Below, one piece after another: positions 1 to 64,000 of a stretch of 64,000 nt of DNA. This DNA comes from Gemmatimonadaceae bacterium. GTDB lineage: Bacteria; Gemmatimonadota; Gemmatimonadetes; Gemmatimonadales; Gemmatimonadaceae. How positions within the stretch are numbered: the stretch's first letter is position 1; the number at the start of each line of letters is the position of its first letter. Under the pieces are notes generated by a model that saw only the letters and a list, made by a program, of their open reading frames with translations, was not told the DNA's origin and made no database searches. The stretch spans positions 1,504,001 to 1,568,000 of the forward strand of contig JBJMOW010000005.1 in NCBI GenBank assembly GCA_045803545.1, in the 5' to 3' direction. The translations under genes were made by a program, and so were the position numbers.

Positions 1-1798
<1,798 letters not shown>

Positions 1799-1821
1799 TT
1801 ACAGAAACTTCTCTGGTCAGC

Positions 1822-1920
1822 TCACGCGCTGGTGCACCACGCACGCACGCGCCGGTCCGTCTCTCCGAGAGAGGCGCACGGGCAAATGGGACACATGGTG
1901 TAGAGCGCGAATGTAGTCAT
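1822..1920 (-). CDS. putative Cys/Met-rich leader peptide MTTFALYTMCPICPCASLGETDRRVRAWCTSA
   Basis: 32-aa ORF directly upstream of the terminator; MCPICPC cluster; overlaps the antiterminator strand 1847-1865. Confidence 0.75.
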   Translation of the reverse strand: MTTFALYTMCPICPCASLGETDRRVRAWCTSA

Positions 1921-1954
1921 CTGTTCGACTGAAGAGCGTTGGATAAAGAAATAG

Positions 1955-3175
1955 TTATCGGTCGTGGTCGGACGTGTCAAGCGTTCGACTCCAACTGCAA
2001 CTGTATTTGTCTGCAACAAGCAGCGCGTGGATGTCCTGCTCATTCAGCAGTTTCTTTCTATCCGCGAGCTCCTTGAATCGCCTAAACAGAGTACTCAGCT
2101 CCGCATCGCTCAGCTCGTAGCCCAACGACTCTGTCTTGGCGCGAAGCGCGTGACGCCCCGAGTGTTTCCCGAGCACAAGGCCAATGCCGTTCCAACCAAC
2201 GGTGTCGGCGCTCATGATCTCGTAGGTCGATCGGTTCTTGATCACACCATCCTGGTGGATCCCGGCCTCGTGCGCAAAAGCGTTGGCGCCGACAATCGCC
2301 TTGTTGGGCGGCACGCCGATTCCCGTGCACTCTGAGACCAGCCGAGACGCGCGAGAGAGCTCGCGGGTCTCAATGTTGGTGTAAAGACCGAAGAGTGGAC
2401 GACGGGTATGAAGCGCCATTACAACTTCCTCCAGCGCTGCATTGCCGGCGCGCTCGCCGATGCCATTGATGGTGCACTCAGCCTGTCGCGCGCCCGCCCG
2501 CACCCCGGCAAGAGAATTCGCAACGGCGAGGCCGAGATCATCGTGGCAATGGGCCGAGATGGTTACTCCCTCGATGCCAGGGACATTGTCGCGAACCCCC
2601 GCTATGAGGCTACCGTATTCCTCGGGTGTCGAATAGCCGACCGTGTCAGGAACGTTCAATGTCGTCGCTCCACATTGTAGCGCGGCGGTAAAAACCTCGT
2701 ATAGAAACGGTGGATCGGATCTGGCCGCGTCTTCCGCGGAGAACTCCACTTCTGCGCCGAGCGACGTCGCATGCGCGACCGCCACCGTTACCGCCTCGAT
2801 CACCTGTCGACGCGTCATCCCGAGCTTGTGCTGCATGTGCAGGTCGGACGTCGCAAGAACGATATGGATACGCGCGCTCGTCGCCGGCTCCACGGCACTC
2901 CAGCAACGATCGATGTCGCGCTCGACGGCACGCGCGAGTCCGCAAATCGTGGGCGCATCATCGGCGCAGCCTATTTCGCGCGCGATGCGCTGCACCGCGG
3001 CCCAGTCTCCGTCCGACGCGGCAGGAAATCCCGCTTCGATCACATCCACCCTCAAACGCGCGAGCTGGTGCGCGACCCCGAGTTTCTCCTCGAGCGACAT
3101 TGTGCACCCGGGCGCCTGCTCGCCATCACGAAGCGTAGTGTCGAAGATCCGGACACGGCCGTCATCAGTTGTCAT
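1955..3175 (-). CDS. leuA: 2-isopropylmalate synthase, short form without C-terminal regulatory domain
   Basis: [38 protein letters not shown]; start ATG 3175 (ATGA overlap with ilvC); 406 aa. Confidence 0.9.
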
Positions 3176-4194
3176 GCGCTCGCCGCCCCCGGCAGTATTT
3201 CCTTGGCGTTGACGAACGGCATCATCCGGCGCAGCGAACGGCCCACATCCTCGATGCGGTGGGTGGTCTCCGCCGAACGCGTGCGCTTGAATTGCGGGAG
3301 TCCTGAATCGTTCTCGGCGATCCATTCGCGCGCGAATGACCCGTCGCGGATGTTCGACAACAGGTCGCGCATCGTAGCGCGGGTCCGCTCGTCGACGATG
3401 CGCGGCCCCGCCACGTAATCGCCGTACTCGGCGGTGTCCGACACCGAGTAGCGCATGTAGTTGAGTCCGCCCTGGTACATCAGATCGACAATGAGCTTGA
3501 GCTCGTGCATGCACTCGAAGTAGGCGACCTCGGGTTGGTATCCGGCATCGACCAGTGTGTCGAAGCCGGCCTTGACCAATGCTGAGACCCCGCCGCAGAG
3601 CACTGCCTGCTCACCGAACAGATCGGTTTCGGTTTCTTCCTCGAAGGTGGTGATCAGCGCGCCCGCCCTGGTCGATCCGATCGCCTTGGCGTATGCGAGG
3701 GCGTCATCGAGCGCGTGTCCCGACGCATCCTGGTGCACGGCCACCAATGCGGGAACGCCGCCGCCCTGTGTGAAGACCTCGCGCACGCGATGGCCCGGCG
3801 CCTTTGGCGCGACCATGCTGACATCGACACCGGCGGGCGGAACGATCTGACCAAAGCGAATGTTGAATCCGTGCGCGAACATCAGGGTCTTGCCCGGACC
3901 GAGATGGCGCTGGATGTGATCGCAGTACAGTCGCGCCTGCCCCGTGTCAGGAGTGAGAATCATGATGACCTGGGATTGCTTCGCCGCATCGTCCACCGTT
4001 ACGACCGCGAGCCCGGCGTTTTGTGCAGCGGCACGACTGCGCGAGTCTTCGCGCAAGCCCACTATGACATCCACCCCACTATCTCTGAGATTCAGAGCGT
4101 GCGCGTGTCCCTGACTGCCGTAACCGATGATCGCCACTCGCCGCCCCGCCAGACGCTCTACATCTGCGTCACCGTCGTAAAAGAGTTTCGTCAT
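3172..4194 (-). CDS. ilvC: ketol-acid reductoisomerase
   Basis: [36 protein letters not shown]. Confidence 0.97.
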
Positions 4195-4201
4195 GGTGTC
4201 C

Positions 4202-4744
4202 TCAACACGCCCCGTCAGCTTGCCACCACGGTCGCGCGACCTCTTCGCGCGCCGCGGTTTCCGCCGGCGACATATTGACGTCGAGCGCCATCGCCAGGCT
4301 TCCGGACCGCATCGTCTCGCAGGCGCCGAACACTTTGGCGCGCTCGATCATCTCCCCCAGTCGGGCCGGCGTATCGGTCATCTCGAAAACAACGGTCGGG
4401 CCGAAGGTCCCGACGATTTTTGCGCCGAATCCTTCCGCCACCGTTCTGATCTCCTCGCGTCGAGGCTCGGGCACGTGGATCTTCACCAGCGCCGTCTCTC
4501 GCACCACATACTCCCCATTCGTCACGTCAGTTACCTCCAGTACTTCGATTAGTCGGTTGAGTTGCTTGATCGTTAGCTGCACATCGGGCGTCTCCACTAC
4601 AACGGTGATACGTCGCACTCCCGGAGTCTCGCTGTCCCCCAGGGCGATGCTATGGACCGCGAGGGCACGACCGCGCAGCAATCCAAGCAAGCGATTGAGC
4701 GCCGCGGGTCGATCCTCCACCAGCGCGACGAGAGTGTGTCTCAC
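4202..4744 (-). CDS. ilvN: acetolactate synthase small (ACT) subunit
   Basis: GTG start at 4744 overlapping the ilvB stop; [12 protein letters not shown]...[12 protein letters not shown]...RETALVK; 180 aa. Confidence 0.85.
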
Positions 4745-6558
4745 GCGTGCGCCTGCGCCCCCTCGCGGGTGATCATCTCGCCGATGCTGCTCCCCGGCGG
4801 CACCAGCGGAAATACGTTCGCTTCGCGCTCGACCCTGAAGTCGAGCACCGCCGAGCCGTCGTGATTCCAGGCGCACTCGATTGCATCGTGCGCCTGCTCG
4901 ATGCGATCGACGGTGAACCCGCGCAGTCCGTACGCTTCGGCGAGACCGGCGAAGCTGGGACCCGACAGTGGCGTGCCGCTGTAGCGCTTGCCCTCGAACA
5001 ACTGCTGCCACTGACGCACCATGCCGAGGTAGCCGTTGTTCACGATCGCCACTTTCACATTCCGGATTCCCTCCTGATTGATCGTCGCCAACTCCTGGTT
5101 GGTCATCTGGAATCCGCCGTCGCCGACGATCGCCCAGATCGTTTCGTCGGGATGCGCGATCGCCGCTCCCATCGCCGCCGGTACGGCAAACCCCATCGTG
5201 CCCGCGCCGCCGCTGGTGATATGTGTGCGTGGACGTCGCCACTCGATCAGCTGCGCCGCCCACATCTGGTGCTGGCCGACGTCGGTGACGACGCGATAGC
5301 CGCCGCGTTCGTTGAGCGCTGCGTTCAGCGCAGCATAGACATCGTGCGGCATCAGCTCCGCGGTGTCAGGCCGGCGCAGATACGGCTGGCGGTGCTGGTG
5401 CGTCGTCTGACTATCTCGAATGTCCTGCAGCCAAACGAGCGCATCACGCGCCGGAGTTTCTTCGATTAACGCGAGCAAAGCCGCGCGTGCATCGCCGACG
5501 ATGGCGACGGCGACTTTCACGTTCTTGCCGATCTCCGCCGGATCGATGTCGACGTGAATCACTCGCGCCCGCGGCGCAAATGTGGATGCCTTGCCGGTGA
5601 CGCGATCGTCGAAGCGCGCGCCGATGTTGATCAGCACGTCGCACTCCTGAATCGCGCGATTGACGTGCACCCAGCCGTGCATGCCCGGCATGCCAATGCT
5701 GAGCGGATGATCCTCGGGAAACGCACCGATTCCCTGAAGAGTCGTAATCACCGGAATGCCGGTGCGCTCGGCAAACACGCGCAACTCCGCTGCGGCGCCC
5801 GAGATGATCACGCCTTGCCCGGCGAGAATTAACGGCTTGCTCGCGTTGGCAAGGAGCCGAGCTGCCTGCTTCACCGCCTCCCGCGTCCCGCCTCCCGCCT
5901 CCCGCCCCTCGCGCACGCCGAGCGAGACGTTCCAGTCGGGGACCACTTTTGCCTGCTGGGCATCCTTGGTGACATCGATCAGCACCGGCCCTGGACGCCC
6001 ACTGCGCGCGATGTGAAACGCCTCGTGAAACACGCTCGGCAGGTCATCGGCGCACGTCACTCGATAATTGTGCTTGGTGATGGGCAGCGTGATGCCGGTG
6101 ATGTCGGTTTCCTGAAACGCATCTTTCCCCAGCACAGCGCTCGACACCTGTCCAGTGATCGCCACCAGCGGGGTGCTATCCATCCAGGCATTGGCGATCG
6201 GAGTGACAAGATTGGTCGCACCTGGTCCGCTGGTCGCGACGCAGACGCCGGGCTTACCGGTTGAGCGAGCGTAACCTTCCGCGGCGTGACCCGCGCCCTG
6301 CTCGTGTCTACACAGCACGTGACGCAGGCAATCGCGGTACTCCCACATCGCGTGGTAGAACGGCATGATCGCGCCCCCGGGAATGCCGAACATCACTTCG
6401 ACATTTTCGCGGAGCAGAGCTTCGCACATCACCTGCGCGCCAGTGCGTTCGCGAGCGGGAGGCGGGAGGGGGGCGGCGAGAGGCGGGAAGCCGGAGGTGG
6501 GCAACGGCAGACCGACAGCGGGTACGGGTACGGAAAACGGAGAGCGCGCGTCGGTCAT
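4741..6558 (-). CDS. ilvB: acetolactate synthase large subunit
   Basis: [38 protein letters not shown] ThDP motif; start ATG 6558 overlapping the ilvD stop. Confidence 0.95.
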
Positions 6559-8366
6559 CGTCCGACTCCGGCCGGAGTCGGCCTGTATGTATCCCGCATC
6601 GAGTGAGTGAGCGCGTCGATCGCGACCGTCGTTGACTTTGTCGTTGGCTCGACGCCGTTGCTCGCGCCGTTCGATGAGTGAGGCCATTCGAGAACAGCGC
6701 CACGACCTGCGTTCGTCACCATCGCCGCGTAACGCGACAGCCATCCGCGCGTATACCGTGGCTTTGGCGCAGTCCACTCGGCGCGACGTGCACGCAGTTC
6801 CGCCGGATCGAGCTCCGCATCCAGTTTGCGATTCGTCAGATCGATGCACACGATGTCCCCATCGCGCAGCAGACCGATCGGACCACCTTCGCCGGACTCG
6901 GGCGAGACGTGACCGATGCACAGCCCGCGGGTGCCGCCCGAGAATCTTCCATCGGTGAGTAACGCCACCTCGGCGCCGATGGGCATTCCCTTCAGCATGC
7001 TGGTGAGCGCCAGCATCTCGCGCATCCCGGGACCACCGCGCGGACCCTCGCCGCGAATCACCAGCACTTCGCCCGGACGAATTCCATTCGCGCGCACTGC
7101 CGCGGCCGCCGACTCCTCGTCTTCGAAAACACGCGCCGGCCCGCGAAACGTCATCTGATGCTGCTCGACCGCACCGACTTTGATCACCGCGCCGCCCGGA
7201 GCGAGATTGCCGAACAGGACGCATAGCGCGCCCCGCTCCGCATGCGGACGAGTGATCGGCCGAATACACTCCTCGTTGAGGTTGCGCACGCCGTCGAGAT
7301 TCTCGGCGATGGTTTTTCCGGTGACAGTGAGCGCATCGGGGAACAGTGTGCCTGGCTTCTTCGCCAGTTCCGCCAGCAGAGCGGGGACACCGCCCGCCGC
7401 GTCGACATCCTGAATGTGCCACTGCCGATCGGCGTCCCACGCCGGCGATACTTTCGCCAGATGCGGCACGCGCTCAGCGACTTCGTTGAATCGCGCCAGC
7501 GGATACTCGATGCCGGCTTCATGCGCGACGGCGATTACGTGCAATAGTGTGTTGGTCGAGCCGCCCATTGCCACATCGAGCGCGACTGCATTGTCGATTG
7601 CTTCGGCGGTGACGATGTCGCGGAAGCGAATGCCCCGGCGAAGGAGCTCCAGCACCTGCGTTGCTGCGGCACGCGCCAGACGATGGCGATCGGGTGAGAC
7701 GGCGAGAATGGTTCCGTTGCCGGGAAGCGCGACGCCCAGCGCTTCGCAAAGACAGTTCATGGAGTTAGCGGTGAACATCCCGCTACAGCTTCCGCACGTC
7801 GGACAGCCGGCGATCTCGAGCTCCTCGAGCCGAGTGTCGTCGATGGTGCCCGCGGCCCGCGCGCCCACCGCCTCGAACACCGAGATCAGATCGACCTTCT
7901 GACCGCCGCGATCGACGCCGGCGCGCATCGGTCCACCGGAAATGAAAATCGTCGGGATGTTGGCGCGCGCCGCGCCCATCAGCATTCCCGGCACGATCTT
8001 GTCGCAGTTGGGGATGCACACCATCGCGTCGAAGCAGTGCGCGTTCACCATCGTCTCCACGGAGTCGGCGATTAACTCGCGCGACGGCAGCGAGAAACGC
8101 ATTCCGTCGTGTCCCATCGCAATGCCGTCGTCGACGCCGATGGTGTTGAACTCGAACGGCACTCCGCCGGCGGCGCGCACCGCTTCCTTCACCACGCGAC
8201 CGAACTCCTGAAGGTGGACGTGACCGGGAATGATCTCGACGAACGAATTGCAGATCGCGACGAACGGCTTGTCGAAATCGCCGCGTTCGCGGATCTGTCC
8301 CGTCGCACGCAACAGACTGCGGTGAGGGGCGCGCTCGAATCCCTTTTTGATGGTGTCGGAGCGCAT
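6555..8366 (-). CDS. ilvD: dihydroxy-acid dehydratase
   Basis: [48 protein letters not shown]. Confidence 0.97.
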
Positions 8367-8406
8367 TTACGGTTTTTGCCTTCTCGGCGGTTGCACGTTG
8401 GTCATG

Positions 8407-8450
8407 AAAAATCGAAGGGCCTCGTCCCCGTGTTTTGGGGAGAGGCCCTC
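8407..8450 (-). terminator. intrinsic terminator (attenuator) upstream of ilvD
   Basis: mRNA GAGGGCCUCUCCCC-aaaacac-GGGGACGAGGCCCUUC followed by GAUUUUU. Confidence 0.8.
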
Positions 8451-8509
8451 TTTCTAGTTGCAACCGAGCGCCTCTCCCGTTTAGGGGAAGAGGCGGTGTC
8501 TGTGAGTGA

Positions 8510-8611
8510 TTACATCGTGTTCAGACCAGTTCTCTTCCCAGTGCCAATAAGTCCCACCCCAATAAGCAGGAGGGACAAAATGAGACCGAGGAGGAGCTGG
8601 CTGCGGATCAC
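8510..8611 (-). CDS. ilv operon leader peptide (M)IRSQLLLGLILSLLLIGVGLIGTGKRTGLNTM
   Basis: 33-aa GTG-start ORF with 10 Leu, 4 Ile, 1 internal Val, lying between the promoter and the terminator. Confidence 0.8.
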   Translation of the reverse strand: MIRSQLLLGLILSLLLIGVGLIGTGKRTGLNTM

Positions 8612-8658
8612 GTTAATGGTCGTGTCGATGTGCGAATGTGAATTGCGTCGTCGGCGGC

Positions 8659-8688
8659 AGCATAACCCCCGATCGAGAACGTTGTCAA
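8659..8688 (-). promoter_or_regulatory. sigma70-type promoter of the ilv operon
   Basis: TTGACA-N18-TATGCT on the minus strand. Confidence 0.7.
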
Positions 8689-8704
8689 GTGCGAAACATT
8701 GCTA

Positions 8705-8943
8705 ACGGAAAGCTGGACGCCGGAAACGGACAACGGGTAACGGTCAGCAGGAAACGGGTAACAGGCAACCGAACACAGGTTACTGATTACGGGTTACGGA
8801 TTGCGCGTGTCCATCAAACAGCGCCCATCTGATCAAAATGATGCGCTACCAGTAACCAGTAACCAGTAACCAGTTTCCCCGTTGCCCGTTGCCCGCTTCC
8901 CGCTTCCCGCCTCCGCCTCCCGCTTCCCGCTTCCCGCTTCCCG
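8705..8943. repeat. heptamer repeat arrays between the divergent ilv and amtB promoters
   Basis: Degenerate GGAAACG/GGGTAAC units at 8705-8780; ACCAGTA units at 8848-8875; CCCGTTG and CCCGCTT units at 8878-8943. Confidence 0.85.
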
Positions 8944-9042
8944 AGTCGTGCGCGTCTTGCACTCATTGTGGCAGAATTGCTCAGTTGCTCGGTGATTTGT
9001 GCATGGCTGAGCTTGGGTTTGTGCAAAAGTTGCAAATTCTGC

Positions 9043-9071
9043 TTGACAACTTGAAACCAGCCGAATATGCT
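9043..9071 (+). promoter_or_regulatory. sigma70-type promoter of the amtB operon
   Basis: TTGACA-N17-TATGCT. Confidence 0.8.
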
Positions 9072-9080
9072 TTGCCGCAC

Positions 9081-9188
9081 ATGATTCTCGCTCGCCGCGT
9101 CTCTTCCAATAACCCGGGAAACAATCGCCAGCTCCCACAGAACCTGTGGGACGTCTTCGATCGTTCCGGGATGAGCGCAATGAGATAA
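9081..9188 (+). CDS. putative Asn/Gln-rich leader peptide MILARRVSSNNPGNNRQLPQNLWDVFDRSGMSAMR
   Basis: 35-aa ORF whose ATG lies 9 nt after the -10 box; 5 Asn and 2 Gln within codons 10-21; followed by a terminator. Confidence 0.75.
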   Translation: MILARRVSSNNPGNNRQLPQNLWDVFDRSGMSAMR

Positions 9189-9216
9189 GCAGCAACTCCA
9201 AGCTCCAGCTGTCATC

Positions 9217-9258
9217 GCCCCGCGTTTCGATCGAATGAACGCGGGGCTTTTTGTTTTT
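9217..9258 (+). terminator. intrinsic terminator (attenuator) upstream of amtB
   Basis: GCCCCGCGTTT-loop-GAACGCGGGGC followed by TTTTTGTTTTT; ends ~40 nt before the amtB start. Confidence 0.88.
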
Positions 9259-9297
9259 CGCAGCAACAACTCTCACCCGTCGCGCCGGAGGAAAACT

Positions 9298-10806
9298 GTG
9301 AAGTGGTTCAAATGGAGCGCAGTGCTGGTCGTACTCGGTTTGCTCGCGTCGCCTGTTGCGTTGTTTGCGCAGGCGGCCGAGGCCGCAAAAATCGACTCTG
9401 TAGCAATACAGACCACCGCCAATTCCACGTCGATCAATTTCGTGTGGACGCTGATCGCCGGGTTCCTGGTGATGTTCATGCAGGCCGGGTTCGCGCTGGT
9501 CGAAACAGGATTCACCCGCTCCAAGAACGCCGGTCACACCATGACCATGAACTTCATGGTCTATGCGATCGGCATGCTCGCCTACTGGGCAATCGGTTTC
9601 GCGTTGCAGGCTGGCGGAATCGGCGCGCTCACGACACTCGGCGGCTACGACAAGCTCAACACCGAGTTCGCCGTTAACATCGGCGGTCACGCGTGGGGCT
9701 TGTTCGGGATGCAGGGCTTCTTCCTCACCGGCGTCGCGTACAACGCGTCGATCTTCGCGTATTTCCTGTTTCAGATGGTGTTCATGGACACCACGGCGAC
9801 GATTCCCACGGGCGCGGCGGCGGAACGATGGAAGTTCTCGGCGTTTTGCATTTTCTCAGTCTTTATCGCCGCCGTCATCTACCCGATTTACGCCAACTGG
9901 GTTTGGGGCAACGGCTGGCTCTCCGCACTCGGTAAGAACGCCGGGCTCGGCCACGGCCACGTCGATTTTGCGGGATCGTCGGTGGTGCACATGACCGGCG
10001 GCGTGCTCGCATTGGTCGCCGGCAAACTCATTGGTCCACGGCGCGGCAAGTACAACGCCGACGGAACTGCCAACGCCATTCCCGGACACAACATCCCAAT
10101 GGCGCTGCTCGGCACGTTCATCCTGGCCTTCGGTTGGTTCGGCTTCAACCCGGGCTCCACGCTCGCCGGCATGGATTCGCGCATCGCGGTCATCGCCACC
10201 AACACCATGCTGGCGGGAGCCGCCGGTGCGATCGCGGCGATGATCTACGTCTGGAGACTATACGGGAAGCCCGATCCATCAATGCTCGCCAACGGGATGC
10301 TCGCCGGTCTCGTCGCGATCACCGCGCCGTGCGCGTTCGTCACTGCGCCGTCGGCGGTTCTCATCGGCGCTGTCGCGGGAGTTCTCGTCTGCTTCGCCGT
10401 GGTCTTCATCGAGCGCAGGCTCAGGATCGACGATCCCGTCGGCGCGAGCTCGGTCCACGGTGTCTGCGGCCTCTGGGGCGTTCTGTCAGTCGGATTGTTG
10501 GCCGACGGCACTTATGGCGACGGGTTGAACGGTGTCGCAGGCAACGTGCGAGGACTCTTTTACGGCGACGCGAGCCAGCTCGGTGCCCAGCTGATCGGCA
10601 TCACCACCAACATCGTCTGGGTCGGACTCGCCGGCTACGCGGCCTGGAAAATCACCGGCTGGCTAACCAGTGGACATCGCGTATCGCCCGCTATCGAAGA
10701 GCACGGACTCGATCTGCCGGAGATGGGAGCACTCGCCTATCCCGATCAGGCCGATCTGTCGTCCGGAGTCGTGATCGCCACCGACGCCGTCCGTCCCGCT
10801 GCGTAG
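9298..10806 (+). CDS. amtB: ammonium transporter (Amt family)
   Basis: FMQAGFALVETG, FQMVF, DFAGSSVVH, GWFGFNPGS, IDDPVGASSVHG; GTG start after GGAGG. Confidence 0.95.
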   Translation: MKWFKWSAVLVVLGLLASPVALFAQAAEAAKIDSVAIQTTANSTSINFVWTLIAGFLVMFMQAGFALVETGFTRSKNAGHTMTMNFMVYAIGMLAYWAIGFALQAGGIGALTTLGGYDKLNTEFAVNIGGHAWGLFGMQGFFLTGVAYNASIFAYFLFQMVFMDTTATIPTGAAAERWKFSAFCIFSVFIAAVIYPIYANWVWGNGWLSALGKNAGLGHGHVDFAGSSVVHMTGGVLALVAGKLIGPRRGKYNADGTANAIPGHNIPMALLGTFILAFGWFGFNPGSTLAGMDSRIAVIATNTMLAGAAGAIAAMIYVWRLYGKPDPSMLANGMLAGLVAITAPCAFVTAPSAVLIGAVAGVLVCFAVVFIERRLRIDDPVGASSVHGVCGLWGVLSVGLLADGTYGDGLNGVAGNVRGLFYGDASQLGAQLIGITTNIVWVGLAGYAAWKITGWLTSGHRVSPAIEEHGLDLPEMGALAYPDQADLSSGVVIATDAVRPAA

Positions 10807-10890
10807 CGGGAAGCGGGAAGCGGGAAGCGGGAAGCGGGAAGCCGGTAACGGGTAACGCGTTACCGGTTACGCGTTACGGGTTACGGGCAA
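10807..10890. repeat. heptamer array (GGGAAGC)n-(GGGTAAC)n-(GCGTTAC/GGGTTAC)n
   Basis: Directly visible between amtB and glnK. Confidence 0.9.
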
Positions 10891-10927
10891 CAGATCTGAA
10901 TTCATTTTTTCACGCAACGAGGATCTA

Positions 10928-11326
10928 ATGAAACTCATTAGCTGCGTCATCCGCCCGGAGCGACTGGGGGCGGTGAAGGAAGCCTTGTTTCAAGCTGGTG
11001 TTACTGGAATCAGCATCAGCCGCGTCAGCGGACACGGCGGCGAACACGAGGTCGTCGAGCATTATCGCGGCTCGTCGGTCGTGCTCGAGTTCCGCGAGAA
11101 AGTCAAAGTCGAGATGGCGTGCTCGGAGCCGTTCGTCGAGCCGACAATAAGGGCGATTCTGTCCTCAGCTCGCACCGGCGAAGTCGGCGACGGAAAAATA
11201 TTCGTCCAGCCGCTGGAGCAAGTCATTCGGATTCGCACCGGCGAGCGCGACAACGCCGCGCTCACCCCCATTACCGCCGACGATGTCCAGCGCCGCGCGC
11301 GCGGCTTAGCGCTCTCAGCCGTTTAA
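10928..11326 (+). CDS. glnK: nitrogen regulatory protein P-II, divergent
   Basis: YRG T-loop, TGEVGDGKIFV, RIRTGE; downstream of amtB. Confidence 0.9.
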   Translation: MKLISCVIRPERLGAVKEALFQAGVTGISISRVSGHGGEHEVVEHYRGSSVVLEFREKVKVEMACSEPFVEPTIRAILSSARTGEVGDGKIFVQPLEQVIRIRTGERDNAALTPITADDVQRRARGLALSAV

Positions 11327-11362
11327 ACGAACGCCACCCTACGCCTCACAGGAGACCACGAG

Positions 11363-12637
11363 ATGCACCGAACATCCGCAGTTGCTCGCGTATCGCCTCC
11401 CCCATCCCGAGCGGGGCCCTTGCTGATTCACCTTGTTGCATTGATGCTGGCGCTTCTTGTCGCCGTCGTCGCCAACGCGCAAGGCGTGAAGCTCCAGCCC
11501 AGCGATTCAGTCGCTCCGGCAGTGTTGAGAGCCGACTCCAAGTATTCTCCCGCCGACACCACCGCAAAAGTCGACGCGGCCGCAAAAGCCGACGCCGCCG
11601 CCGCGCTTCCCAAGTGGTTCGAGGATCTTGCGCTGAACGCCTTCGTCTCCACCGCCTACGAGTACAACACCAACCGCCCCGCTCCCGGCACCAACAGCTA
11701 CCGCGTCTTCGACTTCAACGACAACTCGTTCAACCTCGACGTCGCCGAAGTCGTCGTGCAGATCGCCGCATCGAAACCGAACGACGCCGGCTTTCGCGTT
11801 GACGTCGATGCGGGAAATTCGATTCCGCAGATCGCGAAAACTCAGGATCAGACGGCGACTCAGTTCGATCTCCAGCAAGCATTCGCCACCTACATCGCGC
11901 CGATCGGCTCCGGTCTCCGCTTCGACGTCGGCAAGTACGTCACCCACCTCGGGTACGAGGTGATCGAGGGTTACGACGGCTACAACGACAACTACAGCCG
12001 GTCGATTCTCTTCGGCTACGCGATCCCGTTCACTCACACCGGGGTCAAAGCGACCTACGCCTTCTCGAGCAAAGTCGCTGGCATGTTCGAAGTGGTGAAC
12101 GGGTGGGATCTGCTGCGCGACAACAACCGCTCGAAGTCGCTCGGCGCACAGCTCACGTTGACACCGGCAGCGCCGTTCAGCGTACTCCTGAACTGGATCG
12201 GCGGACCGGAGCTCGCCAACGACAATCACACCAAGCGCAACGTCTTCGACGTCGTCGCGATACTCAAACCGACCAATCGGCTGACGCTCGGCGTCAACGG
12301 TGATTACGGGATCGAGGACGGCACCAGTCGAGTGAATCCCGGCTCTGATGCGATCTGGAAAGGCATCGCCGGCTATGCCGTGCTCGGACTCAAAGAAAAT
12401 CTCTCCGTCGGTTTACGCGGCGAGACCTTCCACGACGACGGTGGCGTCCGACTCGGCACCGATACGAAAGCGAGATTGTCGGAAGCTACGCTCACACCAG
12501 TCTACAAGTTCACCAATCACGTACTGGCGCGCGGAGAAGTTCGCTTCGACAAGGCGAACCAACCAATCCTCGCCAAGCGCGGAACGCTGAGCGACAAGCA
12601 GACGACGATCGGCCTCAACGTGATCTTTGTGTATTGA
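11363..12637 (+). CDS. putative outer-membrane beta-barrel porin
   Basis: Signal peptide, NYSRSILFGYAIPFTHTG motif, alternating beta pattern, C-terminal aromatic residue. Confidence 0.75.
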   Translation: MHRTSAVARVSPPPSRAGPLLIHLVALMLALLVAVVANAQGVKLQPSDSVAPAVLRADSKYSPADTTAKVDAAAKADAAAALPKWFEDLALNAFVSTAYEYNTNRPAPGTNSYRVFDFNDNSFNLDVAEVVVQIAASKPNDAGFRVDVDAGNSIPQIAKTQDQTATQFDLQQAFATYIAPIGSGLRFDVGKYVTHLGYEVIEGYDGYNDNYSRSILFGYAIPFTHTGVKATYAFSSKVAGMFEVVNGWDLLRDNNRSKSLGAQLTLTPAAPFSVLLNWIGGPELANDNHTKRNVFDVVAILKPTNRLTLGVNGDYGIEDGTSRVNPGSDAIWKGIAGYAVLGLKENLSVGLRGETFHDDGGVRLGTDTKARLSEATLTPVYKFTNHVLARGEVRFDKANQPILAKRGTLSDKQTTIGLNVIFVY

Positions 12638-12647
12638 TGAGGCCGCA

Positions 12648-13940
12648 ATGATCCAGGCCGACACACTCGCCCCGGTGGTGCTGGCGTTGGCGATCGTCCT
12701 CGCTTCGGCAAAGCTCGGCGGCGACGCCGCCGAGCGTGTGGGGCAACCGGCGGTTCTTGGCGAGCTCGTCGTCGGGGTGCTTGTCGGCAACCTCACCCTC
12801 GTTGGCGTGGACTGGTTCGGATTCATCACCACCAACGCCACCGTCGGAGTGTTGGCGCAGCTGGGCGCTGTCATCCTGCTCTTTGAAGTAGGACTCGAAT
12901 CCACGGTCCGCGACATGATGAAGGTCGGAGTGCGTTCGCTGGTGGTGGCTGTGCTCGGCGTCGTCACGCCGTGGGCGCTCGGCTGGTGGGTCGGTGCGCT
13001 GCTCCTCCCGCAGCAAAGTGTCTACGTTCACGCCTTCATCGGCGCGGCGCTGACCGCAACGAGTGTCGGCATTACGGCGCGAGTGCTCAAGGATCTGGGG
13101 TACGCACAATCGGCGGAAGCGCGCATCATCCTCGGCGCGGCGGTGATCGACGACGTGCTCGGCCTGGTCGTTCTCGCCGCTGTTGCCGCGTTCATTTCAG
13201 CCGCCGACAGCGGCGCCGGTTTATCGTACGGCGCGCTGGTGATCGTGCTCGGCAAAGCGATTGTCTTTCTGTTCGGCGCGCTGTCGCTCGGCGTCGTTTT
13301 CTCGCCGCGGCTATTCGGCTTCGCGTCACGACTCCGCGGAAGCGGTGTGCTGCTGGCGACGGCGCTCGTCTTCTGTTTTACGCTAGCGTGGCTGGCCAGC
13401 GTCATCGGCTTGGCGCCGATCGTCGGCGCTTATGCTGCGGGGCTCGTCCTCGAAGACCTGCACTACCGCGACCTTATGGCGAAGGAGGAGAGGCGACTCG
13501 AGGAACTCGTTCGACCGATCTCGTCGTTTCTGGTCCCGGTCTTTTTTGTTTTGATGGGAATGCGCGTCGACCTGAGCGCATTTGCGCGACTGGAGATCGT
13601 CGGTCTGGCGGCGGCACTCACCGCTGCGGCGGTGGTGGGCAAGCAGGCATGCGCGATTGGCGCGATTGGTGCGAAGCTCGACGCGTTGTCGATCGGAATC
13701 GGCATGATCCCGCGAGGCGAGGTTGGGCTCATCTTCGCCAATATCGGACTTACGCTGGTCGTCCGCAACGAGCACGTTGTCGATTCGGCGACGTTCTCTG
13801 CGGTCGTCATTGTGGTGATGATGACGACGCTGATAACGCCGCCCGCGCTGAAATGGAGTCTTGGTCGGGGAGCCCGATCACAAACCCTGAGGGAGGACGT
13901 GCGATGGAGGACGGAGGCGGCGAAGCGGGCGGCGGGATAG
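12648..13940 (+). CDS. cation:proton antiporter (CPA2 family)
   Basis: GQPAVLGEL, LLFEVGLE, ATSVGITAR, AAVIDDV, GMIPRGEVGL; many TM segments. Confidence 0.9.
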   Translation: MIQADTLAPVVLALAIVLASAKLGGDAAERVGQPAVLGELVVGVLVGNLTLVGVDWFGFITTNATVGVLAQLGAVILLFEVGLESTVRDMMKVGVRSLVVAVLGVVTPWALGWWVGALLLPQQSVYVHAFIGAALTATSVGITARVLKDLGYAQSAEARIILGAAVIDDVLGLVVLAAVAAFISAADSGAGLSYGALVIVLGKAIVFLFGALSLGVVFSPRLFGFASRLRGSGVLLATALVFCFTLAWLASVIGLAPIVGAYAAGLVLEDLHYRDLMAKEERRLEELVRPISSFLVPVFFVLMGMRVDLSAFARLEIVGLAAALTAAAVVGKQACAIGAIGAKLDALSIGIGMIPRGEVGLIFANIGLTLVVRNEHVVDSATFSAVVIVVMMTTLITPPALKWSLGRGARSQTLREDVRWRTEAAKRAAG

Positions 13941-13947
13941 CGGAGTG

Positions 13948-14052
13948 ACCCGTAGCGCGTAACCCGTAACGCGTAACCGGTAACGCGTTACCCGTTACCC
14001 GTTGCCCGTTGCCCGTGGCCCGTGGCCCGATACCAGTTACCAGTTACGGGCG
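13948..14052. repeat. heptamer array, left arm of the four-helix-bundle cassette
   Basis: CGCGTAA/CCCGTAA, CCCGTTA, CCCGTTG, CCCGTGG and CCAGTTA units. Confidence 0.9.
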
Positions 14053-14415
14053 TTAGTTCGAGTCGCCCCGCAGTTTTTTCAGAAGACCGTGCAGCATCTT
14101 GCGGACATCGATGATGCGAGGGAGAAGGCTCGTGAAATCCTGCTCGGTCATCAGCTTAAGATCGCGAGCGAGTTGAACGTGTCCCTCGAGTTCGGTTGCT
14201 GAAGCAATGGCGTAACCGAGATAACGCGCAAACTCACGGGGACTCGTATGCGCGCTGCCCTCGACGATATTCGTCGGCACCGACATCGCGGCGCGCAAGA
14301 GTTGGTCGCGCACCGTGGCGCTACGAGTTCCGCGCATGCGCGCAGTGACTCGCTCCGCATCAATCGCGACCTGCAGCGCCGCCTCCCAGACACGAAGTTT
14401 CCTGAAGTCAGCCAC
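14053..14415 (-). CDS. four helix bundle protein (23S rRNA IVP / Avd-like)
   Basis: DFRKLRVWE...QLLRAAMSVPTNIVEG...FARYLGYAIASATEL; 120 aa. Confidence 0.9.
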   Translation of the reverse strand: MADFRKLRVWEAALQVAIDAERVTARMRGTRSATVRDQLLRAAMSVPTNIVEGSAHTSPREFARYLGYAIASATELEGHVQLARDLKLMTEQDFTSLLPRIIDVRKMLHGLLKKLRGDSN

Positions 14416-14528
14416 GCCGAACCCTACACCGCAGCCCGTCCGGCGCTTCCATCATTTCCCCGCTCCAATCAGCGGAAATCTGGCCGCAGCTATCGGGCTT
14501 CGGACATCGAACTTCGGATGTCGGGCTC

Positions 14529-14656
14529 CGGGTAACGCGCAACGCGCAACGGGTAACGGGTAACGGGTAACGGGTAACGGGTAACGGGTAACGGGTAACG
14601 GGTAACGGGTAACGGGTAACGCGTTACGGGTTACGCGTTACAGGAAACGCATTACG
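14529..14656. repeat. heptamer array, right arm, (CGGGTAA) about 10 units plus CGCGTTA/CGGGTTA
   Basis: Near-perfect tandem run; reverse-complementary to 13948-14030. Confidence 0.92.
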
Positions 14657-14658
14657 TG

Positions 14659-15774
14659 TTATCCGCGGACAACCAATCCCTCAATCTCCTCTCCAACCTC
14701 CACCGTCGAGCACGCCCTCCCTCCTATCTGCACAATGTCCGCAGTAACGCAGCCCTTCCCGATTGCCGCACCGACAGCAGTCTCCACCGTCACCGCCTCC
14801 CGCTCGAGCCCGAAAGAATACCTGAGCATCATCGCCACGCTGAGAATCGTCCCGATCGGATTCGCAATTCCCCGCCCCGCAATATCCGGTGCCGACCCGT
14901 GAATCGGCTCATACAGTCCGCATCGCCCGCCTGCGCCCTTCCGTCTCGCGTCTCCCGCCTCGTCGCCCAACGACGCCGACGGAAGCACGCCGAGCGACCC
15001 GGCGAGCATCGAGGCTTCGTCGGTGAGAATGTCGCCGAACATGTTCTCGGTCACGATAACGTCAAAGTCCCGCGGCTGGCGCAGCAGCATCATCGCACAC
15101 GCGTCGACCAGCACGTGTTCCAGCGCCACGTCAGGGAATTCCTCCCGCAAAACACGCGTGACGGTCGATCGCCACAGCCGCGACGTCTCGAGCACGTTCG
15201 CCTTGTCGACCGACGTCAGCTTGCGCCCGCGTGAGCGCGCCAGCCGCGCGGCGACACGCGTGACACGCTCGATCTCGCCGGTCGTATAAGAACAGACGTC
15301 GACCGCCCGCTCACCGCCATCAACTCGCTCGCGCCGCTTGTCGCCGAAGTAGATGCCGCCCGTCAGCTCGCGCACGACGATGAAATCAACCCCCACGATC
15401 AGCTCGGTCCGTAGCGGCGACCGGGCCGCGAGCAAAGGATGAACTGTTACCGGGCGAAGATTGGCGTACACCCCCAGCTCCCGCCGCAAGCCAAGTAGTC
15501 CCTGCTCCGGGCGCATGTGCGCGGCGGGATCGTCCCAACGCGGACCACCAACCGCCCCGAGCAGGACGGCGTCGGCGCTCAGACAAAGATCGATGGTTTC
15601 CGGCGGGAGCGGGGTTCCGCGTACGTCGAGCGCGGAGCCGCCGATCAACCCCTCCTCCAGCTCGATCGTATGACCGTATCGTGATGCCACCGCGCGCAGA
15701 ATTCGCACGCCTTCGGCGACAACCTCCGGTCCGATGCCATCGCCGGGAAGGACGGCAATCTTTAGAAACGCCAC
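14659..15774 (-). CDS. leuB: 3-isopropylmalate dehydrogenase
   Basis: LPGDGIGPEV, VRELTGGIYFG, NMFGDILTDEA, YEPIHGSAPDIAG. Confidence 0.97.
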   Translation of the reverse strand: MAFLKIAVLPGDGIGPEVVAEGVRILRAVASRYGHTIELEEGLIGGSALDVRGTPLPPETIDLCLSADAVLLGAVGGPRWDDPAAHMRPEQGLLGLRRELGVYANLRPVTVHPLLAARSPLRTELIVGVDFIVVRELTGGIYFGDKRRERVDGGERAVDVCSYTTGEIERVTRVAARLARSRGRKLTSVDKANVLETSRLWRSTVTRVLREEFPDVALEHVLVDACAMMLLRQPRDFDVIVTENMFGDILTDEASMLAGSLGVLPSASLGDEAGDARRKGAGGRCGLYEPIHGSAPDIAGRGIANPIGTILSVAMMLRYSFGLEREAVTVETAVGAAIGKGCVTADIVQIGGRACSTVEVGEEIEGLVVRG

Positions 15775-15796
15775 GAGCGGCGAGGAAGTCTGACTG

Positions 15797-16417
15797 TCAG
15801 CGTGTCGAGACGCGCGCGGGATGCGCCGCCTCGTAGGCGGCGATCGCCGTCTCCTCGCCGAGCAGGAATCCGAGCTCGTCGACCCCGTTCAGCAGACAGT
15901 GTTTCGCGAACGGATCCACGGGGAACGAGTGCATTGACCCGTCGGGTAACGTCGCCGTCAGCGTGGTGAGCTCTATCGTGACGCGGGCTTGCGGCGACTT
16001 GGCGAGCTGGTCCCCCAGACTAACGTGCGCAGCCGGGGTAAGGACGACGGGGAGCAGTCCGTTCTTGAGCGCGTTGCTGCGGAAGATGTCCGCGAAACCG
16101 GTGCTGATGATGGCGCGAAAGCCGAAATCGAGCAGCGCCCACGGCGCGTGCTCGCGCGACGAGCCGCAGCCGAAGTTGTGGCCGGCGACGAGGATTGATG
16201 CCTCGAGCGCGTCGGCGGAGTTGAGCGGAAAGTCGGCGCGGGGCTGGCCGCGTTCATCGACTCGCCAATCGGCGAACAGATGCGCGCCGAGTCCGCGACG
16301 CTCGATCGTCTTGAGAAAGCGCGCCGGAATGATCTGATCGGTGTCGACGTTGTCGGCCGGCAGCACGACGCACGAAGACGTGAGCCTCGTGAATGGTTGC
16401 ATCACCGTCTCGATCAC
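15797..16417 (-). CDS. leuD: 3-isopropylmalate dehydratase small subunit
   Basis: [26 protein letters not shown]. Confidence 0.97.
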
Positions 16418-17826
16418 GACAGGCTCCGCACGTCTGCGATCGCTCCGGTCACCGCGGTCGCCGCTGCTGTCAGCGGACTTGCCAGGAAAGTGCGGCCGCC
16501 TTTGCCCTGGCGTCCTTCGAAGTTGCGATTGCTGGTGCTAACCGCGCTCTGGCCCGGCGCGAGCTGATCGCCGTTCATCGCAATGCACATCGAGCAGCCT
16601 GCTTCACGCCATTCTGCGCCGGCTTCCTTGAACACTCGGTCGAGCCCTTCCGCTTCTGCCTGACTTTTGACATTGCGCGAGCCGGGCACGACCAGCATCC
16701 GCACTCCGGGTGCAACCCGACGTCCACGCATTACCGTTGCCGCCTCGCGCAGATCGGAGATACGCGAGTTAGTACAGCTCCCCACGAACACCACGTCGAC
16801 AGCGCGGCCGAGCAGTGCCTGCCCCGGCTCGAGCGCCATGTAGCGGAGCGCCTTGTCGAGATCGGCGCGCTCGGTCCCGCTCGCCGCAGAGTCGGGGTCA
16901 GGAACACGTCCGTCGATGGGAATCGCCATCGACGGGTTGGTGCCGAAAGTAATCATTGGAGCCAGGCTGTCTGCCCGCAGATTCAGCGTGCGATCGTACG
17001 ACGCGTCATCGTCGCTGACGAGTTGCCGCCAGCGATCGACCGCACCATCCCAGTCGCCGCCCGCCGGCGCAAACGGCCGGCCGGCTATGTACTCGGCAGT
17101 CGTGTCGTCGGGCGCAATGAGGCCGGCGCGCGCGCCTGCCTCGATCGACATGTTGCAGATGGTCATCCGGTTTTCCATCCCTAGCGCGCGAATCGCTGAA
17201 CCGGTGTACTCGAGCACGTGTCCGGTTGCGCCCCCGACGCCGATCCTGGCGATGATGGCGAGGATGATGTCCTTTGCCGTAACCCCGGGAGGAAGCGTTC
17301 CATCGATGGACAGCTGCATGCTGCGCGGCTTGCGCTGCAGCAGCGTCTGGGTTGCGAGAACGTAGCCCACTTCCGACGTCCCGATTCCAAACGCCAGCGC
17401 GCCAAACGCGCCGTGGGTGCTGGTGTGACTGTCACCGCAGACGATGGTCATGCCCGGCTGTGTAAGCCCCTGCTCCGGTCCGATGACGTGAACGATTCCC
17501 TGCCGACTGTCTTCGAGTCCGAACAGGCTAATGCCGAATTCGTCGCAGTTCGTCTCAAGCTGCGTGAGCTGCGCCGCCGCCTGGGAATCGAGCACCTGCA
17601 GACGGCCATGCGCCCGGGGCGTCGTCGGCGTCGAATGATCCATCGTCGCCAGCGTCAGCTCGGGTCGCCGCACCCCAACACCGCGACGCCGCAACTCGGC
17701 GAACGCCTGCGGCGACGTCACCTCGTGCACGAGATGCAGATCGACGTAAAGTACCGCCGGCGTGCTCTCGGTCTCGGCCCGAGCGACGTGGTCGTCCCAA
17801 ATCTTGTCGACGAGTGTTTGTGGCAA
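16414..17826 (-). CDS. leuC: 3-isopropylmalate dehydratase large subunit
   Basis: [44 protein letters not shown]; likely TTG start at 17826 because the upstream in-frame part is repeat. Confidence 0.95.
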
Positions 17827-17827
17827 A

Positions 17828-17950
17828 GCGGGAAGCGGGAAGCGGGAAGCGGAAAGCGGGAAGCGGGAAACGGGCAACGGGCAACGGGCAACGGGCAACG
17901 GGCAACGGGCAACGGGCAACGGGTTACGCGTTACGCGTTACGCGTAACGG
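17828..17950. repeat. heptamer array (GGGAAGC)n-(GGGCAAC)n-(GCGTTAC)n
   Basis: Fills the whole interval between the attenuator terminator and the leuC start. Confidence 0.92.
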
Positions 17951-17985
17951 AAAAAAAAAGGCCCCTCGACATTTTCCGGGGGCCC
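17951..17985 (-). terminator. intrinsic terminator (attenuator) upstream of leuC
   Basis: mRNA GGCCCCCG-loop-CGAGGGGCC followed by U9. Confidence 0.8.
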
Positions 17986-18009
17986 GTCTGCCGCAATTCG
18001 CGAGAAATC

Positions 18010-18087
18010 TTATACGCGCACAGACAGACCGCCCCTATCAACGAGGTTCGAAATAAGAATAGAAAGTCGGGAGCCCGTAGCGCGCAT
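18010..18087 (-). CDS. leu operon leader peptide MRATGSRLSILISNLVDRGGLSVRV
   Basis: 25 aa with 4 Leu, 2 Ile, 3 Val using AT-rich codons (CTT, ATT, GTT); lies between promoter and terminator. Confidence 0.7.
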   Translation of the reverse strand: MRATGSRLSILISNLVDRGGLSVRV

Positions 18088-18142
18088 TGAACGAATGTCG
18101 AAGCAGGAAACGCAAGCCGCCGTCTGCCGGTTGCGGATTGGG

Positions 18143-18171
18143 AATGTATTTGTCGCTAACGGGTCGGTCAA
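18143..18171 (-). promoter_or_regulatory. sigma70-type promoter of the leu operon
   Basis: TTGACC-N17-TACATT on the minus strand. Confidence 0.7.
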
Positions 18172-18221
18172 GCGTTGTCGGCGCAGACCCTCAAATAAGA
18201 ATCGTAGTTGCGGCTTGTAGC

Positions 18222-18482
18222 TTAGCGATTCCGCGAGCCGAACGTAGTGAAGCGGCCGAACAAATCGCTCCAGCCTTTGGTGCTCGTCTTCCACGATTGC
18301 TCGTTGCGCGCACGCAGCCGCGCCTCGGTCAGCCCGATCGTGCGGTTGACGCGCGGTGGCTTGTCCGCGGTCGTCTCTGATTCGTTGACGCTGGCCAGCG
18401 TTTTCTCTTTCCTGGCCGCAATGTCGTCATCGCGGTGCTTATTCTTTAACCCAAACAGTCGCTCCCTGAGGCTCTTTTTCAT
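18222..18482 (-). CDS. small basic hypothetical protein, paralog of 22634-22894
   Basis: 86 aa; shares KSLR..LFG and IG.TE.RLRARN..SW with its paralog. Confidence 0.7.
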   Translation of the reverse strand: MKKSLRERLFGLKNKHRDDDIAARKEKTLASVNESETTADKPPRVNRTIGLTEARLRARNEQSWKTSTKGWSDLFGRFTTFGSRNR

Positions 18483-18821
18483 TCAGTTCTCTCGAGTGTG
18501 AAATTGCCCGGGTTGGCGTGGCGCGCGTTCCTCATCGATTCGCCTGTATGCTTCGACACACCATGCGTCGGCCTGCTTGGCGATGGCGCGGAATTCCGGT
18601 GACGGGCGCTCTCCCGATTGCCCGGCCGAGTCCTCACTGAGGCTTATCATCTCACGCACGTGGATCACGATCTCGGCGAACGGCACTCCCCGATTCTGAT
18701 CCGCCGCGACTCGCGTCTGTACCGCCAGCCGCAACGTTCTTATAAATGCGAAAATGCCGCCGCCGTCGTTGGACACGAGGCGACGCGAGAGTGGTGGGAT
18801 ACTGTTCGGCGGCTTGTTCAT
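18483..18821 (-). CDS. small helical hypothetical protein (LR.AV...W....Y family)
   Basis: 112 aa; pattern shared with the ORFs at 35966 and 36422. Confidence 0.6.
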   Translation of the reverse strand: MNKPPNSIPPLSRRLVSNDGGGIFAFIRTLRLAVQTRVAADQNRGVPFAEIVIHVREMISLSEDSAGQSGERPSPEFRAIAKQADAWCVEAYRRIDEERAPRQPGQFHTREN

Positions 18822-18843
18822 AAGCGCTTTGGCACAGGCGAGA

Positions 18844-20007
18844 CTACGACTGACGTGGGAGATGGACCGAAAAAACCGTCCCCCGCTCGTCGGACGACAT
18901 CACTTCAATTCTTCCCTTGTGCGCGTGGGCGATTCGATCTGCGATGTAGAGTCCCAACCCGAGGTTAGCCGAGGGCCCAGTGGATTGGTTCGGCGTTGTC
19001 TGCATCTTCATCGCGTTGAAGATCCCATCCAGCTGCTCTTCAGGAATAGCAGTGCCGTGATTGTGCACGGCGATGGTGACCTCGTCATCGCTTCCCTGCA
19101 CATCGACGGAGACGGTGCTCCGCTCCGATCCATGCTCCAGCGCGTTACCAAGCAGATTGGTCACCGCCTGCGACATTCGCTCATAGTCCCAGTGGCCCGT
19201 GAGCGCACCGCGAGCGTTGACCTTGATTCTGCGCTTTGGATGCGCGGCCAGAACCTCGTTCACCACCTCGTGCACCAGCTTACCCATGTTCATGCTGGCA
19301 CGGGTGATCGGAATACCACCGCCGAGCCGGCCGCGCGTGAAATCGAGCAGAGCGCCAACCATGTTGTTCATGCGCGTGGTCGCGCTGACTATGCGGGTGG
19401 TTAGCGTCAGATGCGGCTCCTCGAGCTCCTTCGTCTCGAGCATGAACTTCGACGACGTCAACACTGCTCCGATCGGCGATCTGAGATCGTGACCGAGGAT
19501 CGCGAGGAACATCTCCTTGGACCTGTCGAGATCCTCAGTGAAGCGCATCACCGACTCGGCGAGTGATTGGTCGATGGCTTCGTTGAATCGTGTCAGGTCG
19601 TCGAGGTCGGTCTGGGTTGGTTGCGACTGACCGCGTATCCAGAGACGGATCACACTGGCGCGCAGCGCGCGGTACTCCGCTACCATCTGGTCGATGGTGA
19701 ATCCACTTTCGGCCCTGCCGGTGCCGTGCTTTTCGGCAGCGGTTCGCTCCATGGAGGTTGGCAGCGGAGCGAGCCCTCTCGATTTTGCCGACTGCTCGAG
19801 ATCGCCTTGCGGTGTCTGAAGATCCCTTGCAATCACCATCAGCATCTCGCTGGCGTGGTCGCTGAGCGCAGTAATACCCATCGATGCGCTCGCTGGAGCG
19901 CAGGTCTTCGCGAACGCCCCCCACTCCGCCAGAATGAGTTCGCGATTTCCGAGTATGAAATCGGCCAGCCGCATCGTATTGGCCGCGGCGGTTGCCGTCT
20001 GTGGCAT
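18844..20007 (-). CDS. sensor histidine kinase with RsbRD-N-like N-terminal domain
   Basis: MRLADFI...W, HGTGRAESGF; H-box LGHDLRSP; NLLGNA, GLGLYI. Start may be 19974. Confidence 0.9.
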   Translation of the reverse strand: MPQTATAAANTMRLADFILGNRELILAEWGAFAKTCAPASASMGITALSDHASEMLMVIARDLQTPQGDLEQSAKSRGLAPLPTSMERTAAEKHGTGRAESGFTIDQMVAEYRALRASVIRLWIRGQSQPTQTDLDDLTRFNEAIDQSLAESVMRFTEDLDRSKEMFLAILGHDLRSPIGAVLTSSKFMLETKELEEPHLTLTTRIVSATTRMNNMVGALLDFTRGRLGGGIPITRASMNMGKLVHEVVNEVLAAHPKRRIKVNARGALTGHWDYERMSQAVTNLLGNALEHGSERSTVSVDVQGSDDEVTIAVHNHGTAIPEEQLDGIFNAMKMQTTPNQSTGPSANLGLGLYIADRIAHAHKGRIEVMSSDERGTVFSVHLPRQS

Positions 20008-20077
20008 GAGTGCGGGCGCGGGTAGTTGCAAGGAATTCAGGTCTGTGTGTAGCGGGCGGTCAGATAACCCATGGATG

Positions 20078-20497
20078 TCATTGGTCGTTTACTTCGGTCC
20101 CGGACATGCGCGTCGCGCGCTGGGCCGTAGCGCGCTTGGCAAGTTCCTGAGAAACGGTGGACAGAAAATCCTTGTAGGAAAGCGGTTTCGCGATGTAGCC
20201 GTCACAGCCCGCGGCGCGAATCCGTGCCTCATCGCCTTTCATCGCCAACGCGGTCAGGGCGATGACGGGAATCTCGCGGGTGACGAGGCCGGCCTTGAGC
20301 AGCGCAGTCGCCTTCAGGCCGTCCATGCCGGGAAGTTGAATATCCATCAGAATGAGATCGGGCTGCTCGTTGTCTGCCAGCGCAACTCCTGCCTCCGCAT
20401 CGAGTGCTTTGAGCACCGTGTGTCCCGCGTTCTCGAGCAGGAATGTGGCGAGGGTCATGTTGGCGGGGTTGTCTTCGACTACCAGCACTTTCGCCAT
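20078..20497 (-). CDS. single-domain response regulator (DivK/CheY-like)
   Basis: VLVVEDN, LILMDIQLPGMDG, ALTA, YIAKP. Confidence 0.92.
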   Translation of the reverse strand: MAKVLVVEDNPANMTLATFLLENAGHTVLKALDAEAGVALADNEQPDLILMDIQLPGMDGLKATALLKAGLVTREIPVIALTALAMKGDEARIRAAGCDGYIAKPLSYKDFLSTVSQELAKRATAQRATRMSGTEVNDQ

Positions 20498-20498
20498 A

Positions 20499-22628
20499 TC
20501 AAACTGCCGCGTGGCGATGGGAGATGGCTCGCCGGACTTCGCTCGCGAACTGACCGCCGGTGAAGTCACCTTTTTCCAGAATGGTGGCTACGAGTCCGTT
20601 CAACTTGCCTCGATCCTCGGCGGTGATTGTCTTGGACGTGACGATCACGATCGGTATGCTCGCGGTGCCGACGTGCTCATGAAGCGCTGCTACGACGTCG
20701 AAGCCGGTCACGTCGGGCATCATCAAATCGAGCACGATCAGATCGGGCAGCTCTCGTCGCGCGATTTCAATCGCGTCGCCGCCGCCGTAAGCGCGCAGGA
20801 CATTGCTCGCGAGCCCCTCAACGTGGAATGCGACCAGGTCCACTGCGCGAGGGTCGTCGTCGACGATCAGGATCTTGAGCTGTGCGCCAGTGTTCAGCGG
20901 AACCAGCCCCAGTGCGACGAGCGATTCATACAGCTCCTGACGTGACAGCGGTTTTTGCATCACCGCCGCGGCGCCGAGCGCGAATCCCTTATTTCGGTCG
21001 GCGACTATGGAGACTATCACGATCGGTACGTGCTTGAGCGAGGGCATCTGCTTCAGGCGCCCGAGCAACTCCCAGCCATCCATCCCTGGCAGCATGAGAT
21101 CGAGGGTGATCAGCGATAGCGCTTGCTGTTCGGCAAGGACGAGCGCCACTTCCGCACTCGGGGCGTGAAGGATCGTGAACCCCTCGGCTTCGAGCTGAAC
21201 TCGAATGAGCTCGGCGGACTTGAAATCATCCTCGATGACGAGAGCGATGCGATCGCTTGGCAGAAGCTCGACGGCGACGGTTACGTTGATTTGCTCTTCA
21301 ACGGCTTTCTCGTCCTCGGATCTCAAGGGAAGCCATACCGTGAATCGCGAGCCTTTGCCCTCGGTGCTCTCCACGGCCAGCGTTCCACCATGGAGCTCTG
21401 AGAGCAGCTTGATCATCGCCAGGCCAAGTCCTGTTCCCTGATACTTCCTGGCGAGACCGCTGTCGATCTGACTGAACGGCTTGAACAACGCCTCCATGCC
21501 CTCCGGCGTGATGCCGATTCCAATGTCAGTGACGCTGATTTCGAGAAACTCAGCGAAGCCATTGTTGGCCAGCGGAAAGACGCGGCCGGTCGCGTCGTAC
21601 TGGAGACGGCCAACCTCGGCTCTCGAAACGCGGCTCGCTTGCAGTGAGACTTCGCCGCCGTCGGTGCTGAACTTCACCGCGTTGGAGAGCAGGTTGTAAA
21701 CGATCTGCTTTACCTTCCGCGCGTCGGCGCGAATGGAACCGAGCTCACGCGGCGCATTCAAGGTGAGCCTGATGTGGCGCGCCTGCGCTTTTTCCTTGAC
21801 GATCGACAGGCTGTTCGCGAACAGGGACGATATCTGCACTGGCTCCAGATCCAGCATCATCTTCCCGGCTTCAACCTTCGAAAGATCCAGGATGTCGTTG
21901 ATCAGGGACAGCAGATGCTTGCCGCTGCTGAAGATGTCGCCGATGAATTTTTTCTGTTGATCGGTGAGGTTTCCGATCAGGCCGTCCCCCAGCACCTCTG
22001 AGAAACCAATGATCGCGTTGAGCGGTGTTCTCAGCTCATGCGACATGTTGGCGAGAAATTCGGACTTCATCCGGCTAGCTTCCTCGAGCTCGACGTTCTT
22101 CTGCTGCAGCCGCTGTTCGAGCTTTCTGCGTTCGTCCTCGATCTGCTTGCGGGCAGTATTGTCTGTCCCAATCAGCAGGTATCCGATAATGATGTCCTTC
22201 ACGTCGCGCAGTGCGGTTACCGACACCACGGCCGGAAAGCGGCTCTTGTCCTTACGGATGTAGGTGAGCTCATAGATGTCCTCGATGCCACGCGAGGCCT
22301 TGAACACCAACGCCTCGAAGCCGGGCGCGATCTCCGTTCCGACTTCGGCGCTCAGCGCTCTGGCACGAGCGACGATTTCCTGCGCGTCGGAGATGTCGGC
22401 AGGCGTAATCTTGTTCACCACTTCCACCGCTTCGTAGCCAAGCATGCGCTCGGCGCCAACATTGAAGATCTGGATCACCCCGTTCGCGTCGGTGGCGATA
22501 CTGGAGAAGTTGGCGCTGTTGAAGATTGCGTTCTGTAGAGCGTCAGCGCTGAGAACTGCCGCGGTACGACGGCGCCACAGGTTGAAGACGCCGTTACCGT
22601 TACCGTTGGTGTGCGGGTGCGTGGTCAT
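20499..22628 (-). CDS. hybrid histidine kinase (PAS-HisKA-HATPase-REC-REC)
   Basis: [29 protein letters not shown], two receiver domains. Confidence 0.93.
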   Translation of the reverse strand: MTTHPHTNGNGNGVFNLWRRRTAAVLSADALQNAIFNSANFSSIATDANGVIQIFNVGAERMLGYEAVEVVNKITPADISDAQEIVARARALSAEVGTEIAPGFEALVFKASRGIEDIYELTYIRKDKSRFPAVVSVTALRDVKDIIIGYLLIGTDNTARKQIEDERRKLEQRLQQKNVELEEASRMKSEFLANMSHELRTPLNAIIGFSEVLGDGLIGNLTDQQKKFIGDIFSSGKHLLSLINDILDLSKVEAGKMMLDLEPVQISSLFANSLSIVKEKAQARHIRLTLNAPRELGSIRADARKVKQIVYNLLSNAVKFSTDGGEVSLQASRVSRAEVGRLQYDATGRVFPLANNGFAEFLEISVTDIGIGITPEGMEALFKPFSQIDSGLARKYQGTGLGLAMIKLLSELHGGTLAVESTEGKGSRFTVWLPLRSEDEKAVEEQINVTVAVELLPSDRIALVIEDDFKSAELIRVQLEAEGFTILHAPSAEVALVLAEQQALSLITLDLMLPGMDGWELLGRLKQMPSLKHVPIVIVSIVADRNKGFALGAAAVMQKPLSRQELYESLVALGLVPLNTGAQLKILIVDDDPRAVDLVAFHVEGLASNVLRAYGGGDAIEIARRELPDLIVLDLMMPDVTGFDVVAALHEHVGTASIPIVIVTSKTITAEDRGKLNGLVATILEKGDFTGGQFASEVRRAISHRHAAV

Positions 22629-22633
22629 GGCCG

Positions 22634-22894
22634 CTACTCCTTCGCCGGTGTCGTATCGCCAGCCATGAATTTCTTCCATGCCCGCGCGCTCATCATCCAG
22701 GAGCCCTGATTACGCGCACGAAGGCGCTGTTCCGTCACTCCGATGATGCGTGGGACACGGCGTTTGTGCAGCGTGGTTCCGTTTTCGTTGAAGACCGCGG
22801 GGGCCGATTTCGGGCTGGCAGCAGCGGCGGCTTTCCGTTGATCGAGAAAGCCGAATAGGGTCTGTCTTAGACTCTTCCTGTTGTTGCTTTTCAT
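22634..22894 (-). CDS. small basic hypothetical protein, paralog of 18222-18482
   Basis: 86 aa from ATG 22894; first gene of the signalling operon. Confidence 0.7.
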   Translation of the reverse strand: MKSNNRKSLRQTLFGFLDQRKAAAAASPKSAPAVFNENGTTLHKRRVPRIIGVTEQRLRARNQGSWMMSARAWKKFMAGDTTPAKE

Positions 22895-23142
22895 TTGTGC
22901 GCCTGGCATGGAGGGCGTCGCCAGTAGCGCCGGATGCTGCCTTAATCGAGGCAGATCGAAATGCGGGCTGGTGGGATCTTCCCGCACACATTCTTCATGA
23001 GAACGTGTGCTAAATATAACTCATTACACGCTTTGGTGGGCTTATTCCGACTGAAATACACAGGCCTGCTCCATCATCAAATCACGGAACAAGACGTGCG
23101 CTGACTCTGTCAATACCTGTAGTAACTCGCCTGACGCGTCCG

Positions 23143-23664
23143 ATGCCCGCATCCAGAAACAAACCCCCGAAACCAGCCAGCCGCACCCGCATCGGCGATC
23201 GGCTTCGACACGATCTTCCGACCCTCGTCGTGCGGTATGTGGACCGGCTGCGCACCGATCCGTTGTTCTCGAGAGCGGAGTCGCTGCCCAATCCGGTTCT
23301 GGAAGCCCACGCAATGAGCTTCCTCGGCGATCTCTTCCAATCGCTCGTGGTGCTCGAGAACGCTGAAGGACTCGATGATGCCGATGAATCAGAGCTGCTG
23401 GCCGAAGGCAGCCGGATCCAGCGTTTCATTTCCGAGCTGCACGGTCGCCAGCGACACCGGCTTGGCTGGACAGAGCACGCACTCGAACGTGAGTATCAGA
23501 TCCTCAGAGAGGAAGTCGACTCGCTGGTGCGACGACACGCGCCGGATGCGGATCGCGCCGGTGATTTCAGCTGGGCGATCGATGTACTAAACCTCCGGCT
23601 CAACAACGCGCGCGCCGCGAGCGTCGCCGCCTATGAGACGGCGGCGAGCGAGAGTCGAACCTAG
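23143..23664 (+). CDS. stand-alone RsbRD-N-like helical protein, paralog of 46613-47113
   Basis: PVLEAHAMSFLGDLFQS, ELHGRQRHRLGW..ALEREY. Confidence 0.7.
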   Translation: MPASRNKPPKPASRTRIGDRLRHDLPTLVVRYVDRLRTDPLFSRAESLPNPVLEAHAMSFLGDLFQSLVVLENAEGLDDADESELLAEGSRIQRFISELHGRQRHRLGWTEHALEREYQILREEVDSLVRRHAPDADRAGDFSWAIDVLNLRLNNARAASVAAYETAASESRT

Positions 23665-23963
23665 GCCAGCGCTTCCCTGTCTTCTGTCCCGCGCTCCACC
23701 GTCGCTTCATGACTCCACAAACCGAGCGGCTGCAGCGCGTGCTGCGCGATAAACCCACAGTGCTGGCAAACGATCATCACCGCCGGAATCGTCACAGTGC
23801 TCGCGCCGTTGCGCGCGCTCGTCTCCTGCACCTCGATGCGTGAGTACTCACTCACCGTCCACTGACTGTCGTCGCAACGCGGACAACCGCCGGCGCCACG
23901 CGACTTGAGTGCGCTGACGATTCGCTGCTTGTCGGTGCTCGAGATTCCCTTGTAATTCGACAT
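23661..23963 (-). CDS. small zinc-ribbon hypothetical protein
   Basis: CPRC...CQHCG; RBS GGAG upstream. Confidence 0.7.
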   Translation of the reverse strand: MSNYKGISSTDKQRIVSALKSRGAGGCPRCDDSQWTVSEYSRIEVQETSARNGASTVTIPAVMIVCQHCGFIAQHALQPLGLWSHEATVERGTEDREALA

Positions 23964-24235
23964 CTGTGCTCCTTGGTTCGAATGACGCGTGTCAATCCGG
24001 TCTGGTCGATCGAAGATTGCAACGGCGACAATTTTGGGCGTCGCCAGGATCGCCAGGGCGCTGTCTCAGTGAGACCGCGTAGAGCGCCGGCTGGTGGGAG
24101 ACGTCCGGCGCAGGAACCATTCACACTTAATCTACGCTAAAGCGCAGCGTAACGCTTCGAGAATCACGCCGCTCGCCTCTTCTTATAGTAGCAGGCTCGC
24201 CCAAACCACGATCGATCTTGTAGTTTTTCAGCACT

Positions 24236-24772
24236 ATGATGCGTGCGCTGTTCGGCTCGGCGAGCCTGTTGCTGTGCGTTGCGCCCAACATCTCCTGGGC
24301 GCAAGGCTATCCGCCGAGTCAGCGCGGCTCTGTCTCACAGAATGTCGCCTATACTACGATTTCGATCGCCTACGGCCGCCCAGTCGCGCGCGGCCGAGCG
24401 TTGTTTGGCAGTCTGGTGCCGTGGGATCAGATATGGCACCCGGGCGCTGACTCGGCGACACGCATCACTTTCAATCACGACATCGTCGTCGAAGGCAAGC
24501 CGCTGCGCGCGGGTGAGTACACGCTGTGGCTGATTCCGCGACAGACTGCGCCGTGGACGCTCATCTTCAGCCGCGCCGCGCACGTCTTTCACAAACCGTA
24601 TCCCGGTGAGCGCTACGAAGTTCTGCGCGTCGACATCAAACCCGAGCAAGTCTCGCACGTCGAGTCCTTCACGATCTACTTCCCTTCCGTTCTCCGCGAC
24701 GAAGCGGTGATGCAATTGCACTGGGGAACGACGGCGATTCCAGTCCACATCACCGCGCCGTACACGCCCTAG
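24236..24772 (+). CDS. DUF2911-like secreted protein
   Basis: Signal peptide; SQRG.V.Q, YGRP...GR..FG.LVPW...W..GA, LRAGEY.LW.IP. Confidence 0.8.
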   Translation: MMRALFGSASLLLCVAPNISWAQGYPPSQRGSVSQNVAYTTISIAYGRPVARGRALFGSLVPWDQIWHPGADSATRITFNHDIVVEGKPLRAGEYTLWLIPRQTAPWTLIFSRAAHVFHKPYPGERYEVLRVDIKPEQVSHVESFTIYFPSVLRDEAVMQLHWGTTAIPVHITAPYTP

Positions 24773-24784
24773 CAGGGTCACTCA

Positions 24785-26437
24785 CTACTGCGCGCCCGGG
24801 ACTCCCTGCGCGCTTTCGGCGGTAATCGTGTAACTGTAATCCCCTGACTGACAGTCATGCCCTGTGAAGGTACCGGCATCATAGTCCTCGCAGCGATAGG
24901 GGAACGAGATTACGGTGTGAAAAGTCGTCGCGTGGATCGTACCCGATGCAATCTTGGTCTGGTCCGCCCCAAAGATCTTGAACACGAACGAGTAGTCGTT
25001 GCCGAATTTGAGATTGCCGTACATGTACTCGACGTCACCGTTGAAAATGTGGGTGTTGTCGAAATTCGGGTCGGGATCGTCGACCTGCTGAAAATCCTCC
25101 GTGTAGTACGAGACGTCGCCCGCATTGGTGCCGTACTGGAAGTCGGTGAACGCGCGGTCGGGAATGGGGCCAGCTGCGCTGGTGTGGGTTTGACTGCAAA
25201 CCCTGACGAAAGCGGGTGAGACGTTCACAGTGAAGCCCTCGAAGACGATCGGCTCCAGGCGCATCTCGTCGATGCATTCGATGTGCTGAGCGACAGTGCC
25301 GAAATCGGGATCTTCGTAGGTTCCGTTGAACTCCAGGTAACTCGCTGTCGCGGGATCGAACTGGAAGTCGGTGAGCAATTGTCCGTCGACTTCGTCGCGG
25401 AACGCGAACGTCAACGGACCGGTCATGAGAGGCAGATGACCGCTGACGTTGGACTGCCAGCTTTCGTTGCGGCGCCAGTTCTCCAACACGCGATAATCGG
25501 TGCGAGCGCCGTTATCGGTGAAGATGTAATAACCCTCGCTGAATTTCGTCCCGACGTAATCCCTCAGGCTGAAATACGAGCCGAACCAGGTGAAATCGTT
25601 CGGCACATAGATGTTGATCGCCTGGGTAGTGCTGTTGTTCGACGCATCCCAGTCGCCCGGATTCACAGATTCAGCGCGCACTGTCAGCTGCTTCGTTCCC
25701 CGCTCGGTGAAGATGTGATTGAAGATGCACGACACACTGCGACCGGCATCGACCCAGACTCCGCTCCCGCGGCCAACGTCCACTCCGTCCACCGCGAGGA
25801 CACAGACAGTATTCGCGCCGACGTCGCCGTTCTTCTCGGAGATCAACGCCGAGATCTGGATCGGCGTCTCCATCCGCGCCTGCCCCGGAGCGAAGATGCG
25901 ATCGACCGAGACGTCGGGCCGCAGCTTCACGGTTTCAGTCGCCGAGACAATGTCGCTGTGCTTGCCATCGACGCCGACAACAGTGCCCTGCACTCCCAGC
26001 TTGCTGCCGCGCACTCTCCCGGCCAGCGTCGTTTGATAGGTCGGCGAGCTCAGGTTTTTGTAGCTCGTCGTCGTCTGCAGCGTACCGTTCGGCGCGAATT
26101 GTTTGAGCTGAATCTTGTTAAGCAGTCGCGACGCGTCGGGGTTATCGATAGTCCCGGTGGCAACGTCGAGGGTCGTGCTGCCATTGATACCGAGGAGCGC
26201 CCTCGCCTCCAGACTCGCCGCCCCGGCAAACCCACGCGCGTTCTTTTTCCCCTTGTCGCGATACTTGATGCTATTGGCGAAGCGTGTCGGGCCTCGTCGA
26301 GCCGTGGTGGCTGAAACGTCGCGTCGCAGGTGCGAGGGCGGGCTGATCGGTGCGGTCACGGAGTTGTCCGCGCAAGCGGCAGCTGCGATGAGGGCTCCGA
26401 GCAGAGCAAACGATCTGACCCAAGTGTTCGACTCCAT
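24785..26437 (-). CDS. secreted lipoprotein with CARDB/Ig-like domain
   Basis: Lipobox AAAC; PGDWDASNN motif. Confidence 0.65.
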   Translation of the reverse strand: MESNTWVRSFALLGALIAAAACADNSVTAPISPPSHLRRDVSATTARRGPTRFANSIKYRDKGKKNARGFAGAASLEARALLGINGSTTLDVATGTIDNPDASRLLNKIQLKQFAPNGTLQTTTSYKNLSSPTYQTTLAGRVRGSKLGVQGTVVGVDGKHSDIVSATETVKLRPDVSVDRIFAPGQARMETPIQISALISEKNGDVGANTVCVLAVDGVDVGRGSGVWVDAGRSVSCIFNHIFTERGTKQLTVRAESVNPGDWDASNNSTTQAINIYVPNDFTWFGSYFSLRDYVGTKFSEGYYIFTDNGARTDYRVLENWRRNESWQSNVSGHLPLMTGPLTFAFRDEVDGQLLTDFQFDPATASYLEFNGTYEDPDFGTVAQHIECIDEMRLEPIVFEGFTVNVSPAFVRVCSQTHTSAAGPIPDRAFTDFQYGTNAGDVSYYTEDFQQVDDPDPNFDNTHIFNGDVEYMYGNLKFGNDYSFVFKIFGADQTKIASGTIHATTFHTVISFPYRCEDYDAGTFTGHDCQSGDYSYTITAESAQGVPGAQ

Positions 26438-26490
26438 AAGCACCTCTCGGCAAAAGCGATGATTACTCATTTCGCTCACATTGGGTCACT

Positions 26491-28089
26491 CTAGACCGAT
26501 TGCGACAATCCAATCAGAATCGCCGCGCGATCCGCCGTGATCGACTTCCCGGTTTGCGCCTGCAGCGTTGCGCGATAGTCCTTCAGCTTCGCGTCGGCCT
26601 GTTTCGTCTTCCCGTTCTCGCGGGCTTGCTGCGCCTGCGCTAAATCGCTCGCAAGATCGTCGGCGACTCCCTTGTTGGTGACGAAGCGGCGCGTCAGGTT
26701 CGTCAGGCTGGCGAACGTCACACTCACGGTGAATGTCGTCGATGCAGTGGCCGTATTGCCGGCGTTGTCAGTCGCCGTCGCCGAGTACGTGTGCGGTCCG
26801 AGGCCGAACACGTAGGCGTCACCATCGATCGGCGCACAGGTATTCGATGCGATGCCGGATTCCGCGTCGCTCGCCGTACACGTGATCGAGACGTGCGCGT
26901 CGACGCTGTAATCGGCAGGGTGGGTCGAGTAAGAAATCGTTGGTGGCGTGGCATCAGCAACTGACACGCGCCACAGCACGGCACCGCTCGTATAGAACCC
27001 GCCGGGCGTCCACTGAACCTGCGCCTGGCCGACGATCAATCCGCGATTGTTGATGCCGTGTGCGTCGGCGGCAGGTCCGGAGCGCGGCACACCCAGGTCA
27101 GTCAAAGTGCCATCGTGCGACCAGAGCACCGGAGCGAAGTTGAAGGTCCCAAACGATATGCCGACGACATCGCCTGCTTCGTTCAGACCGTACGCCCGCG
27201 AAAAGGACTGGGATGCGCCTGGCACCATCGGCAAAGTCTCGAATGCGCCATGTCTGAACACCATCGCGCGCCCGAAATAGTACTGGATGGTGCCTGCCAT
27301 CTCTGCGAGAAAATCTCCGGCGTCATTGAACATTTGCCCGGTCGCAATGTCCGCCCCTACCGGGCCCACACCTGCTGGCAACGTGATTTCCGTCGACGTG
27401 CCGCCAGACCAGATCTGCGGCCGACCAGAAGCTACGCCATAGTTAAGACTTTGCCCGATGATAGTCCCCGCGGCATTGATTCCCGTCGCCCAGGCCAAGT
27501 CTGTCCCAGGCAGTTTCCCGAGATCCACGACGCCGCCCTCGGCGGGCCATAGAGCGGCGCTCGGACCGGTGAAGTCGTCGAAACCGTTGCCAACGATGTC
27601 GCCGTGCTCGTTGATCGATTGCGCTCTGCTGCTACCATAAGGGTTGTACGGTGCCAGTGTTGGGAGCGCCCTGATGACTCCATTTTCCCATACCACTGCC
27701 GAATAACGCCCGTCGGCGTCCTGCGACTCGCCTACGATCACCCCGGCATTATTGACCTGGTACGCTCGAGAGAAATGTCCGCCAAGCGTGCCGAGGTCAG
27801 TGAAGACTCCGTTCTGCCAACTGATCGCCCGCTGCTCCTGACCGTCCGGCGTATAGCCCCAACCGACGGCGAGCCCGTTGTCGTTGATGTCAACGAGCAT
27901 CGTGTACTGGCCGTTGAATTGGCCAATCGCGACGACGTCGATGCCGGTGGAGCTCTTCTCCCAGGTGACATTGGTGATCTGCTGCCGCCCGCCCGAAGAA
28001 TCCACACGCAACGACTGCTTCGGTGCAACGGGGCTGTCCGTGCATGCAACGATGAGCAACGCAGACGCAACCAACGTGAAACGACGCAT
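26491..28089 (-). CDS. extracellular HAF-repeat lipoprotein with C-terminal Ig-like domain
   Basis: Lipobox IVAC; repeated DLG.L.G..S.A..IN..G.IVG units. Confidence 0.8.
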   Translation of the reverse strand: MRRFTLVASALLIVACTDSPVAPKQSLRVDSSGGRQQITNVTWEKSSTGIDVVAIGQFNGQYTMLVDINDNGLAVGWGYTPDGQEQRAISWQNGVFTDLGTLGGHFSRAYQVNNAGVIVGESQDADGRYSAVVWENGVIRALPTLAPYNPYGSSRAQSINEHGDIVGNGFDDFTGPSAALWPAEGGVVDLGKLPGTDLAWATGINAAGTIIGQSLNYGVASGRPQIWSGGTSTEITLPAGVGPVGADIATGQMFNDAGDFLAEMAGTIQYYFGRAMVFRHGAFETLPMVPGASQSFSRAYGLNEAGDVVGISFGTFNFAPVLWSHDGTLTDLGVPRSGPAADAHGINNRGLIVGQAQVQWTPGGFYTSGAVLWRVSVADATPPTISYSTHPADYSVDAHVSITCTASDAESGIASNTCAPIDGDAYVFGLGPHTYSATATDNAGNTATASTTFTVSVTFASLTNLTRRFVTNKGVADDLASDLAQAQQARENGKTKQADAKLKDYRATLQAQTGKSITADRAAILIGLSQSV

Positions 28090-28200
28090 GGCGACCTCGG
28101 GTGGGTGAGTCTTGGGGATTCTGATAAGCTCAGCCGTTTGGCCGCGGGTCCAAGGTATGTCAGTAAACAAATCGCGCCAGAGGGAGATGCTTTGCTGCAG

Positions 28201-28326
28201 ACTGAGGCCTGAGGACTAAGTGCATCGATCATCGCGGACTAAGTGAGGATTGCAGCCTAAAGCGCTTTAGTCATCAATCATCGATTAGTCAGCAATCACA
28301 GATGCCTTTAGTCATCAGGCCTCAGT
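28201..28326. repeat. long palindromic intergenic repeat, family A copy 1
   Basis: Ends ACTGAGGCCTGA-GGACTAAGTGCATC and GATGCCTTTAGTCA-TCAGGCCTCAGT; homologous to 35768, 39173, 56275 and 58024. Confidence 0.85.
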
Positions 28327-28330
28327 TCAG

Positions 28331-28360
28331 TTGAAATATGTCTAGTTACTAGACATATTT
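28331..28360 (+). promoter_or_regulatory. promoter TTGAAA-N17-CATATT with overlapping perfect palindromic operator
   Basis: AAATATGTCTAGT-T-ACTAGACATATTT at 28334-28360; ATG follows at 28365. Confidence 0.7.
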
Positions 28361-28364
28361 GGTC

Positions 28365-28889
28365 ATGATCGCAAGGCAGACGGCGGCGGCGGCGCGGGCA
28401 GACCTGAAATGGCTGACGAACTCAGCCGCGCTGCTGCGTCGGCGGCTCCGCCACACCCCCGAGGAAGCACAGTGGTGGGGTCTGGTGCGGCTGCTCGTTA
28501 CCGACCTCGAAATGACGCTCGCAACAGCAGCGGAAGTCGCAACCGCTGCACTGCGCTCCTTGCCGGAGACCAACCGCAGACGACCACGCCGACACGCTCC
28601 GACCCCGGCCAAACAGGATCCGACTGGCACCGCTGCAATAGTGATCGATCTCCCGCGCTATCAATCGACTTTTCTTGCCAATCTGTCCCGTGCGCTCATC
28701 CTCGAGACTCCCCGTCGCCGTGGCCGAACCAGCGAAGTCACTCGCGGTAACGCCGTCGAGGCAGCCCGCGATTATGGAATCGATGTCGGCTTGTTGCGTT
28801 CGGCACTAAACCGAACGCCGAGCGAGCGTCTGCAACTGCTGGACGCAAATCTGGAATTCGTTCGCGCGGCATCGCGCCAGTCAAAATGA
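28365..28889 (+). CDS. putative DNA-binding / antitoxin-like protein
   Basis: HTH-like N-terminus; C-terminal GIDVGLLRSALNRTPSERL; ATGA overlap with the nucleotidyltransferase. Confidence 0.55.
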   Translation: MIARQTAAAARADLKWLTNSAALLRRRLRHTPEEAQWWGLVRLLVTDLEMTLATAAEVATAALRSLPETNRRRPRRHAPTPAKQDPTGTAAIVIDLPRYQSTFLANLSRALILETPRRRGRTSEVTRGNAVEAARDYGIDVGLLRSALNRTPSERLQLLDANLEFVRAASRQSK

Positions 28890-29368
28890 GCTTCGCTTCC
28901 ATGCTCGGCGGCCTCACGAAAATAAAGATTCGGTTCGTCGTCATCGGCGGCGTCGCCGCCGCAATCCACGGTTCGTCGCGAGTGACGAATGACCTCGACA
29001 TTTGCTACGACGCTGGAGATAGAGCGAATGTCGCCGCGCTCGCCAGGCTACTCGCAGGGTGGAAGGCTTATCCGCGCGGTGTCGAGCAAGATTTGCCATT
29101 TATCATGGACGACCGCACGATGCGGGGCGCTCCCATAATGACACTGGCAACTACCGAGGGAGACCTCGACATCATGGATCGGGTGGCCGGAGTCGGCGAC
29201 TACGCAATCGTTCGCAAGCACTCGCAAGAGATCACCGCACTCGGTTTGTCTTTTCAGGTCATCGACCTGGCGTGGCTCATAAAGGCCAAGCGCGCGGCGG
29301 GCAGACCGCGCGACTTCGATCACCTTCCGGAGTTGGAGGCGCTGCTGGAGCTCCGCAAAAAGCCGTAA
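28886..29368 (+). CDS. nucleotidyltransferase (Pol-beta-like)
   Basis: VVIGGVAA..HGSSRVT.DLD; LIKAKRAAGRPRD. Confidence 0.8.
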   Translation: MSFASMLGGLTKIKIRFVVIGGVAAAIHGSSRVTNDLDICYDAGDRANVAALARLLAGWKAYPRGVEQDLPFIMDDRTMRGAPIMTLATTEGDLDIMDRVAGVGDYAIVRKHSQEITALGLSFQVIDLAWLIKAKRAAGRPRDFDHLPELEALLELRKKP

Positions 29369-29438
29369 GGCGTATGCAACTGTGGCACTGGTCGACCATC
29401 GCTGCCCCTTCGGGGGGTTGCCGAAACGTAATTTGCTC

Positions 29439-29496
29439 TTGACGCGCGCCCCGCGGAGATGCTAGTGTATTAGCACCTGCTAGTGTGCTAGCAGGT
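29439..29496 (+). promoter_or_regulatory. promoter with tandem palindromic operators, likely for the BlaI-family repressor
   Basis: TTGACG-N18-TAGTGT; TGCTA-N6-TAGCA at 29460-29475 and 29478-29493. Confidence 0.7.
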
Positions 29497-29515
29497 CGAT
29501 ACCCCGTTCAGTGTC

Positions 29516-29947
29516 ATGGCCGCGGTCCTCAGGAGGCCGATGTTGGGAAAACGCGAAGGAAAGCAACTTTCACTGGACGCACTCGGAGCGCGCGAGCGGG
29601 AGATCGTCGAGACGTTGTTCGCCCAACAGGAAGCGACGGTCGCCGACGTGCTTGGCAGCCTCCGGTCTCCACCCAGCTACTCCGCTGTGAGAGCGATGCT
29701 CACCCTCCTCGAGCAGAAGGGTTACGTAAAACACCGTCGAGATGGACTCCGCTACGTCTACTCGCCCACTGTGAACACGGCTGACGCGAAAGGCCCGGCG
29801 CTGCGGAAACTGGTCGATACCTTTTTCGGCGGCTCACCCGCCCGCGCGGTAGCGACACTATTGGAGCTGCCGCAGGGCGCAGACGAAGAGCTGACGATCA
29901 AGGATCTGCGGAAAGCGGTGCTCGCCGCAAGGAAGCAAGGGCGATGA
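29516..29947 (+). CDS. BlaI/MecI/CopY family transcriptional repressor
   Basis: LGAREREIV, SYSAVRAML..LEQKG, YVYSP, LVDTFFGGS. Confidence 0.92.
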   Translation: MAAVLRRPMLGKREGKQLSLDALGAREREIVETLFAQQEATVADVLGSLRSPPSYSAVRAMLTLLEQKGYVKHRRDGLRYVYSPTVNTADAKGPALRKLVDTFFGGSPARAVATLLELPQGADEELTIKDLRKAVLAARKQGR

Positions 29948-31203
29948 CCGGGCAGCTTCTGATCACGCTCGCAATTCGCACGGGCGCCATCGCGGCGCTC
30001 TCGCTCGTCGCGGGTGTGGTGCTGCGAAAAGCCCGGCCGAGCACCCGCAGCGTGCTCTGGAATTCGGCGCTGTTTGCTTGCCTGATTACGCCGCTCGCGT
30101 GGATCGCCGCGCCGCCGGTAACTGTATCCGTGCCCGCGCGATTCGTCTTTCAACACCTGGACGCGGTGTCCCCAACGACAATCGCGTCGCTCGCACCTGC
30201 TGCTAGGAATGCCAAGGTATCGGATGCGACCCAGCGGTTCTCCGACCCTGAAGGCTTCGAGACAAACGGTCAGGCGCTGATCGCCCTTTGGTTGGCGGGG
30301 GTGGTGCTGGTCGGGTTCCGATTCGTTCGCCAGGTGCTGGCCGCGCGTAGACTCGTGCGTGGCGCCACCGCGGCCAAACATGCGCTGTTGCGCGATATAC
30401 TTGCCCAAGCGAGAGCATCTCTCGAAATACAAAGAGACGTAGCGGTGCTCCATTCCACGCAGATCGACATCCCTCTCGCCACTGGCATTCTGCGACCGGT
30501 AATTCTCCTGCCAGCGTCGGTCAGCGAATGGAGTGCGGAGGAGCTGCGCATCGTTCTTCTCCACGAGCTTGCGCACGTCCGGCGGGCCGACATCGTTGCC
30601 CGCGTGGCTGCGATGTGCGTCTGCGCTATTCACTGGTTCAATCCCCTCGTCTGGCTGCTGGGCAACCTTTCCACTCGCGACGCCGAGCTGGCTGCCGACG
30701 ATCTCGTTCTTTCCGCCGGCGTTCGGCCCTCCACTTATGCCGATGCGCTTCTCAACGTCGCCGGCAGTGTGCTCCGGTTGCCCCTGATCCAGCCGGCGGT
30801 GCCATTGGCTCGGCGCGCTTTTCTGGCGCACCGGGTCCACGCCATCCTGCGTGAATCGAAGCGTCGTGGAGAAATCGGCCGCGCCGCGGGAATGCTCGTG
30901 GTCTCAGCCACATGCGCTGCAGCTTTGCTGGCAGCCTGCGTGAGGCTTTCGCCCCAGTCAGCGGCCGCTTTCACGACGACCTCAGATAATTCAACCTGGA
31001 TCGGCGGTGCAGCCGACGAGTTGATTCGGGCGCTCGACGACGCGAGTCCGCAGGTGCGGATGGCAGCCGCGCACTCACTGGGACAGCTCCACGCCCAGCG
31101 TGCGCGCCCACGGCTGCTCGATCTCGCCAACGATGCAGACAAAAACGTCCGCTACGAGGCCAATCTGGCGCTCAGCGCACTCGATGCCCGGCAATCACCA
31201 TGA
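29944..31203 (+). CDS. M56 family (BlaR1/MecR1-like) metallopeptidase with C-terminal HEAT repeat
   Basis: LLHELAHVRRAD, HWFNPLVW, ELAADD; HEAT-like tail. Confidence 0.9.
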   Translation: MTGQLLITLAIRTGAIAALSLVAGVVLRKARPSTRSVLWNSALFACLITPLAWIAAPPVTVSVPARFVFQHLDAVSPTTIASLAPAARNAKVSDATQRFSDPEGFETNGQALIALWLAGVVLVGFRFVRQVLAARRLVRGATAAKHALLRDILAQARASLEIQRDVAVLHSTQIDIPLATGILRPVILLPASVSEWSAEELRIVLLHELAHVRRADIVARVAAMCVCAIHWFNPLVWLLGNLSTRDAELAADDLVLSAGVRPSTYADALLNVAGSVLRLPLIQPAVPLARRAFLAHRVHAILRESKRRGEIGRAAGMLVVSATCAAALLAACVRLSPQSAAAFTTTSDNSTWIGGAADELIRALDDASPQVRMAAAHSLGQLHAQRARPRLLDLANDADKNVRYEANLALSALDARQSP

Positions 31204-32489
31204 CATTGAAACTGTTCCTCGCCGCTCCGGTGATCATAGCGACATTCGCGCTCCATCGGGGATCGACGAGTGCGTCGCCGGTCGCAGCGCAGCCTGACTG
31301 CGGCTGCACCGATGATCCTCCGTTCGTCCGCAACCCTTTTCGCGTCAAGCCAACGCGCGCCGATCTCGCGCGAATCACCGACGACCTGGCGCGTGATTGT
31401 GCGACCGCAGCAATTGCCTCGCGTAAACTCGGGATGGTCGCAGATGCGTCCTCCGTCGCACCGCTGATCAACGCGCTCCATCACAAGTCGTGTCGGGTGC
31501 GGACGGCGGCGGCGGACGCGCTCGGCGAACTCCGCGATCGGCGCGCAGTAGCTGCGCTCGTCGCCGCGCTGGCCGATTCCGACCCCCGCGTCCGCTCGAG
31601 CGCCGGGTGGTCGCTGGCAAGCATCCCCGATTCTACGGCGGTCCCGGCGTTGTTGATCGCCGTGACGGACAGCGAGAAACACGTGCGGCAGGCGGCGGCC
31701 TCGGCACTTGGCGCAATCGGTGATCCGCGCGCCGGCCCGGCGCTGACGAAAGCTTTACGCGATTCGGAGAAAGACGTTCGACAAGCTGCCGCGCAAAGTC
31801 TCGGTCAGCTGCGGCAACCTGCAGCGATCGCTCAGGCAAAGGAATCTCCCGCCGAGCGTTGCGCGTGGGAGGGCTGGCTGCCGCCCGCGAGAGGGCGCGA
31901 GCGAGTGCGCAACTCGAGGCGACTCGATGCCGCTTCAGTCAATCGTCTCACCGTGCTCACTCGCACGGGCGACAAAAACTCGAGGATGCTCGCGGCGGAG
32001 GAGCTAGCTGCGGCTCAGGATCCAGCGTCGTTGCAGTCGCTGATCGACATGACCGCCGATTCAGATCCGATGGTTCAGGAGGCAGCCCTCAGGGCGCTCG
32101 GGAGGCGCGGCGTGACGTCGGCGACTCCGATCGTCGCGCGTTTCGCTCAGTCGTCGAACTCGCACCTGCGTCAGGCGTCCATCTGGTCGCTGGGTCAGCT
32201 TCAAGATCCGTCCGCAATCAATGCCGTTATCGCAGCGAGCCGAGACACCAGCAAGCACGTACGCAACGAGGCAGCGTGGGCTCTCGGCCTCATCGGTGGG
32301 TCGCGCGCGCTATCGCCGACGAGGCAACTGGCCTACGACGACAATCCGCAGGTGCGAATGGCAGCCGCGTGCTCTCTGGATATGATTCACGTCGATGATC
32401 CTCAGGTGCGCGGAACTCTCATTCGCCTGGCGAGCGATAGTGATGCAGTTGTGCGGGAGGTCGCGCGCTGGACACTAACACGCATGTAA
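31200..32489 (+). CDS. secreted HEAT-repeat protein
   Basis: Signal peptide; about 10 L.D.D..VR.AAA.ALG repeats. Confidence 0.88.
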   Translation: MTLKLFLAAPVIIATFALHRGSTSASPVAAQPDCGCTDDPPFVRNPFRVKPTRADLARITDDLARDCATAAIASRKLGMVADASSVAPLINALHHKSCRVRTAAADALGELRDRRAVAALVAALADSDPRVRSSAGWSLASIPDSTAVPALLIAVTDSEKHVRQAAASALGAIGDPRAGPALTKALRDSEKDVRQAAAQSLGQLRQPAAIAQAKESPAERCAWEGWLPPARGRERVRNSRRLDAASVNRLTVLTRTGDKNSRMLAAEELAAAQDPASLQSLIDMTADSDPMVQEAALRALGRRGVTSATPIVARFAQSSNSHLRQASIWSLGQLQDPSAINAVIAASRDTSKHVRNEAAWALGLIGGSRALSPTRQLAYDDNPQVRMAAACSLDMIHVDDPQVRGTLIRLASDSDAVVREVARWTLTRM

Positions 32490-32519
32490 GGGTGGAGCTG
32501 TGCACGATTGCGCAGAGCG

Positions 32520-35186
32520 TCAATGTCCCACGCGCCCTGCGGCGGCTTGATCCTCGATCAGCGCCTGGACCCGCGGATCCTTCATTCGCCATGCGAACTC
32601 GGGATCCTTCAACTCCGCGATCGCATATCCGTTTGCGCTCGTAAAGCACCGCTCGAGAAATGGCATCATCGCCTCGGCGTCGCCCAGAAATCCGTAGACC
32701 GCTGCCTTGGTGCACGACAGCTGGATCGCCTCGACACCCCTCGGATACATCGCGATCGTCTGACTAACGCTCGCTTTCTCGAGCAGATCGAGCGCGGTCG
32801 TGCGATCGCCGTACAACGCAGCCAACCACGCCAATACCTCATACTGACCGCGGCGCACGTAGGCAGACTGGTTCGGATCGTCGGTCATCCGCTTCTCCAA
32901 ACGCCACGCTGAATCGGCCAGCGTCCTCGCACGCTTGTAATCGCCACGGCTGGCGAACAGCTCCGCCTTCTCCGCATAAAAATTGACGCTGTCCAGAGCT
33001 GACCCGGGCGCGAACGACGACAATGGCGTCGTTGCCAGCTCGTTCTGCAGCGCGGCGTCGCCGTGCCGCAGCATCTCACCGTCGGCTGCTCCGATTCTTC
33101 CGCCGCGCGCCCTCAGCTCTCGCACAGCGCGCGACACGCCTGCCACATCACCAACGTGTTCGGCGAGGGTCGCCGCGTGATAGATGGGACCCGTTCCAAC
33201 AGGGTCCAGCGTTCGCTCCCGCGCCACCATGTTCGCGGCATCGCCGTATCGCCGCAGCGCGATCGCTGTCGCGAAGCTCATCGCGAGTACGTATTTCGAC
33301 GCCGGCGCGAGCGGCAGGATCCGCTTCACCGCTTCCCACGCCCCGGCGGAATCGCCGACGACGAGCAGTGCATGCTGCTCGTGGACGAGGAGCTCGATAC
33401 TCGACGGATTCTCGCGCAACGCGCGTCGCAGAATCGCCAGTGCTTCCGCAGGTCGATTGAATCCACGGAACGCGAGAGTAGCCACCGCGTTCGGCTGATT
33501 TGGATCGAGCTCCAATGCGCGACGCGCGACGGCCGCCGCGGAGTCGAGCATCTTCGTCCCGCCCGAGTACGACATGATCGCCAGCGCCTGCGACGCGAGG
33601 CCGACCGCGTCGGCATAATTTGGATCGCGCCGATACGCGTACTCGAACTCGCGCAGGGCCTTCTCGTACTCGGCGTACGACGCGGTGGTGTTTTCCTCAT
33701 AGATGCGCTTCCCACGCACGACGGCGGCGAACGCTCCGGTGTCAGCCGTCGCGCGCATCGCCATCGTCGTCCGCTCGCGCGGCGCCATTGCCACGTCCAG
33801 CGCCTCGGCTACTCTCGTCGCGACGCGGGACTGAATGGTGAATGGATCCGCGGGCGAGACGATCTCCGGCTCACCGGCCCACTGCGTCGTCGCGTCGGAC
33901 ACGCGTATCAGCTCGGGCGTCACCCGTACCAGCGGTTGATTGTCGGCGCCCTTGGCCCATCGCACCGACGCGCGCAGCAGGTAATCGGCGCCCAGCGATT
34001 TGCCCAGTTGTTGTACGCTCGTGCCGGAGGAAGTCGCCAATGACGACACGCTCTTGCGATCGATCACGCTCAAGCCCTCGAGTCGCGCCAGCTTGCCGCT
34101 GATTGCGTCGCGGAGCCCGTCAGCGAAGCTGGGATCGGCGCCGTCACCTGCACTCTCGAATGGCAGCACTGCGATTAGCGGCGGGTGATCGTCCGCTGCG
34201 GATCGCGCCCGCCAGATCGCTCCACCACCGAGTACGAGCGCGACGATGAGCGCGGTGACGAGCACGCCGAACCGGCGGCGCGATGGAATCGCCGCGCGGG
34301 GGATTCGAATCCGCGATGGATTGTCGATTGCCGAGAGCAGCTCGACTCCTGACGCCGGCCGATCTGACTTCTGTTTCGACAGGCACACCGATACGAGATC
34401 GGAAATCGCGCGCGGGACTTTCGAGCCGGAGTTAGAGAGTGGTCGAGGGGTGTCTGACATCTGCGCCGTCAGCAGATTCTGCGGCGACGAGATGTGATCG
34501 CCGAATGGATGCTTCCCCGAGATCAGCTCGTAGGCGACGATGCCCCACGCATAGACGTCCGCGCGCTGGTCAGTTCCCGGATCACCGGCCGCCTGTTCCG
34601 GCGCCATGTACATCGGCGTGCCGACGTTGTCGCCCGGCTGGGTTATCTGCGCCGCGCTTTGCCTGGTGAGAGGAAGCGCTTCTTTCCTCGCCGCCGAGAC
34701 GGCCTTGGCGATCCCGAAATCGGTGACGACCGCGGTGCCTTCGCTCAGCAGAATGTTCTCGGGCTTGATGTCGCGGTGGACGATTCCCTGCCTGTGCGCG
34801 TAGGCAAGGGCGGCGGCGACATCGCGCAGAACGGCCAGACTCTCGTCGAGCGGAATCGTCCCTTTTCTGATCCGATCGCGCAGCGACTGTCCGCGCACGA
34901 ACGGCATCGTATAGTAGGGATATCCTCCCGCCGTCTGACCCGAGCTGAGCACCGGCAGGATGTGCGGCTCCTGGAGCGCTGCGGCGAGCTTTACCTCGCG
35001 CGCAAATCGCGCCGCCGAGAAGGCGAAGGTAAGCTCAGGTGGCAGGACTTTGACGACGATCTCGCGGCCGAGCGCTTCGTCGCGGGCGACGAAGACGCGC
35101 GCCATTCCGCCCGCGAGCAGCTCTTTGGTGATGGTGTAGTGGCTGCTCCCGAATTCCTGCTGGATTTGGTCGTAAAGGTCGTCCAA
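32520..35186 (-). CDS. Ser/Thr protein kinase with TM, TolB-like and TPR regions
   Basis: GGMARV, HRDIKPEN, DFGIAK, GTPMYMAPEQ; IAVLPFE; helical repeats. Confidence 0.93.
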   Translation of the reverse strand: MDDLYDQIQQEFGSSHYTITKELLAGGMARVFVARDEALGREIVVKVLPPELTFAFSAARFAREVKLAAALQEPHILPVLSSGQTAGGYPYYTMPFVRGQSLRDRIRKGTIPLDESLAVLRDVAAALAYAHRQGIVHRDIKPENILLSEGTAVVTDFGIAKAVSAARKEALPLTRQSAAQITQPGDNVGTPMYMAPEQAAGDPGTDQRADVYAWGIVAYELISGKHPFGDHISSPQNLLTAQMSDTPRPLSNSGSKVPRAISDLVSVCLSKQKSDRPASGVELLSAIDNPSRIRIPRAAIPSRRRFGVLVTALIVALVLGGGAIWRARSAADDHPPLIAVLPFESAGDGADPSFADGLRDAISGKLARLEGLSVIDRKSVSSLATSSGTSVQQLGKSLGADYLLRASVRWAKGADNQPLVRVTPELIRVSDATTQWAGEPEIVSPADPFTIQSRVATRVAEALDVAMAPRERTTMAMRATADTGAFAAVVRGKRIYEENTTASYAEYEKALREFEYAYRRDPNYADAVGLASQALAIMSYSGGTKMLDSAAAVARRALELDPNQPNAVATLAFRGFNRPAEALAILRRALRENPSSIELLVHEQHALLVVGDSAGAWEAVKRILPLAPASKYVLAMSFATAIALRRYGDAANMVARERTLDPVGTGPIYHAATLAEHVGDVAGVSRAVRELRARGGRIGAADGEMLRHGDAALQNELATTPLSSFAPGSALDSVNFYAEKAELFASRGDYKRARTLADSAWRLEKRMTDDPNQSAYVRRGQYEVLAWLAALYGDRTTALDLLEKASVSQTIAMYPRGVEAIQLSCTKAAVYGFLGDAEAMMPFLERCFTSANGYAIAELKDPEFAWRMKDPRVQALIEDQAAAGRVGH

Positions 35187-35216
35187 GGAGCCCTTTGAGG
35201 CTGGCGACCAAATGTA

Positions 35217-35269
35217 GGGACGGGAGGCGGGAGGCGGGAGGTGACTGAGGGCCGATGACTAAGGGCATC
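35217..35269. repeat. (GGGAGGC)n plus 28-bp left end of repeat family A
   Basis: TGACTGAGGGCCGATGACTAAGGGCATC at 35242-35269 matches 35768-35795 with one mismatch. Confidence 0.85.
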
Positions 35270-35333
35270 GGCCCGCAGTCTTATCCGTTTAGCAACGGTG
35301 TGATTGGCTGGGCGTCAAAGGGGTCCGTGGTTT

Positions 35334-35774
35334 ATGGCGACCTCAGCGCATCTTCGCGCAATGTCGCATTTCGGGCCGCCCATTTCGCACGAGACGGCGA
35401 ACGATCCTCTCTTCCGGATGCGAGCCTACTCGCTGGCGGCTGACCTGGTCAAGTTGGCTTGGGAAGACGCGAAGAGCCTGAGCGCTGAGGCTGTGAGCGA
35501 GCGCATCGCGGGTCAGCTGTACGCGGCGGTGAATTCCATCACTGCGAATATTGGGGAAGGGTACTCGCGCAGCTCAGGAAAAGACCGAGCGCGCTTTTTC
35601 GAGTACGCACTCGGATCTGTGCGCGAGAGCATGAGTTGGTACCAGGGCGCGCGGCCAGTGCTGGGAGATGTCGTGCGCGGCCGACTCGACTCTCTGGAGG
35701 AAATTCGGCGGATGCTCATCGCCATCATTCCCAGGGAGAGAGGTGCTGGTATTCGCCGTAGAGCGTCTGACTGA
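35334..35774 (+). CDS. four helix bundle protein (IVP/Avd-like), second copy
   Basis: QLYAAVNSITANIGEGYSRSSGKDRARFFEYALGSVRE; start may be 35361. Confidence 0.88.
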   Translation: MATSAHLRAMSHFGPPISHETANDPLFRMRAYSLAADLVKLAWEDAKSLSAEAVSERIAGQLYAAVNSITANIGEGYSRSSGKDRARFFEYALGSVRESMSWYQGARPVLGDVVRGRLDSLEEIRRMLIAIIPRERGAGIRRRASD

Positions 35775-35915
35775 GGGCCGATGACTAAGAGCATCTATGG
35801 TTGCTGACTAATCGATGAGCGAGGACAATCGAGGATTAGGGCCGTTGTCCTCGATTGTCCTCAATTCTCACTTAGTCCGCGATGATCGATGCCGTTAGTC
35901 ATCGGCCCTCGGTCA
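35768..35915. repeat. long palindromic repeat, family A copy 2
   Basis: TGACTGAGGGCCGATGACTAAGAGCATC...GATGCCGTTAGTCATCGGCCCTCGGTCA. Confidence 0.88.
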
Positions 35916-35965
35916 GCAGATCCCCTTCCCCGTCTATAGATTGCGAAAGCCAATTGGATGCATCG

Positions 35966-36295
35966 ATGTCAGATCGGGAAGTCGCCAGAGCAACAGCAAA
36001 ATCACACATCACGCGTGAGACCACACGCGAGTTCGACGTAGCGCTGCACGGTGCGGCGACGTCCAGCATCGAGTCAATGGCGGTGCTTCGCAGCGCCGTT
36101 TGCAGTTGTGTCAACTCAATGAGAGATGGAGACGTCGGCATCGTTGAAATGATTCTGGCGATGAAGACGTGCGCGCTCGATAGCGCTGCGAGATACCAGC
36201 CGGAGTTCGACGAGATGCCGGTCTCGAGTGTCAACACATTGATGGATCAAATCGTAAAGTGGGCAATCGCGGAGTACTACACGACGCGGTCTTGA
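35966..36295 (+). CDS. small helical hypothetical protein (LR.AV...W....Y family)
   Basis: LRSAVCSCV...IVKWAIAEYY; start moved to ATG 35966 because the upstream part is repeat. Confidence 0.65.
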   Translation: MSDREVARATAKSHITRETTREFDVALHGAATSSIESMAVLRSAVCSCVNSMRDGDVGIVEMILAMKTCALDSAARYQPEFDEMPVSSVNTLMDQIVKWAIAEYYTTRS

Positions 36296-36355
36296 TAGAG
36301 TTCATTTCCGAGTGAGCCAACGTCCAATTCAACAGAAGGAAATCGCAAACTTTCT

Positions 36356-36628
36356 CTGCCAGCGGAGCTAGAGCTCGCGCTGGGGCACGCTACCTCGGAT
36401 GCTCTGAGCGCGCTGCAATCTTTGCGCAGCGCCGTACGCGCCCACGTCAACAACGAGTGCTCGCGGGGTTGCAGCCAGAATGAGATCGACTCCGGCCTGC
36501 GGTCGCTGATCGACTCGTGTGGTCCCTCGCTCGGCCACATCGACTACTCCGCGGAGCGGGCGGACGAAGTCACGATTCAGGTCTTGAAGTGGAGCGCGTC
36601 TTTCTATAACCCCGCCGCTAATAGCTAA
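36356..36628 (+). CDS. tandem paralog of the preceding gene, start uncertain
   Basis: ELELALGHATSDALSALQSLRSAV...VLKWSASFY; homology extends upstream of TTG 36422 but no ATG/GTG is in frame, so CTG 36356 is assumed. Confidence 0.5.
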   Translation: MPAELELALGHATSDALSALQSLRSAVRAHVNNECSRGCSQNEIDSGLRSLIDSCGPSLGHIDYSAERADEVTIQVLKWSASFYNPAANS

Positions 36629-36737
36629 TCCGGAAGCCTGCCGCTGATAGCTAATCCGGCGCGGTCCCCAGTGGGATCGAACCCAGCGCGCCAAGTGCCG
36701 GATGGCAGAGAATTTGAAGCTCTGCCCCTGAAGTACC

Positions 36738-37802
36738 ATGATCAATATTCCAACCGAGCCGATCGGGAGCATCCCGAGACCGCCCGAGCTGATAGAAGCG
36801 GTCGCCAGCGGCACGATCCCAGATCCGAATCTGGATCCCCAGTACGAAGCGGCGGTCAAAGACACCATCGAGCGCTTCGAGGCCACTGACTCGCCGATCA
36901 TCACCGACGGCGAGCAGCGGAAGTACCACAATTTCTGGACTTACTCCGTCGAGGGACTGCCTAACACCGCGCCCGACGGCTTCAAGATCCCGTTCTCCGC
37001 GGGCCACACCCGACGGATGCCGCGCCTCACGGGCGGCCCGTTTCACTACAAGCGCTACGCCGACAGCTATCTGGACGTCGCACTCAAGTACGCGCATCGC
37101 CCGCTCAAGCAGGCGGTCATTGCACCATCCGCACTTAGCCTGATGTACCCGGCGGATGACGTCCCCGGTTATTCGCGCGACGAGTTCATCGAGGACCTGC
37201 TCGCTGAGCATGAGAAGGAAATCAGGCGCTGCCTCGAACGCGGCGCGGCGAAGGTACAGATCGATTTCACGGAAGCCCGTTTCGCAATGAAGCTCGATCC
37301 ATCCGGCGAGTTGCTCGGCACCTTCATCGATCTCAACAACCTGGCGCTGGAAAGATTTTCCGACGCAGACCGCAAGCTGATCGGCGTCCATACGTGCCCG
37401 GGCGGCGATCTGGATTCGACCCACAGCGCCGAGGTCGATTACGCCGAGTTCCTGCCAACTTTGTTCCAGCTCGAGGCTGGCTACTTCTGTATCGCGCTCG
37501 CGGGTGAAAAAGATCGACCGCGAGTGCTGCAGATCATCCGCGATTCCCTGCGACCGAATCAGCAGGCGTTCGTCGGTGTCGTCTCGCCAATCGACCCGCA
37601 TGTCGACCGGCCGGACGAGATTTGCGCGCGCGTGCTCGAAGCATCGAAGTACATCCCCGTCGAGCAGCTCGGTACCACCGACGATTGTGGGTACGCGCCG
37701 TTCAGCGATGACAGATCCACCACGCGTGACAAAGCATTCGCCAAGATTCAGGCGCGGGTCGAAGGCACCGCCATGGCGTCGCGGATGATCAACGGCGAAT
37801 GA
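36738..37802 (+). CDS. cobalamin-independent methionine synthase II family protein (single barrel)
   Basis: [25 protein letters not shown] and DDCG candidate Zn ligands. Confidence 0.85.
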
Positions 37803-39178
37803 ACATCGATCCGGACGAAGAGCGAGAGTTGCAGACTGCGGCGCTGCGGACTGCTACCAGCGTCGTGATGGCGCGGCACCGCGCCGAGCAGGAGCGCGAT
37901 CGCGCGCGCGCCGAGGCGGAGGCAGCGCGTAGCGAGCTCGAGGCCCTGAACCGAATCGGAACCGCGCTGGCTTCGCAGCTCGACGTCGAGAAAATCGTGC
38001 AGACGGTAACCGATGCGGCGACCAAGCTGACCCGCGCTCAATTCGGCGCGTTCTTCTACAACGTCGTTGACAAACAGGGCGAGAAACTCACGCTCTTCAC
38101 ATTGTCGGGCGCACCACGGGAAGCTTTCGAAGGTTTTGGTCATCCGCGCGCGACGCCGATTTTCGCTCCGACTTTCTATGGCACAGCCATCGTGCGGAGC
38201 GACGACATCACCAAGGACCCAAGCTACGGCCAGTGGGAACCCTTTCACGGAATGCCACCAGGTCATCTGCCGGTGCGCAGCTATCTCGCAGTGCCTGTGA
38301 CGTCCCGTACGGGCGATGTCCTGGGAGGCCTCTTCTTCGCGCACTCGAAAGTGGGCGTCTTCGACGAACGGGCCGAGCGATTGGTGCAAGGGATCGCCGG
38401 CTGGGCGGCGATTGCGATGGACAACGCGCGCCTCTATGAAGCCGAACGAAGTGCGCGAGCGCAGGCCGAGGTCGCCAACGAGGCGAAGTCTGAGTTCCTC
38501 GCCAACATGTCGCACGAATTGCGCACACCGCTGAACGCGATCGGCGGCTACGCGGATCTGATGATCGGCGAGGTTCGCGGCCCGATAACAGAAGCACAGC
38601 ACGCCGATCTCGAGCGGATCAAGCGCAACCAGCAGCATCTACTCGGCCTGATCAACGACATTCTCAACTTTGCCAAAGTCGAAGCAGGTAGCGTCCAATT
38701 CGATCCGATCGAAGTGTCGATGAACGAACGCCTCGGAGAGCTGGAGGCGCTGATCGCACCGCAGGTGCAGCAGAAGGGATTGCACTACGAGTATATCTGC
38801 TGCGATTCGAAGTTCACCGCTTACACCGATCCGGATCGGTTGCAGCAGATCCTGCTCAACCTTCTCTCGAACGCGATCAAGTTCACGCCGGTGGGCGGAA
38901 AGATCGCCGTGGTGTGCAGAGCGACCAAGGATTTCATGAAGGTCCGGGTAACGGACACTGGACCCGGCATCCCGCGCGACAAACTCGATCACATCTTCGA
39001 GCCTTTCGTCCAACTTGCGCGCGGCCGTTCGGCGGCCGTCGTCGGAACCGGGCTGGGGCTCGCGATCAGTCGCGACCTCGCGCGGGCGATGGGGGGTGAT
39101 CTCACCGTCCATAGCAGGGTGGGACGGGGATCGACGTTTATACTGAGTTTGCCGAGAGGTCGGACGCGGGAAGATTGA
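37799..39178 (+). CDS. GAF-domain sensor histidine kinase
   Basis: [20 protein letters not shown] motif; [15 protein letters not shown]. Confidence 0.92.
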
Positions 39179-39306
39179 GGCCCGAGGACTAAGTGCATCG
39201 ATCACCGAGGATTAAGTGAGGGCCGAGTACAACCGAGGATCCTCGATGGTCTGCAATCCTCACTTAATCAGCAATCATAGATGCCCTTGGTCCTCCGCCC
39301 TCAGTC
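39173..39306. repeat. long palindromic repeat, family A copy 3
   Basis: GATTGAGGCCCGAGGACTAAGTGCATCGATCA...GATGCCCTTGGTCCTCCGCCCTCAGTC. Confidence 0.85.
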
Positions 39307-39311
39307 AGCTC

Positions 39312-40385
39312 CTACGGTGCATCGGCGTTCGTCAACGGCGGCGCGGTCGTCGGTCCGATAGCGGATCCGCCTAGCGGTGGCAACGTCGCGATTCGATTGA
39401 GAAATGCCTGGAGCGTGATGCTCTCGGTCGCGATGCGCCAGGTGTAGCGCGAGTTGTCGAAGCGCGCGCCCGAGTACCATAGACTTACCGATTGAGAGGT
39501 CTGATCGAAGAGCAGGCTGGAGCGATAGACGATATCGTCGAACGCGGGAATCGCTCCGCGTGTCAGCACCGATCCCGGCGCGACGTCCCAGTGAACGCCG
39601 TCGACGCTCTTCGCGAAGTGGAGTGCCGCGGTCGTGCACGATCCGGGAACTTTCACATTGTAAATCGCCCAGAACTCACTTCGCTCGGGAATCCACTGCA
39701 CGTCGATATGCCACGCAAAGGCTTCCGCCTCGGTCAAATCGGTGGTGATGGGATCCGACCAGTTTACACCGTTCGCGGATCGGCGTAATTCCACGGTAGT
39801 CGAGTTACTCGTGCAGCCGGTGGTGCCACTGTTGACCGACCACATTAGCCAGTCTCCCTGACCGCGCCGAACCACGGTTGGCGAAACGACGGTGTGGTTG
39901 ATGCCGTGCACTACCAGTGTTGGCGCACTCCACGACGCAGGTGCTCCACCCTTGATCAGAAAGATCTGGTTCTCGGTGTTGACCGCGCGATAATAGAGCC
40001 AGAGCTCGTTCGTTTCCGGATTGAATACCTGGTCGGGATCTGACAGATAGCCCGCATCCGGCCGCGCGATCGGATTCATCACGCCTGCCGGCACGAACCA
40101 ATCGAGCGGAGAGCGCCTGGTGTAGAGTGAAGGATTCTCCTTGCTCGCGTCTCCGTTTGGATACGGAGTCGCGAACAACTCGGCGTCGCTTCCACCCCAG
40201 ACCGATGGCGTGATCGCCGCGTCAGGGTGCACTGCCTGACCCGATCCATCGAATGTCTCCAGCGCGAGCAGGTGCACCGACGAGAGCGGAACCTTGGTTG
40301 GGCCCGCTGCATCGGCACAGGCAATCGCAAACACTGCGAGCGCCGCGCGAGATGACGTGAGAATCCTAAGGAATGTCGACGGCAT
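39312..40385 (-). CDS. lipoprotein, beta-propeller glycoside-hydrolase-like
   Basis: Lipobox AIAC; HPD, TPYP.G...ENP, SDPD, S.DGV.W repeats. Confidence 0.6.
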   Translation of the reverse strand: MPSTFLRILTSSRAALAVFAIACADAAGPTKVPLSSVHLLALETFDGSGQAVHPDAAITPSVWGGSDAELFATPYPNGDASKENPSLYTRRSPLDWFVPAGVMNPIARPDAGYLSDPDQVFNPETNELWLYYRAVNTENQIFLIKGGAPASWSAPTLVVHGINHTVVSPTVVRRGQGDWLMWSVNSGTTGCTSNSTTVELRRSANGVNWSDPITTDLTEAEAFAWHIDVQWIPERSEFWAIYNVKVPGSCTTAALHFAKSVDGVHWDVAPGSVLTRGAIPAFDDIVYRSSLLFDQTSQSVSLWYSGARFDNSRYTWRIATESITLQAFLNRIATLPPLGGSAIGPTTAPPLTNADAP

Positions 40386-40503
40386 CGCTGACTTAGTCAG
40401 GGTAGCAGCGAAAACCGTTGCCGGCGAGAATCAATTATGTGAACAATTTGTAACGCACACCTTCCATGCCCGCGCCATTAGAGGAGCGCTCTGCGATCAG
40501 GCC

Positions 40504-41034
40504 TTAGTCGAGCGACACGGCGAAAACGCGGTCGGTCTGGATGTCGGTGCCCAATATGAAGTCGTGAGAACCGACGTCACGGAATCCGCATTTCGTGTAA
40601 AACGCCTGGGCTCGTCGATTGTGCTCCCACACACCGAGCCAAAGCGTCTCGCCGCCGAGGTCTGACGCGATCGCACGCACTTCGGCCATCAGCCGCTGCG
40701 CGATGCCTCGACCCTTCCACGCTGAATCGACATAAAACCGAAGCAGCTCGATCGGCGACGGCCCGGCGACGCAGGGTGGCGGTGGATCGCGTCGGAGCTG
40801 CGCATAACCAGCGAGCGATCCATCGATCTCTACCAGCAGCGTGGCGTACGCAGCGTCGGCGATCTCGCGCGCTTGATGCTCGGCGCCGAACGTCGACTCG
40901 AGAAACAGCGCCATGTCCTCCGGGCGATTGTCGGGACCGAAAGTCTCTGCGAATGTCCGCGCCGCAAACTCCGCCAGCGCATTAGCGTCGGATACCGACG
41001 CCCGGCGAATCATAGCGTCACCAGAGCGAATCAT
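40504..41034 (-). CDS. GNAT N-acetyltransferase (PaiA-like)
   Basis: RFYVD..WKGRGIAQRL, WLGVWEHNRRAQAFY. Confidence 0.9.
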   Translation of the reverse strand: MIRSGDAMIRRASVSDANALAEFAARTFAETFGPDNRPEDMALFLESTFGAEHQAREIADAAYATLLVEIDGSLAGYAQLRRDPPPPCVAGPSPIELLRFYVDSAWKGRGIAQRLMAEVRAIASDLGGETLWLGVWEHNRRAQAFYTKCGFRDVGSHDFILGTDIQTDRVFAVSLD

Positions 41035-41080
41035 CGCGCGCGCGCCGCTTCCCGCCTCTCGCTTCCCACCTGCCGCTTCA

Positions 41081-42745
41081 CTACCGCAGCCCGTACACTA
41101 CCACGCGATTCGAGAACGTCGGAAGGTAAACGTGACCGTTGGCGATCGTTGGCGCGGCGAACTTCGCATATGTGCCGGCTGCATCGCGCGGGTCCTGGAG
41201 GTTGTTCCACAGCTCCTTCGTGACGTCGTCGGCGTCGAACGCCCTCAGTATTCCCGGACGCACATCGTGCTCGGCGTCGCCGTTCGCGGCGTAGGACGCC
41301 CAGAGAATTCCGGTGCCGGTTTGATTGCCGTTCGATGAGACCGACAAGATCGCGCCGCTTTGTCCGACTGGACCCGGCGCGGTCGCCAATGTTTGACTTT
41401 GTGGGCTGAGCATATTGCTCGCGCGGTCGAATGGAATCGCGCGCAGAGGATCGTTCTCCGACCACACGTACACGAACTCCTTCGAGCTTCCTTTGTAGTA
41501 GGCAGCCTGACAATGCATGTTGATGTCGTTGCTGCCGAGGGTAACGATTTGTTGAACGTTGTTGGAGGAGGGCCGGTAGCCGCCCATGTCGTCCTTGTTC
41601 AGCAAATACAGGTTCCCATCCTTCCCACCGGTCAGATAAAGATTCGAGTTGGGAATGAGCAGTGCGCCCATTCCTCCGTAATCGAGATCGAAATCGTTGA
41701 GGAACTGGTAGTTGTAGGGCGTGAAATAACTGGCGACGCTCAACGACGCACCGCTCGGCGTGAGCTTGAGTGCGCTCGAGCCGCGATTCGTCGGATCGGT
41801 TGGATCACCGTTGTCTCCAACAGTGCCGTTGCCGGTGACGACGTAGAGATTTCCCTGGGCATCTGCGGCCATCCCCATGCCGCTTTCCCACAGGCCGCCC
41901 GCATAACCGTTGGGCGTGTCGTTGTAGACGACTCTTGGATTCAGAGACGCGGGGTCGTACCCGAGAATCCATCCGTGAAACGGCCCCCAATCGCAGTGCG
42001 ATGAAAACGTGACGTACACGCTGCCGTTGACGAGCGTCAATCCCTGCCGCTGGTTCTGTTTCTGAGCGTCGAAGTCGATCGAGCCATTGGCGCTGCCGTC
42101 GCCAGTGCCGTCGTAATTGGCGGTGATCTGCTTCGGACTGCCGATCGTCTCACTGCCGTCGATGATGTTCACGGCGTGTAGATGCTGAACGAACGTCGTG
42201 CCCGTCGTGCTCCGAGCTACGAAATAAATCTTGCCCGTTCCAGCATCGATCACGGGCGTACCGACAATACCGATGTTGAAACTGAAATCCTGGTACCCGC
42301 CACTACACGCGCCTGTCATGTCGAATCGTTGCGGCGGGCGCATTCCCGGCGCGGTGAAATTCTTCTTCCAGTAGAGCGTGCCGTTGTCGCCGTCAAACGC
42401 GTAGACGGTGTTGTTGACGGTAGCAATGATGACGATGTTGCGATAAGTGCCGTTGATGAGAACGTGTCCCGCGACCAGCGGCTGCGCATAGACCTGATCG
42501 TCAACCACCAGCGTGAACACCAATCCAAAGTGCTGAAGGTTGACGTTGGCGGTGGTCAGCTCCTTTTCACTGTCATTCCAGCCCGAACGATTGTTGTCGT
42601 TGTGCTGGGTGAGCACCGACACCGACTGGTTGGGTGGTGGCGGAGGTAGAGGATTGCCTCCGCTGCTGGTCGGCGCTTCGCTATTTCGACAGGCGGCGAA
42701 CAGCAGAGAGGCGAGCGGGAGCGCGAGTCTCCTGAATCGTCTCAA
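41081..42745 (-). CDS. PQQ-like beta-propeller lipoprotein
   Basis: Lipobox FAAC; VLTQHNDNNRSG, GIVGTPVID, KFAAPTIANG.VY. Confidence 0.75.
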   Translation of the reverse strand: MRRFRRLALPLASLLFAACRNSEAPTSSGGNPLPPPPPNQSVSVLTQHNDNNRSGWNDSEKELTTANVNLQHFGLVFTLVVDDQVYAQPLVAGHVLINGTYRNIVIIATVNNTVYAFDGDNGTLYWKKNFTAPGMRPPQRFDMTGACSGGYQDFSFNIGIVGTPVIDAGTGKIYFVARSTTGTTFVQHLHAVNIIDGSETIGSPKQITANYDGTGDGSANGSIDFDAQKQNQRQGLTLVNGSVYVTFSSHCDWGPFHGWILGYDPASLNPRVVYNDTPNGYAGGLWESGMGMAADAQGNLYVVTGNGTVGDNGDPTDPTNRGSSALKLTPSGASLSVASYFTPYNYQFLNDFDLDYGGMGALLIPNSNLYLTGGKDGNLYLLNKDDMGGYRPSSNNVQQIVTLGSNDINMHCQAAYYKGSSKEFVYVWSENDPLRAIPFDRASNMLSPQSQTLATAPGPVGQSGAILSVSSNGNQTGTGILWASYAANGDAEHDVRPGILRAFDADDVTKELWNNLQDPRDAAGTYAKFAAPTIANGHVYLPTFSNRVVVYGLR

Positions 42746-43341
42746 TTAGTGAGTCGTGCTCTCGCTGCGCGCGCTCTGGCCGCAAACGCTTTGGCGTCCT
42801 CGGGACTGAAACTCTCCATTAATGGAGTGTTGTCGATCTCGACATCACGGAAAACCTCTTCGCCATTCGATCGCGTCAGCTGGAGACGACCGTCATCGTA
42901 TTTCGCGTCGGCAAGATCACGCAGGTTATAAGCGATTCCGTGATCGAACAGCGATCCGACGGCAGCGATCGCCATCTTCGCGAAGATCCTGTTCATGGTG
43001 CTCTGGGTCGAGTCTTTCGAACCCTGCGAATTCATGTGCTGGAGACCGCGGTCGGTCATTTGAGCGACGATGGTGGTGTCCATCAACAGCAATGCCGCGT
43101 CTCCGTTCTCGCTCACGATCGCGAAGCGGGCGCGAGCGGTCGTCACGCGGTCGACTACGTGGGCGATCGAGTCGTGAACGCTGATCGACACGTGCATGGA
43201 CGAGGTGTCCTGCGCGGCGACGGGTAGGGCGATCGTCGTTGCGATGAGCAACAGGCCGTGTATCGGAAGCCTGGCGATTTTCAAACGGTACTCCGGATGG
43301 GGGCTAACGAGTCCTACGCCGTTTGCTCCCTGCAGTTTCAT
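42742..43341 (-). CDS. secreted hypothetical protein
   Basis: Hydrophobic signal-like segment; overlaps the start of the next gene; start uncertain. Confidence 0.6.
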   Translation of the reverse strand: MKLQGANGVGLVSPHPEYRLKIARLPIHGLLLIATTIALPVAAQDTSSMHVSISVHDSIAHVVDRVTTARARFAIVSENGDAALLLMDTTIVAQMTDRGLQHMNSQGSKDSTQSTMNRIFAKMAIAAVGSLFDHGIAYNLRDLADAKYDDGRLQLTRSNGEEVFRDVEIDNTPLMESFSPEDAKAFAARARAARARLTN

Positions 43342-43390
43342 TGGCTATGGCTTGCCACTCATCTTGGCACCGGGGCGCCATTGCCGCCAG

Positions 43391-44785
43391 TCAATCCGCG
43401 CGCATCAGGTCGCGCGTCGCGTGCCAGCTCCGTCTCACGGAATCTCGTCTCGTCGAGTCCGCCTTGTATTCGCTGAGACTATCCCATTGAGCCTGGCGTT
43501 GCTGTTGATCGAGCCGCGCGGGTTTCAATCCATTCAACCGATCGCGTGCGGCGGATAATTCGTCCGGGAGAGGCGAAGGGTCGGCGCGCGTTGCGTCGCG
43601 ATTGCCGCCTCGCGCGTGGATGGCGCCTGTCTCATCGAGCAGGTAGCTGCGGAATCGTTCGCCGAGCCGGGTGTTGAATGGAGCGAGCGTCGGTCGCGAT
43701 GAGCTCGGAATCAACAGCGTGTACGATGCGATCTTCCCCGCTGCATTGCGACGCGGAATGTAGACCATGTGACGACGTTCCACATAGGCGTCTGAAAGCC
43801 GCCCCGGATATTCGCGGTGCGGTTTCTTAGCCGCGTAATCCTCTAGTCGATGTTGCGCGACCAGCAGGTCCGCGAGCGGCGCTGCATTCACAACGTGCAC
43901 CGAATCGAGCTTGCCATCTATATCCACGGCTTCACGCAGAACCCCGGTCTGATCGACCCAAAGCTTGTGCACCGGACTGCCGCTGCGGGTTTTCTCCACC
44001 AGCGTCAACAGGAATTGCGCCTTGCTGGGCCGCGCGTAGTCCACTGTGTACGCACGATCGGGAATCCGGTCGAGGGTCTTTCCACAATTGACGCCGCGCT
44101 CGGTTGCGCTCGCCGTGCGCAAGGCGCTGAGTGAGTCCGGAAAGCCGCGGCTCAGCTTGGCGTCGTTGCCGAATGACCACAGGCAGAGATAGAGCGGCTC
44201 GATGGTCTCCGCAGTCTGATCACTTCTATAGTATGGCCCGGTATCGGAGTCGTAGCTGTGGACCATGTTCCACGCCGACTGGTATCCGGCGAGCGAGAGC
44301 AGCGCGAAACCGGCCAGGGCGCCCAGGTGGGGTCGCGCGCGAGTCACGCCAAGTGATGCGCGAACGGATTTGTACATCAATCGCAGCAGCGTCGGGATCA
44401 TCAACCACAGAAACAAAGCCCACGCCGGACTGGTGAAGAAGAACAGAAAACTGTAGACGATTCCCATCTGCGTCTCGCTCGATCCGTGGACGTACGAATC
44501 GACGACGCTGTAGAGGAAAAGGAGAACGACGGTCGCGGGGAATGCGATGCCCATCGCCAGTCCCTTCTCTTCCGGCTTTCGTCGCAGTGCGTACACGACG
44601 AACGCGAAGCACCCCAGGAAGAACAGCGCCGCGGGTAGCAGAACTCGCAGTGATTTCCAGAGTGGCCCGGTGTCGTCGTTCTGAAAGAAGGCGACGAAAT
44701 AGATCAACACCGTCAAGACCATTCCAAAGAGCGCGGTGTTCCTGGCGGAAACGTGTGGCGGTTTGTTGCCGAAGAATCCGTCCAT
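43391..44785 (-). CDS. membrane protein of unknown function
   Basis: About 5 N-terminal TM segments followed by a soluble domain. Confidence 0.6.
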   Translation of the reverse strand: MDGFFGNKPPHVSARNTALFGMVLTVLIYFVAFFQNDDTGPLWKSLRVLLPAALFFLGCFAFVVYALRRKPEEKGLAMGIAFPATVVLLFLYSVVDSYVHGSSETQMGIVYSFLFFFTSPAWALFLWLMIPTLLRLMYKSVRASLGVTRARPHLGALAGFALLSLAGYQSAWNMVHSYDSDTGPYYRSDQTAETIEPLYLCLWSFGNDAKLSRGFPDSLSALRTASATERGVNCGKTLDRIPDRAYTVDYARPSKAQFLLTLVEKTRSGSPVHKLWVDQTGVLREAVDIDGKLDSVHVVNAAPLADLLVAQHRLEDYAAKKPHREYPGRLSDAYVERRHMVYIPRRNAAGKIASYTLLIPSSSRPTLAPFNTRLGERFRSYLLDETGAIHARGGNRDATRADPSPLPDELSAARDRLNGLKPARLDQQQRQAQWDSLSEYKADSTRRDSVRRSWHATRDLMRAD

Positions 44786-44896
44786 ACATCCCGGACGAAT
44801 TTCTGAGTGAACGCGATACCGAGCAGCGCCCGAATTGATTTCGAATTTCTCTTATCTGCTTTGTGTGCTCACTGTGGTTTGTGATTGGGCGGGATA

Positions 44897-44926
44897 AGGG
44901 GAGGCGGGAGGCGGGAGGCGGGAGGT
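44897..44926. repeat. (GGGAGGC)n heptamer array
   Basis: About 4 units immediately after the hydrolase stop codon. Confidence 0.8.
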
Positions 44927-44928
44927 GA

Positions 44929-46548
44929 TTATGGCTGCAGCTTTAGAGTGAGCCAATCGGCGATCACGCCCAGAACGACGGGATCAACTTTGTTCGTAGT
45001 GAGATTCGAGTAGTATCTCGGATTGCCGGTGGGATCCGTGATGAAAAGGTGATTGTGGTCGGGGAACACACGGACAGTGACGTCCCGATTGCCACCCGCA
45101 CGAAACGCGGCCGCGAGTTTCTCCGCTTGTTCCGCTGTCACTTGCCGGTCGGTTGCTCCCTGAAGAATCAGCACCGGCGCCTTTACTCTCTTCGCCGTCG
45201 TGTCGGGCGCATAGGTCAAAAAGAACTTCATCCACGGATTTCTCGCACCAAGCGAATCGATCTGGATAGCTCCAAGTCGCAGCAGCGAATCTCGTTTGGC
45301 CGCAGTTAGCGTAGTATCGTGCTCGACTGCGTAACGCTGCTGGTAGCGAATGATGTCCCTCCCGTTATAGGCGGAGCCGGCCATCAGTACGATCGCCTTG
45401 ACCTTTGGATCCTTCGCAGCGACGAGCGGCGCGATCAGGCCACCTTCGCTGTGGCCGATTAGAGCAATCCGTGCTGGATCGATGTCGCGTCGGCTCCTCA
45501 GATAGTTTACCGCAGCACTGATGTCACCGGCGAAATCCATACTGGTGCTCGTCGACGGATTGCCCGTGGAGCTGCCTACGCCGCGATCATCCAATCGCAA
45601 CACTGCGATTCCACGGCGGCCAAGGGTGTCTGCAATTTGGCGAAACGGGCGATAACCACCGGCGATGGGGAGATATTCGTCGCGATCCTGCTGACCCGAT
45701 CCGGTTATCGTAACGACCGCTGGAACGGGAGCTTTTGCGTTCTTCGGCAGGGTGAGTGTTCCGCCGAGGATCACATCTGGCCCATTGGGTATCGATACAT
45801 TCTCGGCCGTGTACGGAGCGCCGGCGGGGGCCGAGTAATCAGGTTTGCCAAATGTGAGGCTCGCCGCAGTTGCCTGATCAACGCGCGAAATCGACACGGC
45901 CATTGCCGGCGCGACGCCGCCGAGTATGCGGCCGACGGGATCGACCTTGAGGCGATATTCCTGGCCGGCGACGGTCACGACCATTGAATCGGTGCCGACG
46001 GAAATCACCGTCGCATTCATGGTGACGCCGCCAGCAGTCGCGAAGACTGGAACCGTGAATGGATGGCTTGACTCGACGCCTGTGTTGGGGGCTGACCGGG
46101 CTTTCATCGTCAGTTGCTCGAAGACAGTCATGGAAGAAGGTGCGAGCATCACGGCACCGGCAGTTGTCTTGATGCGTTGCGTCTGCGATTGCCCACTGCC
46201 ACCGCGGATCTCGGCGATTGCGCTGTCGCCTTTCATTGTGATCACCGCGGTTTGGGCGGGAGGAGCATCGGCCGCTGCGTTCAGCAAATAGACCTGAAGG
46301 GTCATCTGCGGAATCGTAAAGTCCTTCGCCGTTTTGGCTACGTAGACGAACCGTGCCTGGGTTTTGACGGTGAGATCGACGTTGATCGAGTCCGGCGTGC
46401 GCGTAAATCGCTCGATGGCGCCGGTATCGCCGCGCTGAATCATCACGAAGGCGCCACGATCGGACACTGCTTGCGCAAAGGAGGTAGCGGCCAGAAGCGA
46501 CGCGGAGATTGCGGAGAGCAGCACTGCGCTGAAGAGCCTTGATTTCAT
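44929..46548 (-). CDS. secreted alpha/beta hydrolase
   Basis: ITGSGQQDRD, DDRGVG, GHSEGG nucleophile motif, QGATD, HNHLF. Confidence 0.88.
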   Translation of the reverse strand: MKSRLFSAVLLSAISASLLAATSFAQAVSDRGAFVMIQRGDTGAIERFTRTPDSINVDLTVKTQARFVYVAKTAKDFTIPQMTLQVYLLNAAADAPPAQTAVITMKGDSAIAEIRGGSGQSQTQRIKTTAGAVMLAPSSMTVFEQLTMKARSAPNTGVESSHPFTVPVFATAGGVTMNATVISVGTDSMVVTVAGQEYRLKVDPVGRILGGVAPAMAVSISRVDQATAASLTFGKPDYSAPAGAPYTAENVSIPNGPDVILGGTLTLPKNAKAPVPAVVTITGSGQQDRDEYLPIAGGYRPFRQIADTLGRRGIAVLRLDDRGVGSSTGNPSTSTSMDFAGDISAAVNYLRSRRDIDPARIALIGHSEGGLIAPLVAAKDPKVKAIVLMAGSAYNGRDIIRYQQRYAVEHDTTLTAAKRDSLLRLGAIQIDSLGARNPWMKFFLTYAPDTTAKRVKAPVLILQGATDRQVTAEQAEKLAAAFRAGGNRDVTVRVFPDHNHLFITDPTGNPRYYSNLTTNKVDPVVLGVIADWLTLKLQP

Positions 46549-46612
46549 CGATTTTGTCGGGTGTTTGGCTATTACCAAGGTAACGGGAACATTACGTGCT
46601 AAATCGGCACTC

Positions 46613-47113
46613 ATGTTAGGTGAGCGCCTTCGGGATCGTGCTGAGGAGTTGATCGCAAAATACGTGGCGCGGATGCGCAGCGAGCCGAGGATCCCCAACG
46701 CAAAAGAGCTCTCTCAGCCAGTGCTGGAAGACCACGCCATGAGCCTCCTCGGCGATGTTTTCCAGTCGATCGTCATCCTCGAGCGGGCCACCGAGCTCAG
46801 GCATCTCGACGAGTCGTACCTGCTGAAAGACGGCAGTCAGATCCAGCGCCTGGTCGCCGAGCTGCACGGCCGGCAGCGGTTTCGTATGGGCTGGACTCAG
46901 GACGCTCTGAACCGGGAGTACGAGATTCTGCAGGAAGAGACCAGAGCGCTGTTGAAGCGACAGTCACAACCCGATGTCGCCGAGCACATGGGGTGGGCGC
47001 ACGAGTATATGAAGCATCTTCTCGATCGCGCGCATAAAGCCAGCTATGCCGCTTTCGGAGCGGCGGCGAAAGAATCACCGGAGCACGCGGACGCGACACC
47101 TACGGCTGTCTAG
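46613..47113 (+). CDS. stand-alone RsbRD-N-like protein, paralog of 23143-23664
   Basis: PVLEDHAMSLLGDVFQS, ELHGRQRFRMGW..ALNREY. Confidence 0.7.
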   Translation: MLGERLRDRAEELIAKYVARMRSEPRIPNAKELSQPVLEDHAMSLLGDVFQSIVILERATELRHLDESYLLKDGSQIQRLVAELHGRQRFRMGWTQDALNREYEILQEETRALLKRQSQPDVAEHMGWAHEYMKHLLDRAHKASYAAFGAAAKESPEHADATPTAV

Positions 47114-47163
47114 CAACTGGCATTTGCTTGACCGCGCCGGATGGTCAGTGTAATTCCTTAGAT

Positions 47164-48069
47164 ATGTTCCGAAAGCCACGCGACTCCGAGATCGACGTCT
47201 TCGGTATGACTCACGTCGGACTCAAACGGCCGAGCAATCAGGATCACTTTCTGATCGGATCACTACGGCAGCGATTCAACGTATGGCAGTCGAGCCTGCC
47301 CGATTTTTCAGAACTGCCGCTGGTCGAAGACAGGCTTGCGTCGCTGATGATGGTCGCGGACGGAGTCGGTGGGGGTCGCAAAGGCGAAGAGGCGAGCCAG
47401 CTCGCCGTCGCAGCGCTCACCAACTATATCACCGAAAGCGTGCGGTGCTACTACAGCGCCGCGCGCGGCGATGCGGATTTCACTGCGGCGCTCGAGCAGG
47501 CCGCGTACCGCTGTCACAACACCGTTGTCGAGGAAGCGTCGAAGCACCCTGAGTTCGAGGGGATGGCGACGACGCTGACGCTGTTCATCGGGGTGTGGCC
47601 GTGGTGCTATTTGCTGCAGGTCGGCGACTCGCGTTACTACCAGTATCGCCAAGGTCACCTGATCCAGATCTCGCGCGATCAGACGATGGCGCAGGAGCTG
47701 ATCGACAGCGGCATGTTTGCCGCGGCGGTGAACAAAACGGGGCTTACCAATATCCTTTCGTCGTCGATCGGTGGACCTGAGACGATGCCTGTCGTGAAAC
47801 GGCTCCCGAATTCGTGGAACACCACGCATCTGCTTTGCACTGACGGTCTCACCAAGCACGTTTCCGACGCTCGCATCGCCGAGCGCCTGGGGGAGATGAG
47901 GTCAGCGCAGCAGGCGTGCGAAGCGCTATTGCAGGATGCGCTCGATGCTGGCGGGACGGACAACGTTACCGTCGTAGTCGGGCGGGCTGTGCCGACGGCC
48001 AGCATCGACGTGATGGATACCGGCGAAACTCCAGCCGTTAGCGCCGGCGCTGAGAGCACCTCGCGGTAG
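47164..48069 (+). CDS. PP2C-family Ser/Thr phosphatase
   Basis: THVG..R..NQD, VADGVGG, VGDSR, LCTDGL, GGTDNVT. Confidence 0.92.
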   Translation: MFRKPRDSEIDVFGMTHVGLKRPSNQDHFLIGSLRQRFNVWQSSLPDFSELPLVEDRLASLMMVADGVGGGRKGEEASQLAVAALTNYITESVRCYYSAARGDADFTAALEQAAYRCHNTVVEEASKHPEFEGMATTLTLFIGVWPWCYLLQVGDSRYYQYRQGHLIQISRDQTMAQELIDSGMFAAAVNKTGLTNILSSSIGGPETMPVVKRLPNSWNTTHLLCTDGLTKHVSDARIAERLGEMRSAQQACEALLQDALDAGGTDNVTVVVGRAVPTASIDVMDTGETPAVSAGAESTSR

Positions 48070-48112
48070 CGCGTTCAGTTCCAGGCGAAGAGTTCGGTTC
48101 CAGGCGAACCGT

Positions 48113-49081
48113 TCAGTTCCAAGGGAAGCTGCTCCGCGCTCGCCAGTAGTCGTTCGAGCTAATCGCTAATTCTCGCAACTGATCCTCCAGGTCCGCCGAG
48201 TATTCGAGCTCACGTAGGACGCTGGTCGCCTGGACCTGACCTACCGTCGCCGCGCCGCTCAGTACGAAATTCGCCCATGGGCGGGCGAGGGCAGCGGCGA
48301 GAGAGAGCATTTCTATAGTAGTGCCGCTCTTTTCGGCAATTTCTCTGATTCGCTGAATGCCGTGGGAGAAAACGGGATCGATGTTTGGATTGCTCTGAGT
48401 CAGTCGCCCGTTCGCCAGCGCTTCCTTGATGACGATGGTCATCCCGGCGTTGTGCGCTTTCACCAGCGCCGATTCGGCCCCGCGCTCCAACAAGTTCCAG
48501 GTCGCCTGCGCTGAGTCGAAAACGCGTCGACCGTCGCGTTGCACGTCGATGGCCTTGAGAATCGCGTCTGCCTGGTCTGGGCCGCTGGTGGTGATGCCAG
48601 CTCTGACTCCCTTCTCCGTCAACCGCGCGATTGCATCGATCAGAGCAGCATCATCAAGGGTTTTGCTCTCAGCCGTCACCGAGTGGATTTGGTAGAGCGA
48701 CAAATAGCCGTTCAATCGCTGTCGAGTCTCGCTGATTTGTCGATTGAAAGTCGACACGGAGTGATCCTTCACCTCGTGCCGCTCGGCGCGCGTCGCCCAG
48801 CCTGCGGTGTAGGTGTATCCCCACTTCGACGCAACGGTCACGTCACCGGGCGCAAGCTTCCGCTCCTTCAGCCACGACGCGAAAAAGTCTTCCGCTTTTC
48901 CGTATGAGCGCGCCATGTCGTAGTAGCGGATGCCCGCATGATACGCGGCATCCAAAACTTCGTGGGCGTGCGATTCCATCGCAGCGGGATCGAGCTCCCC
49001 GCCGAGGTCGGCGGCGTGGGTGAGTGTGACGTATCCAGGGCGCCCGAGAGCTGCCATGCCGAGTCCGAGCTGCGCGGTCAT
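48113..49081 (-). CDS. aldo/keto reductase
   Basis: LGLGMAALGRPGY, D.ARSYG.AE, SKWGY, LYQIHS. Confidence 0.9.
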   Translation of the reverse strand: MTAQLGLGMAALGRPGYVTLTHAADLGGELDPAAMESHAHEVLDAAYHAGIRYYDMARSYGKAEDFFASWLKERKLAPGDVTVASKWGYTYTAGWATRAERHEVKDHSVSTFNRQISETRQRLNGYLSLYQIHSVTAESKTLDDAALIDAIARLTEKGVRAGITTSGPDQADAILKAIDVQRDGRRVFDSAQATWNLLERGAESALVKAHNAGMTIVIKEALANGRLTQSNPNIDPVFSHGIQRIREIAEKSGTTIEMLSLAAALARPWANFVLSGAATVGQVQATSVLRELEYSADLEDQLRELAISSNDYWRARSSFPWN

Positions 49082-49187
49082 TGCAGGAACATAGCGTGTC
49101 AGCCCCGCGCGCTCTAACGCGATGGTTCGCCGGGAATTAGTTTCGGTTTTCTCGCTGGCCCGACCCTCAAATTCGCAGTCCATTACG

Positions 49188-51629
49188 ATGACAAAGACTC
49201 GCTTGTCGTTCGCCGTCGCAGTTTTCTCCGCGCTAGTGCCGATCGCGCTCGCCGCGCAAGCCGGCAATCGTTACGTCTTCCTTGGCAACGTGCGCAGCTA
49301 CGATCGAACGCCGTCCGGCGTAGTGGTGCACGCCGACAACGGCACCATGTCGATCGAAACAATCGCCGGAGTTGGCGCGCGCGTACGCACTCGGTTCGGC
49401 GGAGCGACCGCGACGTTTCCTGCGATTCACTCCGTCGCCACGGGTGATGTTGCACCGGGTCTCGGAACGGCAACGGTACGAGAGGCTGGTGACACGATTC
49501 TTGTCGCCGGTGAAGGCGTGGTTGTCCGCGTCGCAAGGAACCCGGCGCGGATCAGTGTCACTGATGCTGACGGTCGTGAGTTTTTCGCCGAGACATTCGG
49601 CGGCGGGACGTGGGAGAATCGAATCACCCACATCGTCCGTGATCCCGGCCGCGTCGCCTACTATGGATTGGGCGAGCAGCCGATGCCGCTCATTCGGAAC
49701 GGCAACGTCTATCCTCTCTGGAACACCGACGCGTTCGGATACGGAGTCGGGCAGATGCCGATCTACTCGTCGATTCCGTGGTACATCGGCGTCCGCGATG
49801 GTCGCTCGTACGGAATCCTCTACGACAATCCGTTCAAAGCCGAGTTTGATTTCGGGGCGCGAATGCGCGACGCAGTTGCGTACAACGCCGATGGAGGGAT
49901 CGATGGCGGCGAGCTGCGCTACTACGTGATTCCGGGCCCTGGTCTCGATAGCACTCTCGCCCGCTACACTCGGCTCACCGGACGCACTTCGCTTCCACCG
50001 CGCTGGTCACTCGGCTATCACCAGTCGCGCTACAGCTACTATCCCGACTCGATGGTCGAGAATCTCGCGCGCGAATTCCGGCGGCGCGACATCCCGGCCG
50101 ATGTGATTCATCTCGACATCCACTACATGAATGGTTATCGGGATTTCACTTTCGATCCGCAGCGCTTTCCGCAGCCCAAGCGGCTAATGGATACGCTCAC
50201 CGCGGAGGGATTCAAGGTTGTCACCATCGTCGATCCTGGCCTCAAGATCGACAGCGCGTGGGCCGTGTACCGCGATGGTCTCGCGCGAAATGCGTACGTG
50301 ACAATGCCGGATGGCAGTCCGTACGTGGCGATCGTTTGGCCGGGTCGCAGTGTGCTGCCGGATTTCTCGCGCGCCTCCGTGCGTCAGTGGTGGGGCGCGC
50401 AGCATAGCGCATTGGTTGATGCCGGCGTGCGGGGAGTATGGAACGACATGAACGAGCCCGCGTCGTTCGGCGGCAAGACGATTCCCGACATCGCGCAGTT
50501 TGAGGGCGATGGTCATCCCGGTACTCATCTCGAGTACCACAATCAGTATGGCACGCTGATGGCGCGCGCTGCGTTCGAAGGTTTCAAAGCGTTGAGACCC
50601 GATCGGCGCCCGTTCATCATCACACGCGCGGGCTACGCCGGTGTGCAGCGCTACGCGACGATCTGGACGGGCGACAACAACTCGACGTGGGATCATCTGC
50701 ACGTATCGCTGCCGATGATCATGGGACTTGGTCTCTCGGGGATTCCGTTCGCGGGCAGCGACATCGGTGGCTTCAATGGTGCGCCTGACGCCGAGCTCTA
50801 CTCGAGATGGCTGCAAGCGGCATCGCTCGTTCCGTTCATGCGCACCCATGCAATGATCGAGACACCAAGGCGCGAGCCGTGGAGCTACGGCGCCGAGCAC
50901 GAGCGCGCGAATCGCGCGACAATAAGACTGCGGTATAGGATGATGCCAGCGTTGTACACAGCGTACGATCAGCACGTCCGCAACGGGTCGCCCGTCATAC
51001 GCCCCATTTTCTGGAGCTCGCTGACCGATTCGACCGCGATGCTTACCGACGATGAGTTCATACTCGGCGATCATTTACTCGTCGCGCCGGTGGTGGAGCA
51101 CAATCAAAACACGCGCGGCGTCTATCTACCGGCCGGCCGCTGGTATCGCGTTGGGAGCGGAGACGCGTACAACGGTGGTCAGCGCGTGACGGTGAACGCG
51201 CCGAGGGTAGAGAGTGATGGCGGCGACACGACGGCTCTGGTCGGACTGCCGGTGTTCGCGAGAGCGGGCGCGGTGATTCCGTCGGCGCCGGTGGTGAAGT
51301 ACGAGGGGCAGCGGAAGATCGACACGCTTACGCTCGACATCTATCCGGGAGCAGCGACGAGCGAGCTGTACGAAGATGCGGGTGACGGATACGCATACCA
51401 GCGTGGTGAATTCCGTCGCACCACTTTCACGACGTCGGGACAATCGGTGACGATGTCGCGCACGGGAACGTATGCGGGAGTGAGAACTTTCAACATCATC
51501 ATGCACGATGCAGCGCGTCCGCAGCGTGTAGTGGTCGACGGCCGGGCTGCGCGTTTCGATTACAACGATGCGCGTCGCGAGATCCGCGTGGTGATTCCGG
51601 CGACGGCCAAGTCAGTGCGCGTTGAGTGA
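49188..51629 (+). CDS. glycoside hydrolase family 31 (alpha-glucosidase-like), secreted
   Basis: GYHQSRYSY, LDIHYM, WNDMNEP, WTGDN, GSDIGGF. Confidence 0.93.
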   Translation: MTKTRLSFAVAVFSALVPIALAAQAGNRYVFLGNVRSYDRTPSGVVVHADNGTMSIETIAGVGARVRTRFGGATATFPAIHSVATGDVAPGLGTATVREAGDTILVAGEGVVVRVARNPARISVTDADGREFFAETFGGGTWENRITHIVRDPGRVAYYGLGEQPMPLIRNGNVYPLWNTDAFGYGVGQMPIYSSIPWYIGVRDGRSYGILYDNPFKAEFDFGARMRDAVAYNADGGIDGGELRYYVIPGPGLDSTLARYTRLTGRTSLPPRWSLGYHQSRYSYYPDSMVENLAREFRRRDIPADVIHLDIHYMNGYRDFTFDPQRFPQPKRLMDTLTAEGFKVVTIVDPGLKIDSAWAVYRDGLARNAYVTMPDGSPYVAIVWPGRSVLPDFSRASVRQWWGAQHSALVDAGVRGVWNDMNEPASFGGKTIPDIAQFEGDGHPGTHLEYHNQYGTLMARAAFEGFKALRPDRRPFIITRAGYAGVQRYATIWTGDNNSTWDHLHVSLPMIMGLGLSGIPFAGSDIGGFNGAPDAELYSRWLQAASLVPFMRTHAMIETPRREPWSYGAEHERANRATIRLRYRMMPALYTAYDQHVRNGSPVIRPIFWSSLTDSTAMLTDDEFILGDHLLVAPVVEHNQNTRGVYLPAGRWYRVGSGDAYNGGQRVTVNAPRVESDGGDTTALVGLPVFARAGAVIPSAPVVKYEGQRKIDTLTLDIYPGAATSELYEDAGDGYAYQRGEFRRTTFTTSGQSVTMSRTGTYAGVRTFNIIMHDAARPQRVVVDGRAARFDYNDARREIRVVIPATAKSVRVE

Positions 51630-51781
51630 AGCGACGAAATAGTTGACCTGTGCCAAGCGACTGTCCGGCGACATTTGCGAATCGCACAGCGGTTCTGCAA
51701 ACTGCGGCAAAATGGCTGGTTTAGGGGTTTTCGCCTAGTGAGCTAACTAACGGCGAGCCAACGGGTTACGAAGATCACAGC

Positions 51782-51955
51782 CCTCTTTACCAACCTCATA
51801 TAATGCCGGTTGCCTGCGTCGGGTTTGTTGGTCTTCATAGCGACGTGCCAAATCGCTTGGCACCCCGAAATTTTGAGGAGCGCTATCACACCAGCAACAA
51901 GAAGGACGAACGGTGTGATTACGTGCACCTGATTCAGTTAGTTGGGTAGGAGAGA
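51782..51955 (+). ncRNA. candidate structured ncRNA, rod-shaped, possibly 6S-like
   Basis: Nested helices 51783-94/51941-54, 51817-20/51905-08, 51825-32/51890-97, 51837-42/51881-86, 51845-51/51857-63; followed by a terminator; no credible CDS. Confidence 0.5.
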
Positions 51956-51956
51956 G

Positions 51957-51989
51957 ACGGGGGCGCACTGGGGCGTCCCCGTTTTTTTT
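51957..51989 (+). terminator. intrinsic terminator
   Basis: ACGGGGGCGC-loop-GCGTCCCCGT followed by a T run. Confidence 0.85.
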
Positions 51990-51993
51990 GTGC

Positions 51994-52225
51994 AGCTGCG
52001 GACTGAGGGCTTAGAAGCGCAATACCGCACTGGTAGCTAATAGCAGCAGGCTGTTAGCTAATGGCTGCCTGCAACCAGAGAGATCTCATGGCATAGGGGC
52101 GAACAGAACGCCTTTCCTCTGACTCTAGCGCTATCTGTCCGTCGCCTGCAGCGAGTAGCCATCGGCTGCCATCAGCTGCCAGCGCGGTACTTATCAGTTC
52201 AGTCTGAAACCGGCGAGATGCAGCT
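51994..52225. repeat. ~230-bp palindromic repeat, family B copy 1
   Basis: Inverted homolog of 54803-55025, sharing e.g. GCCTGCAACCAGA.AGATCTCATGGCAT and CAGCGCGGTACTTATC.GTTCAGTC. Confidence 0.88.
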
Positions 52226-52586
52226 AGATCCCCAGCCACTCTCTCGCCTGTTCTGAGTCGCGAAATACCTGAATCGTCTGCCCCAGTCCCTCAGCCCTCA
52301 ACGCGAACATGCGGGCCATGCCGAAGACGGCGTCGTCGGTGGCGACGAAGGCGCGACGAGTGCCGGGCTCGAAGAATTGATCCAGCGATGTTTCGTTGAT
52401 CATGCTGGTGCTGACGCCGATGCTCGTGATGCCCGTCATGTCGACCAGCTGCTGGTACGTGGGATCGAACTTCGGATCTGTGCGCAGTGTTCTGTTGTGC
52501 TCGAGTATCTCGGGGTCCGTGACTGCACCCCAGATGCGAGTCGTGACGAGCCGTCGCTGAGGATCGATTTCGTATGAACCTGGCAA
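52224..52586 (-). CDS. small hypothetical protein, STAS/SpoIIAA-like pattern
   Basis: LVDMT, RRAFVA...FGMARMF, QVFRD..QAREWL. Confidence 0.7.
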   Translation of the reverse strand: MPGSYEIDPQRRLVTTRIWGAVTDPEILEHNRTLRTDPKFDPTYQQLVDMTGITSIGVSTSMINETSLDQFFEPGTRRAFVATDDAVFGMARMFALRAEGLGQTIQVFRDSEQAREWLGI

Positions 52587-52755
52587 CTCTCTCTCAGGTA
52601 GGTGGGACGAATAGAACGGCGGTGGAAAGAGTCATTGTAGTGGAGGTGCGTTGGGCGCGCATCCCGTCATCTGTTTCTTCTCGAACTTAATTCGCTTTGC
52701 TCGCCCGCCGCTTTCGTTTGCAGCAAGACCGCAAACGCACACCCTCCCCGGCAAT

Positions 52756-53688
52756 ATGTCTAACTTGGCGACTGTGATGCGACAACTCGTGGAGATGAAC
52801 ATCGGCGATCAAGCCGACCTCGCGCGCCTGCAGCTGCGCGGGGGCGTGCCGCACATCGTCACCACGCGCGCTTTCGACTGGCCCGGCATTCGACTGGAAG
52901 CCGGAATGAACAACATCGTCAGTGTCGACGAAGTCTCCGGAATGCATCACTACGTGTCGATGAATCTAGACGACAGGCCGGTCACGCTCGAAGTAAAGGA
53001 ACAGGGAGTATTCCGTCGCGTCGTCTTGCGTCGCGGTACGGCGTGGTTCGTCCCTGCGGGCGACGACGTCACGGTGCGCGTCAACAGCAATTTCCGTTAC
53101 ATCCGGATATCGATCGATCCGATCTACTTCTCGCGCCTCGTCGGCCGCTCGGACAGCGCGCCGATCGAGCTGCACCGCAACTATTGCATCGCAAAATCAC
53201 AGATCGGACACATCCTGGATGCGTTGGTCGCGGAAGCCGATGCGGGTAACCCGGGAGGACTCGCATTCGTCGAGGCGCTGGCAACCGGACTCAGCCATCA
53301 GATCACGCTGCACGCCGCGGAACCGGAGCGCGTGGACAAGTTGCGCGGCGGACTTACGAGTGCGGCGAAGCGTCGCACTCTCGAGATCATGGAAGCACAT
53401 CTCGGCGCGCACCTGACGGTGGAGCTGCTGGCGCATGAAGTGGGCTTGTCACCCGCGCATTTCTCGCGCGCGTTCAAGGAGACGATTGGACGTGCGCCGC
53501 ATCGTTATCTGTTGACGATGAGACTGGAGAAAGCGCGGCGACTGCTCGAGAAACCCGACGTCTCTCTATCGGATGTCGCCCAGCGTACCGGCTTCTCCGA
53601 TCAGGCACACCTGACTCGTCTGTTCAAGCGAGAGTTTGGAACGACACCGGGGTCCGTTCTGCGCGCGCGTATCAAAGCTTCGAACTGA
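52756..53688 (+). CDS. AraC family transcriptional regulator
   Basis: LAHEVGLSPAHFSRAFK, RLEKARRLL, VAQRTGFSDQAHLTRLFK. Confidence 0.93.
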   Translation: MSNLATVMRQLVEMNIGDQADLARLQLRGGVPHIVTTRAFDWPGIRLEAGMNNIVSVDEVSGMHHYVSMNLDDRPVTLEVKEQGVFRRVVLRRGTAWFVPAGDDVTVRVNSNFRYIRISIDPIYFSRLVGRSDSAPIELHRNYCIAKSQIGHILDALVAEADAGNPGGLAFVEALATGLSHQITLHAAEPERVDKLRGGLTSAAKRRTLEIMEAHLGAHLTVELLAHEVGLSPAHFSRAFKETIGRAPHRYLLTMRLEKARRLLEKPDVSLSDVAQRTGFSDQAHLTRLFKREFGTTPGSVLRARIKASN

Positions 53689-53832
53689 AGCGTCGCGCCA
53701 GGGCCATCACGTTTTCGGCGGCCTCAAACAGCATCTTCCTTCAAAAAGTCGCAACGCAATCATTCAAGACACCGCCGCGCGTGCGAGCGAGATTGCGCAG
53801 GTCAACAATCACCCCAGAACGCGGACGTATAT

Positions 53833-54201
53833 ATGATGAGAACAATCCTGGCAGCATCGCTGGTACTCGGGATCGCTGCATGCGGTGGTGCCGGTGGCTA
53901 TGGCGGAACGGTCGCACCTCCTCCGCCTCCCCCGCCGCCTCCTTCCGGAACGGTGGACGCGAACACCAACGACACCTTCAACCCGCGCCAGACGACGATC
54001 CGAGCGGGTAGCACGGTGACGTTTGTATTCAAAGCGGTCGGCCACAACGTCAACTTCGACACCCAGAACGCGGGCACGCCCGCGGACATTGGCGGCGTGA
54101 ACGCCAACATATCGGTGCAGCGCACGTTCAACGTCGCCGGCACATATCAGTACCACTGCAATATCCACCCGGGCATGAGCGGCTCGGTGGTCGTACAATG
54201 A
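53833..54201 (+). CDS. plastocyanin/azurin-family copper-binding lipoprotein
   Basis: Lipobox IAAC, poly-Pro linker, HNV...YHCNIHPGM type-1 copper ligands. Confidence 0.88.
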   Translation: MMRTILAASLVLGIAACGGAGGYGGTVAPPPPPPPPPSGTVDANTNDTFNPRQTTIRAGSTVTFVFKAVGHNVNFDTQNAGTPADIGGVNANISVQRTFNVAGTYQYHCNIHPGMSGSVVVQ

Positions 54202-54800
54202 TGCTCAGCGAACAGGACGCGATCGTCGATTACGCTCAGGACGTGTCCGTTCGGGTAATCGCCGCACCGGAGTTGGTTCAGGTCCTCAACGATCTGACCG
54301 AACGGCTGGTGGAGACAGTCAACGACGGGTCGCCACTCGGCTTCATGACGCCAATCGACAGCGACATGGCGCGCGATTATTGGATCTCAATGCTTCCCGA
54401 CTTGCGCTCGGGCAAGCGGGTCCTGCTCGTCGCCATGTCGGAAGGCATTGTGCTTGGCAGCGCACAGTTGGTGCCTTCGCACCGGGCCAACTCTCCCCAT
54501 CGCGCGGAGATTGAAAAGGTATTCGTGAACCGCGCGGTGCGGAAAATGGGAGTCGGTTCGGCGTTGATGAAAGCGATCGAATCGCTCGCTCTGCATTATG
54601 GTCGCACGCTGTTGTTGCTCAATACGCGGCAGGACCAGCCCGCACATAACTGGTACAGGTCGCTTGGCTATAGCGACGCCGGCGTTGTGCCGGGTTGGAC
54701 GATCGGCCCGAATGGCGAGCAGTACGATCACGTCACGATGTATAAGCACCTCGATTCATCGACGGCGGAGGGGGAGGTACGATCACGCCGCCATGTTTAA
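54198..54800 (+). CDS. GNAT N-acetyltransferase
   Basis: HRAEIEKVFV...RKMGVGSALM, WYRSLGY...G.VPGW. Confidence 0.88.
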   Translation: MMLSEQDAIVDYAQDVSVRVIAAPELVQVLNDLTERLVETVNDGSPLGFMTPIDSDMARDYWISMLPDLRSGKRVLLVAMSEGIVLGSAQLVPSHRANSPHRAEIEKVFVNRAVRKMGVGSALMKAIESLALHYGRTLLLLNTRQDQPAHNWYRSLGYSDAGVVPGWTIGPNGEQYDHVTMYKHLDSSTAEGEVRSRRHV

Positions 54801-54802
54801 AG

Positions 54803-55025
54803 AGCTGCGGAGCAAGGACTGAACGGATAAGTACCGCGCTGATAGCTGATGGCAGCTAGCTGCTAGCTATTGGCTGCAAGCGTCGGGACAGGTCGGTGTT
54901 GATCTAGAGGAAACGCGTTCAGTCCGCGTTCATGCCATGAGATCTGTCTGGTTGCAGGCGGCCATTAGCTATCAGCCTGCTGCCATCAGCTACAAGCGCG
55001 GGTTTTCAGTCCTCAGTCCGCAGCT
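54803..55025. repeat. ~220-bp palindromic repeat, family B copy 2
   Basis: Terminal inverted repeat AGCTGCGGA...TCCGCAGCT; lies between convergent genes. Confidence 0.88.
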
Positions 55026-56274
55026 ACTTTGCCCGCCACTCCACCACGGGCGCGTCCTCAATCGCCCCCATCACCGCATTCCCAATATCTCGCCGAAGCG
55101 CCTCGTGACGCAGGTTCGCGCGAGTGGGATTCACGCGGTTGGTAAGTAGCACTACGAACACCCCGCGCTCGGGATCCATCCAGATGCTGGTGCCTGTGAA
55201 TCCAGTGTGGCCGAATGAGCGGGGAGAAAAAAAGCGGCCGGCGCTGGAGTTCTCGCTGGGCGTATCCCAACCGAGGGCGCGGCTCGATTTGTTCGATTGG
55301 CGCGCGGTCCAGCGTGCGACCGTCGTCGGCTGAATCAATCGCACACCGTTGTACTCTCCGCCGTTGAGCATCATCTGGGAGAAGACTGCGGCGTCGCGCG
55401 CGGATGAGAACAGGCCGGCGTGGCCGGCGACTCCGCCGAGCGCGCACGCGTTCTCGTCGTGGACGATGCCGTGGATTTTGATGTGGCGGAACGCGGTGTC
55501 CATCTCGGTGACCGCGATGCGAGTTAGTGTCGGATTGTCCCGCCGAAAGGGCGCGGTGCAGATGCTGTCGGGCGGAACTGGTCCAAGCGGATTGAATCCG
55601 GTGTCGTGCATGCCGAGTGGCTGCCAGATGCGCGTTGCGGTGAACTGATCGAGCGTCATGCCGCTGATTCGCTCGACGATGAGTCCGGCGAGAATGAAAT
55701 CCCAATCACTGTAGATGGTACTGTCGCCGGGATTGTAAACGAGCGGCCGGGTGTTGATTTGCGCGAGGTAGTCGGCTCGCCCCTTGTGCTCCCGCCACAG
55801 CGCAGCGAACGCCTCGAAGCCGGCGCTGTGAGTGATGATCTGGCGGACGGTGATCTTCGCTTTCGTCGAGTCGGTCAGCTCCGGGATGTAAGAACGAACG
55901 GTTGAATCGAGGTTGAGCCTGCCTTCATCCTCGAGCATCATCAGCGCCGTCGTCGTCGCCACGACTTTGGTCAGCGACGCCATGTCGAACATCGTCGAGT
56001 CGCTGACGGGCGGAGAATCATTCGTGTTATCGATGTGGCCGTATGCCTTGAGATGCACGAGCCGGCCGTATCTACCGACGGCGAGCGCGACTCCGGGTGC
56101 GGCACCCTCCGCCATCGCGACGGTGACGATGGAGTCTAGGCGGGCATTTAGATCACGCAGCATGTAGACGGCCGCTGGTTCAGCGCGAGTGAGAATCGGG
56201 AGTGCTGTGAGATGCAATTGGGGGTGCGTCGTAGCGCAGGCGACGAGGATCAGGCAGAGGGCGAGGTTTCTCAT
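55024..56274 (-). CDS. serine hydrolase, beta-lactamase-like (AmpC/EstB family) lipoprotein
   Basis: FDMASLTK (SxxK), YSD, GHAGLFS, GHTGFTG. Confidence 0.9.
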   Translation of the reverse strand: MRNLALCLILVACATTHPQLHLTALPILTRAEPAAVYMLRDLNARLDSIVTVAMAEGAAPGVALAVGRYGRLVHLKAYGHIDNTNDSPPVSDSTMFDMASLTKVVATTTALMMLEDEGRLNLDSTVRSYIPELTDSTKAKITVRQIITHSAGFEAFAALWREHKGRADYLAQINTRPLVYNPGDSTIYSDWDFILAGLIVERISGMTLDQFTATRIWQPLGMHDTGFNPLGPVPPDSICTAPFRRDNPTLTRIAVTEMDTAFRHIKIHGIVHDENACALGGVAGHAGLFSSARDAAVFSQMMLNGGEYNGVRLIQPTTVARWTARQSNKSSRALGWDTPSENSSAGRFFSPRSFGHTGFTGTSIWMDPERGVFVVLLTNRVNPTRANLRHEALRRDIGNAVMGAIEDAPVVEWRAK

Positions 56275-56530
56275 TGAGGACCGAGGGCTTGGACTAACGG
56301 CATCGACAATCGCTGACTAATTGAGAATCGAGGACGACTGTTGGGATGGTGAATCCGAGTTTCGAGCTAAGTCCGAGATACGAACCTACTGCGAAATACG
56401 AACCTAGTGCGAAATACGAACCTACTGCGAAATACGAGCTCTTTGCATTTCAAAGCGCGTCCAACGTGGCTCGCATCTCGAAATAGGCTCGTAATTCGGT
56501 CTTAGCTCGCACCTCAGTCTCATTCCTCAT
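56275..56530. repeat. half family-A repeat plus a hairpin containing an 18-bp tandem repeat
   Basis: GACCGAGGGCTTGGACTAACGGCATCGA...; CGAAATACGAACCTACTG-like x3.5 at 56374-56440; CGAGCTAAG/CTTAGCTCG inverted pair. Confidence 0.75.
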
Positions 56531-56565
56531 TGGCGAACCCTTGCCAGCCCAGTGATTCCCCTCGC

Positions 56566-58029
56566 ATGATTTCCTCCATGATTACCTCAACTCTGCGGCT
56601 CACCTGCCTCGTCGCGCTGACAGTCACTGGCTTCGCCGGCTATCAACAAAGCGCCCCCAGAGCCAGAACCGAAAACGGCACCGTCCAGGGCGTTGTCGAT
56701 TCTGCATCTGGCATCCTCGTCTTCCGTGGAATCCCATACGCCGCGCCACCAGTCGCAGATCTGCGCTGGCGCGCGCCTCGTCCCGCTGCAAACTGGTCGG
56801 GAGTGCGGGACGCGAGCAAGCTCGGCCACAACTGCATGCAGCATCAGCCGTACGATGACATCGATCCGTTCACTGCCGGCGTCTCAGAAGATTGTCTCTA
56901 CCTGAACGTGTGGACTTCGTCGCTCACTCCGAAAGTGAAGCGACCCGTGATGGTGTGGATCCACGGCGGCGGATTCTGGGCCGGGTTCGGCGGCGAAGAA
57001 CGACACAACGGTGCGCCGCTCGCAAAAAAGGGCGCGGTCGTCGTCACGCTCAACTATCGTCTCGGTGCGTTTGGGTTCCTCGCGCATCCTGCGCTCGCCG
57101 GCAGCTCCCGTGATCCCATCGGCAACTTCGGCCTGCTCGATCAGATCGCCGCACTCAAATGGGTAAAGCACAACATCGCTCGCTTCGGCGGTGATCCGAA
57201 TCGCGTCACCATCTTCGGCGAGTCGGCCGGCGGCATGAGCGTTGGCTCCCTGATCGCATCGCCACTCGCCAAAGGACTCTTCCAGCGCGCCATCCTCGAG
57301 AGCGGCACCGGAGTCAGCGGACTCGGCGTCTTTACGCGTGACACCGCGCAGGCGATCGCTACAAAATTCGTCGATTCGCTCCACCTCACGGGCAGCGGCG
57401 CCGATCTCGCGAGGCAGCTCCGCGGCGCGGACGCGAAGGATGTGCTGAACGCTTCGCTTCATCTCGGCCCAGCGTACTCGCCCAGGTTCTTCCCAGTCGT
57501 CGACGGCACTGTGCTGCCGCACGCTGTCGACACTGCATTGATGAATGGAACTGCCAATCTCGTTCCCGTGATCGTCGGCACCAATCGCGATGAAGGCGAT
57601 GAGTGGATGGCTGCGCCATCGCGCGCATTTGCGCGGCTCGTCACATCGCACAACGTGCCCGCCTACCTCTACATCTTCTCACGCGTCGGAGCTGACAGCG
57701 TCAATCAGAAACGCGGCGCATACCACAGCGCAGAGATCACCTTCGTCTTCGGTCGGCCGACGCCCCTTCAGCCCAGTGCGGGCACGACGTCGTACGACGC
57801 AACAGTCGCCGATGCGATGAGCGATTACTGGGTCGCGTTCGCGAGCTCGGCGAATCCCAATGCGGCGCCGGCCCGCGGCAAGTGGCCGATGTGGCCGAAG
57901 TACGACCCGAAGACCGATGCGCTGCTGGAGATTGGCGCGGACATCGGCGCGCGCACCAACTTCAAGCGGGCTGTCTATGACTCGCTAGATGCGATTGCGC
58001 GCTCGCGTGGCAGGTTGCGGCCAGACTGA
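56566..58029 (+). CDS. type-B carboxylesterase
   Basis: FRGIPYAAPP, SEDCLYLNVW, WIHGGG, GESAGG. Confidence 0.93.
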   Translation: MISSMITSTLRLTCLVALTVTGFAGYQQSAPRARTENGTVQGVVDSASGILVFRGIPYAAPPVADLRWRAPRPAANWSGVRDASKLGHNCMQHQPYDDIDPFTAGVSEDCLYLNVWTSSLTPKVKRPVMVWIHGGGFWAGFGGEERHNGAPLAKKGAVVVTLNYRLGAFGFLAHPALAGSSRDPIGNFGLLDQIAALKWVKHNIARFGGDPNRVTIFGESAGGMSVGSLIASPLAKGLFQRAILESGTGVSGLGVFTRDTAQAIATKFVDSLHLTGSGADLARQLRGADAKDVLNASLHLGPAYSPRFFPVVDGTVLPHAVDTALMNGTANLVPVIVGTNRDEGDEWMAAPSRAFARLVTSHNVPAYLYIFSRVGADSVNQKRGAYHSAEITFVFGRPTPLQPSAGTTSYDATVADAMSDYWVAFASSANPNAAPARGKWPMWPKYDPKTDALLEIGADIGARTNFKRAVYDSLDAIARSRGRLRPD

Positions 58030-58095
58030 CCGCGGCCTGGTTGACCGCCCGAGGACAAACGGCATCTATGATCGCGCACTAAGTGAGGATCGACG
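58024..58095. repeat. partial family-A repeat
   Basis: CCCGAGGACAAACGGCATCTATGATCGCGCACTAAGTGAGGAT resembles 28211-28250. Confidence 0.65.
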
Positions 58096-58099
58096 ACGT

Positions 58100-59365
58100 A
58101 TGAAGCGCAGAGAGTTTATTCAGCGCGGGGCGATCGCGGCGGGTGCAGTTGCGCTTACCGTCAAGTCTTCGTCTGGCGCTGCGCAGGGAATCACCGAGCT
58201 TATACCGGCGTCCGATCGCGCGAAAACGCGCGCGGATGCGCCGGCACCGATTAGCGAAGCCGAGCGGGAGCAGCGTCGCGAGAAAGCGCGCACCTTACTG
58301 CAGCAACTCGGCTTCTCAGCGATGCTGATCGAGCCGGGTGCGAACATGGAGTACTTCGCCGGTATCCAGTGGGGCCGCAGCGAAAGATTGTTCGCGTTCA
58401 TTCTTCCCGTTACCGGCAAACCCGTCGTCATCTCGCCTGCGTTCGAGCAGCAGCGTGCGGAGGATCAGGTCAGCGGACGATTCGATGTGCGAGTGTGGCA
58501 GGAAGATCAGAACCCGGAAGCCCTCGTCGCACAAACGCTGACCGACCTTGGCTTTGCGTCGGGCCGGCTGGCTGTTGATCCGAGCGCGCGGACTTTCGTT
58601 TTCACCGAGCTCGCCGTCGCGCGGCCATCGATGCAGATGGGCAACGCAGCCATCATCGTCAATCAATGTCGGGGCGTGAAGTCGGCGCACGAAGTCGAGA
58701 TCATGCGCTTCGCCAATCAGACGACTCTCTCGGCGTATCGGGAAGCACTCAAGTCGCTGCGCGTCGGGATGACGCAGGCGCAGCTGGCCTCGAATGTGTC
58801 CGCCGAGATGAAGAAGCTGGGCTATGACGGCGGCGCGTTGGTATTGTTTGGCGAATCGTCAGCCTATCCCCACGGTTTGCCGCACCCGCGGGAGCTGCAG
58901 GAGAATCAGGTCGTGCTCGTCGACGGTGGCCTCAGTGTCCACGGTTATCAATCGGACATGACGCGCACAGTGGTGTTTGGAACTCCCGCACCCGAAATGC
59001 AGAAAGTCTTCGACATCGTGCATGAGGCCCAGGGGCGCGCGCTCGCTACAGCCGCGCCGGGAAAGAAAGCCGGCGATGTCGACGCCGCCGCGCGCAAAGT
59101 CATTACCGACGCCGGCTACGGTCCCGACTATCGCACTTTTACCCACCGACTCGGTCACGGTATCGGGCTCGAAGGACACGAGTGGCCCTACTTCGTCCGC
59201 GGCAGCACCGTGATTCTCGAGCCGGGCATGACCTTCAGCGACGAGCCCGGGATTTATCAGTACGGAAAATTCGGGATTCGCCTCGAGGATATCCTCGCGA
59301 TTACGGAAGACGGCGCCGAGATGATGACGCCGAGACAGACTTCGCTGCGCGCGGAGACCCTCTAA
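58100..59365 (+). CDS. M24 family Xaa-Pro peptidase with Tat signal
   Basis: MKRREFI Tat motif; YQSDMTRT, HRLGHGIGLEGHE, SDEPG, RLED. Confidence 0.92.
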   Translation: MKRREFIQRGAIAAGAVALTVKSSSGAAQGITELIPASDRAKTRADAPAPISEAEREQRREKARTLLQQLGFSAMLIEPGANMEYFAGIQWGRSERLFAFILPVTGKPVVISPAFEQQRAEDQVSGRFDVRVWQEDQNPEALVAQTLTDLGFASGRLAVDPSARTFVFTELAVARPSMQMGNAAIIVNQCRGVKSAHEVEIMRFANQTTLSAYREALKSLRVGMTQAQLASNVSAEMKKLGYDGGALVLFGESSAYPHGLPHPRELQENQVVLVDGGLSVHGYQSDMTRTVVFGTPAPEMQKVFDIVHEAQGRALATAAPGKKAGDVDAAARKVITDAGYGPDYRTFTHRLGHGIGLEGHEWPYFVRGSTVILEPGMTFSDEPGIYQYGKFGIRLEDILAITEDGAEMMTPRQTSLRAETL

Positions 59366-59400
59366 CTGCAACTGCTTGCCGGCCAGCAAGCAGCTGCAGT
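59366..59400. terminator. hairpin between convergent genes
   Basis: CTGCA-ACTGCTTGC-loop-GCAAGCAGC-TGCAG; no U-tract. Confidence 0.4.
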
Positions 59401-59409
59401 GGACCTCAG

Positions 59410-61065
59410 TTACGGCAGCCCGTACACCATGATCCGGCTCTGACTCGCCCCACCCGGCCAAACCGGCGATTTCATTCCCGCCGCTACACCCACAAGTTGC
59501 TTTCCGCCGGCGGTATAGGTGACGATGCCCCCACCGGTCGACAATCCGGTATCGGTCTGCCAGAGAATGCGACCGGATGCGGCGTCGAACGCGTAGAGTG
59601 TTCCGCCCATATCCGCTGTGAAGACAATTCCGCCAGCGGTTGGAGTCACTGCAGCGAGAATCGGCTTCGGCGCCTGATACTTCCAGCGTGCGGCACCGGT
59701 CTCGGCGTCGAACGCAGTCACCCATCCGCGCGCGTTTGCCGGCGGATCCATGATCTGCGCTTGCGGAGTCTCGGCCCCGAACCAGACTTGGCCGGCCTGC
59801 GGGATTTTGAGGGTGTCGCCAACCAACTGCACGTTGGCGCACCAATCGACTGCGCCTGTGTAAAGCAGATTGGTCTCGGGACTGTACGCCGCGCCGTTCC
59901 ACTCATTGCCGCCCTGAATTCCCGGACAGAAGTGCGTCACGCTGTCTCGCGACAGCGGTGTGTTGACGTTCAGCCGGGTCGTAGTCGGAGTCTGCGAAAG
60001 AAGTCTCAAGTCGCCCAATAAACCAGCCGGATCGTGTACGACCCGGGAGCGATCGAGTATCGACAGCAGTCCATCCTTGTTCGCCGAAGCAACGATTTGG
60101 CGACCCGAACGCGTGGTCACCAGAGCTGGCGGACTGTCGACATCCCAGTCGTGCGCGTCGCGCTTCACGAGCTGATTGTACGCGAGCATTCGACCGCTGC
60201 GCGGCGAGATGGCGATCACGGAGTTGGAGTAGAGATTTTCGCCGGTTCGCACTGCGATGTCGAAATCGGGAGCTGGATTCCCGGCCGGTACGTAAAGAAT
60301 TCCGTTGTACTCGTCGACCGTGAACGACGTCCAGAATGCTCCACCGGATAGCGGCAGTCTTGAATTGCGCCACGTCGAGCGCGCTGGGCCCGACGCTGGC
60401 ACCACGTCGAACTTCCACACGAGACGTCCGTCGACCGCCTCGATCGCATACACGTGACCCGTCACCGTCGCGATATCGCCGCCGGCGTTGCCGATGTACA
60501 CCCGACCGTTATAGGCGATGGGCGCCATCGGAATCGAAACGCCGGGGCCCTTCACATCGAGCTCGCGATCCCACAGCGTCTGGCCGGTGGTCGCATCGAG
60601 CGCGACCACATGCACGTCAGAAGTGCCACGGAACAGCCGGCCATCGGCGTAGGCGAATCCGCGATTCACACCGAGCGCGCTCGGTGTCTCACTGTGGCGA
60701 ACCTTGCGCCACTTTTCCTTGCAAGTCGCCGCGTCGATCGCGTACGAAATGGTGTCAGTCGTGAAATACATCGAGCCGTTGACCACGATTGGCGCGGTCT
60801 GCAGCGAGGTTACCTCGGGCAACGTGTAATTGCAGATGCTGCGCAGCTGCGCGACGTTGCTGGTGTTGATGTCTTTGAGCGGCGAGAATCGGTCGCCTGC
60901 AAGCGTGCGATTGTAGGCGGGCCAATCACCCGCGCCAATCGCTGCGATCGGATACGCACCCACAGTGGTCGGCTCGCCCGGATAAGAATTGAGCGTTCGG
61001 TGTGAGCAAGCGAGCGTCGTGGCGGCAGTGACTGCAGCAGCAAAAGCGATTGTGTCGTATCTCAT
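59410..61065 (-). CDS. PQQ-dependent dehydrogenase family protein
   Basis: DW..YNRT..GDRFSPL..IN..NV, GNPAPDF, DAHDWD, CPGIQGG.EW. Confidence 0.85.
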   Translation of the reverse strand: MRYDTIAFAAAVTAATTLACSHRTLNSYPGEPTTVGAYPIAAIGAGDWPAYNRTLAGDRFSPLKDINTSNVAQLRSICNYTLPEVTSLQTAPIVVNGSMYFTTDTISYAIDAATCKEKWRKVRHSETPSALGVNRGFAYADGRLFRGTSDVHVVALDATTGQTLWDRELDVKGPGVSIPMAPIAYNGRVYIGNAGGDIATVTGHVYAIEAVDGRLVWKFDVVPASGPARSTWRNSRLPLSGGAFWTSFTVDEYNGILYVPAGNPAPDFDIAVRTGENLYSNSVIAISPRSGRMLAYNQLVKRDAHDWDVDSPPALVTTRSGRQIVASANKDGLLSILDRSRVVHDPAGLLGDLRLLSQTPTTTRLNVNTPLSRDSVTHFCPGIQGGNEWNGAAYSPETNLLYTGAVDWCANVQLVGDTLKIPQAGQVWFGAETPQAQIMDPPANARGWVTAFDAETGAARWKYQAPKPILAAVTPTAGGIVFTADMGGTLYAFDAASGRILWQTDTGLSTGGGIVTYTAGGKQLVGVAAGMKSPVWPGGASQSRIMVYGLP

Positions 61066-61196
61066 CGGCGGTACTCCTTTGCACCTAGGGAATGCAAAAC
61101 CTTCGCCTGGCTATGCGGACTTGACACGACTTGGCCCGGTGGGATAAAACAGTGGCAACCCACCCGCGACCATTGACCTCCCGTTCCGAGGCCCGC

Positions 61197-63320
61197 ATGC
61201 GCCCTTCCCGAATCGTTCTCGCCCTCGCTGTACTACCTATAGTAGGAACCTTTGGCTCGCGGGCTACGGCTCAGGCGCCGACGCTAATGCCGCCGGTGGC
61301 GACAGCGAAGGCAAGAGTCGACACGCTGCACGGCGAGATTCGCACCGACAATTACTTCTGGATTCGGGAGAAGACCAATCCCGACGTGATCGCGTATCTC
61401 AACGCCGAGAATGCGTACACGGAAGCGAAGATGAAGCACACCGAGGCGCTGCAGCAGAAGCTTTATGACGAGATGCTGTCGCACATCAAGGAGACGGACG
61501 TCTCGGTCCCGTTCCGCGACCACGGCTACTACTACTGGAACGCGACCGAGAAAGGCAAGGCATATACGATCTTCATGCGCCGGAAGGCGACACCCGGATC
61601 GAAGGAAGAGGCTTATCTCGACGCCAATGCGCTGGCGGTCGGGAAGAAGTTCTCCCAGGTGGCCGGGATCGAAATCAGTCCCAGTGGCACTCGCGCGGCG
61701 TATCTGCACGACACCACCGCACTGCGTGTCTACACGGTTTATGTCAAAGACCTCACCACCGGAAAGCTGCTCGCCGATACGATTTCACGCGTGGTACCAT
61801 CGGTGGCCTGGGCAAACGACACCGTTCTGTTTTACCAGACACCGGATTCTGCCCGCCGATCGGACGCCGTGTGGCGCCACATAATCGGTCAGCCGCGGTC
61901 GAGCGACGTCGAAGTATTCCACGACAAGGACGTGCTGAACAACGTAGGTGTTGGCCGCACGAAGGATGACAAGTACATCGTCATCAGTGACGATGGATTC
62001 ACGTCGTCGGAATGGCGCGTGGTGCCGGTCAGCAATCCGTTTGCAACCCCGACGGTGATCGCGCCGCGGAAAGCCAACGTCGAGTATCAGGTCGATCACA
62101 TCAACGGCGCGTTTCTGATGACGACCAACGAAGGGGCGCAGAACTTCAAGGTGATGCGCATCGCCGACGCCGACCTCGGAACGAACAAATGGACCTCGTT
62201 CATTCCGGTCAGCGACTCGGTGTTCATCGAGTATCTGGAGCCGTTCAAGAACAATCTCGTCGTGGTGCAGCGCTCGGGCGGATTGCGCCGGCTGCGCGTG
62301 ATGGATCTCAAAACGAAGCGCGCGGATTACTACATCACATTCCCAGAGCCGGCGTACGCCGTCGGCCCAACCGGCAACGCCGAGTTCGACTCGGACACAC
62401 TGAGATTCAACTACCAGTCGATGCTGACTCCTTCCTCGACCTACGACTACTCCTTCTCGAGTCGGCAACGAGTCCTGAAGAAGCGGGTCGACGTTCCCGG
62501 GTTTGACGCGTCGAAGTACGACGTCAAGCGCTTCATGGTGAAAGCGCGTGACGGCGCGATGGTGCCGGTATCGATGATCGTGTCGAAAACGTGGAAGCAG
62601 GATGGGACCCATCCGCTGCTCGAGTACGCCTACGGCTCGTATGGCGCGACGACGGAAGCCACTTTCAGCTCCAGCGTGCTGAGTCTGGTCGATCGCGGGT
62701 TTGCTTATGCGATCGCGCACATTCGCGGCGGTCAGGAAATGGGGCGCGCCTGGTACGATCAGGGCAAGATGATGAACAAGAAGAACACCTTCAACGATTT
62801 CGTCGACGTCGGCCAGTATCTGGTCGACAACAAGTACACGTCGACAGATCGCCTGATCGCCAACGGCGGCAGCGCCGGCGGATTGTTGATGGGCGCGGTG
62901 GTCAACATGCGACCCGACTTGTTCAAGGCAGTCGTCGCCGATGTGCCCTTTGTCGACGTCATCAACACGATGATGGATGCTTCGATCCCGTTGACCGCGC
63001 AGGAGTGGCAGCAATGGGGCGATCCGCATGATCCGGCGCAGTACGCCTACATGCGGTCGTACTCGCCGTACGACAACGTCGAGCGGAAAGCCTATCCGTG
63101 GATGCTTGTCACGACGTCACTAAACGACTCGCAGGTAGGCTACTGGGAGCCGGTGAAATGGGTCGCGAAGCTGCGCTCGATGAAAACCGACAACAATCCG
63201 CTCTACATCAAGATCAACATGGCGGGCGGACACGGCGGATCTTCAGGCCGCTACGATGTTCTGCACGAGCGAGCGTTCAGATACGCGTTCATGCTCGACG
63301 CCGTCGGCATAACGCAGTAG
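61197..63320 (+). CDS. ptrB: S9A oligopeptidase B (protease II), secreted
   Basis: DNYFWIR, YAYGSYG, GGSAGGLLMG, DSQV.YWEP.KW, GHGG.SGR. Confidence 0.88.
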   Translation: MRPSRIVLALAVLPIVGTFGSRATAQAPTLMPPVATAKARVDTLHGEIRTDNYFWIREKTNPDVIAYLNAENAYTEAKMKHTEALQQKLYDEMLSHIKETDVSVPFRDHGYYYWNATEKGKAYTIFMRRKATPGSKEEAYLDANALAVGKKFSQVAGIEISPSGTRAAYLHDTTALRVYTVYVKDLTTGKLLADTISRVVPSVAWANDTVLFYQTPDSARRSDAVWRHIIGQPRSSDVEVFHDKDVLNNVGVGRTKDDKYIVISDDGFTSSEWRVVPVSNPFATPTVIAPRKANVEYQVDHINGAFLMTTNEGAQNFKVMRIADADLGTNKWTSFIPVSDSVFIEYLEPFKNNLVVVQRSGGLRRLRVMDLKTKRADYYITFPEPAYAVGPTGNAEFDSDTLRFNYQSMLTPSSTYDYSFSSRQRVLKKRVDVPGFDASKYDVKRFMVKARDGAMVPVSMIVSKTWKQDGTHPLLEYAYGSYGATTEATFSSSVLSLVDRGFAYAIAHIRGGQEMGRAWYDQGKMMNKKNTFNDFVDVGQYLVDNKYTSTDRLIANGGSAGGLLMGAVVNMRPDLFKAVVADVPFVDVINTMMDASIPLTAQEWQQWGDPHDPAQYAYMRSYSPYDNVERKAYPWMLVTTSLNDSQVGYWEPVKWVAKLRSMKTDNNPLYIKINMAGGHGGSSGRYDVLHERAFRYAFMLDAVGITQ

Positions 63321-63326
63321 CCGACT

Positions 63327-63369
63327 CGGCGTAGAGTCTCAGCCAGTAGTTGGGCGGACTCTACGCCGA
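63327..63369. terminator. strong hairpin between convergent genes
   Basis: TCGGCGTAGAGTC...GACTCTACGCCGA, 13-bp perfect arms. Confidence 0.55.
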
Positions 63370-63373
63370 AGCT

Positions 63374-63895
63374 TTACTGCCGTCGCCAATCAATGAATTG
63401 CTGCCTGATCTGCCAGCGCTCTTTCCAATCGTCGAATCGAAGTACGAATAGCGACTGAACGAAGACTGGCTTGGCGTCGTCCGGCGACAGCGGGGCGATG
63501 AGGACGGCTGACACGAATGCCATGTCGCCGCTCATGTCGAAATCTTCGACCGTGATGTCGACGTGCGCGCCCGCCAGAGTGGTGGTGAACATCTGCGAGA
63601 CGACGCCGAGCGGCGTCGAGCCTTCGGGCTCGCGACCGATTACCGAGCGCGCGTTCGGGGTGTAATTCGCGGCCAGCGCGACTGAGTCTCTCCGTTCGAT
63701 TGCCCTGGCCCACTGCTGCAGCATCGCACCAATCTGCTCGCGGACCCTGGCGTGGTAGCGGGCGGTCTCGGAGTTTGCGCCATCGTGGGGCACCACCATA
63801 TCAACGATGCCCTGCGCGGCGACGGGGGCGGCGGAAACTATTAGAGATAGCGCGATGGGAATCGTTCTCTTCAGCTTTCTACTGGAAAAGCGCAT
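63374..63895 (-). CDS. NTF2/SnoaL-like secreted protein
   Basis: Signal peptide; W..AIE..D..ALA..Y..NA, SGDMAF, W.I pattern. Confidence 0.65.
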   Translation of the reverse strand: MRFSSRKLKRTIPIALSLIVSAAPVAAQGIVDMVVPHDGANSETARYHARVREQIGAMLQQWARAIERRDSVALAANYTPNARSVIGREPEGSTPLGVVSQMFTTTLAGAHVDITVEDFDMSGDMAFVSAVLIAPLSPDDAKPVFVQSLFVLRFDDWKERWQIRQQFIDWRRQ

Positions 63896-64000
63896 GCAAT
63901 TTGATCTGATTCTGGGACAGGTTGTTGAAATTTGACACTGAAGAAGGGTCAAAAGTTCAGCCAGCGTGGGCAAATTGTTAACATTCTTTCTGCACTACGG

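Follow-up and report, generated by a model that had tools for sequence, protein, structure and literature searches.

What controls the ammonium-uptake operon of this Gemmatimonadaceae bacterium, and why does a short open reading frame (ORF) followed by a terminator stand between its promoter and its first gene? In the window (the whole 64,000-nt stretch of DNA analysed), the operon consists of amtB, a PII gene and a porin gene:

9287 to 9291, forward strand: ribosome-binding site of amtB, GGAGG, from the sequence
9298 to 10806, forward strand: amtB ammonium transporter, start codon GTG at 9298 (TIGR00836 above cut-off, 369 bits)
10928 to 11326, forward strand: glnK-like PII protein (NF007946 E 4.9e-28, under the equivalog cut-off)
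11363 to 12637, forward strand: putative outer-membrane porin, BBP2 (PF07642 E 8.5e-73)

A sequence-only reading had proposed that ribosomes stalling on Asn and Gln codons of the short ORF antiterminate this operon. The attenuation part of that proposal is well supported by conservation, frame, codons, gene context and the geometry of the helices; support is lacking for the Gln part and for the helix put forward as the main antiterminator.

Homologues of the leader were found in 34 of the 109 genomes of the window's genus (one of the 34, G466, contributes a 31-nt piece that is probably a chance match), and 114 distinct leaders were recovered, with up to three copies per genome. The first downstream gene was glnK in 27 cases, a second amtB type in 34, the window's amtB type in 18, the porin in 19 and glnA in 2, the contig being too short in 14; thus all 100 leaders with enough downstream sequence precede amtB, glnK-amtB, porin or glnA, none of which makes Asn. 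In other genomes, the porin gene can directly follow the leader itself (5 of 45 and 14 of 69 copies). The leader was not found beyond the genus in the genomes searched, which does not imply its absence elsewhere: (i) beyond the genus, a DNA search of 401 genomes of the order returned nothing but short, weak fragments, (ii) a leader-peptide profile gave three weak matches (E 0.001-0.005) in 401 genomes of the phylum, all inside long open frames, (iii) a covariance model gave two marginal matches (E about 0.05) in 151 genomes of the family, and (iv) 7/45 pattern matches outside Gemmatimonadota neither matched the profile nor had the anatomy of a leader. No second leader copy was found in genome G000, and upstream of 52 other amt loci there was neither a profile match nor an Asn-leader plus terminator.

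The following elements open the transcription unit:

9043 to 9071, forward strand: sigma-70-type promoter, TTGACA at 9043, 17-nt spacer, TATGCT at 9066 to 9071
9081 to 9188, forward strand: leader ORF, ATG at 9081, TAA at 9186 to 9188, 35 codons; its start codon is in frame in homologues

The TTGACA-N17-TATGCT promoter noticed earlier was confirmed in the sequence. Taken alone it is weak evidence, because shuffled sequences yielded a mean of 1.2 promoter-like sites against the 2 found between 7000 and 12000, the window promoter among them; a TTGAC-anchored promoter, though, lies upstream of 43 of 45 leaders. Between promoter and first gene, the ORF is conserved. Its frame was open in all 113 copies tested (44/44 and 69/69 in two separately gathered sets), with the start codon in frame in 44/44 (42 ATG, 2 GTG) and 69/69, while stops interrupted the other two frames in 28 and 39 of 44 copies and in 51 and 65 of 69. 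Length differences are whole codons, and most homologues have 28-31 codons with TAG directly after Gly30, compared with 35 codons in the window copy. The ORF had been described as near-leaderless and 35 codons long; the ORF itself stands, but near-leaderless initiation was rejected as a feature, since the -35 lies close to the start (36-44 nt) in just 5 of the 43 copies, against 62-91 nt for the remaining 38, with a C/A-rich 5' UTR. A Shine-Dalgarno-like 4-mer precedes the leader start in only 1 of 44 copies.

These reading-frame data bear on the proposal that the element is a metabolite-binding riboswitch, for glutamine for example, in which the ORF is incidental. The high nucleotide conservation of 9120-9170 and a terminator resembling an expression platform would fit such an RNA. 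However, leader ATGs are distributed 42/0/0 and 70/0/2 over the frames (leader frame first), stops are avoided in that frame alone, and the stop codon is held at a fixed place; furthermore, no family of Rfam 15 reached gathering score in the window, and the sub-threshold matches (E up to 10) were terminator-like, the best scoring 20.1 bits against a cut-off of 67. We regard a riboswitch as very improbable.

Codon usage within the ORF identified the residues under selection:

9111 to 9125, forward strand: control codons N11-x-x-N14-N15, recognised by Asn conservation and synonymous toggling

The window leader has Asn at codons 10, 11, 14, 15 and 21 and Gln at codons 17 and 20, in agreement with the five Asn and two Gln codons previously counted in codons 10-21. 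Among these seven, amino-acid-level conservation is limited to N11, N14 and N15, which form a conserved cluster and are Asn in 44/45, 44/45 and 45/45 leaders (all but L143 collected by DNA similarity). By parsimony, codon positions 1, 2 and 3 changed 0/1/4 times in N11, 0/0/6 times in N14 and 0/0/5 times in N15, so that AAT and AAC are swapped and the amino acid is almost never altered; each of the two spacer codons between N11 and N14 underwent 11 amino-acid changes. Where N11 was lost (L193, L231, L257 and L221), an Asn stands one codon away instead, and at least three Asn occur within the seven codons around the control region in 112 of 114 leaders. Asn makes up 13.0% of 3403 leader codons against 3.3% in the genome's long ORFs, whereas Gln is not enriched (3.7% against 3.5%). 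Q17 is present in only 6 of 45 copies, and Q20, found in 43 of 45 and always CAG, lies inside an invariant hairpin that fixes its codon. Hence, of the Asn/Gln sensor originally proposed, Asn is retained and Gln sensing is ruled out by these codon statistics. Trp sensing by W23 was likewise rejected: this single Trp codon belongs to the hairpin, is not kept in L084 and, in the footprint model described below, stands too far downstream. Control codons number only three to four, which counts against the attenuator reading. The AAT:AAC ratio is 372:71 in leaders and 5932:10824 in the genome; we do not claim this bias as tuning for slow decoding, because the T of N15 takes part in the 1:2 helix as well (82/105).

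Three RNA structures were predicted around these codons:

9113 to 9170, forward strand: 1:2 protector hairpin, outer stem 9113-9119/9164-9170 and inner stem 9134-9140/9144-9150, from the minimum free energy (MFE) fold
9153 to 9170, forward strand: segment 2, the 5' strand of the antiterminator (codons 25-30), 9154-9163 pairing with 9228-9238 and 9166-9170 with 9219-9224
9217 to 9258, forward strand: intrinsic terminator 3:4, stem 9217-9227/9237-9247 (11 bp), 9-nt loop, U-tract 9248-9258

The pairing of the Asn-codon segment with 9164-9170, proposed from the sequence, is present in the MFE fold as the outer 1:2 helix, which is 81.4% paired among homologues, with 16 double-sided changes and register shifts between copies; the inner helix is 98.9% paired and nearly invariant. 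The terminator was also as proposed, its 11-bp stem and U-tract appearing in all folds that spanned both arms; a simple scan missed it because its loop is 9 nt. It is 94.4% paired, a strict regular expression found its pattern in 52 of 62 metagenome copies, and it is deleted in L257. Its 5' arm and loop double as the 3' strand of the antiterminator, whose cells are 96.7% paired across 105 sequences. Over 44 leaders (L082 left out; L047 kept with a mis-located segment 3 at -7.1, which is conservative), the 2:3 duplex averaged -16.9 kcal/mol, compared with -8.4 for shuffled partners. The helix 9167-9174/9212-9222, once taken for the antiterminator, exists as its outer part (mean -7.3, window copy -8.1 kcal/mol) and is weaker than the core 9154-9163/9228-9238 (mean -12.4, window copy -10.9 kcal/mol; 101 of 105 at -8 or below). 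Own-partner 2:3 duplexes were better than permuted partners (0/20000; 0, 6 and 18 of 20000 when thinned to 47, 22 and 9 sequences), but a non-interacting 1:3 control gave 1455, 1168 and 229 of 20000, and the permutation test is therefore partly confounded by relatedness. Antiterminator covariation in a fixed register did not reach significance, its 3 double-sided changes being matched in 50 of 500 shuffles. In the window's sub-clade (L001, L032, L050 and L240), codons 26-27 changed together with the loop of the terminator, which has one more A, and pairing is restored in a shifted register.

A ribosome footprint model of 41 leaders (L047, L070, L082 and L074 dropped) predicted how translation would act on these helices. 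The mean probability that upstream sequence holds the 5' arm and loop of the terminator was 0.75-0.78 for ribosomes placed between 5 codons upstream and 7 codons downstream of N14, and 0.31-0.32 for ribosomes at the last codons and stop; in silico, then, an antiterminator exclusive with the terminator is open at the control codons and covered at the stop (0.77 against 0.31). Since this hold was 0.59 with no ribosome, the protector is not dominant. In the full transcript at equilibrium, the terminator prevailed at every ribosome position (mean 0.76-0.99; window copy 1.00) and a forced antiterminator was 9 kcal/mol less stable (-24.3 against -33.5); read-through must therefore be kinetic.

The same model, together with codon choice, weighs on the idea that the conserved peptide NNRxLPQxLW..ERxG stalls the ribosome on a small molecule (glutamine or 2-oxoglutarate), Asn being part of an arrest motif. 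Many non-Asn residues are conserved, the control codons are few, and R16 and R28 vary synonymously, all of which would suit such a peptide. Yet P19, Q20, L22 and W23 each use essentially a single codon (CCA, CAG, CTG and TGG, with 1, 1, 1 and 0 third-position changes), a signature of RNA pairing, and CCA is a minor Pro codon in the window genome; L084 replaces PQxLW by a different hairpin and keeps NN; and a ribosome at or past W23 already begins to cover segment 2 (0.56, falling). Peptide arrest is consequently improbable.

Comparison of sequences shows, then, a conserved ORF with selected Asn codons and a predicted protector, antiterminator and terminator before genes for nitrogen uptake or assimilation. 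We consider it probable that the element is a ribosome-mediated transcription attenuator read through its Asn codons and serving as a gauge of nitrogen. With ample Asn-tRNA, the ribosome would reach the stop codon and cover segment 2, the terminator would form, and transcription would end near 9258. When Asn-tRNA is scarce, the ribosome would wait on N11, N14 and N15, covering segment 1; segment 2, thus freed, would capture the 5' arm and loop of the terminator ahead of synthesis of the 3' arm, allowing read-through into amtB-glnK-porin. The least certain step is that nitrogen limitation lowers Asn-tRNA, which we infer because the amide comes from glutamine, via an AsnB-type enzyme or GatCAB.

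The supply of Asn-tRNA leaves room for another input to the same attenuator: imported asparagine or peptides, in an organism that makes little or no Asn, with the switch opening when organic nitrogen runs out and not upon a fall in internal glutamine. The window genome has asnS and gatB, and glnS was not found in it; Gln-tRNA is therefore made by GatCAB, but the same does not follow for Asn-tRNA. Consistent with reliance on imported Asn, and weighing against the nitrogen-gauge reading, asnS was present in 5/5 genomes and AsnA in 0/5, and AsnB-type genes, found in 21 of 32 genus genomes, were missing from 11, including leader-bearing G046, G434, G469 and G481. Three AsnB-type genes in G000 lie among apparent polysaccharide genes, judging from their N-termini. 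The single aspS has Leu where the discriminating enzymes of E. coli and Thermus have Leu and scores slightly closer to discriminating enzymes (572 and 569 bits) than to a non-discriminating one (558 bits), and no second, archaeal-type AspRS appeared among the asnS-model matches. Against this, gatB is present in 5/5 genomes, the same Leu also occurs in bacterial-type AspRS that are non-discriminating (B. subtilis, S. aureus), a true auxotroph would not regain Asn by taking up ammonium, and the genomes are incomplete metagenome-assembled ones. We judge this input unlikely, although by no means negligible.

Control at initiation probably adds to the Asn-codon attenuator, through a DNA-binding protein at the following site:

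9022 to 9034, no strand assigned: palindromic operator-like site TGCA-N5-TGCA, starting 21 nt upstream of the -35 hexamer

With at most one mismatch, it occurs in 19 of 43 leader promoters (14 perfect), always at exactly 21 nt, compared with a mean of 0.245 and a maximum of 2 in shuffled controls; perfect copies also lie upstream of glnA in three of five genomes. Its recurrence suggests a candidate operator for an additional protein regulator of nitrogen genes. A response regulator neighbouring glnA was discarded as that regulator, as it carries an HD output and not a DNA-binding one. NtrC-type control of amtB-glnK does not match: the promoter is of sigma-70 type and no ntrC orthologue (TIGR01818) exceeded the cut-off in five genomes, although NtrC-family proteins do exist there. 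Could such a protein account for nitrogen control entirely, the ORF and terminator being a non-responsive dampener that fixes low read-through? The equilibrium preference for the terminator and the conservation of the site are compatible with this, and amt genes of other genera, as well as the second amtB of G000, stand and manage without a leader; but a dampener leaves amino-acid-level selection for Asn and the antiterminator pairing unexplained, and the 24 of 43 leader promoters that lack the site still keep the leader. Its likelihood is very low. More tentatively, and with slightly less than even confidence, we propose that the genus possesses a nitrogen regulon coupled to translation, in which a portable Asn-codon attenuator before amtB, glnK, glnA and porin genes reads GatCAB-dependent Asn synthesis as a glutamine gauge, the ribosome serving as nitrogen sensor beside the TGCA-N5-TGCA-binding regulator and replacing NtrBC.

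Several cis-acting RNAs are relevant to this proposal. The glnA (glutamine) and downstream-peptide riboswitches are Rfam families that place nitrogen genes, including those for ammonium transporters and glutamine synthetase, under cis-RNA control; here there is no Rfam match, and the evidence favours decoding over ligand binding. Firmicutes Asn T-boxes, which control asnS and asn genes, bind uncharged tRNA directly, without translation. As proposed here, the charging state of tRNA-Asn controls a terminator there; unlike them, this leader would switch through its ORF, and the window has no T-box match. Leader-peptide attenuators have been described as feedback loops for the pathway making the control amino acid. 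For the classical cases in amino-acid biosynthetic operons (trp, his, leu, thr, ilv and phe), PMC1183508 gives the mechanism, and our leader resembles these in its short ORF with control codons, its 1:2 protector, 2:3 antiterminator and 3:4 terminator, and a stop codon at which a ribosome completing the ORF would cover segment 2. It differs from them, as described there, in having Asn control codons, in lacking a Shine-Dalgarno sequence, in its reuse before several nitrogen genes, and in an operon that imports or assimilates nitrogen (AmtB, PII, porin, glutamine synthetase) without making the control amino acid. The leader would work like a classical attenuator and is set apart from the biosynthetic ones by the genes downstream.

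RNA-level control of glnK and amtB is already known, through ANTAR proteins: in Geobacter sulfurreducens, according to PMC2995071, GnfK/GnfR antiterminate the leaders of both genes. There, as proposed here, a leader terminator is relieved under nitrogen limitation on top of promoter-level control, but GnfR is an RNA-binding response regulator, whereas here neither ANTAR genes nor the ANTAR geometry are present and the switch would be driven by a conserved ORF. In favour of an ANTAR mechanism, 78 of 114 leaders have two six-base A..G.. loops, each on a stem of 3 bp. However, both loops are missing from the window copy; where they occur, 20-42 nt separate the end of the second loop from the terminator, so that the two do not overlap, and the linker is 4 nt, compared with 5-12 nt among eut leaders, where 3 nt abolished induction (PMC3369931). 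Strong ANTAR matches occurred in only 2 of 109 genus genomes and none in G000 (93% complete), although across the class the same search was positive in 18 of 201 genomes; this absence of genes largely refutes ANTAR control, which also leaves the ORF unexplained and is very improbable.

In the literature searched, we found no description of an Asn-codon attenuator controlling nitrogen-uptake genes; the mechanism is a known one, in a use for which none was found, and Asn control codons before such genes appear new. If the Asn-codon attenuator is real, a single amino acid would act as proxy for overall nitrogen status and gate ammonium uptake, PII and glutamine synthetase. The ribosome would then join PII/GlnD, NtrBC, GlnR/TnrA, NtcA, ANTAR proteins and glutamine riboswitches among the inputs by which bacteria sense nitrogen, and the study of nitrogen regulation in Gemmatimonadaceae would gain a first point of entry. 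The element, about 180 nt long, requires no dedicated protein.

The three sister attenuators reported nearby are all present in the window, with the same build lacking a Shine-Dalgarno sequence: one Cys-rich before a metY-like gene, one ilv and one leu. Lastly, among three RNA runs (word share 0.05-0.08), for which contigs show neither ends nor levels, a 177-nt soil metatranscriptome contig of depth 2.3 matched 9092-9188 exactly and continued into 80 nt of variant spacer, a weak hint that the leader is transcribed.

The comparative evidence argues that the leader upstream of amtB is a real, conserved leader-peptide attenuator, and decoding of its asparagine codons is very probably the mechanism. 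The promoter, the 35-codon ORF with its Asn and Gln positions, the terminator and the amtB start were all found where the sequence-only reading had placed them. Three sister attenuators, with the same build as the leader, are present on the minus strand.

9043 (TTGACA) and 9066-9071 (TATGCT), plus strand: promoter, from sequence
9081-9188, plus strand: leader ORF, 35 codons, Asn at 10, 11, 14, 15 and 21, Gln at 17 and 20, from sequence
9217-9227/9237-9247, plus strand: terminator stem, U-tract to 9258, from sequence and folding
9287 (GGAGG) and 9298 (GTG), plus strand: amtB start, from sequence
Downstream of the leader: amtB (TIGR00836 above cut-off)
Downstream of the leader, in the window: glnK-like PII gene
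Downstream of the leader, in the window: BBP2 porin gene
1920-1822, minus strand: Cys-rich leader ORF and terminator before a metY-like sulfhydrylase, without Shine-Dalgarno site
8611-8510, minus strand: Leu/Ile/Val-rich leader ORF and terminator before ilvD-ilvB-ilvN-ilvC-leuA, without Shine-Dalgarno site
18087-18010, minus strand: Leu/Ile-containing leader ORF and terminator before leuC, without Shine-Dalgarno site

No Rfam family reached its gathering score in the window, and the leader itself gave only sub-threshold, terminator-like matches. A 177-nt contig from a soil metatranscriptome, at depth 2.3, is identical to 9092-9188 and then runs into 80 nt of variant spacer, a weak hint that the leader may be transcribed.

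The leader ORF is conserved within the genus: a DNA search with 9040-9300 matched 34 of 109 genomes, some with two or three copies, and 8 of the 31 near-complete ones. Nothing credible was found outside the genus by DNA search (401 genomes of the order), peptide profile (401 of the phylum) or covariance model (151 of the family); 38 of 45 pattern-scan matches were from Gemmatimonadota. A first set of 45 distinct leaders comprised the DNA-search loci, 13 further regions and the pattern scan, the only source of L143; L047, from genome G488 (flagged unpublished), entered neither the tree nor alignments A1-A3, and none of the conclusions rests on it. Scanning metagenomes with a pattern yielded 117 stretches, 80 with DNA, and from these a second set of 69 new distinct leaders, which is uninformative on the NN, P-Q/R and W codons because the search pattern fixed them.

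Both sets argue that selection maintains the leader as an ORF. In the first, the leader frame is stop-free in all 44 copies with a start, the other frames having stops in 28 and 39; start-zone ATGs are distributed 42/0/0 by frame, and TAG immediately follows Gly30 in 40 of 45. The second gave 0, 51 and 65 of 69 copies with stops (leader frame versus others), start-zone ATGs of 70/0/2 and a stop codon at the equivalent position in 67 of 69. Riboswitch and arrest-peptide readings leave the conserved frame, stop and codon patterns unexplained. In most copies the 5' UTR is C/A-rich and lacks a Shine-Dalgarno site; the near-leaderless ORF, proposed earlier as a feature, is true of only 5 of 43 copies. 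L257, a leader with its terminator deleted and its ORF intact, is predicted to read through constitutively.

The codon record further argues that asparagine is the signal being read. Of 45 copies, 44 have Asn at codon 11, 44 at codon 14 and all 45 at codon 15, encoded by AAT as well as AAC; on the tree of 43 similarity-derived leaders, changes at codon positions 1/2/3 number 0/1/4, 0/0/6 and 0/0/5, respectively, and the two codons between N11 and N14 underwent 11 amino-acid changes each. At least three Asn fall within the seven-codon control region in 112 of 114 leaders, and Asn makes up 13.0% of leader codons versus 3.3% in the genome's long ORFs. Of the Asn/Gln control codons originally proposed, the asparagine part therefore stands, with N11, N14 and N15 selected, whereas the glutamine part does not (Gln, 3.7% versus 3.5%; Q17 in 6/45). 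N10 (11/45) and N21 (26/45) are likewise not conserved. P19, Q20, L22 and W23 are conserved with a single codon each, and build an invariant inner hairpin; in L080 codon 20 encodes Arg, with a G-U pair in this hairpin, and in L084 the hairpin differs and NN is retained.

Three helices recur: a protector (1:2, 9113-9170), an antiterminator (2:3, in which codons 25-30 pair with the loop and 5' arm of the terminator) and the terminator (3:4). Across 44 leaders, mean duplex energies were -16.9 kcal/mol for 2:3 (shuffled partner, -8.4) and -9.8 for 1:2 (shuffled, -6.5). The antiterminator helix of the sequence-only reading exists as the outer part of 2:3 (mean -7.3), but the core helix is stronger (mean -12.4 kcal/mol). 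Across 105 aligned sequences, pairing holds in 96.7% of the 2:3 cells, but only three cells show a double-sided change, a count reached in 50 of 500 shuffles. For 1:2 and 3:4 taken together, 92.0% of cells are paired and 51 show such changes, a count that none of 500 shuffles reached; one basal terminator pair accounts for 29 of the 51. Own-partner duplexes outscored permuted ones in sets of 47, 22 and 9, with 0, 6 and 18 of 20000 for 2:3, and 50, 56 and 448 for 1:2; relatedness contributes to this result, because the 1:3 control also scored (1455, 1168 and 229). In the window's sub-clade, codons 26-27 have changed and the terminator loop carries an extra A that matches the change.

A ribosome footprint was modelled on transcripts whose terminator 3' arm had not yet emerged (41 leaders). 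The 5' arm was then sequestered with probability 0.75-0.78 if the ribosome was at or close to the Asn codons, 0.31-0.32 if it had reached the ORF end and 0.59 without a ribosome (window copy: 0.72, 0.14-0.21 and 0.55). At equilibrium the full transcript favours the terminator (0.76-0.99; window copy, 1.00); therefore, read-through would need to be kinetic.

Geobacter glnK and amtB leaders are under ANTAR antitermination (PMC2995071). A..G.. hexaloop pairs do occur in 78 of 114 leaders here; they lie 20-42 nt from the terminator, and ANTAR genes are rare (strong in 2 of 109 genus genomes). Given also the 4-nt linker and the absence of hexaloops from the window copy, this explanation was rejected.

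Behind the 45 leaders the first gene is glnK 15 times, amtB of a second type 12 times, amtB of the window's type 8 times, porin 5 times and glnA once, four contigs ending beforehand; in the 69 others the counts are 12, 22, 10, 14 and 1, with 10 contig ends. Contig ends aside, no non-nitrogen gene lies behind any of these leaders. The second amtB of genome G000 lacks a leader, and none was seen at 52 other amt loci. In several loci (L006, L007, L033, L034, L048, L054, L056 and others) the space from the terminator to glnK holds a stub of 20-23 codons that starts like the window's AmtB and stops at the glnK start, which suggests that amtB was deleted behind the leader; the stub is perhaps kept for translational coupling. 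The leader works like trp/his/leu attenuators, but their defining link, a control codon tied to the operon product, fails here. Full-text searches, at the level of listings and abstracts and with few subscription papers covered, turned up no account of an Asn-codon attenuator in the leader of amtB, glnK or glnA; a genome-wide table may hold an earlier prediction.

Asn-tRNA would track nitrogen provided that the amide of asparagine is taken from glutamine, whether by an AsnB-type enzyme or by GatCAB. A check of asnS/glnS versus gatCAB, proposed earlier, found asnS and gatB in five of five genomes, glnS in none and AsnA in none. AsnB-type genes occur in 21 of 32 genomes (the unpublished G427 and G489 included) and are missing from four leader-bearing ones; the three in G000 cluster amid genes that read, by eye, like polysaccharide synthesis. 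The single aspS scores slightly nearer the discriminating enzymes. That the leader acts as a glutamine-linked nitrogen gauge is somewhat favoured, Asn-tRNA as nitrogen reporter being the proposal's weakest link; were Asn imported by the lineage, the switch would read the supply of organic nitrogen.

Of 43 leader promoters, 19 carry a palindrome, TGCA-N5-TGCA (9022-9034 in the window), exactly 21 nt upstream of the -35 element, against a mean of 0.245 in shuffles. It also lies upstream of glnA in three of five genomes and ahead of 6 of the 52 other amt loci, compared with 1 of 52 when gene bodies were scanned. It is a candidate site for a nitrogen regulator and may resemble Lrp-type boxes; the check for ntrBC gave no ntrC above cut-off in five genomes. 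At the same 21-nt spacing, the palindrome occurs in nitrogen-gene promoters across Gemmatimonadales (carriers L003, L004, L011, L013, L026, L165, L168 and L176, and the glnA promoters L097, L098 and L101). Type III and type I glutamine synthetase genes that diverge from a common intergenic region (L181:9866-13604, contig G000:C2) have two TGCA-type sites between them and no leader.

Other leaders were also seen. A uORF and terminator precede gltB in 19 of 32 Gemmatimonadales loci (L306, on G000:C2, upstream of gltB at 1080; L307-L336). The peptides are mostly Ile/Leu/Val/Ala/Thr-rich with 0-2 Asn, L320 alone (1/19) being Asn-rich, and none of the 19 matches the amtB-leader profile; they could be branched-chain or Thr attenuators on glutamate synthase. 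In another family of the order (L016, L017, L028, L029), a strong terminator-like hairpin with U-tract lies upstream of amtB at a distance of about 48 nt. The sequence ahead of the hairpin is GC-rich and has no Asn ORF; this may be a different type of attenuator. In other genera of the family (L152, L153, L155), a short hairpin whose U-tract is weak sits immediately between glnK and a TTGAC promoter, and L036 (genome G124) has a near-identical terminator with a different, non-homologous leader ORF before a proC-like-reading gene. Intergenic short tandem repeats of 6-7-nt units (window 8850-8945, 10810-10915 and 17830-17930) recur at many genome sites and in RNA contigs.
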